The notes under the pieces were generated by a model. The model was not told the DNA's origin. It searched no databases and saw nothing but the letters and a program-made list of their open reading frames with translations. Source: a candidate division WOR-3 bacterium (GTDB taxonomy: Bacteria; Hydrothermota; Tepidihabitantia; SM23-42; JAOAFX01). From it: 23,672 bases of DNA. The translations under genes were made by a program, and so were the position numbers. Below, piece by piece: positions 1 through 23,672 of the stretch. The stretch lies in NCBI GenBank assembly GCA_039802265.1, contig JBDRWI010000035.1:1-23672 (forward strand), written 5' to 3'. Positions within the stretch are counted from its first letter, which is position 1, and each line of letters begins with the position of its first letter.

Positions 1-26
1 GAGGGTGATTTTTCACCTTTTTCTTA

Positions 27-63
27 CCCCTCACCCTTACCCTCTCCCACAAGGGGAGATGGA
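27..63. repeat. REP-like palindromic intergenic repeat (CCCCTCACCCTnnCCCTCTCCC-n-GGGAGA type)
   Basis: CCCCTCACCCTTACCCTCTCCCACAAGGGGAGATGGA, containing a TCTCCC/GGGAGA stem. A related copy lies in opposite orientation at 20138-20175. Confidence 0.6.
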
Positions 64-344
64 TTTTTGGGAAAATTTACCTATTACGATTTTATAATAC
101 CGGCATCCCAACCCCAACCTGGCAATCACCTTTTTTGAAATCCCAAATTCCATTCCCCTCTTCACCCTTATTCTCCCTCTTTTACCCTTCTCCTTTTGCC
201 TTTTTGCCTTCTTTAAGCCTTATATTACCCACAATTGCCTTAACTTCCTTTATCGCCCTTTTTCCCTTTCCCATTGCCCTCAGTTGCCCTTTATTGCCTT
301 CTATATTATGTATTACGCAAAAATCTCCAAAAAGTTTCAGCTAA

Positions 345-492
345 TGCCGTTTCAAATTAAAAATGTTCGTTTCCTGTCGTAAGATAAAAACCAATGTAGG
401 GCAAGGCTTCAGCCTTGCAAGTAATAGCAGACCTAAAGGTCTGCCCTACATTTATTATTCAATAAATAAAACATGAACTATTTGAAACAGCA
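345..492. repeat. MITE/REP-like composite element with 13-bp imperfect terminal inverted repeats and an internal GTAG-type REP doublet
   Basis: TGCCGTTTCAAAT (345-357) and ATTTGAAACAGCA (480-492) are inverted with 1 mismatch. Internal AATGTAGGGCA...TGCCCTACATT (393-452) contains hairpins GCAAGGCT/AGCCTTGC and GCAGACCT/AGGTCTGC. Confidence 0.55.
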
Positions 493-493
493 C

Positions 494-1276
494 TTAATAA
501 TGTCCTAAAAGTCCTTTGTCTTTTGCAATTTTTTCACAATATTTAAAGATAAAAAAACCAATTGCCAGATAAAAAAATGCTACAAAAATTGTTAATAGCA
601 AATCGCTCAAAGGCATCTGAAGAATAGAGATTTTATTTATCATACTCTTGTTAATAAGTTTTGTGCCCAGGGTAAATGGTAATAATTTAAATCCTGGGTA
701 CTTATCAACCGGCAGGGCAATGAAACCAACAAAGATAAATTGCAAAATCTGGAAGAAAGACTGGATTTTTTTGAATATCAAACCAAGGCCACCAACAATA
801 AATCCAATTCCATAACCACAGGCAACAGTGCAGAGTAATAAGGGAATTAAGGTCAAGAGGTCAAGGTGTAAGTATCGGCCAGTAGTTACCATCATCAATA
901 AAAGGATGGGTATAACCCAGAAAAGACCCCAGAGGAAGTTGGCGACGATTGTGTATATTGCAACTGCACGATAGCCGAGTGGTGTCATATACAACTGTTC
1001 AAGGGTGCCTGACCTTGCCTCTTGAGTGATGCCCCAGGATAATATGCTGTAAGCACCGATTGCATAGGTCCAGACAAAGAAACCAACAATAAATGCCTCA
1101 AGGGTCTTTGCGCCGGAAGGTAGATTACTGCCCAAGACATTGTAGCCAAAGAAAAAGACCAGAAATACGAGATAGATCGTAATAATCCCGGAGATTGTAT
1201 TAAATGGATAACGCTTCAATTCAATCCAATCTTTGATAAAAATCATCTTAAACAAATTCCAGTGCCTACTTCTCAT
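494..1276 (-). CDS. ABC-2 type transporter permease
   Basis: 260 aa with about six hydrophobic segments and an EARSGTLEQLYMTP motif typical of ABC-2 permeases. Overlaps the end of the upstream ATPase. Confidence 0.9.
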   Translation of the reverse strand: MRSRHWNLFKMIFIKDWIELKRYPFNTISGIITIYLVFLVFFFGYNVLGSNLPSGAKTLEAFIVGFFVWTYAIGAYSILSWGITQEARSGTLEQLYMTPLGYRAVAIYTIVANFLWGLFWVIPILLLMMVTTGRYLHLDLLTLIPLLLCTVACGYGIGFIVGGLGLIFKKIQSFFQILQFIFVGFIALPVDKYPGFKLLPFTLGTKLINKSMINKISILQMPLSDLLLTIFVAFFYLAIGFFIFKYCEKIAKDKGLLGHY

Positions 1277-2237
1277 CTTTCACCAACCTGAGATAAATCT
1301 CTTCAAAATCAGGCTCAATATTCTGAATTCCGAGTAATTTGATGTTATTTTTCTTAAGAATTTCAAGGACCTCATAAATCTGCATTGGTTCATCGATGTC
1401 AATATCAATACAGGTCTTTGTTTCATTTGCGATAAATCTTGTCCCGAAGAATTTTTGAGATAGTTCCATTTTAATTTTCTCATCAATTGAATTTATCACC
1501 TCAAAGCGATAGGTATTTATCGCAAAGAATTTCTTTAACCTGCTCACCGACTCATCCGCAATAATCTTTCCCTTATTGATAATTATAACCCGCTCACAGG
1601 TATCCTCAACCAGTTTCATATTATGCGAACTCAAAAGGATTGTCTTGCCTTCTTTGGCAATTTTCGTCCTTAATAATTCCTTTACTTCATTGGTGGTTTC
1701 AACATCAAGACCGAGGGTTGGTTCATCAAGGAGTAGAATCTCAGTATTTTTTATTAAGGCACAGGAGATTGCCAGTTTCTGCTGCATACCCCTTGAGAGG
1801 AAACGCGCCTCAGTATCTACCTTCTCCTTTAGTCCAAAGGTTTCAACAAGTTCTTCAATCTGCGCCTTTACCTCTTTTCGACCGTATCCCATAAGCCCGG
1901 CGAAGAATTCAAGATTCTCCCTTACACTCATCCGCCAGTAAACATTGCGATTCCCCTCAAGGACTGCGGCAATCTTCTCAAAGGCAAAATTTGGCCTTTT
2001 GATAACATCAACACCATCAATAAGTACCATCCCTGAACTGGGGTTTATCAACCGGCACAGACACTTGATAGTTGTCGTCTTACCCGCCCCATTTGGACCC
2101 AAAAATCCAACTATCTCACCTCTTTTTAAAGTAAATGAAATCCCATCAACTGCCCGCACAGTCTGGGTTTTGTTCTTATAAATTTTTGTTAAATTTTCAC
2201 AATAAATTACTTTATTATTATTAAAATTATTAATCAT
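1266..2237 (-). CDS. ABC transporter ATP-binding protein (DrrA/CcmA-like); start probably ATG at 2237 rather than 2246
   Basis: Walker A GPNGAGKTT, signature LSRGMQQK, Walker B LLLDEPT, H-loop SSH. The ATG at 2246 overlaps the -10 box, so the in-frame ATG at 2237 is more likely. Confidence 0.92.
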   Translation of the reverse strand: MINNFNNNKVIYCENLTKIYKNKTQTVRAVDGISFTLKRGEIVGFLGPNGAGKTTTIKCLCRLINPSSGMVLIDGVDVIKRPNFAFEKIAAVLEGNRNVYWRMSVRENLEFFAGLMGYGRKEVKAQIEELVETFGLKEKVDTEARFLSRGMQQKLAISCALIKNTEILLLDEPTLGLDVETTNEVKELLRTKIAKEGKTILLSSHNMKLVEDTCERVIIINKGKIIADESVSRLKKFFAINTYRFEVINSIDEKIKMELSQKFFGTRFIANETKTCIDIDIDEPMQIYEVLEILKKNNIKLLGIQNIEPDFEEIYLRLVKDEK

Positions 2238-2244
2238 ATTGCTC

Positions 2245-2272
2245 ATTATATTAAAATTTTTTAATTTGTCAA
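2245..2272 (-). promoter_or_regulatory. sigma70-type promoter for the second ABC pair
   Basis: Perfect TTGACA-N16-TATAAT on the minus strand, 7 nt before ATG 2237. Confidence 0.75.
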
Positions 2273-2352
2273 TGAGTTGAGGATGGCAATTTTAAAAGAA
2301 TCAATTTTATATCTCCCTTTAATTTCGCACCCTCAATTAGCTTCGAGATGTG

Positions 2353-3111
2353 CTAATAAAAAGTAAGACTTTTTCTGCAAAACCAAAGAAAGAAAGTACC
2401 TTCAATGAAAAGGACAGAGAATAATATTAGTGTTTCTAAATTCAGAGTACCAAAGCAGATTAATCTAATCAACCATGCAGATTGGTGTACTGGTGAAAAT
2501 TTAATTATTGAGGCTAAAGCTTGCGGGAGGCGATTTTCAGGTATCATAACGGGTATTATGAAAGCCAAAAAGTATAAAAGAATTTGGCCAATGAGATTTG
2601 CTTCCAAGGGATTGCGTGCTTTTAGCCCTATAAATGCTCCTAATCCTGCGATAGAGTAAGAACATAAAAAACAAGCCGGTAATAGCAGTATTAATGCCAA
2701 GCTGATATTCAAAGGACACTTGAACAGCAACATTCCCAAGACAAAACTTATCATTGCAGACGGTAAAGCTGCGCAGAACTCAGCTAAGGTAAGAGCAAAT
2801 ACATAAGAACTTACTGAGATTGGCAAAAGAGTAAATAACTCCAATGTGCGTGTCTTTTTATGATTTGCTATCTCCTGCATTAATAGACTAATTGAGCCAA
2901 CGGAAAGCGCTAAGACTATATTCCCTGTGAGCAAATAAAAACTGCCTATTGGATCAAGATTGAACTGGGAGAGTTTGAAAAACAATAAAAAACTTAGTAG
3001 AAAGAGTGGCAACACAAAGAAACGGAGAATAAAACCACTTTTTATTTCTGCCCATCTTATCTGAAACAGTAGACCTATTTCTTCTATTTTATGAAGGAAA
3101 TAATTCATCAT
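2353..3111 (-). CDS. ABC-2 type transporter permease (RiPP cluster)
   Basis: 252 aa, hydrophobic, with an EIANHKKTRTLELFTLLP motif. ATGA overlap with the upstream ATPase. Confidence 0.85.
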   Translation of the reverse strand: MMNYFLHKIEEIGLLFQIRWAEIKSGFILRFFVLPLFLLSFLLFFKLSQFNLDPIGSFYLLTGNIVLALSVGSISLLMQEIANHKKTRTLELFTLLPISVSSYVFALTLAEFCAALPSAMISFVLGMLLFKCPLNISLALILLLPACFLCSYSIAGLGAFIGLKARNPLEANLIGQILLYFLAFIIPVMIPENRLPQALASIIKFSPVHQSAWLIRLICFGTLNLETLILFSVLFIEGTFFLWFCRKSLTFY

Positions 3112-4043
3112 TCAACAATTATTTTGTGATAGATATCTTCTAACGTAGGTGGATATATATACATATTTTCTATATCTTTTTTCTCGTAAAGTAGCTTCAG
3201 GAGAATATTCAATTGCTCTGATTCGGTAATCAATTTCACTTCGGAGCTGTTTATAAAATATACCGGAACCGAGCATACCTGTCGTATCTCATGTATTAGC
3301 TCCTGACGTGTTAGTACATCAAGCGGTATTCTATATCTCACATAGATGGTAAGCTCTTTCCCTAAATTGTTTATTATGGTTTCTGGCCTGTCATCTAAAA
3401 TTATTTTGCCTTTATTCATAAATAAAACGCGGTCAACCCTTTGTTGAATGTCTAGCAGATTATGTGTGACAAGGAATACACTTTTTCCACACTCTTTTAT
3501 CGAAAAAATATAATCCCACAGTATTTTTCGCATTCCAGGTGAAAGATCGTTTGTTGGTTCATCAAGGAAAAAATAATCTGCAGACCCCATTGTGGCGTAT
3601 CCAAAATTCAATATCCTTGCTTCACCCCCGGATAACGAACTTATCGGTCTTTCTTTTTTTCCGGATAAATTGAATTTGTATAAAAAATTCTCAACCGCCT
3701 GTTTAGATTCTTTATGATTCTTATGATTGAGCCTGGCGATTATATATAAAGCATTATACATAGGAAGATCTCCTAATATCCAAGGAACTTGTGGAACATA
3801 GGCAATCCTTGATTTTAATGTTTCTCTGTTTAGAATGAGATCTCTACCATCCAATAAAATATGTCCGCTAGTTGGTTTTAAAATGCCAACTATCTGTTTT
3901 ACCAAGGTCGTTTTCCCAGCGCCATTAGGACCAAGAAGCGCAATTATCTCGCCTTTCTTTATTTGCAAATTGATATTCTCATTTGCCAGTACCCTTTTAT
4001 CTCTTTGGCAATATATCTTTGTAATTCCTATGATTTCTATCAT
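3108..4043 (-). CDS. ABC transporter ATP-binding protein (RiPP cluster)
   Basis: Walker A GPNGAGKTT, signature LSGGE, Walker B FFLDEPT, H-loop VTH. ATGA overlap with the radical SAM gene. Confidence 0.92.
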   Translation of the reverse strand: MIEIIGITKIYCQRDKRVLANENINLQIKKGEIIALLGPNGAGKTTLVKQIVGILKPTSGHILLDGRDLILNRETLKSRIAYVPQVPWILGDLPMYNALYIIARLNHKNHKESKQAVENFLYKFNLSGKKERPISSLSGGEARILNFGYATMGSADYFFLDEPTNDLSPGMRKILWDYIFSIKECGKSVFLVTHNLLDIQQRVDRVLFMNKGKIILDDRPETIINNLGKELTIYVRYRIPLDVLTRQELIHEIRQVCSVPVYFINSSEVKLITESEQLNILLKLLYEKKDIENMYIYPPTLEDIYHKIIVE

Positions 4044-5482
4044 ATTGTTTTGTCAGACAAAACATTAATTGCGTATGCTATAAGTGTCTCTTTAATTACC
4101 TCTTTGCGCATGTCACAGGCATCAAACATGGAAGGTGAAATAAACTTTCTATTTAGGATATATTCACCTGCTGGACAGCCAGTGCAATAGAATTGTAGAT
4201 AACAATCAGCGCACTTTTTATATTGTGCTTTTTCACTAATCTTTCTGTACTTCCTTATAGATTTGCGAAGCGCATAATGAATTTTATCAAAGTCACTAAA
4301 TACATTTTCTATCTTAAACTTATTTAATCCAACGAGTAATTGACATGGATAAATATCTCCTTTTGTTGTTATTGTGAAATTTGATACCCCAAAGTCACAA
4401 AACAATTTGGATGGAGAAGTTGATAAAATTTGGTGCGTAAATATTTGCAACCGTCGAATAAATTTAATTCTTTCGTCAATGTATATGTTTTCTGATATTC
4501 TGTTGACGTCACGTATTCTCTCAAATTGTAATGAAGTTGCAATAGTCTGGGAAAGTGACAGTGAATCGTTTTTTGAAATAACGGGGACAACAATAACATT
4601 AGTAATTCCAAATCTCTTTTCGAAGTAATCTTGCAAATCGGAAGGCGAGATGCCTAAAGTGAGATGTTTTTTGGTATAGGTAACTTCCACAGATATTGGT
4701 TGACCATACGGTTTTAAAATATCTATATTACGAGAAATAATTTGGAAAGATGGTTCACCGTTCTTAAATGGGCGTTGGATATCATTAATACTTGCCGGCC
4801 CATCACAACTAACGATTATATTAAGTTTTTTTTCGCTGGCTAACAATTTTATTAACTCTTGGATTATACCGTTAGATACTGCAAGACTCGTAACTATAAC
4901 AAAATTGGGGTTCATTTTAATCTTACCAGTTAAAGCCAAATAATTTATTCTTTGAATGACATACTTAATGCACGATAAGTTAAGGAGTGGCTCACCCCCA
5001 AAAAACTGTATAGAGTAAATGGCAGGGGAAAATTTTGTAAAAACCGAAATGATTCTTTCCGCTGTTTTAATAGACATTGAAGATGAATCACCATAAGTTC
5101 CGTCCTTAGCGTAACAATATATGCATCGTAAAGTGCATCGCTGGCATATAAGTAGATTTAGACGTCGCAGATATCCGTTATTTAAACAAATATTTTTCCG
5201 ATCGTCTAAAAGAACTTCTAATTCACTCTTCACTTTATTTATTACAATCGCATTTTTTATGACAATTTTTTCTATATCTTCTGGGTCGTTACTGTTGAGC
5301 AATTCATCAAAAAAGTTTGTATGCAGTGTGTCCAATTTGAATATACTAAGTGAAGGGCTGTGCCAAAGAATACTCATAGTCTTATCTTTTGTAGTAAATA
5401 AATAAAGATCCCTTTTGATCTTGTTATAGTTTTTATATAATAGATCAATTATTGTTCTCATAATTATATTATCTAATTTCAA
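4040..5482 (-). CDS. Radical SAM/SPASM-domain peptide maturase; start uncertain (TTG 5482 or ATG 5461)
   Basis: CxxxCxxC (CTLRCIYC) and FFGGEPLL. SPASM cysteines C-x17-C (CDFG...GDIYPC) and C-x2-C-x5-C-x2-C-x19-C. About 100 aa N-terminal extension precedes the radical SAM core. Confidence 0.92.
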   Translation of the reverse strand: MKLDNIIMRTIIDLLYKNYNKIKRDLYLFTTKDKTMSILWHSPSLSIFKLDTLHTNFFDELLNSNDPEDIEKIVIKNAIVINKVKSELEVLLDDRKNICLNNGYLRRLNLLICQRCTLRCIYCYAKDGTYGDSSSMSIKTAERIISVFTKFSPAIYSIQFFGGEPLLNLSCIKYVIQRINYLALTGKIKMNPNFVIVTSLAVSNGIIQELIKLLASEKKLNIIVSCDGPASINDIQRPFKNGEPSFQIISRNIDILKPYGQPISVEVTYTKKHLTLGISPSDLQDYFEKRFGITNVIVVPVISKNDSLSLSQTIATSLQFERIRDVNRISENIYIDERIKFIRRLQIFTHQILSTSPSKLFCDFGVSNFTITTKGDIYPCQLLVGLNKFKIENVFSDFDKIHYALRKSIRKYRKISEKAQYKKCADCYLQFYCTGCPAGEYILNRKFISPSMFDACDMRKEVIKETLIAYAINVLSDKTI

Positions 5483-5556
5483 TCTAAAAACTTTTTATCT
5501 TCATAGAACTAAAGATAAACAACATCAAATTCACTTTATTAAACTAATTATATATA

Positions 5557-5593
5557 CAGTCCCCCCTCCATAAAACCTAGTGAGGAGGGACTG
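5557..5593 (-). terminator. GC-rich stem-loop between precursor and maturase (partial terminator or mRNA stabiliser)
   Basis: Minus strand CAGTCCCTCCTC-loop-GAGGGGGGACTG, a 12-bp stem with one G-U pair, followed by an AU-rich tail without a clean poly-U run. Confidence 0.65.
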
Positions 5594-5616
5594 CATTATC
5601 TTACGCGGTGAGAAGA

Positions 5617-5718
5617 TTACCACACTATGCCACTACATGAACCGCCACAAGCAATAACACCGCAGCCACCAGCACCGGCACCAACGGTCTGTTTTGAATC
5701 TCCATTTAGTCTGATCAT
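5617..5718 (-). CDS. Putative RiPP precursor peptide, 33 aa: MIRLNGDSKQTVGAGAGGCGVIACGGSCSGIVW
   Basis: Translated by hand: ATG at 5718, TAA at 5617-5619, strong SD AAAGGGGGTGA just upstream. Cys/Gly-rich C-terminal half. Lies between the sigma54 promoter and the rSAM/SPASM gene. Confidence 0.88.
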   Translation of the reverse strand: MIRLNGDSKQTVGAGAGGCGVIACGGSCSGIVW

Positions 5719-5809
5719 CTTATTCACCCCCTTTCATTCCACAATTTTGTGGAACGCTGTTTAACCCGTATCCAAACCTTAATCCAACAATCATCTGTTA
5801 AACATATAT

Positions 5810-5826
5810 AGCAATAAGCGTGCCAG
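5810..5826 (-). promoter_or_regulatory. sigma54 (RpoN) -24/-12 promoter
   Basis: Minus strand CTGGCACGCTTATTGCT matches TGGCACG-N4-TTGCW exactly. Predicted start near 5799, about 80 nt before the precursor ATG. Confidence 0.88.
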
Positions 5827-5864
5827 GTATAGACTGTTGAAATTTCAAGAGTTTTAATTTCTTT

Positions 5865-5983
5865 ACTGACATCCTATGTCAGTGGGTTATCCACATTTTA
5901 CTACAAATTTTTAAAAAACTCTTGAAATTTCAAAAATTTTCTTACTGACATAGAATGTCAGTTTTTTGACATAAAATGTCAGT
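5865..5983. promoter_or_regulatory. Three palindromic upstream activator-like boxes (TGACAT-N3-ATGTCA)
   Basis: ACTGACATcctATGTCAGT (5865-5883), ACTGACATagaATGTCAGT (5944-5962), TTTGACATaaaATGTCAGT (5965-5983), all upstream of the sigma54 promoter. Confidence 0.75.
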
Positions 5984-6112
5984 AAAATTAAAATTTGCCA
6001 TTTTTCACCGAAAAATCCAAAAACTTATGAAATTTCATCGCTTTCCACTCAAAATCTATGCATTTTTTGATGATTTTTGTAGTATTCTACATTTTTACGG
6101 GAATAAAGCATG

Positions 6113-6219
6113 CCCTGATGAAAATCAGGGGCCCCTACTCCAATATATAAACAAAAAGATACATCCAAGGGCTAAGGCCCTTGCAACCACAGATTCTTCG
6201 GCTCCGCCTCAGAATGACA
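6113..6219. repeat. Cluster of REP-like hairpin repeats at the 3' end of the activator gene
   Basis: CCCTGAT-GAAA-ATCAGGG (6113-6130), CAAGGGC-TAAG-GCCCTTG (6166-6183), and TGTCATTCTGAGGCGGAGCCGAAGAATCT on the minus strand (6191-6219). Confidence 0.5.
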
Positions 6220-8023
6220 GATAAGGCTCACCTTGATTTCTATTTTCTTTTATCATTTTCAAATACCGATAGAGTTGACGCTCAGAAAGATTGAGTAATG
6301 AGCAGGTCTTTTTAATGTCCTTTTTATTTGTGACAAAGCATTCATAGACTAATTTTGCCTTATATTGCCTAACTTTTTCTTCTATTGAGAGAGGTCGAGC
6401 ATATTCTAATCCCAAATCCTCAACATCAATATATTCTTTCCGGCAGGTAAAGAATGCCTGTTTTAAAATTCCTTCGAGTTCTCGCACATTACCCGGGAAG
6501 TCATAGTTCATCAGACACTTTTTTGCCCGCTCCGTTAATCCGGCAATGAAGCCTTTATGATTATTTCTTATCTTTTGCAATAGATGCTCAATCAAATCAG
6601 GAATTTCTTCTCTCCGCTCACGCAGAGGCGGGATTTTAATAACCGGCGAATGGATTCTGTAGTATAAATCTTCACGGAATTTGCCCTGTTTTACAAGTTC
6701 TTCAAGATTTTGATTTGTCGCAAAGATAAATCTGACATTCACAACCCGCTCTTCGTTGCTTCCCAGGGGAATCACCCGCTTATCTTCCAGAACCCGCAAA
6801 AGTTTTGCCTGGACATCAATGGGCAATTCAGCAATCTCATCAAAGAAGAGCGTGCCCTGATTCGCATATTCAATCTTCCCAATCTTATCATATCGGGCAT
6901 CAGTGAATGCCCCTTTTCTATAACCGAACAACTCGGATTCAAATAGTGTTTCAGGTATTGCTGCACAGTTTACAACGACAAACCGCTCACCAGCCCTTGC
7001 ACTTGAATTATGAATTGCCGATGCAAGCAATTCCTTACCGGTGCCACTTTCACCAAAAAGTAAAAGATTTGTATCCTGGCCGGCAAGATGCCTTGCCCTT
7101 GTCTTTATCTTCTCTATTCCAACTATGTCATCAAATGTATAATTTGCTCCAAACAAATTTATTTTTCTTTTGTTTTTTGCTTCTGTAATTGGCTCAAGAA
7201 TAAACAAAAATTTATCATTATATTCCTTGCGTATGACCAAAAAACTCTTTTCCAGTCGTTCTGATTCAAAAATTTCATTTATTATTGTTCCGGGTCTTAA
7301 AATCTTCTGGTCAAAGGTATGAAGAATGTTTTCTCCGGATTCAAGTTTCAAAAAACTTGTTGCCTTGGGACTCAGCCATCGGATAAAACCATCCTGTTCT
7401 GTTACTACCATAATGACATTCAGGGTGTTGACCAGAGAGATTAAGAAATCGCATTCGATCAACTTTTTGTATTCCTCTTCAATTAATTTTGCCAGAATCT
7501 GCACAAGGGCAAAGGTATGGGGATGTCCCTTCTTTTGAGGATGAACAATAACAACGGCGCCTAACAATTCTCTTTTATAAAAAATTGGGGCACTGAAACA
7601 CGAGCCATTTTGAAAAATTTTTAGATAGTATTCTTTGCCTGAAACATAAAATGGAATTTTGTATTTCAAACAGAGTGCCACTGCATTTGTGCCGGCATCT
7701 TTTTCCTGAAGCGAAACACCTTCTATTAGTCCAATTTTCGAACGGGTCTTCAATACTGACAAAGGACCCACTGCCTTCAGGACATATCCTTCTTTATCAG
7801 TTAGGACAACAATTGACCCGCATAATTTAAATGTCTCACTACAAAAATTCATCAGTGGTAATGCAGAATTGATATAGGTTTGAAGCTCTCTCTGTCTTTT
7901 TCCAATCTCCTCAGAAGAAAGCCTTCTCCCCAGGTAGTTCTTGCTTCTGTCCAGACCACAGGAACTACAGAAATTTTTTGATCTCTCAATTAACTTTTTT
8001 CGGTTATGAATTATAGTCTCCAT
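6209..8023 (-). CDS. sigma54-dependent enhancer-binding protein, AcoR-like (GAF + AAA+ + Fis HTH)
   Basis: GAF-like GTNAVALCL region, Walker A GESGTGKE, ESELFGY-x2-GAFTDA, Walker B FFDEI, FREDLYYR, FPGNVREL, C-terminal HTH (LNLSERQLYRYLK). SD AAAGGGAGG. Confidence 0.93.
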   Translation of the reverse strand: METIIHNRKKLIERSKNFCSSCGLDRSKNYLGRRLSSEEIGKRQRELQTYINSALPLMNFCSETFKLCGSIVVLTDKEGYVLKAVGPLSVLKTRSKIGLIEGVSLQEKDAGTNAVALCLKYKIPFYVSGKEYYLKIFQNGSCFSAPIFYKRELLGAVVIVHPQKKGHPHTFALVQILAKLIEEEYKKLIECDFLISLVNTLNVIMVVTEQDGFIRWLSPKATSFLKLESGENILHTFDQKILRPGTIINEIFESERLEKSFLVIRKEYNDKFLFILEPITEAKNKRKINLFGANYTFDDIVGIEKIKTRARHLAGQDTNLLLFGESGTGKELLASAIHNSSARAGERFVVVNCAAIPETLFESELFGYRKGAFTDARYDKIGKIEYANQGTLFFDEIAELPIDVQAKLLRVLEDKRVIPLGSNEERVVNVRFIFATNQNLEELVKQGKFREDLYYRIHSPVIKIPPLRERREEIPDLIEHLLQKIRNNHKGFIAGLTERAKKCLMNYDFPGNVRELEGILKQAFFTCRKEYIDVEDLGLEYARPLSIEEKVRQYKAKLVYECFVTNKKDIKKTCSLLNLSERQLYRYLKMIKENRNQGEPYLSF

Positions 8024-8129
8024 TAATTTTTGCCTCCCTTTCGCCGTTCTCTTGCCAAGGTTTATCAGTCAAAAAATATGATGGCGCAAGAGAATTTATT
8101 CCGTTGGGGGCCATCATACAATTGGGTAT

Positions 8130-8157
8130 AGTATATTCAAAAAATGTAGTGCGTCAA
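8130..8157 (-). promoter_or_regulatory. sigma70-type promoter for the enhancer-binding protein
   Basis: TTGACG-N16-TATACT, giving a 5' UTR of about 100 nt. Confidence 0.6.
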
Positions 8158-8314
8158 GATGAATTTAAAAGATGAACCATAAACTTAAGTCTACCAACAA
8201 GAAGATTTCTGTTCAAAAGTTAATTCGCGCCAACCCTCAAAAGATTTACGCCTGATTTAATCTGGGATAGCCGCGCTTGGGACTAAAATAAAATTGTTGC
8301 TTTAAGATACAATA

Positions 8315-9808
8315 TTATCGTTCGATTTTCACAAACCGCATGAACTGTTCACCGTCACTCACAAAATAGACACCAGAGTTAAGGTCAGCGCCAATTTTGT
8401 CGGTTGGATATGTTCTTATAATTCTTCCGCTGATATCGTAAACCGTACAGTATTTTTTTGTACTTCCTTTTAGGATTGCAAAAGAAGACACGGGATCTGG
8501 AACAAGAAATATATTATTTACAATTTTACGCTCTCTTCTATTATCTTTAATCGTGCCTGGATAATATTCATATGCACCTATATCCCAGTAAAGCCCTTGG
8601 GGCCGTGCTACACCAATTATATCATACAAGACTTCAAGGAGTGAATCACCACTGTCAATTGCTGGAGAGAGGGGTTGGAGTCTGAAGTCATTATTTATGG
8701 AATCAACAAACATTGGGTCCTGATTCAGGATATCATGCGGGCCAACTACGGTCGGTGGATTGGCGCCAAAGATAAGGTTATAATCGCCGGATGCAGTTGC
8801 TGTATCAGTCCACCAGTAACTGGTATTGGTGTTGAAAAAGATGTTGTTTCTTACATCTTCATTCTGCGCATACTGACCACTGAATCCAACGCCGTGCCAC
8901 TGGATATAGGCAAAGGTGTTGTTGTAGACCTTTATATTAGAGATATTTTGAACACATAACCCCCATGCCCCACCCCGGGCAAAGATGTTATTTTTAAAGA
9001 TAATATCATGGGAATTATGATAGTAATTTGCTGAGCCCATAAATCCCTGGTGAAAATCAAAACCGCGATTGCCGTCAATCACAACATAACAGGCGTGTTC
9101 ACCATTATTATCAAATGTCTGGAAACAGTCAACATGGGCAGAGCCAATTGAATCAAAGTTAGTCCCGTGAAAATAATTATTTTTAAATAGAATACTATCA
9201 CCGGCAAACCTTGTATAATCACAGTCTCCGGATTGGTAATAGAAAAGGCGTTCAATTTCATTATTTTCAATTATCCAGTTCGTTCCCTGGGCACATATCC
9301 CCATCTGGCAGTGAAAGATTTTATTGTTTGCAATGTAAATACCTCGCGGCCATGGCTGTGACCAATTCCCCTGGATTGCGGGTTTTCGGAAATTTGCAAT
9401 GTAGTTATCAACTATCTCAACATTATCACTGCTGATGAATATTCCAAAATCCCGCCAGCCGGTTAGAGATGTATCCCATTCAATATTAAAACCTTCAATC
9501 CGTATATAACTACCCGCATTCGGTGAATTTGTATCAAAACCCCAGGTCGTGGCGGACCTTCTTGGATGGGATTTGAAGACAATCTTTTGTGCAGGTGTGC
9601 CTGAATGTTGTAAGAGAACCCTTTCTCCATAAAATCCTGGAAGGACAAGCACCGTGTCGCCAGCAATGACTGTGGAGCAGGCATGATTTATATGGCGCCA
9701 GGCAGAGTCCGGGCTTGTGCCTGACAAATTGTCATTACCATTGACTGAGACATAATAGGTTGCGCCATAAGCGCAGGTCAATAAGTATGCATATATTATT
9801 ATTCTCAT
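8315..9808 (-). CDS. Secreted right-handed parallel beta-helix (pectin lyase-like fold) protein with T9SS-like C-terminal tail
   Basis: ATG 9808 after SD GGAGGT, signal peptide, TYYVS..GND..G..P N-terminus, repeated I-x-NN-x-F/I motifs, DFRLQPLSPAIDSG...DIGAYEY region, C-terminal VYDISGR...GVYFV...FVKI. Confidence 0.8.
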   Translation of the reverse strand: MRIIIYAYLLTCAYGATYYVSVNGNDNLSGTSPDSAWRHINHACSTVIAGDTVLVLPGFYGERVLLQHSGTPAQKIVFKSHPRRSATTWGFDTNSPNAGSYIRIEGFNIEWDTSLTGWRDFGIFISSDNVEIVDNYIANFRKPAIQGNWSQPWPRGIYIANNKIFHCQMGICAQGTNWIIENNEIERLFYYQSGDCDYTRFAGDSILFKNNYFHGTNFDSIGSAHVDCFQTFDNNGEHACYVVIDGNRGFDFHQGFMGSANYYHNSHDIIFKNNIFARGGAWGLCVQNISNIKVYNNTFAYIQWHGVGFSGQYAQNEDVRNNIFFNTNTSYWWTDTATASGDYNLIFGANPPTVVGPHDILNQDPMFVDSINNDFRLQPLSPAIDSGDSLLEVLYDIIGVARPQGLYWDIGAYEYYPGTIKDNRRERKIVNNIFLVPDPVSSFAILKGSTKKYCTVYDISGRIIRTYPTDKIGADLNSGVYFVSDGEQFMRFVKIER

Positions 9809-10035
9809 CCGAACCTCCAATAATTATGTCAGACATTGAAACTTATAATCAGAGAAATCTGGATTCTAAATTTTCAGTTATGATTCCCGAGCAGATTCGG
9901 TTTTCAATACTTTCCTTAAGATTCTTCAACCTTTCGGGCTAAGAATGGCATTGCGACACACACTCTTTAATTTTGCAACATATTATTCCCTTGAATATAT
10001 ACGCATAACTGAGCCTAAAAACCGGCAAATTAAAC

Positions 10036-10446
10036 CTAAAAATTGAACTCAAATTCTGGTGGATTCTTCAATGTAGCAAGGGCTGAACAGTATTTGTCTC
10101 TTGAAAGTTCAAATGCCCGCTGGAGGTCCTCTCTTTTGTAGTCCCCTTCACACTCTATTTTGTATTTTATCCTTAAGTAGCGTCTTGGATGCTCAGGATT
10201 CTTTTCTCCTTCCAGGGTTATCTCAAACCTCTCTATCTTACCGCCCTTTTTTTGTAATATTGCTACAATATCCATGCCCATACAACCACCAAGTGCCACA
10301 AGGAGTAAATCCATAGGTTTAAATCCCTGATTCAATCCGCCTGAAGCGATATCAGTATCTACAACTATACTATGATTTTGCTCATCTATTGCAGTAAATT
10401 GCAATCCATTTTTATTCCAGATAAGTTCAACCATATTTTTATTCAT
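10036..10446 (-). CDS. OsmC/Ohr family (YhfA-like) protein
   Basis: PMDLLLVALGGC...D and SRDKYCS motifs. Confidence 0.88.
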   Translation of the reverse strand: MNKNMVELIWNKNGLQFTAIDEQNHSIVVDTDIASGGLNQGFKPMDLLLVALGGCMGMDIVAILQKKGGKIERFEITLEGEKNPEHPRRYLRIKYKIECEGDYKREDLQRAFELSRDKYCSALATLKNPPEFEFNF

Positions 10447-10924
10447 TAATCAATGTATCAATCAATGCCTCAAATACCGGAATGAGTTCATCCCCGAAAC
10501 CAACCTGGGTCTTTCTTGTCTTTCCTTTTTTATCCAAAAATATTGTATGGGGGATTGCCCGAACGGCGTATTGCTTAAAGATTTCGTTTGTGCCTAAAAG
10601 CAATGGATAGTTAATACCATTTTCATCCCGGAATCTTTTCAGGGTTTCAACATCTTCATTGCTAATGCCCAGGATTACAAGCCCGTTTTCTTTGTATCTT
10701 TCATAGAGGGAAACCAGATGGGGTATGCTCCTCCGGCAGGGTGGGCACCAGGTTGCCCAGAAATCAATAATGACTACCCTTCCCTTATAATCTGATAGAC
10801 TTACCGAACCTCCATCAATTGTGGGCAGGGTAAATCCTTTATTATTATTTACCTCTTTTGATTTTCCACTGCACAGAATCAGCAAAAGGGCAAAGGGTAT
10901 GATTATCTTTATGTATTCTTTCAT
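10439..10924 (-). CDS. TlpA/ResA-family thiol-disulfide oxidoreductase, probably exported or lipoprotein
   Basis: DFWATWCPPC active site, cis-Pro loop AIP, hydrophobic N-terminus ending in LLILC. Confidence 0.9.
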   Translation of the reverse strand: MKEYIKIIIPFALLLILCSGKSKEVNNNKGFTLPTIDGGSVSLSDYKGRVVIIDFWATWCPPCRRSIPHLVSLYERYKENGLVILGISNEDVETLKRFRDENGINYPLLLGTNEIFKQYAVRAIPHTIFLDKKGKTRKTQVGFGDELIPVFEALIDTLINE

Positions 10925-11292
10925 TTTTCACCACCTTTCCGGGAGGCAACCTCCCTTTTTATGTCTCTTTCACCACCAAGATATTTTTTTATCTTTTTGA
11001 TTAAAATCTCTTTTGAAACCGAGCCGATTATCTTTTCTTTTATCTTTCCGTTCATAAAGAAGATTAATGTCGGAATATTTTGAATGTCAAACTCATTGGC
11101 AGTTTTAATTTCATTATCAACATTGACCTTTCCAATATTTATCTTGCCCGCGAAAATTTCATCAATTTCTTCCAAAATCTGGGTTACGGTGATGCATATT
11201 GGCGACCATATTGCCCAGAAATAGACAAGATACGGCAGATTTGATTTCTCAACCTCCTGAAAAAAGTCTATATCAGTGAGTTCTTTAATCAT
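10921..11292 (-). CDS. Thioredoxin-like protein with atypical SxxC site
   Basis: Thioredoxin pattern (YFWAIWSPIC, KVNVD, IQNIPTLIFF) with Ser replacing the first Cys. Confidence 0.82.
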   Translation of the reverse strand: MIKELTDIDFFQEVEKSNLPYLVYFWAIWSPICITVTQILEEIDEIFAGKINIGKVNVDNEIKTANEFDIQNIPTLIFFMNGKIKEKIIGSVSKEILIKKIKKYLGGERDIKREVASRKGGEK

Positions 11293-11303
11293 CTTACCCC
11301 CTA

Positions 11304-11319
11304 TGTTTCACGTGAAACA
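11304..11319. promoter_or_regulatory. parS: parS chromosome-partitioning site
   Basis: Perfect palindrome TGTTTCACGTGAAACA, identical to the canonical ParB/Spo0J-binding consensus, in an intergenic position. Confidence 0.9.
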
Positions 11320-11991
11320 TTAAAAGGTATCCTCATAGCCAATCTTTATCATTCTATTCAATTGTTGACCCTCAATATTTTCCAGTAGGTCCCTTAGGTC
11401 AAACTCAAAAAATAGTTGTTCATAAAAGATGAATTTGAGCCCGGTATTGAGATAACCAGTATCATTGTAATTATCGTCATTAAAATTTGGCGTGAAATCA
11501 ATCAAGAATTGCGTTGAACTAATTTCAAAGATTATACCCCCAAAGATATCAATCCTGCCGCTCTGTTCAAAGGAGTAGTTTATCCCGAAACTCGGAATAA
11601 TTTTGAATTCCGTATAGTCAAAATTTTTACCTACCTGACAATAAAGCCCTTTTGACATTATTGCATATCGTTCTAAACCCGTATCATATTCTCCGTATCC
11701 CTGATTATCGAACCCCAAAATAAAAGAAGGAAGTAGAAGATCTGGCTCTAATACTGCGAGTCTTGCCTGAACGCCTGGATATTTGTAGAATCCAGGGTTG
11801 CCGGCGCCGATAAGATTTGATGCACCATAACTCATCCCGAGGAGTAATCTATTCCAGAGTCCAATGCTCCCAAATCCAAGGATTTCACCCTTAGGACCAA
11901 ACCGCAACTGGAGTGAATATTTACCATGTTCCATGATGTTAATGTCGGGTTGGTCAACGATATAAAGATTGAGCAAAAAAAGAACCACCAT
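11320..11991 (-). CDS. Hypothetical exported/outer-membrane protein (possibly YjbH-like beta-barrel)
   Basis: 223 aa, Gly/aromatic-rich alternating beta-strand pattern, C-terminal GYEDTF ending in Phe. Confidence 0.55.
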   Translation of the reverse strand: MVVLFLLNLYIVDQPDINIMEHGKYSLQLRFGPKGEILGFGSIGLWNRLLLGMSYGASNLIGAGNPGFYKYPGVQARLAVLEPDLLLPSFILGFDNQGYGEYDTGLERYAIMSKGLYCQVGKNFDYTEFKIIPSFGINYSFEQSGRIDIFGGIIFEISSTQFLIDFTPNFNDDNYNDTGYLNTGLKFIFYEQLFFEFDLRDLLENIEGQQLNRMIKIGYEDTF

Positions 11992-12007
11992 TTTGCCTCC
12001 TTGGAAT

Positions 12008-15000
12008 TTATATTCCTCCTAGAATCTTTAATGAATCTTCTCCAAATATCTCCCGGATTTTTTCTAAGACATCGGGCTGGGGATTTATTTTTAATGACCG
12101 GGACCTTATCTTTATTGCCTGCTGACTTTCATCTTGAATTCTGAACCAGATTTCGCACTCGCCGCGATATTTATTTACTAGTTCATAAAAGGATTTAAGA
12201 TGAACCTCTTTAATCTTCTCTTTGTTGCAGTCAATGACTATCTTTCTATAATAATTACTCGCCATTGAAATTGGAATTACAGTAGCGGCTTTGAAACTCT
12301 TCTTATCCTCTTCCCCTGATACCCAGCCTTTGATTATAAGGGGTGTGTCCTTTTTCAATAAAGAGCCAAACTGGGCATACACATCGGCAAAGACAAAGAC
12401 ATCAATCATTCCATCAAAATCTTCAATGGTAATTATCGCATAATCCCTACCATTCTTGTCTTTTTTTATCTTTTTTGAGTGCAAGATGCCGGCGATTGTC
12501 AGACTATCTCCATTCTCAACCTCTTTTAACCGGCTTATTGGAGTTATTCCAAATATTCTAAATTCATCCTGATACTTCTCAAGGGGGTGTTGAGAAAAAT
12601 AGAATCCAAAGGTCTCTTTCTCAAGGGCGATCTTTTCGTAATAATTCTCATCGGGTTTCTCCAGTTCGCCTTGAGCCTCGGTACCGAATAGTGATTCCTG
12701 AGTTCCCGGTGGCTCTTTCCCCAAGAATAGATCAATTAATTTCTTGATATTGGATTCAAATTTACTGAATGCACCTGATTTGATGAGTGCCTCTAACCCC
12801 TTTTTATTGAGATTCTTCATCCGCATCTGAAAGTCAAAGAGTGATTTAAACTCCCCTCTTGAGCGTTCTTTTATAATTGACTCCACAAAGGGACGCCCCA
12901 GATTTTTCAGTGCTCCAAGTCCATATCTTATACCATTCCCCTCTTTTGTAAAATAATAAAAGCTCTTATTGATATCAGGTTCAAGGACTTCAATATTGAG
13001 CCTCCTTGCCTCTTTTATCAAGACATAAAGTCGGTCAGTATCATTTATCTCACTATTCAATGAGGCAAGGATAAAATCTAATTTATAATGGCACTTAAGA
13101 TAAGCTGTCTGGTATGCAATGACCGCATAGGCAGTGGCATGGGATTTATTGAATCCATAGCCGGCAAAGGGAGCAATGTTCTTAAATATCCTTTCTGCCA
13201 GTTCCTTTGAAATTCCATTTTTTTCTGCCCCTGATATAAACTTTTCCCTCATTTCGTCCATCAGCTCATAGATCTTTTTTGCCATTGCCCTTCTTAAATT
13301 GTCCGCCTCAGCCATAGAAAATCCAGCAATCTCGGCGGCAATCTGCATAACCTGCTCCTGATAAAGAATAATACCATAGGTCTCTTTGAGGATTTTCTCC
13401 AGTTTTGGATGTAAATAATCAATCTTTTCCGGATGCAATTTATTTTCAATAATCTTCTGGGGATTTATATTTCCCATAGGTCCGGGACGATAAAGGGCAA
13501 TTATCGCAATCAATTCTTCAAATTTTTCAGGTTTGATACTCTTTAATAACTCCTGCATACCCTGGCTTTCAAGCTGGAATACCCCGATCGTCTCGCCATT
13601 TTTGAGCATCTCATAGGTAGGTGAGTCATCAAAAGGGATATCTTCCTTTTTCTTACTGATCGCCTTGAGACATTCATCAATTACAGTCAGGGTGCGCAAT
13701 CCAAGTATATCCATCTTCAAAAGTCCAATATCTTCCAGAGAATTTTTGGCAAACTGGGTACAAATCTCCCCTTTTTCAGGATTTTTGAATAAGGGGACAT
13801 ACTCCAAAAGTTCCTTTGGGGTAATTACAACTCCCGCTGCATGGGTTGCCGGGTGGCGTGCAAGACCTTCCAGTTTTTTTGCGATCTCTATCAACTCCCG
13901 ATACTCCTCTTTCGATTCAATTAGTGTCTTGAATTCTTTTATATTACTTATTGCCTCATCAATGGTGGCATGAAATGGAATTAACTTTGCCAGTCGGTCG
14001 ACTTCATTATAGGGAATATTTAAAACCCTTCCAACATCGCGTACCACGGCCCTTGCCTGCATAGTCCCGAATGTAATAACCTGGGTCACATTCTTTTCTC
14101 CGTATCTCTTTTTGATAAAATCAATCACTTCATCCCTTCTGGTATCGCCAAAATCAACATCAACATCGGGCAGACTCACCCGCTCTGGATTCAGGAATCT
14201 TTCAAAGAGTAAATTATACTTTAATGGATTAACATCCGTAATACCCAGGGCATAAAGAACCAGGCTTCCAACTGCTGAGCCACGCCCTGGACCAACCGGA
14301 ATGCCCTTACTGCGGGCAAATTGAATGATATCGCGCACGATCAAAAAGTAACCGGCAAGCCCCATCTTTTTAATCACCGAAAGTTCGTAGTTTAATCGGC
14401 CTTCAATCTCCACGTCAATCGCCGGAAATTTTTCTTTTATCCCTTCAAATGCCAGTGCCTTTAGATAATCAAAGTCCGTGAAAAATTGTTCTGGCCTCGG
14501 AAAGACCGGTAATTTTACATCCCTTCCGGATGTATCAATCAATAGATTACACCGCTCTGCAATTAATATTGTATTTGTTATTGCCTCGGGTAAATCCTCA
14601 AATCTTTTTACCATCTCTTCCGGGCTGCGGAAATATGCCTCTCGGGTCTCAAATCTCAGGCGTTCTTTATCGGAAAGGACCTTTTTTGTGCCGATGCACA
14701 AAAGAACATCATGGGCTTTATAATCTTCACTTGAATAATAATGGCAGTCATTTGTTGCCACTATCGGGGCGTCAAACTCCCGGCTTAAATTTACCAGTTC
14801 ACCAATCACCTTCTCTTCATTTTTCAGTCCCAGGCGCATAATCTCAAGGTAGAAATTTTCCTTTCCTAAAATTTCCTGGTATTCGCCGAGTGCCTTCTTT
14901 GCACTTTTCGGGTCACCCGTTCCAATGTAGTAGGGAACTTCTCCCTTATAACAGCCAGATAAGGCAATCAGACCCTTACCATAGTGCTGGAGGAGTTCTT

Positions 15001-15367
15001 TATCAATCCTCGGTTTGTAGTAAAAGCCCTCAAGATAGGCAAGGGAAGAAAGCTTAATGAGATTTTTATAACCGGTTTCATTCTCACAGAGCAGGGTAAG
15101 GTGGAATGAAGATTCAGGAATCTTGGTATTCTTTGACTGATCAAGACGGGATTTTGGTGCAATATATGCCTCCATTCCGATTATCGGTTTAATCCCCGCG
15201 TTTCGCGCTGTTTTGTAAAATTCAATAACACCGAAGAGATTCCCATGGTCAGTGATGGCCAGGGCATTCATTTTATACTTACTGGCAATTTCAATGAGTT
15301 TTTCAATAGCCATTGCCCCATCAAGGAGGGAGTATTCAGTGTGGTTATGGAGATGTATGAACGGCAT
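12008..15367 (-). CDS. dnaE: DNA polymerase III alpha subunit
   Basis: PHP domain (HLHNHTEYSLLDG, TDHGN), GPGRGSAVGSLV, LLFERFLNPER, PDVDVDF, GYGFNKSH, C-terminal OB fold. Confidence 0.98.
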   Translation of the reverse strand: MPFIHLHNHTEYSLLDGAMAIEKLIEIASKYKMNALAITDHGNLFGVIEFYKTARNAGIKPIIGMEAYIAPKSRLDQSKNTKIPESSFHLTLLCENETGYKNLIKLSSLAYLEGFYYKPRIDKELLQHYGKGLIALSGCYKGEVPYYIGTGDPKSAKKALGEYQEILGKENFYLEIMRLGLKNEEKVIGELVNLSREFDAPIVATNDCHYYSSEDYKAHDVLLCIGTKKVLSDKERLRFETREAYFRSPEEMVKRFEDLPEAITNTILIAERCNLLIDTSGRDVKLPVFPRPEQFFTDFDYLKALAFEGIKEKFPAIDVEIEGRLNYELSVIKKMGLAGYFLIVRDIIQFARSKGIPVGPGRGSAVGSLVLYALGITDVNPLKYNLLFERFLNPERVSLPDVDVDFGDTRRDEVIDFIKKRYGEKNVTQVITFGTMQARAVVRDVGRVLNIPYNEVDRLAKLIPFHATIDEAISNIKEFKTLIESKEEYRELIEIAKKLEGLARHPATHAAGVVITPKELLEYVPLFKNPEKGEICTQFAKNSLEDIGLLKMDILGLRTLTVIDECLKAISKKKEDIPFDDSPTYEMLKNGETIGVFQLESQGMQELLKSIKPEKFEELIAIIALYRPGPMGNINPQKIIENKLHPEKIDYLHPKLEKILKETYGIILYQEQVMQIAAEIAGFSMAEADNLRRAMAKKIYELMDEMREKFISGAEKNGISKELAERIFKNIAPFAGYGFNKSHATAYAVIAYQTAYLKCHYKLDFILASLNSEINDTDRLYVLIKEARRLNIEVLEPDINKSFYYFTKEGNGIRYGLGALKNLGRPFVESIIKERSRGEFKSLFDFQMRMKNLNKKGLEALIKSGAFSKFESNIKKLIDLFLGKEPPGTQESLFGTEAQGELEKPDENYYEKIALEKETFGFYFSQHPLEKYQDEFRIFGITPISRLKEVENGDSLTIAGILHSKKIKKDKNGRDYAIITIEDFDGMIDVFVFADVYAQFGSLLKKDTPLIIKGWVSGEEDKKSFKAATVIPISMASNYYRKIVIDCNKEKIKEVHLKSFYELVNKYRGECEIWFRIQDESQQAIKIRSRSLKINPQPDVLEKIREIFGEDSLKILGGI

Positions 15368-15406
15368 CAGGAATTTAATCTTTGGAGATAAGGAATGAGT
15401 CTCATA

Positions 15407-15682
15407 CTATAATTTTGTATCAAGAGGCAGATGGAGAGGGTTGGCACAATAGATTTCTTTACACCTCGGGCAAAGTATGAAGACAAACTCTTTATAAACT
15501 TCTTCCTCAAGCAAGTCTTCAGGAATTGATTTGATCTTTTCAAATTCTTTATTGATATCAATATTCCCCTCTTTAATATTTATTATTCCATCAAAGTCAG
15601 CCAGGACTTTAATCAGGAGGCGATAAAAAAGGTCTCCCGGATTGATTATCTTTTGGCAGCGATCACAGATCTGCGAGGCCAT
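15407..15682 (-). CDS. Small hypothetical protein with two CxxC pairs (putative Zn-binding)
   Basis: CDRC near the N-terminus and CPRC near the C-terminus. Starts 3 nt after the mglA stop. Confidence 0.7.
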   Translation of the reverse strand: MASQICDRCQKIINPGDLFYRLLIKVLADFDGIINIKEGNIDINKEFEKIKSIPEDLLEEEVYKEFVFILCPRCKEIYCANPLHLPLDTKL

Positions 15683-15685
15683 AAC

Positions 15686-16270
15686 TTATGAGGGTAAGGA
15701 TAAAAGCACCCTTTTACATATCTCCTTTAAGGTCTCAAAGACTCCGATTCCTTGAACCGCTACAGCCTCAAAATAGGGATATTTATTCTGGGGATTCAAA
15801 ACCTTCTGGAGTTCTTCAACTGAAGTAATGTTGGGTAGGTCTCTCTTATTATATTGGATAATCAGCGGAATTTTCTCAAGTGACATATTATATGTCTTTA
15901 AATTGTCTTCCATATTCTGGAATGATTCAATATTTTCATCAAACCTCTCAATCTGGGAATCGGCAACAAAGACAATTCCATCCGCACCTTTTAAGATTAG
16001 TTTTCGGGAGGCATTATAGAATACCTGTCCGGGCACGGTATAAAGATGGAATCGCGTCTTGAATCCCTTGATTGTGCCCAGGTCAACAGGCAGGAAGTCA
16101 AAAAATAGTGTGCGGTCAAGTTCGGTGGCAAGGCTGATTAATTTTCCTTTTATCTCGGGATTGAGTTTTGAATAAATATATTTTATATTCGTCGTCTTGC
16201 CTCCGAGTCCCGGACCATAGTATACAATCTTGCAATTGATTTCCCTTGATGCGTAGTTAATTAAGGCCAT
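15686..16270 (-). CDS. mglA: MglA small Ras-like GTPase
   Basis: MALINYASREINCKIVYYGPGLGGKTTN, RTLFFDFLP, TVPGQVFY, QYNKRD. Start set at ATG 16270 from the family N-terminus. Confidence 0.93.
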   Translation of the reverse strand: MALINYASREINCKIVYYGPGLGGKTTNIKYIYSKLNPEIKGKLISLATELDRTLFFDFLPVDLGTIKGFKTRFHLYTVPGQVFYNASRKLILKGADGIVFVADSQIERFDENIESFQNMEDNLKTYNMSLEKIPLIIQYNKRDLPNITSVEELQKVLNPQNKYPYFEAVAVQGIGVFETLKEICKRVLLSLPS

Positions 16271-16305
16271 CAGTGCTATTAAATATTGATTGTGTTTTGC
16301 GCATT

Positions 16306-16800
16306 TCAAAAACCAAATAACTTATCCAATTCGTCTTCGGCCGCCTTTGTAAAATCCATATCAAATGGTTTCTGGTTAGTTTCGGTCTTACCAATTTTTG
16401 AAAATATATCTTCAAATATCTTTTCCAGTTCCAGTGCGGTATTCTTTGCCTTTACCCGAACCAATCCCAGTGTCGTGCGCTGGTCAAAAATTACCGCCAA
16501 TATTACCCGATTGGCAATCAAACAGACATATAAATTTTCCTTCTCGCCCTGATGGAATAATGTGGAAAATTCCTTCTCGCCAATCAAGGAGGCAAGCTGG
16601 CTGGTGGCCGCAAAATCTGCGGCCGAGAGTGTAGCAAATGAAGAAACATCAAGCCGTGTGGTATCACCGGCTGAGGTGATAAGTTGACCGGCCTTATCAA
16701 TAAGGAGAATAGTTCGGGCATTTGTTCCCTGCAACAGGCGATTCAATGCCTCGGTTATTGCCCAGAAGTCCTCTTCAAATATATTAAGACCTTCCTGCAT
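16306..16800 (-). CDS. mglB: MglB roadblock/LC7 protein (GAP partner of MglA); start ATG 16800 or 16803
   Basis: LIDKAGQLI, LIGEKEFSTLFHQGE, TTLGLVRV motifs. Directly upstream of mglA. Confidence 0.9.
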   Translation of the reverse strand: MQEGLNIFEEDFWAITEALNRLLQGTNARTILLIDKAGQLITSAGDTTRLDVSSFATLSAADFAATSQLASLIGEKEFSTLFHQGEKENLYVCLIANRVILAVIFDQRTTLGLVRVKAKNTALELEKIFEDIFSKIGKTETNQKPFDMDFTKAAEDELDKLFGF

Positions 16801-16806
16801 CATAAT

Positions 16807-16834
16807 ATTATAAATAGAATTTGACAAAAGTCAA
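16807..16834 (-). promoter_or_regulatory. sigma70-type promoter for the mglB-mglA-dnaE run
   Basis: TTGACT-N16-TATAAT, 6 nt before ATG 16800. Confidence 0.7.
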
Positions 16835-16882
16835 GCACGAATTCTCAATGGGGCGTTAAAAATGGATTCCCCTAACTATCTG

Positions 16883-16910
16883 TTGACAAGGGAGTGATTT
16901 TTATTATAAT
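16883..16910 (+). promoter_or_regulatory. sigma70-type promoter for the glycosyltransferase run (divergent from mglB)
   Basis: Perfect TTGACA-N16-TATAAT. Confidence 0.72.
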
Positions 16911-17589
16911 GGCTTTGAGGTGGAAAATTAAGCTTTCTGTTATTATTCCGGTTTATAATGAGAGTGAAAATATCAACCGCCTGATAGCGGCTGTAAAATC
17001 GGTAGCGATAGCAAAGGAGATAATTGTAGTAGATGACTTTTCTAATGATGGCACAAGGGAGAAGTTGAAGGATATACCGGATATAGAGGTTTTATTCCAT
17101 GAGAAGAATATGGGCAAGGGTTCAGCAATAAGGACCGGATTAGAACATGCAACGGGCGATGTGGTCATAATCCAGGATGCGGACTTAGAATATTCACCAA
17201 ATGATTATTCAAAACTACTTGAACCAATTCTTAAAGGCGAGACCAGGGTTGTCTATGGTTCAAGGATTCTGGGCAGGGGCAAGTTTTTAAAAAAGAGTTA
17301 TTTTGCGAATCGGGTCCTGACCTTACTGACCAATTTATTATTTAAGGGGCATATCACTGATATGGAGACCTGTTATAAGATGATGGATAGAAAACTGATG
17401 CAGAGCTTGAATCTTGTTTCATCACGCTTTGAGATAGAGCCCGAGATTACCTGCAAATTACTGAGAAAAGGGATTAAAATCTTTGAAATTCCGATTTCGT
17501 ATTATGGGAGAACTGCCGGCAAAAAAATCGGTGTTAAAGACGGCATCCAGGCGATATGGAATATAGTAAAATGGAAGATAAGAAAATAA
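16909..17589 (+). CDS. Family 2 glycosyltransferase (DPM1-like, polyprenol-phosphate sugar transferase); start uncertain
   Basis: KLSVIIPVYNE, IIVVDDFSNDGT, NMGKGSA, IQDADLEY, TDMETCYK, FEIEPEIT. Confidence 0.92.
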   Translation: MALRWKIKLSVIIPVYNESENINRLIAAVKSVAIAKEIIVVDDFSNDGTREKLKDIPDIEVLFHEKNMGKGSAIRTGLEHATGDVVIIQDADLEYSPNDYSKLLEPILKGETRVVYGSRILGRGKFLKKSYFANRVLTLLTNLLFKGHITDMETCYKMMDRKLMQSLNLVSSRFEIEPEITCKLLRKGIKIFEIPISYYGRTAGKKIGVKDGIQAIWNIVKWKIRK

Positions 17590-17723
17590 TGGAAGTGGTT
17601 ATTGGGTTTGGAATTTTGTATGGTCTTAAGGCGTAGTGATATGGTAGGATATTTTACTTGTTATTTACCCAATGACCAAAGAACATACCAGCAACTATAC
17701 ACGATAACCAATAACGAATTTTT

Positions 17724-18893
17724 ATGAAGGTTTTATTCGTTGCCACTGCATTTCCCAGATACAAGGGTGATGTGATCACACCCTGGATGATTGAATTGAT
17801 TGAGCGATTGCGGAATAAAGGGATAGAAGTGGCGGTTTTTACTTCTTCTTATCAAGGATTGAAAAATCAAACATGGAATGGAATGCCTGTTTATAGATTC
17901 CGATATTTCCTCAAGAAATACGAGCGATTAACCCATGAAGAAACAGCAGTGGATAGATTCAGCAAGGGTGGATTTAATATATTATTGAGTCTTTTTTATG
18001 TTATTTTCGGAACAATCGCAATCGCAAGATTGGTTTGCTCAAAAAAATTTGATATTGTCCATATTAACTGGCCCTTTCCCCATATACTATTCGGGGTCTG
18101 TGCCAGGGCAGTATCAAGATGTCGGGTCTTTGCTACATTCTATGGTCTTGAAATCCGTTGGTTGAAAAAGAAATTTCCGTTTTTAGTCAAACCGTTCGCT
18201 TATCTTGTAAATCGTGCTGATGTGATTACTGCAATCTCAAATCACACTGCAAGTGAATTGCAAGGGATTGTAAAAAAAGAGATACCAATAATACCATTCA
18301 GTATTACGGTTGAGTCATCATCCGGTACTGTCTCTGATGAAAATTTTATTCTATTCGTGGGCAGGCATGTGGAGAGAAAGGGTGTGCATATATTGATTGA
18401 GGCATTTAAACTCATTCATAAAGAGATTCCACATAATTTAATAATTGTAGGTGATGGACCAGAGAGGAAGAACTGGGAAAGAATTAACCAGGATTATGGA
18501 TTGAATGATAGAATAAAATTTACCGGCTGGGTCTCTAAGGAAGATTTGCATAATTATTACAGAACATGCAGCTTCTTTGTCCTGCCGGCAATCTATGATA
18601 AACATGGTGATACCGAAGGGCTTGGCGTTGTGATGATTGAGGCAATGAATTATTCAAAACCGGTAATTGCGTCAAATGTCGGCGGGATAACTGATGTGGT
18701 GATAAACAGGTATAATGGGATTCTTGTTAAAGATAATGACCCAAATGAACTTGCAAAAGCAATAAAAGAACTTGCTTATAATAAAAAACTCTGTGCAGAA
18801 CTTGGTATGAATGCAAAAAAGACTATTGAAGAAAGGTTTAATTGGGATAAAATAGTTACTAAACTGATAGGATTATATGAAGCAGATAATTGA
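17724..18893 (+). CDS. Family 4 (GT-B) glycosyltransferase
   Basis: ILFVGRHVERKGV, IVGDGPER, EGLGVVMIEAM, PVIASNVGGI. Confidence 0.92.
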   Translation: MKVLFVATAFPRYKGDVITPWMIELIERLRNKGIEVAVFTSSYQGLKNQTWNGMPVYRFRYFLKKYERLTHEETAVDRFSKGGFNILLSLFYVIFGTIAIARLVCSKKFDIVHINWPFPHILFGVCARAVSRCRVFATFYGLEIRWLKKKFPFLVKPFAYLVNRADVITAISNHTASELQGIVKKEIPIIPFSITVESSSGTVSDENFILFVGRHVERKGVHILIEAFKLIHKEIPHNLIIVGDGPERKNWERINQDYGLNDRIKFTGWVSKEDLHNYYRTCSFFVLPAIYDKHGDTEGLGVVMIEAMNYSKPVIASNVGGITDVVINRYNGILVKDNDPNELAKAIKELAYNKKLCAELGMNAKKTIEERFNWDKIVTKLIGLYEADN

Positions 18894-19485
18894 GGCTTTA
18901 TTGATTGCAACTGATACCCCGCTCAGTTTAGAGCGGATTGCCGGGATTATCAATTGCCCGGAAGAAGAGGTGAAGAAGAACCTTAAGATATTAAATGAAG
19001 AATATAAACAGACGGGCAGGGCATTTGAGATTAAAGAAGTCGCTGGTGGTTATCAGATTTATACATTACCTGAATATGCAGATTATGTGGGCAAATTGAA
19101 ACAGAAGAAGGAAAAATTATCAAAGGCAGCGCTTGAGACATTAGCAATAATTGCGTATCACCAGCCGATTACCCGCGCAGAAGTGGAAAAGGCGAGGGGT
19201 GTTGATTGTTCTTATATTCTTGATAGTCTGATGGAAAAGGGATTGATTAAGACCAGCGGTAGGTTACCAACTCCAGGTAGACCAATAAAATATGTCACGA
19301 CTAATGAATTTCTAAGACACTTTGGAATTCGGGATTTGAGCGAGTTGCCCAGGGAAGAGGATTTTGCTGAACCAGCAATTGAAACTATGCCAAGTTCTCA
19401 GCCTGCCCAAGAACCGGTTGTAGAAGAAAAGCAAGAAAAGGTTGATGAGGAGATAGAAGAAGAATTCAAAGACCTCACAGATTAA
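18877..19485 (+). CDS. scpB: SMC-Scp complex subunit ScpB
   Basis: IIEALL, LSKAALETLAIIAYHQPITRAEVE..RGV, PGRP..Y.TT..FL..FG motifs, acidic tail. Confidence 0.95.
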   Translation: MKQIIEALLIATDTPLSLERIAGIINCPEEEVKKNLKILNEEYKQTGRAFEIKEVAGGYQIYTLPEYADYVGKLKQKKEKLSKAALETLAIIAYHQPITRAEVEKARGVDCSYILDSLMEKGLIKTSGRLPTPGRPIKYVTTNEFLRHFGIRDLSELPREEDFAEPAIETMPSSQPAQEPVVEEKQEKVDEEIEEEFKDLTD

Positions 19486-20129
19486 TGTCAATAAAGCAAG
19501 AGATTAAAGAATTCTTAAGAAAGTTCGGGGTAAAAATCATTGGCTTCGGTAATATTCCTGAAGATGCTGAGATACTTGAAATAAATTATAAATACCCCAA
19601 GGTGATCGTATTTGGTTATTCAATCTCAGAGGGTGTCTTAAATACAATAAAAGACCATCCAACACTCATCTATAAACAACATTACAAAACCGTTAACTGG
19701 CTTTTAGACCAGACTGCCTACCACCTTGTTCAATTTATTGAAGAAAAAGGTGCAAAGGCGATTGCGATCCCTGCTTCCCAGACCGTGGACTGGCAGAATC
19801 AGAAGGGTCATATTTCCCATAAACTTCTGGCAGTTGAATGCGGACTCGGGTTTATCGGCAGGAGCGGACTTGTTGTGCATCCGAAATACGGGGCAAGGGT
19901 CAGGTATATCTCTGTTCTTACCGACCTTGAATTTGAGCCTGAGAAAAAGCTCAACGGGGATTGTGGAGATTGCAAAAAATGTATAATCACCTGTCCGGCA
20001 CAGGCAATAAGTGAACAGGGTGTGGATTTAAAGAAATGTCTGGCAAAATTAAAGGAATTTGCCAAGATGCCGGGGATAGGGCAGTATATCTGTGGTATCT
20101 GTGTAAAGGTATGCAATGGAAAGCGTTAA
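19485..20129 (+). CDS. QueG/reductive dehalogenase-like 4Fe-4S protein
   Basis: SHK..AV..GLG.IGRSGLVVHPKYG, CxxCxxCxxxCP (CGDCKKCIITCP), CGICVKVC. Confidence 0.8.
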   Translation: MSIKQEIKEFLRKFGVKIIGFGNIPEDAEILEINYKYPKVIVFGYSISEGVLNTIKDHPTLIYKQHYKTVNWLLDQTAYHLVQFIEEKGAKAIAIPASQTVDWQNQKGHISHKLLAVECGLGFIGRSGLVVHPKYGARVRYISVLTDLEFEPEKKLNGDCGDCKKCIITCPAQAISEQGVDLKKCLAKLKEFAKMPGIGQYICGICVKVCNGKR

Positions 20130-20137
20130 CAAGATTT

Positions 20138-20175
20138 TCCTCTCCCTTGAGGGGAGAGGATTAAGGTGAAGGTGA
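20138..20175. repeat. REP-like repeat, same family as 27-63 in opposite orientation
   Basis: TCCTCTCCCTTGAGGGGAGAGGATTAAGGTGAAGGTGA, with a TCCTCTCCC/GGGAGAGGA stem. Confidence 0.6.
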
Positions 20176-20217
20176 TCTGTGGAGATGGTTTTGAAATCTT
20201 TAGGATGATAAAAGACA

Positions 20218-20742
20218 ATGGCAGAAATTCATAAACCCCAAAGAGTCCTTGCCTTTGCTGGACTGATATTTTTTAAAGAATTCAATCCTGATTCGGCACT
20301 GGAACATTTGAATGAATTGCTCGGTAGGGTGATAAAGAAATCAGAAATCATCCCTTTTACTCATACTACATACTACAATAAAGAGATGGGTGAAAATCTT
20401 CTAAGGCAATGGGTATTATTTGAAAAATTAATATATCCTGATTTGTTGATTGAATTGAAGCATAAATCAAATGAGATTGAAAATAGATTTCTGAATGAAA
20501 ATGGCGGTAGGAAGATTAACATTGACCCGGGCTTGATTTCTTTGAGCAATATCATCCTTGCATCAACTAAAAACTATTCACATAGAATATATCTTGGCAA
20601 AGGCATTTATGCAGAAGTCACCCTTATTTACAAAGACCATCAATTCCGTCCCCTGGAATGGACATATCCCGATTATCGGGAGGCAAAGGCATTGCAATTT
20701 TTTAATGAGGCAAGGGGTATATTAAAAAATTTCCAATATTGA
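20218..20742 (+). CDS. DUF4416-like conserved hypothetical protein
   Basis: F..T.YY..EMG, R.INIDPG, LASTKNYSHRIYLGKGIYAEVTL, WTYPDY motifs recalled for this family. Confidence 0.8.
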   Translation: MAEIHKPQRVLAFAGLIFFKEFNPDSALEHLNELLGRVIKKSEIIPFTHTTYYNKEMGENLLRQWVLFEKLIYPDLLIELKHKSNEIENRFLNENGGRKINIDPGLISLSNIILASTKNYSHRIYLGKGIYAEVTLIYKDHQFRPLEWTYPDYREAKALQFFNEARGILKNFQY

Positions 20743-20799
20743 TACAAATCTGATAAAAAATATAAGGGTGATTTTCAATTTTTCTTAAAAAGACAGCTG

Positions 20800-20827
20800 T
20801 TGACTTTTATTAAAATCCGAATATAAT
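20800..20827 (+). promoter_or_regulatory. sigma70-type promoter
   Basis: TTGACT-N16-TATAAT, 6 nt before ATG 20834. Confidence 0.7.
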
Positions 20828-20833
20828 AAGATT

Positions 20834-21682
20834 ATGAAGAAAATGATTATTATGCTAATTATATTTATAGGTTCAATCCAGGCAAATTTGAGCCGAATTA
20901 ATGTACTAATGGTTGGTGATTACATTGACGACCCAGTAAATATTGAAATCTTTCCCCAGCATCTTGTAATCTTTCAGAATTATCTTTATGGTGATATATT
21001 GAAAGGCACGGAAGACTACGGAATTATAATTGCCCCGGAAGCAAAATATGGATGTATGGGTATCAAGCAGAATGGAATTATAAGCCTCGGTTATGGAATT
21101 AATCTGCATAAATTTGATATTGGCATCCTTGGATCCTGGATAGAAGGGCATCGGCACTTTGGTCTGGGACTGGGGCGTGTATTCTTTGCATCACGCGTGG
21201 ACATCTCTTTTATTGTTAACAATGAAAAATATCTGAATGAAGGTTATGGCTCAAATTTCAGATTCCTCCTGCGTAAGGGTGATTATATCTTAATTCCAAG
21301 ATACAGTTTTTACAACTCGTCAGAGATGTACGATTATATTTCAAATCGGATCGGGATGATGCTACAGCGATATATACTTAACGAGGGATTTGTCTTTTTC
21401 CTGTTTGAATATACCCTAAATAACGGAGAAATAAAGACGGATTTTATCCGGGTCTTCTCAGGACTTGAATTACCGTTGAATAAGACCTTCGTCTTGCGCC
21501 TCGGCACCGAAGGTGAGTTTGACCAGGATTTTGTGAGTATCCAGAAGAAACTGGAAACCGGACTGGGTTTACATATTAGGGAATTTAACATTGATTTTCA
21601 TCTCAATAAAGAGAGATTTTTTAATAAAGAACTTACCTTCTTCAATTCGCTTGGATTAGATTTGAACTTTGGTAAATTCTGA
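20834..21682 (+). CDS. Hypothetical exported protein, probably outer-membrane beta-barrel
   Basis: Signal peptide (MKKMIIMLIIFIGSIQA), alternating hydrophobic strands, C-terminal Phe. Confidence 0.6.
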   Translation: MKKMIIMLIIFIGSIQANLSRINVLMVGDYIDDPVNIEIFPQHLVIFQNYLYGDILKGTEDYGIIIAPEAKYGCMGIKQNGIISLGYGINLHKFDIGILGSWIEGHRHFGLGLGRVFFASRVDISFIVNNEKYLNEGYGSNFRFLLRKGDYILIPRYSFYNSSEMYDYISNRIGMMLQRYILNEGFVFFLFEYTLNNGEIKTDFIRVFSGLELPLNKTFVLRLGTEGEFDQDFVSIQKKLETGLGLHIREFNIDFHLNKERFFNKELTFFNSLGLDLNFGKF

Positions 21683-21770
21683 CGAATAGTTATTGGGTTT
21701 AGGCTGCGATGCTTGTATAAATAACTTTTTAACAAGCATCCAAACCCAAAAAACTTTTAACCATCTGTAA

Positions 21771-21843
21771 GGGGGTGTAGCTCAGCTGGGAGAGCAATGC
21801 GTTTGCAACGCATAGGTCAGCGGTTCGACTCCGCTCACCTCCA
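21771..21843 (+). tRNA. tRNA-Ala (anticodon TGC), CCA not encoded
   Basis: Acceptor stem GGGGGTG/CACCTCC with G3-U70, D-arm GCTC/GAGC, anticodon arm ATGCG-TTTGCAA-CGCAT, T-loop TTCGACT, discriminator A followed by ATT. Confidence 0.96.
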
Positions 21844-21851
21844 ATTCGCTT

Positions 21852-23000
21852 ATGGCTAATAACTACTTTCAGGAGAGAAAAGATGTAATCATAAATCTTT
21901 TTATTACCAGTCGGTGTAATGCAAACTGTCGTGAGTGTGTCAATCAAACAATCACATTAAATTCCGGGCTGGATTCTAAAATACTTGAATCTGATGTTGA
22001 CCGGGACACGGCATTGATAAAGACAATTCTTAAAAAACACAAAAATTTACCTACTACAGTTTGTTTTTATGGTGGTGAACCCCTGCTTCTCCCACAAAAA
22101 ATTGTTCAGATAATCCAGCGATTATCGGACAACGGTAGCGATAACCGTCTCAGGTATATGATTTACACCAATGGAGAAAATATTGCTAACTTCTTTAAAA
22201 ATTATCCCCCAGTTGCTCGTAAAATCTGGATTTACGCAGTATCCATTGATGGTGATGAAGTCCAGCATAATAAATTCAGATTGGGCACGGATTTTAAGAG
22301 GATCAAAAAAAATCTGCAATTCATAAAGGAAAGATACAGGGGTAATATCCTGATGTGGTCAACATTGAGAGAAGAACAATCGTTATTAAACTGTTTCAAA
22401 GAATTTGTGAGACTGTATCAAAAGGGACTCGTCAATCATTTCTTCTGGCACTGGTTGGAAACTCCAGAGGAATTCAAAGATTTCCCAAGATATTTTGAAA
22501 GTTATACTGATGAATTTGGGGTTATTGTAGATTCTTATATCAAATATCTGAAAAAGGGAGAACTTCTCCCCATTGCCCATTTAAATGAATTGGTTTTGTA
22601 TCTAATTACTAAAAAAGAACGTGGTCATACTGCCTGTGGAGCCGAACTACCCACCAACTATGACCTTATTGGTGGAAAAGTTCTGGCCTGTGTTGACCTC
22701 CCCTTTAAGCAGGGAAAGGATTTGAAAAAAAATTCCAAAAAATTATTGCGCTTCAAGAAAGAACTCGGATGCAATCAATGTGAAATTCATTTTTATTGTG
22801 GAGGACGCTGTCCGGTGCAGGTCTTCTGCGGGGCCCAGAAAAGAACCAAGCAGTATTGTGATTTATTAAGGGCGCATGTCCAAATTGTCCAATTAAGACT
22901 TGAAGAAATAAAAAATGCGCTAAAAGAGAAAAATCTAACCTTACAGGAAATTTATGACCGTTCCGCCTTTATTGTCAGATACACCGATGTAACACCTTAG
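21852..23000 (+). CDS. Radical SAM/SPASM protein, resembling the AF0577 (TIGR04084)-type putative peptide-modifying family
   Basis: CNANCREC, FYGGEPLL, YTNG, SIDG, SPASM-like ACG...LAC and CxxC-x5-CGGRC...YC. The family call is from memory of motif layout. Confidence 0.85.
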   Translation: MANNYFQERKDVIINLFITSRCNANCRECVNQTITLNSGLDSKILESDVDRDTALIKTILKKHKNLPTTVCFYGGEPLLLPQKIVQIIQRLSDNGSDNRLRYMIYTNGENIANFFKNYPPVARKIWIYAVSIDGDEVQHNKFRLGTDFKRIKKNLQFIKERYRGNILMWSTLREEQSLLNCFKEFVRLYQKGLVNHFFWHWLETPEEFKDFPRYFESYTDEFGVIVDSYIKYLKKGELLPIAHLNELVLYLITKKERGHTACGAELPTNYDLIGGKVLACVDLPFKQGKDLKKNSKKLLRFKKELGCNQCEIHFYCGGRCPVQVFCGAQKRTKQYCDLLRAHVQIVQLRLEEIKNALKEKNLTLQEIYDRSAFIVRYTDVTP

Positions 23001-23405
23001 ATGAATAAACTGCCCCAATATAAAATGTCATTTCAGCAACATAGAATAAATCAATCTTTTATTTCTCAATTCCACAATTGAATAAAGGGAAAAATTTGTT
23101 ATAATATGGTATGGCAAGAAAGTCTAACATTTCCATAGTATCTTATTTTTTTTGAAATCGTTAAGCCAAGTTAGACCCGGTGAGATATGATATTAGGTTC
23201 AGAAAACGGATTTATTGGACTGAAGAGGCAATTGTTATGGTAATGTTAAAACTTAAGAATTTGATAGAGAGGATAAAGACCAGAGAATATTGAGACTCAT
23301 AACAAAATTTGATGCACAACATTTGAGATCATCAAGTAAATCGGAGTCACTGAGAATCGAAAGTAAGAAATTGAATATAAAAATTAATGATTTATAGTGT
23401 TTTTC

Positions 23406-23433
23406 TTGACATTTAAGAAGAATTTATTATAAT
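23406..23433 (+). promoter_or_regulatory. sigma70-type promoter for the DNA methyltransferase
   Basis: Perfect TTGACA-N16-TATAAT, 7 nt before ATG 23441. Confidence 0.75.
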
Positions 23434-23440
23434 AATTAAA

Positions 23441-23672
23441 ATGAAACAGAAACTCAAAAAGTCAATTAAATATGGAACAGTGAAATCTGGTCTGGACGTA
23501 GTTAAAGAACAACTAAGTATACTTGATGTTTATCAAAAGAAAGCAACTTCGCCGCATAAAAATATTTTCGTTTTTATTGGCGATGTAAGGAAAGTATTGA
23601 AGAAATTGCCCGATGAATGTGTTGATTGTGTTATTACTTCACCCCCATATTGGCAGCAAAGAGATTATAAAC
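23441..23672 (+). CDS. Site-specific DNA methyltransferase (N4-C/N6-A, beta class), truncated by the window end
   Basis: Hand translation: MKQKLKK...IFVFIGDVRKVLKKLPDECVDCVITSPPYWQQRDYK, with the catalytic TSPPY motif near the N-terminus. Confidence 0.88.
   Translation, partial: MKQKLKKSIKYGTVKSGLDVVKEQLSILDVYQKKATSPHKNIFVFIGDVRKVLKKLPDECVDCVITSPPYWQQRDYK

Follow-up and report, generated by a model that had tools for sequence, protein, structure and literature searches.

The locus at positions 494..8023 of the window (the whole stretch of 23,672 nucleotides analysed here, from the 2.3-Mb genome of an uncultured hot-spring bacterium) is a chimera, joining a host-lineage activator and promoter, a precursor-maturase pair of a Thermotogota family and a separately promoted second ABC pair. 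It probably represents a thioether-RiPP cassette that arrived by horizontal transfer, comprising precursor, RRE-rSAM/SPASM maturase and ABC-2 exporter, and came to lie in a conserved host-lineage expression slot. With somewhat more reserve, we favor the broader view that the order has a dedicated sigma-54 RiPP slot (activator, three-box promoter and ribosome site) which would accept unrelated cassettes from other phyla, swapped even between close strains, that helix and boxes are re-coded together, an incoming promoter working only with a matching helix, and that this locus is one such slot which took in an uncharacterised family of thioether peptides related to TM1316. The individual parts (sigma-54 activator, CteB-like maturase, ABC exporter) are all of familiar types, and a partial literature search, with supplements outside its scope, found no description of the activator, the promoter or sigma-54-driven RiPP cassettes in WOR-3.

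Composition of the locus

The initial annotation had placed an activator, boxes, a promoter, a precursor, a hairpin, an rSAM gene and two ABC pairs on the minus strand. This arrangement is seen in the window sequence, where all parts lie on that strand and the genes are adjacent and co-oriented:

494..1276, minus strand: second ABC permease; 67-80% identical orthologues in 7/49 relatives, mostly not beside RiPP genes
1266..2246, minus strand: second ABC ATPase, host-type, separately transcribed; real start probably the ATG at 2234
2245..2272, minus strand: sigma-70 promoter of the second ABC pair, TTGACA-16-TATAAT, 12/12 consensus match
2353..3111, minus strand: ABC-2 permease of the cassette (first ABC pair)
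3108..4043, minus strand: ABC-2/DrrA-like ATPase of the cassette; GC3 0.32; homologue beside a related rSAM in Anaerolineae L338
4040..5482, minus strand: RRE-radical SAM-SPASM maturase, CteB-like; start probably the ATG at 5461
about 5554..5596, minus strand: strong hairpin after the precursor, z = -3.96
5617..5718, minus strand: 33-aa precursor MIRLNGDSKQTVGAGAGGCGVIACGGSCSGIVW, with Cys19, Cys24 and Cys28
5719..5757, minus strand: small hairpin and ribosome-binding site, common to precursor starts of cassettes in genomes G001, G005, G006 and G008
5810..5825, minus strand: sigma-54 -24/-12 promoter TGGCAC-N5-TTGCT; rpoN in genome
5838..5847, no strand: palindrome TGAAATTTCA just upstream of -24; further copies at 5923-5932 and 6028-6037
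5867..5881, no strand: putative activator box 3, TGACAT-N3-ATGTCA, at -71 from the end of the -12 element
5946..5960, no strand: putative activator box 2, TGACAT-N3-ATGTCA, at -150 from the same point
5967..5981, no strand: putative activator box 1, TGACAT-N3-ATGTCA, at -171 from the same point
6113..6183, minus strand: two terminator-like hairpins between activator and enhancer; region overall z -1.08, no better than shuffles
6209..8023, minus strand: sigma-54 enhancer-binding protein, DhaR/AcoR-type GAF-PAS-AAA+-HTH; loop GAFTDA, recognition helix SERQLYRY
8130..8157, minus strand: candidate sigma-70-type promoter of the activator by consensus match, TTGACG-16-TATACT, 10/12

These parts, together with homologous loci carrying similar peptides, support the reading as a sigma-54-driven rSAM/SPASM RiPP cassette, and rpoN was located on contig C24 (164 bits). 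The Cys-rich ORF was confirmed, with three Cys and a GGGGTG ribosome site ahead, and the hairpin behind it folds better than shuffles. The proposed translational coupling is seen directly in the stop-start overlaps of rSAM with ATPase and of ATPase with permease. To call the system complete was an overstatement, as no gene for a leader peptidase or protease was found in the cluster. GC3 is 0.28-0.33 in the cassette against 0.40 in the host. The second ABC pair does not belong to the system as had been thought: it is preceded by a sigma-70 promoter of its own, its codon usage resembles that of the host, and it mostly turns up among non-RiPP genes. It is a host transporter with separate transcription, and may or may not act on the peptide. 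Its ATPase probably starts at ATG 2234, since the promoter overlaps the annotated ATG. When Rfam was searched with eight sources (the window and relatives' leaders), the sole match was a tRNA at 21771-21843, with no known riboswitch. Read cover is absent over 669-5678 in runs X4 and X5, an observation that we do not count as evidence.

The activator, the boxes and the genes behind them

The activator contains GAF (PF01590) and Sigma54_activat (PF00158, 215 bits against a cut-off of 20.2) domains, with Walker motifs GESGTGKE and DEI. From the GAF-AAA+-Fis architecture first assigned to it, the GAF and AAA+ parts stand; Pfam HTH_8 was unlisted at E<=0.1, a C-terminal helix-turn-helix being visible in the sequence, and a PAS-like domain (DhaR N-terminus) had been overlooked. 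The same GAF-PAS-AAA+-HTH order occurs in E. coli DhaR (PDB 4LRX), which the N-terminal 290 aa match best in both sequence (E 1.5e-10) and fold (9e-20). However, the activator differs from DhaR/AcoR-type regulators of catabolic operons in its 16% identity, its GAFTDA loop and its apparent RiPP-cassette targets in place of dha or aco, and it missed the curated cut-off for an orthologue (NF008485, 244 against 551 bits). At E<=1e-100 it was found in 12/14 family and 11/31 sister-family genomes, four of these matches being the AAA-HTH half only. Rather than being the cluster's own, it is kept in relatives while the cassette changes, and on sequence grounds it is a conserved host-lineage regulator serving unrelated RiPP cassettes. 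The activator tree omits two of seven paralogues (C75, not extracted; C14, no Walker A match) as well as orthologues G016 and G031.

The loop expected to contact sigma-54 reads GAFTDA in 22 of 23 orthologues and GAFTGA in G006. According to the accessible part of PMC2941729, the same change in NorR (G266D) is active and constitutive and escapes GAF repression. Because GAFTDA makes NorR constitutive and GAF-less activator orthologues exist, the claim of a signal-inducible pathway is unsupported as written.

All three palindromic boxes reported earlier were recovered, against 0.01 expected in the window (0/100 shuffles reach three), and they are the only copies of TGACAT-N3-ATGTCA in the whole 2.3-Mb genome (0.23 expected). 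The -24/-12 promoter at 5825-5810 is likewise present, two of 100 shuffles giving one. A second palindrome, TGAAATTTCA, had been overlooked in its three upstream copies. Sigma-54 promoters of this order carry it generally. We rejected it as the activator's site, since it has 18 copies in the genome and also stands before sigma-54 promoters that have other palindromes and serve glutamate dehydrogenase, HD-domain and further operons. A single motif at 5887, which we take to be a DnaA-type box, has no significance by itself, with 39 in the genome.

That the TGACAT boxes are putative activator binding sites is suggested by covariation. The recognition helix S[E/A]RQ pairs with TGACA-N5 boxes in 9/9 genomes, SRAQ with TGTCTCA-N5 boxes in 5/5 and S[P/R]RT with TGTGACA-N4 boxes in 7/8. 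A tree built without the helix requires four changes for SRAQ, and G008 and G010, which are 92% identical, nevertheless differ in both helix and box. Judging from these alignments, the box switches together with the recognition helix in four separate lineages. The exceptions are G005, bearing one promoter of the other type, G006, with two box types, neither as its helix group predicts, and G024, with mixed spacings; in G004 and G035 boxes are present and an activator orthologue was not found. That a helix of three residues and the DNA box paired with it have repeatedly switched in step would amount to a natural specificity code, which could yield orthogonal sigma-54 switches.

When we read the genes behind 28 readable box-bearing sigma-54 promoters (the window's included, and all from related MAGs, which are not independent samples), 22 led to RiPP genes (21 to a maturase, one to a PqqD/RRE gene), against 0/18 for box-less sigma-54 promoters. 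This cargo spans at least six unrelated RiPP enzyme classes, among them class III lanthipeptide, YcaO azole, B12-rSAM and AlbA-like, and the reading covers a minority of TGTGACA-N4 sites. The count leaves out promoters whose contig stops short of the first ORF (G005:C63 right end, G007:C55, G004:C23) and single boxes standing alone (G002, G013:C41, G022, G027, G033, G061). Judged by gene order, other members of the order employ the activator-promoter pair again for further RiPP classes. If this holds, the promoter signature would find RiPP clusters whatever the enzyme class, and one regulator-promoter pair before at least six classes would allow class-independent mining of clusters and tiny precursors. 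Rgg/SHP regulators gave a similar mining handle for streptococcal RiPPs. Enhancer-dependent control of natural-product genes (polyketide, non-ribosomal peptide) is described for sigma-54/Nla28 of Myxococcus xanthus, whose targets are not RiPPs; the adjacent activator with exchangeable cassettes is a feature here, and none was seen in the accessible part of that source (PMC7910581).

The maturase, its precursor and the TM1316 family

The rSAM/SPASM assignment of the maturase was upheld by TIGR04085 (SPASM, 44.9 against 27 bits) and by CX3CX2C at Cys116/120/123. Its seven SPASM Cys (362/380/424/427/433/436/456) match the 3+4 pattern of CteB, and the predicted structure has an RRE of strands 26-50 and helices 52-97 (three + three; pLDDT 83.7), to which the PqqD HMM gave no match. 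The closest solved relative is CteB (E 6e-40; Foldseek 9e-21). With CteB (SCIFF/thermocellin, PDB 5WGG/5WHY), PapB (freyrasin) and Tte1186 it shares the RRE-rSAM-SPASM layout, the seven-Cys SPASM and a three-Cys auxiliary cluster 1, but structural identity is 20-22% and it lies below their HMM cut-offs. Indeed it falls below the cut-off of every named maturase model, the sactisynthase models included (best PapB NF047865, 158/340 bits; SCIFF/CteB TIGR03974, 120/425 bits), and SCIFF-named rows form a separate clade in the tree. By analogy, we infer that the maturase forms thioether cross-links.

No relative above 31% over the length of the maturase was found in the 60 genomes of the activator survey; a single-sequence scan of the genome contigs gave three distant rSAM loci only, and an alignment scan mostly generic rSAMs among the matches listed. 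The precursor-maturase pair belongs instead to a small family in Thermotogota, mostly in genomes without a sigma-54 match (8/10 carriers). Related precursors adjoin the maturase in 9/11 Thermotogota loci and in the Anaerolineae L338 locus. The search for small peptides beside homologous rSAMs, whose failure would have spoken against the first interpretation, returned similar three-Cys, Gly-rich peptides beside the closest maturase homologues. No RRNPP peptide regulator was recognised among the neighbours scanned at Thermotogota loci.

The precursor family, unrecognised at first, is no orphan. The window peptide itself matches no family model, NF033413 included, but one of nine aligned peptides matches NF033413 (E 3.8e-24), and the maturase beside a TM1316-family peptide is 35.7% identical to the window's over 384 aa. 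Both maturases tentatively fall in one 28-row clade (SH-aLRT 96, in a quick tree with a long branch and midpoint root); the pairwise E value of the window peptide with TM1316 is 0.095. Frock et al. (2013) reportedly described the TM1316 peptide locus of Thermotoga maritima. That locus (NCBIfam NF033413 RiPP_TM1316) likewise has a short Gly-rich peptide with three C-terminal Cys before an rSAM/SPASM gene and ABC exporter. In contrast, the window's cassette has an exporter encoded by two ABC-2 genes in place of a fused MsbA-type protein, and its control is by sigma-54, TM1316-type loci having no -24/-12 site. A chemical characterisation of TM1316 was not found in the literature searched, and the cassette offers a short substrate for learning the chemistry of TM1316-related maturases. 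The family may be listed in supplementary tables of rSAM-RiPP mining papers. A second precursor copy was not found in the genome.

Proposed mechanism and alternative explanations

In our model, the activator, expressed from a sigma-70 promoter of its own, would very probably bind the three TGACA-N5-TGTCA boxes and open the sigma-54 promoter, with TGAAATTTCA probably bound by a DNA-bending helper. A single transcript would carry precursor, maturase and exporter, and the post-precursor hairpin, as mRNA stabiliser or attenuator, would keep the precursor in excess. The RRE would then bind the leader, and auxiliary cluster 1 would hold a substrate Cys at its open site, likely giving up to three Cys-S-to-carbon rings of -2 Da each. 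Since the core lacks Asp, Glu, Asn and Thr (no Asp follows residue 7), we slightly prefer short S-Calpha rings to Gly/Ala/Ser/Ile over beta or gamma links of PapB/CteB type. Unlike ranthipeptide precursors, the peptide has no CX3D and no Thr acceptor in the core, and three Cys, not six. Streptosactin (GggA/GggB), an unnested sactipeptide, resembles it in having a small core rich in Gly, Ser and Cys, for which no rings other than short S-Calpha ones are plausible, but its cluster has a protease and quorum-sensing control (both from the accessible part of PMC8172795), and the GggB model gives the window maturase 70/650 bits. A host protease would finally cut the leader, probably close to the Gly-Gly that precedes Cys19, and export of the product or immunity would fall to the first ABC pair. 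Competition or signalling is the most likely role of the product.

A self-contained, signal-inducible cluster, whose activator, precursor, maturase and two exporters share one evolutionary history and move as a unit, would account for the adjacent, co-oriented genes, the absence of the three boxes elsewhere in the genome, the well-conserved GAF-PAS input domain and the second ABC pair that trails a RiPP cassette in G005 too. We regard it as highly improbable and already largely refuted: the activator stays in relatives as the cassette changes, the eight Thermotogota cassette regions read have neither activator nor -24/-12 site in a family mostly carried without sigma-54, and the second ABC pair is separately promoted among mostly non-RiPP neighbours. 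Alternatively, the activator could be a general regulator of secreted or stress functions and the promoter a mobile or duplicated element capturing any gene that happens to insert downstream of it, the RiPP enrichment being a by-product of an integration hotspot. Six of the 28 box promoters have no recognised RiPP gene behind them (in one case the contig stops at 1.1 kb) and lead to a T9SS-tail protein, a GWxTD protein or secreted proteins; the promoter copies are near-identical and multi-copy (five in G005, of both box types), often at contig ends and near IS genes; and close strains in hot-spring runs diverge into unlike sequence directly after the promoter. The strong enrichment across unrelated enzyme classes and the exact reuse of the ribosome site at precursor starts of different cassettes nevertheless make a hotspot unlikely as the explanation.

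The slot could also exist as described with a maturase that makes no thioethers, giving instead Cys-Trp or C-C links, epimerisation or free metal-binding Cys. We hold this to be rather unlikely, even though rSAM/SPASM enzymes are chemically diverse, all named maturase models score far below cut-off, and the window peptide ends in Trp, which TM1316-type peptides carry near the end and other relatives lack. Against it, three Cys in a Gly-rich core are kept in all precursors of the family seen (the C-x4-C-x3-C spacing is not strictly kept), the maturase has the open-site Cys pattern of CteB and PapB, and the models and structures nearest to it all belong to enzymes that form thioethers.

Elements of the locus

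Every element of the cluster at 494..8023 named in the initial annotation is present, on the minus strand. The parts referred to below are as follows:

6209..8023 (-), activator, a sigma-54 enhancer-binding protein (GAF-PAS-AAA+-HTH)
5867..5981, three palindromic boxes
5838-5847, 5923-5932 and 6028-6037, three copies of the palindrome TGAAATTTCA
5617..5718 (-), 33-aa precursor
4040..5482 (-), maturase (RRE-rSAM/SPASM)
2353..4043 (-), first ABC pair
494..2246 (-), second ABC pair

Beyond the elements first listed, the locus has the TGAAATTTCA copies and two sigma-70 promoters; of these, the one lying immediately upstream of the second ABC pair is a 12/12 match. The activator also contains a PAS-like domain. 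The boxes read TGACAT-N3-ATGTCA and are the sole copies in the genome (0.23 expected; 0 of 100 window shuffles). The -24/-12 promoter matches the full consensus, the hairpin 3′ of the precursor has a fold z of -3.96, and rpoN, whose presence was to be confirmed, is found on contig C24 of the same genome. The public DNA runs that contain this stretch are hot-spring metagenomes from two studies.

Two parts of the first description have to be revised. The system was called complete, but the cluster encodes no peptidase; S41-type peptidases occur in some related loci. The second ABC pair had been counted as part of the peptide system, but it has its own sigma-70 promoter and its orthologues lie mostly away from RiPP genes. 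Orthologues of its permease (67-80%) were found in seven of 49 relatives, where five are among unrelated genes, one trails a RiPP cassette (G005:C88) and the remaining one has too little contig around it for its neighbours to be judged. Given that promoter, it seems best to regard the pair as a transporter of the host, with a putative link to the peptide. GC3 is 0.41 in this pair and 0.36 in the activator, while the maturase and first ABC pair have values of 0.28, 0.32 and 0.33, against 0.40 for the host.

The activator and its promoter in relatives

The switch shared across relatives matters more, in our view, than the single cluster in the window. The activator had been read as the cluster's own, but judged from its distribution it is instead a gene of the host lineage, kept in relatives without a close maturase. 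With a threshold of E<=1e-100 it was detected in 24 of the 60 genomes, the window's own included, the others being 12 of the 14 other family genomes and 11 of the 31 sister-family genomes; four of these matches cover the AAA-HTH half only, and the three extracted are short proteins without GAF. An ATP-synthase operon, identified by ORF starts only, precedes the activator in 7 of the 11 upstream regions read. The same 60 genomes hold no close relative of the maturase, the best being 30-31% identical over about 370 aa.

The pattern TGAAATTTCA-N9-14-TGGCAY-N5-TTGC has 41 matches in 19 of the 48 genomes of the order, and its reversed control has none. More than 100 loci in other phyla, many in Anaerovoracaceae-type Bacillota, carry it as well, these being raw matches that may include chance ones. 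Among the named records with the signature are three contigs of one Candidatus Stahlbacteria genome (NCBI phylum Ca. Stahliibacteriota), a name which we take to correspond to WOR-3, where the host is presumably placed. Pattern matches and further box matches together gave 28 box promoters whose downstream DNA was read, the window's included, with boxes near -171, -150 and -71 (in one promoter there are two boxes only, and two are cut off upstream); two other promoters of G010, with different palindromes, were left out. A RiPP maturase follows 21 of the 28, and a PqqD/RRE gene, located at the end of its contig, follows one more; downstream of the other six no gene was recognised as RiPP.

Maturases downstream of box promoters, by genome of the relative
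Class III lanthipeptide synthetase, over cut-off: G013
Split class III lanthipeptide synthetase: G011
SagB/C/D azole sets, SagB and SagD over cut-off: G024, G032
AlbA-like maturase: G004, G005
YydG-like maturase: G011
B12-dependent maturase: G008, G021, G024
Clo7bot/CefB-like maturase: G009, G010, G024

The remaining types are PqqE- or PapB-like rSAMs. In a box-less control, the 28 ORFs downstream of 17 of 18 promoters (one is without a long ORF) included no Pfam RiPP family. As far as gene content tells, the box promoter thus fronts unrelated RiPP cassettes. A hairpin and a GGGGGTGA ribosome site at the precursor start are common to the window's genome, G001, G005, G006 and G008, which fixes the start of the window's precursor at the ATG at 5718.

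That the boxes are the activator's targets is very probable from the way its recognition helix, which takes three forms among orthologues, varies with them. Genomes with an S[E/A]RQ helix all have CTGACAT-N3-RTGTCA (9/9, in G002 as a single isolated copy). Those with SRAQ have TGTCTCA-N5-TGAGAC boxes (5/5), and the first box type is absent from all four SRAQ genomes searched. With S[P/R]RT, TGTGACA-N4-TGTCACA is found in seven of eight genomes; none of the 14 family genomes has this box. When a tree was built from the AAA core with the helix left out, SRAQ required four changes, each imposed by branches with good support; the G008 and G010 activators are 92% identical, yet they are unlike in both helix and box. 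The five paralogous activators from the window's genome that were placed in the tree all lack SERQ. There are exceptions: one G005 promoter is of the other box type, the two box types of G006 both disagree with its helix, spacings are mixed in G024 (SIRQ), and G004 and G035 have boxes where the orthologue was not detected.

For Clostridiales, PMC6615313 describes loop variants and places the majority of activator sites 100-250 bp before the sigma-54 promoter; by that measure two of the three window boxes would stand at the usual distance and the third nearer. The activator may be signal-inducible, as first proposed, or constitutive: its GAF-PAS input is conserved and DhaR-like, but 22 of 23 orthologues have a GAFTDA loop, and a GAFTDA change, according to PMC2941729, leaves NorR active and blind to its own GAF domain. 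DhaR itself is under the control of proteins, its complexes with DhaK and DhaL being PDB 4LRX and 4LRZ, respectively. Sigma-54 control of natural-product genes has a precedent in Myxococcus, according to part of PMC7910581. Our literature search found no description of the regulator, promoter or cassette exchange; the observation is real, and its parts are of known kinds.

Chemistry and origin of the cassette

The maturase is modelled with an RRE, a partial barrel and a SPASM domain, and falls below the cut-off of every named maturase family. Its best solved match, by sequence and by fold, is CteB, whose ligands of auxiliary clusters 1 and 2, as described in sections of PMC10177961, align with Cys362/380/436 and Cys424/427/433/456, respectively. 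This match would leave an open site for the substrate thiol, making thioether formation the likeliest reaction. The core is without Asp, Glu, Asn and Thr, which points to short S-Calpha rings, like those described for streptosactin in part of PMC8172795.

The cassette itself, by its sequence relationships, originates elsewhere than in the host lineage. Its closest maturases are 31-41% identical, with Petrotoga and Thermosipho among the named members; a profile search falls sharply after about eight clusters, and at E<=1e-65 the maturase has matches in 10 of the 151 Thermotogota genomes. The expectation of a short peptide beside homologous rSAM genes was borne out, since a three-Cys peptide lies upstream in nine of 11 Thermotogota loci, for example:

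MIKLNSMSKYVLACGCFIGSCGNQPAT, L323
MIELKSKESRTPSGGCGGKGCGNCGAVMR, L325
MQKMPKPVVPNDYLNPGKGCGGAGLVCGWCG, L327

An Anaerolineae locus has the peptide MKAIALLPSGPNGPQARGGCAGGNACGNCAAMT together with genes homologous (35%) to the first ABC pair. Like the window's peptide, these related peptides (identities 23-36%) begin their leader with MIxL and contain a CG motif. A family search placed the L327 peptide in NCBIfam RiPP_TM1316 and gave no match for the window's peptide. No -24/-12 site was found in eight Thermotogota regions, nor in the 450 nt upstream of six precursors, and of ten carrier genomes eight had no sigma-54 match, one a match below cut-off and one a clear match.

Contigs from three hot-spring runs (likeness 90) diverge from the window near the promoter. 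A 910-nt contig of X2 tracks it from 6099 to 5809, and those of X4 and X5 are close over the activator and diverge around 5862-5915. This hints at strain-level cassette exchange, although the contigs could also be additional promoter copies.

In Thermotogota loci L321, L323, L325 and L327 the precursor is directly preceded by a short ORF that begins like a signal peptide and may encode a secreted signal or an immunity peptide. Gly/Cys-rich precursors with remoter PapB-like maturases (25-30%) occur in L281 (G006:C83), L275 (G009:C8) and L276 (G011:C13); these maturases belong to separate clades, and one of the three stands behind a box promoter.

Other features of the leaders and the neighbourhood

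Many of these promoters have a conserved structured element in the 5′ leader, between promoter and precursor, with a 27-pair consensus in which four pairs are changed on both sides (six sequences). Absent from the window's leader and without an Rfam match, it is a candidate new regulatory RNA. It lies at:

L250:1892-2009
L255:5193-5336
L274:11174-11287
L351:412-547
L354:310-427
L049:4449-4595

In many sigma-54 promoters of the order (the window; L140-L219), TGAAATTTCA stands 9-14 nt upstream of the -24 element. Many relatives have two tandem DnaA-type boxes (L249, L258, L259, L254) at the place equivalent to a window motif listed below. Another sigma-54 promoter class, seen in five relatives (L246, L251, L252, L257, L260), has three proteins as cargo: one of 63-69 aa with a signal peptide and a terminal poly-proline stretch, a small conserved one, and one with GAF and HD domains. 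A DUF5916-type protein is often encoded behind a RiPP cassette, or behind the second ABC pair, in relatives (L049, L280, L354, L363, L371, L375), assigned by a Pfam match in L049 and by N-terminus likeness in the others.

Further features of the window are:

380-470, compound hairpin with a strong fold (z -5.39) beyond the last permease gene; similar sequence in G006 and G009 leaders suggests that it may be repeated across the lineage
5887-5895, motif between boxes 2 and 3 that we take to be a DnaA-type box
8315-9820 (-), secreted beta-helix protein (choice-of-anchor Q, C-terminal sorting tail), upstream of the activator
21771-21843 (+), tRNA gene, directly upstream of the next
21852-23000 (+), second radical SAM gene, unrelated to the cluster (best model TIGR04084, 90 of 225 bits)
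15686-16827 (-), genes resembling an MglB/MglA pair, with a putative roadblock protein and small GTPase

Follow-up and report, generated by a model that had tools for sequence, protein, structure and literature searches.

A 33-codon gene beside a radical SAM/SPASM enzyme of a WOR-3 bacterium as the likely precursor of a three-cysteine thioether peptide

A 33-codon open reading frame (ORF) in the genome of a candidate division WOR-3 bacterium is probably a conserved small gene supplying the precursor for the radical SAM/SPASM enzyme encoded next to it, which would convert it into a three-Cys thioether peptide exported by ABC-2 pumps. The reading of this ORF as a precursor is supported by comparison with related loci, and a thioether-bridged peptide of 15 residues, delivered to the outside of the cell, is the most likely product as far as can be judged from sequence. 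The ORF lies in the window, by which the whole stretch of 23,672 nucleotides analysed here is meant, within a block extending from 8023 to 494 where all genes occupy the minus strand in the order activator, promoter, peptide, hairpin, enzyme and two ABC-2 pairs. The peptide gene and its translation signal are placed as follows.

5617..5718, minus strand: putative precursor peptide of 33 residues (translation; alignment with three peptides of related loci)
5724..5734, minus strand: ribosome-binding site AAAGGGGGTGA (direct reading of the sequence)

Translation of the minus strand at 5617-5718 gives MIRLNGDSKQTVGAGAGGCGVIACGGSCSGIVW followed by a stop codon, in agreement with the original prediction of a real 33-residue ORF at this position, which had left the strand unstated. 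The peptide is arranged as an 18-residue leader with Gly-Gly at its end, followed by a 15-residue core, CGVIACGGSCSGIVW. Cysteines occupy positions 19, 24 and 28 (C-x4-C-x3-C), the final residue is Trp33, and the core past the Gly-Gly contains no Asp, Glu, Thr or Asn, so that the composition described earlier can be read directly in the translation. The very strong Shine-Dalgarno sequence that had been claimed is also present: AAAGGGGGTGA is separated from the ATG at 5718 by five bases. An alternative GTG start occurs at 5727, three codons 5' of the ATG; since it falls within the ribosome-binding site, ATG 5718 has been taken as the start. The GC content of 5600-5699 amounts to 0.52, compared to 0.18-0.33 in the flanking 100-nt windows and a genome mean of 0.41, which bears out the description of the ORF as GC-richer than its surroundings. 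Among the 8,994 ATG-started ORFs of 25-60 codons in the whole genome, 11 combine three or more Cys with eight or more Gly, thresholds that were set post hoc with the peptide already known; the peptide ORF is the shortest of these and the sole one with a word resembling a ribosome-binding site upstream. A single copy of the peptide is present in the 2.3-Mb genome.

Equivalent small ORFs have been detected beside related enzymes in Elusimicrobiota (L010), Desulfobacterales (L011) and Anaerolineae (L012). Their peptides are MEIVKYECVAQGASAGGGCGIAGCGGAC, MKAIDLLPSGLEGPRAAGGCTGGNACGNCGIR and MKAIALLPSGPNGPQARGGCAGGNACGNCAAMT, respectively, each encoded by an ORF of 28-33 residues with a GGAGG-type ribosome-binding site, and in all three loci a hairpin can be seen by eye 3' of the peptide stop codon. 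Alignment of the four peptides reveals M1, G17, G18, C19, G26 and C28 to be invariant, with nine residues from the first to the third Cys in every case, and this Gly-Gly-Cys register is retained across loci of very different base composition. The middle Cys stands at +5 in the window and Elusimicrobiota peptides (C-x4-C-x3-C) and at +6 in the Desulfobacterales and Anaerolineae peptides (C-x5-C-x2-C). The conservation of frame and Cys spacing that the original prediction had proposed as a check has therefore been observed for the Gly-Gly-Cys register and for the third Cys at +9, while the exact C-x4-C-x3-C spacing is shared by the Elusimicrobiota peptide only. The terminal Trp, singled out earlier as a feature of the core, is found in the window peptide and in none of the three relatives, and Trp33 has been rejected as a cross-link partner for this reason. 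Core size varies as well, one relative having a core of 10 residues compared to 15 in the window, and the Elusimicrobiota core consists of Gly, Ala, Ile and Cys only, its last residue being the third Cys. A short Cys-bearing precursor ORF accompanies the enzyme in all four clade loci with context (the window and the three relatives). When GGC-x(4,5)-C-x(2,3)-C was sought in frames of 15-120 residues, a motif defined after the peptides were known, it was found at the four clade loci and at one unrelated place among 171 loci, some of which are duplicates.

The spacer upstream of the peptide gene and the region directly behind it contain the elements of a control region, listed here from the activator gene downstream.

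6209..8023, minus strand: sigma-54-dependent activator with GAF sensor, AAA+ sigma-54 interaction domain and C-terminal DNA-binding tail (Pfam)
5833..6045, no strand: second palindromic element, core TTGAAATTTCAA, three copies (family D1; inverted pairs I1, I4 and I5)
5862..5983, no strand: palindrome CTGACAT-N3-ATGTCAG, three copies (repeat families D2/I3)
5810..5825, minus strand: sigma-54 (-24/-12) promoter TGGCACGCTTATTGCT, an exact TGGCAC-N5-TTGCT, 91 nt upstream of the peptide ATG
5554..5596, minus strand: 15-bp G+C-rich hairpin between the peptide gene and the enzyme gene (RNA fold)

The activator comprises 604 residues, with Pfam matches to Sigma54_activat (215 bits), AAA_lid_14 and GAF, and scores below every NCBIfam equivalog cut-off, its top model being PrdR (288 bits; cut-off 795). 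A spacer of 490 nt, which holds the promoter, separates it from the peptide gene. Exact matches to TGGCAC-N5-TTGCW number one in the window, the promoter itself, and five in the 2.3-Mb genome, with none for the reversed-pattern control. The genome also encodes RpoN on contig C24 (345 bits, above its cut-off), so that a -24 GG/-12 GC promoter, an adjacent activator gene and rpoN, the components of a sigma-54 transcription unit, are all present. The three sites of CTGACAT-N3-ATGTCAG are the only ones in the 2.3-Mb genome when up to one mismatch is allowed (reversed-pattern control, 0) and are probably upstream binding sites of the activator. Copies of the TTGAAATTTCAA element interleave with them, and this element may be bound by a second factor or by a bending protein. 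According to the mechanism proposed here, the GAF domain would sense a signal, upon which the activator, bound to the palindromes, would switch on sigma-54 transcription. The hairpin has a folding energy of -31.8 kcal/mol (z = -4.35), with none of 200 shuffled sequences equally stable, and probably adjusts the ratio of precursor to enzyme as a partial terminator or attenuator; by passing on part of the transcripts it would leave more message for the peptide than for the enzyme and pumps. A search of 5300-6400 against Rfam returned no family at gathering score, only sub-threshold chance matches on the palindromes, none of which overlaps the peptide ORF. Directly upstream of the activator gene, at 8315-9820 on the minus strand, lies a gene whose beta-helix product carries a choice-of-anchor Q domain and a weak type IX secretion sorting tail.

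Behind the enzyme gene, the block continues with two pairs of transport genes.

3108..4043, minus strand: ABC transporter ATPase, DrrA-like, overlapping the stop of the enzyme gene (Pfam ABC_tran)
2353..3111, minus strand: ABC-2 permease, partner of the preceding ATPase (Pfam ABC2_membrane)
1266..2246, minus strand: second ABC ATPase, DrrA/GldA-like (Pfam/NCBIfam)
494..1276, minus strand: second ABC-2-type permease, the last gene before the contig end (weak Pfam ABC2_membrane_3; hydrophobic sequence)

The genes of the first pair overlap one another, and their products resemble those of the Anaerolineae cassette, with 34% identity between the ATPases (E 4e-54) and 36% between the permeases (E 4e-32). 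In that locus an ABC ATPase and an ABC-2 permease are encoded between peptide and enzyme, as they are in the Desulfobacterales locus from the start of its sequence, and pumps homologous to those of the window thus occur in two of the three related loci. This first pair, being conserved with the cassette, would export the product, and the second could protect the producer. The permease of the second pair matches ABC2_membrane_3 with 17.3 bits, under the cut-off, and the contig stops about 490 nt beyond its gene. No protease gene has been seen in the operon. Gly-Gly was considered as the cleavage mark of a C39 peptidase and rejected, as the operon is without a C39-peptidase domain according to Pfam.

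These regulatory and transport genes also bear on the role of the product. It is possible, if doubtful, that the peptide is made as proposed and serves as a regulated signal or as a redox or metal-handling peptide, and not as an antibiotic. Control by a sigma-54 activator of its own, equipped with a GAF sensor, would suit such a role, as would the sigma-54-type response regulator and the RpoN-like ORF found upstream in the Elusimicrobiota locus, beside the peptide, and no immunity gene is recognisable in the operon, the second ABC pair aside. The two ABC-2 pump pairs, on the other hand, fit export combined with self-protection, an arrangement common in bacteriocin loci, and the operon encodes no receptor kinase.

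The enzyme is encoded between the hairpin and the first transporter pair.

4040..5461, minus strand: predicted radical SAM/SPASM peptide maturase of 473 residues (Pfam Radical_SAM, Fer4_12 and SPASM)

The ATG at 5461 has been taken as its start, because the N-termini of its relatives align there and a database member of 473 residues exists. The protein exceeds the cut-offs of Pfam Radical_SAM, Pfam SPASM and TIGR04085, and contains the cluster motif CTLRCIYC (CxxxCxxC) as well as a seven-Cys SPASM tail (C-x13-G-x4-C ... C-x2-C-x5-C-x2-C ... C). Its four top NCBIfam matches are all peptide maturases, namely PapB (NF047865; 158 bits, cut-off 340), the nif11-like peptide maturase (TIGR04064; 157.3 bits, cut-off 518.7), the SCIFF maturase (TIGR03974; 120.3 bits, cut-off 425) and a ScfB-related model, among which thioether formation is ascribed to PapB and the SCIFF maturase; the streptosactin maturase GggB follows at a distance (NF050038; 69.7 bits, cut-off 650). 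The nif11-like model matches all 13 members of the subclade of the window enzyme, with a best E value of 1e-52, the score of the window enzyme itself being below the cut-off. The top sequence match in the PDB is CteB (5WGG, 91 bits), and a Foldseek search with an AF2 model of the enzyme (mean pLDDT 76.8) likewise returned CteB first (5WHY; E 5.9e-20, 478 columns, compared to 392 for anSME, an enzyme not known to have an N-terminal peptide-binding domain). The model shows, ahead of the barrel, strands at residues 19-23, 30-34 and 39-43 followed by helices at 45-56, 60-69 and 71-85. Three strands and then three helices constitute the layout of leader-recognition (RRE) domains, although no PqqD-type domain has been found by Pfam in residues 1-105. 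This N-terminal domain would dock the 18-residue leader; the shortness of this leader as a ligand for a recognition domain counts against the favoured explanation.

Enzymes of this kind have a patchy distribution. A match at E <= 1e-30 is found in 4 of 271 WOR-3 genomes, the source genome included, and the enzymes of the other three (loci L005, L006 and L007) are only 30-31% identical to that of the window in this search and 27-28% in a further comparison. The eleven closest enzymes anywhere are 31-42% identical, and named sources among them are Thermoanaerobacter mathranii (WP_418365878), Defluviitoga tunisiensis (CEP78041), Petrotoga (sp. 9PW.55.5.1, WP_158526192) and Thermosipho (WP_077287234). 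Scanning the genomes of species representatives yielded 79 loci. In a FastTree phylogeny of 89 rows, drawn up after omission of two duplicate loci, of locus enzymes with less than 95 bits in comparison with the window and of database sequences shorter than 390 residues, the enzymes of the window and of the Elusimicrobiota, Desulfobacterales and Anaerolineae loci fall into one clade of 25 rows with a support of 89. An IQ-TREE phylogeny of 38 rows picked by hand places these four on the same side of a branch labelled 97* and joins the window enzyme to the thermophile proteins in an 11-row set labelled 96*. The three related enzymes are 33-35% identical to that of the window, and the clade is rare: samples of 301 Elusimicrobiota and of 401 genomes from the class of the Anaerolineae locus contained one match each, in the starting genome. 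A scan of metagenome contigs with the enzyme gave two weak partial matches only, a tblastn search of plasmids gave seven distant matches (25-30% identity), and a scan of viral contigs gave 80 loci, all distant, in which the peptide motif is absent, save for one unrelated Asp-rich peptide. The enzyme gene of the Elusimicrobiota locus (L010/L091), at about 2617-4068, contains a single in-frame TAG, for which a pseudogene, a sequencing error or read-through are all possible.

The core of the operon (window positions 2001-6000) has a GC content of 0.33-0.35, below both the 0.37-0.43 of the remaining contig and the genome mean of 0.41. This low GC content, together with the patchy distribution, fits an acquisition of the operon by transfer. 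Elsewhere on the contig, a gene for a small Ras/Arf-like GTPase adjoins a Roadblock/LC7 gene (15686-16827, minus strand), the two resembling an MglA/MglB-type pair. Near the other contig end, at 21852-23000 on the plus strand, lies the gene for another radical SAM protein (382 residues; 62 bits with the PapB model), which is unrelated to the first, and no Cys-rich, short precursor-like ORF has been seen within 1.3 kb upstream of its gene.

Several characterised maturases can be compared with the window enzyme. CteB, the maturase of the SCIFF ranthipeptide thermocellin, shares with it a complete SPASM motif and the proximity of a short, Cys-rich precursor (CteA in its case), and its likeness in fold to the window enzyme covers the whole length, apparently with the N-terminal domain included. 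CteB reportedly links Cys to Thr, an acceptor that the window core does not contain. Six Cys within about 45 residues are typical of SCIFF peptides, whereas the window peptide has three in 33. At the positions of six residues of CteB located near the active site (F112, F152, T186, S210, H363 and Q364; PMC10288494), the window enzyme has Y, F, T or V (the alignment being ambiguous here), S, Q and L. The small rings formed by PapB on closely spaced Cys of PapA, the freyrasin precursor, are similar to those proposed here; PapB joins Cys to Asp or Glu (PMC9413430), whereas the window core contains neither and is without the Cys-x3-Asp/Glu repeat of its substrates. Streptosactin, made by GggB from GggA, carries unnested rings from Cys to an alpha-carbon, Cys25-Ser28 and Cys31-Gly34 (PMC8172795), and provides a parallel for short rings onto Ser or Gly in a Gly-rich core. 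GggB is described as nearer to ranthipeptide synthases than to classical sactipeptide synthases (PMC10288494), and the same resemblance is observed for the window enzyme. The GggB system differs in being streptococcal and quorum-regulated, in having a dedicated protease and in its two Cys instead of three.

As Asp, Glu, Thr and Asn are missing from the core, a possibly new chemistry had been proposed. This step is not needed, as Ser, Gly and Ala are established acceptors already: links from Cys to the alpha-carbon are known for Gly and Ser in streptosactin and for Ala in ruminococcin C1 (PMC8172795). New chemistry for the window peptide is conceivable, though unsupported. Links of the alpha-carbon (sactionine) type are preferred, because the Elusimicrobiota core offers Gly, Ala and Ile alone besides Cys and ends on the third Cys; our preferred guess is that at least one such link would point towards the N-terminus. 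The enzyme would abstract a hydrogen from each acceptor residue and join the acceptor carbons to Cys19, Cys24 and Cys28.

Another possibility, which is considered unlikely, is that the peptide is a real substrate on which the enzyme performs a reaction other than the formation of Cys thioethers, be it epimerisation, a C-C link to Trp33 or an anSME-like oxidation of Cys. The enzyme reaches the cut-off of no functionally defined NCBIfam model, and SPASM enzymes outside the thioether group are found among its fold matches, namely anSME (E 1.4e-12, 392 columns), SuiB (4e-11) and EpeE (1e-6). SPASM clades have moreover been described as polyfunctional (PMC10288494). Against this, the three Cys, two of them invariant and the middle one shifted, constitute the only reactive side chains common to the four peptides, a Trp is missing from the other three, and the thioether-forming CteB tops both the sequence and the fold matches, while PapB and nif11-type maturases lead the NCBIfam results. 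The thioether peptide remains the favoured product.

Small Cys-rich peptides beside SPASM enzymes have also been detected in the three other WOR-3 genomes with an enzyme match, where they measure 52-58 residues, contain six Cys and are encoded upstream of the enzyme.

L005, 211-387: six-Cys peptide
L006, 1083-1241: six-Cys peptide
L007, 1084-1245: six-Cys peptide

They follow the pattern ...CGD-x-C-x-GV[IV]CGG[ST]C-x-GG[WF]CGYS-x-C, and their loci continue downstream with a 200-residue protein, an ABC ATPase and membrane proteins. The phylum and the position of the peptide directly upstream of a SPASM enzyme are shared with the window, as is the word GV[IV]-x0/1-CGG[ST]C-x-G with its core; in L005, a near-consensus sigma-54 promoter (TGGCAT-N5-TTGC) is located 98 nt before the peptide, with the tail of an activator gene upstream. 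Nonetheless, the enzymes of these loci belong to another part of both trees, and the peptides differ from that of the window in their greater length, their six Cys and an Asp following the first Cys. Tandem arrays of 3-5 near-identical peptides of 36-39 residues have been observed upstream of further SPASM enzymes (L015/L016/L019 at about 1500-2700, L018, L029 and L036), in Oscillospiraceae and relatives; these peptides, of the type MEFKMNEV..ILEETE.P.FG..CGGGCWGIGC.., have no NCBIfam match.

Searches of protein collections have recovered no further members of the peptide family. The window peptide has no match in Pfam or NCBIfam, and when it was compared with NCBIfam together with its three relatives and seven peptides from neighbouring clades, only two chance-level matches (E 0.2) were returned. 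A profile of the peptides found no member among 1.84 billion representatives, where one irrelevant protein of 239 residues was matched (E 9.9e-4), nor in a set of 5.8 billion proteins, where none of the 29 candidates reached E <= 10. With alignments that include the peptide, the latter set yielded solely three proteins out of 227 candidates, all from the six-Cys family of WOR-3, whose members are listed as hypothetical proteins and have no NCBIfam model, and a search of the ESM Atlas was uninformative (top score 0.81). The four-peptide family is thus effectively unannotated, having neither a Pfam nor an NCBIfam family. That the ORF is merely a chance, untranslated frame in the 5' leader of the enzyme mRNA is very improbable: a length of only 33 codons and its absence from the two predicted-protein collections would suit such a frame, whereas a GC peak in an AT-rich spacer, a strong and well-spaced ribosome-binding site, a hairpin right after the stop, equivalent Gly-Gly-Cys ORFs next to the enzymes of related loci from three further phyla of widely differing base composition, and the lack of an overlapping Rfam match all speak for a translated gene.

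Full-text searches of the literature revealed neither an account of these peptides as a family nor one of a comparable radical SAM RiPP under sigma-54 control. The clade may be contained in the data set of 15,000 enzymes of one study (PMC10288494). The novelty lies in this particular group of peptides, in how small they are and in the clean regulatory region. Whether these add up to more can only be suggested tentatively: the peptides may constitute the first recognised family of three-Cys RiPPs that is invisible to gene finders, defined by a leader of about 18 residues, a Gly-Gly-Cys junction and a Cys at +9, scattered by transfer over at least four phyla, leading to a compact multi-ring thioether and, in the window, placed under a dedicated sigma-54 switch. 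As the acceptors in cores of 10-15 residues would be limited to Gly, Ala, Ser and aliphatic residues, the resulting scaffold would be very compact and unlike that of the hairpin sactipeptides. The findings would add an uncurated and unannotated precursor family to the peptides of radical SAM/SPASM enzymes and provide a very small substrate for testing the acceptor rules of CteB-like enzymes. Since its nearest named relatives come from Thermoanaerobacter and from Thermotogota (Defluviitoga, Petrotoga and Thermosipho), the enzyme may be sturdy, and its use as a tool for peptide stapling can be envisaged, if speculatively. Finally, the combination of a palindrome unique in the genome with a GAF-domain activator would make the regulatory switch of this RiPP operon unusually easy to read.
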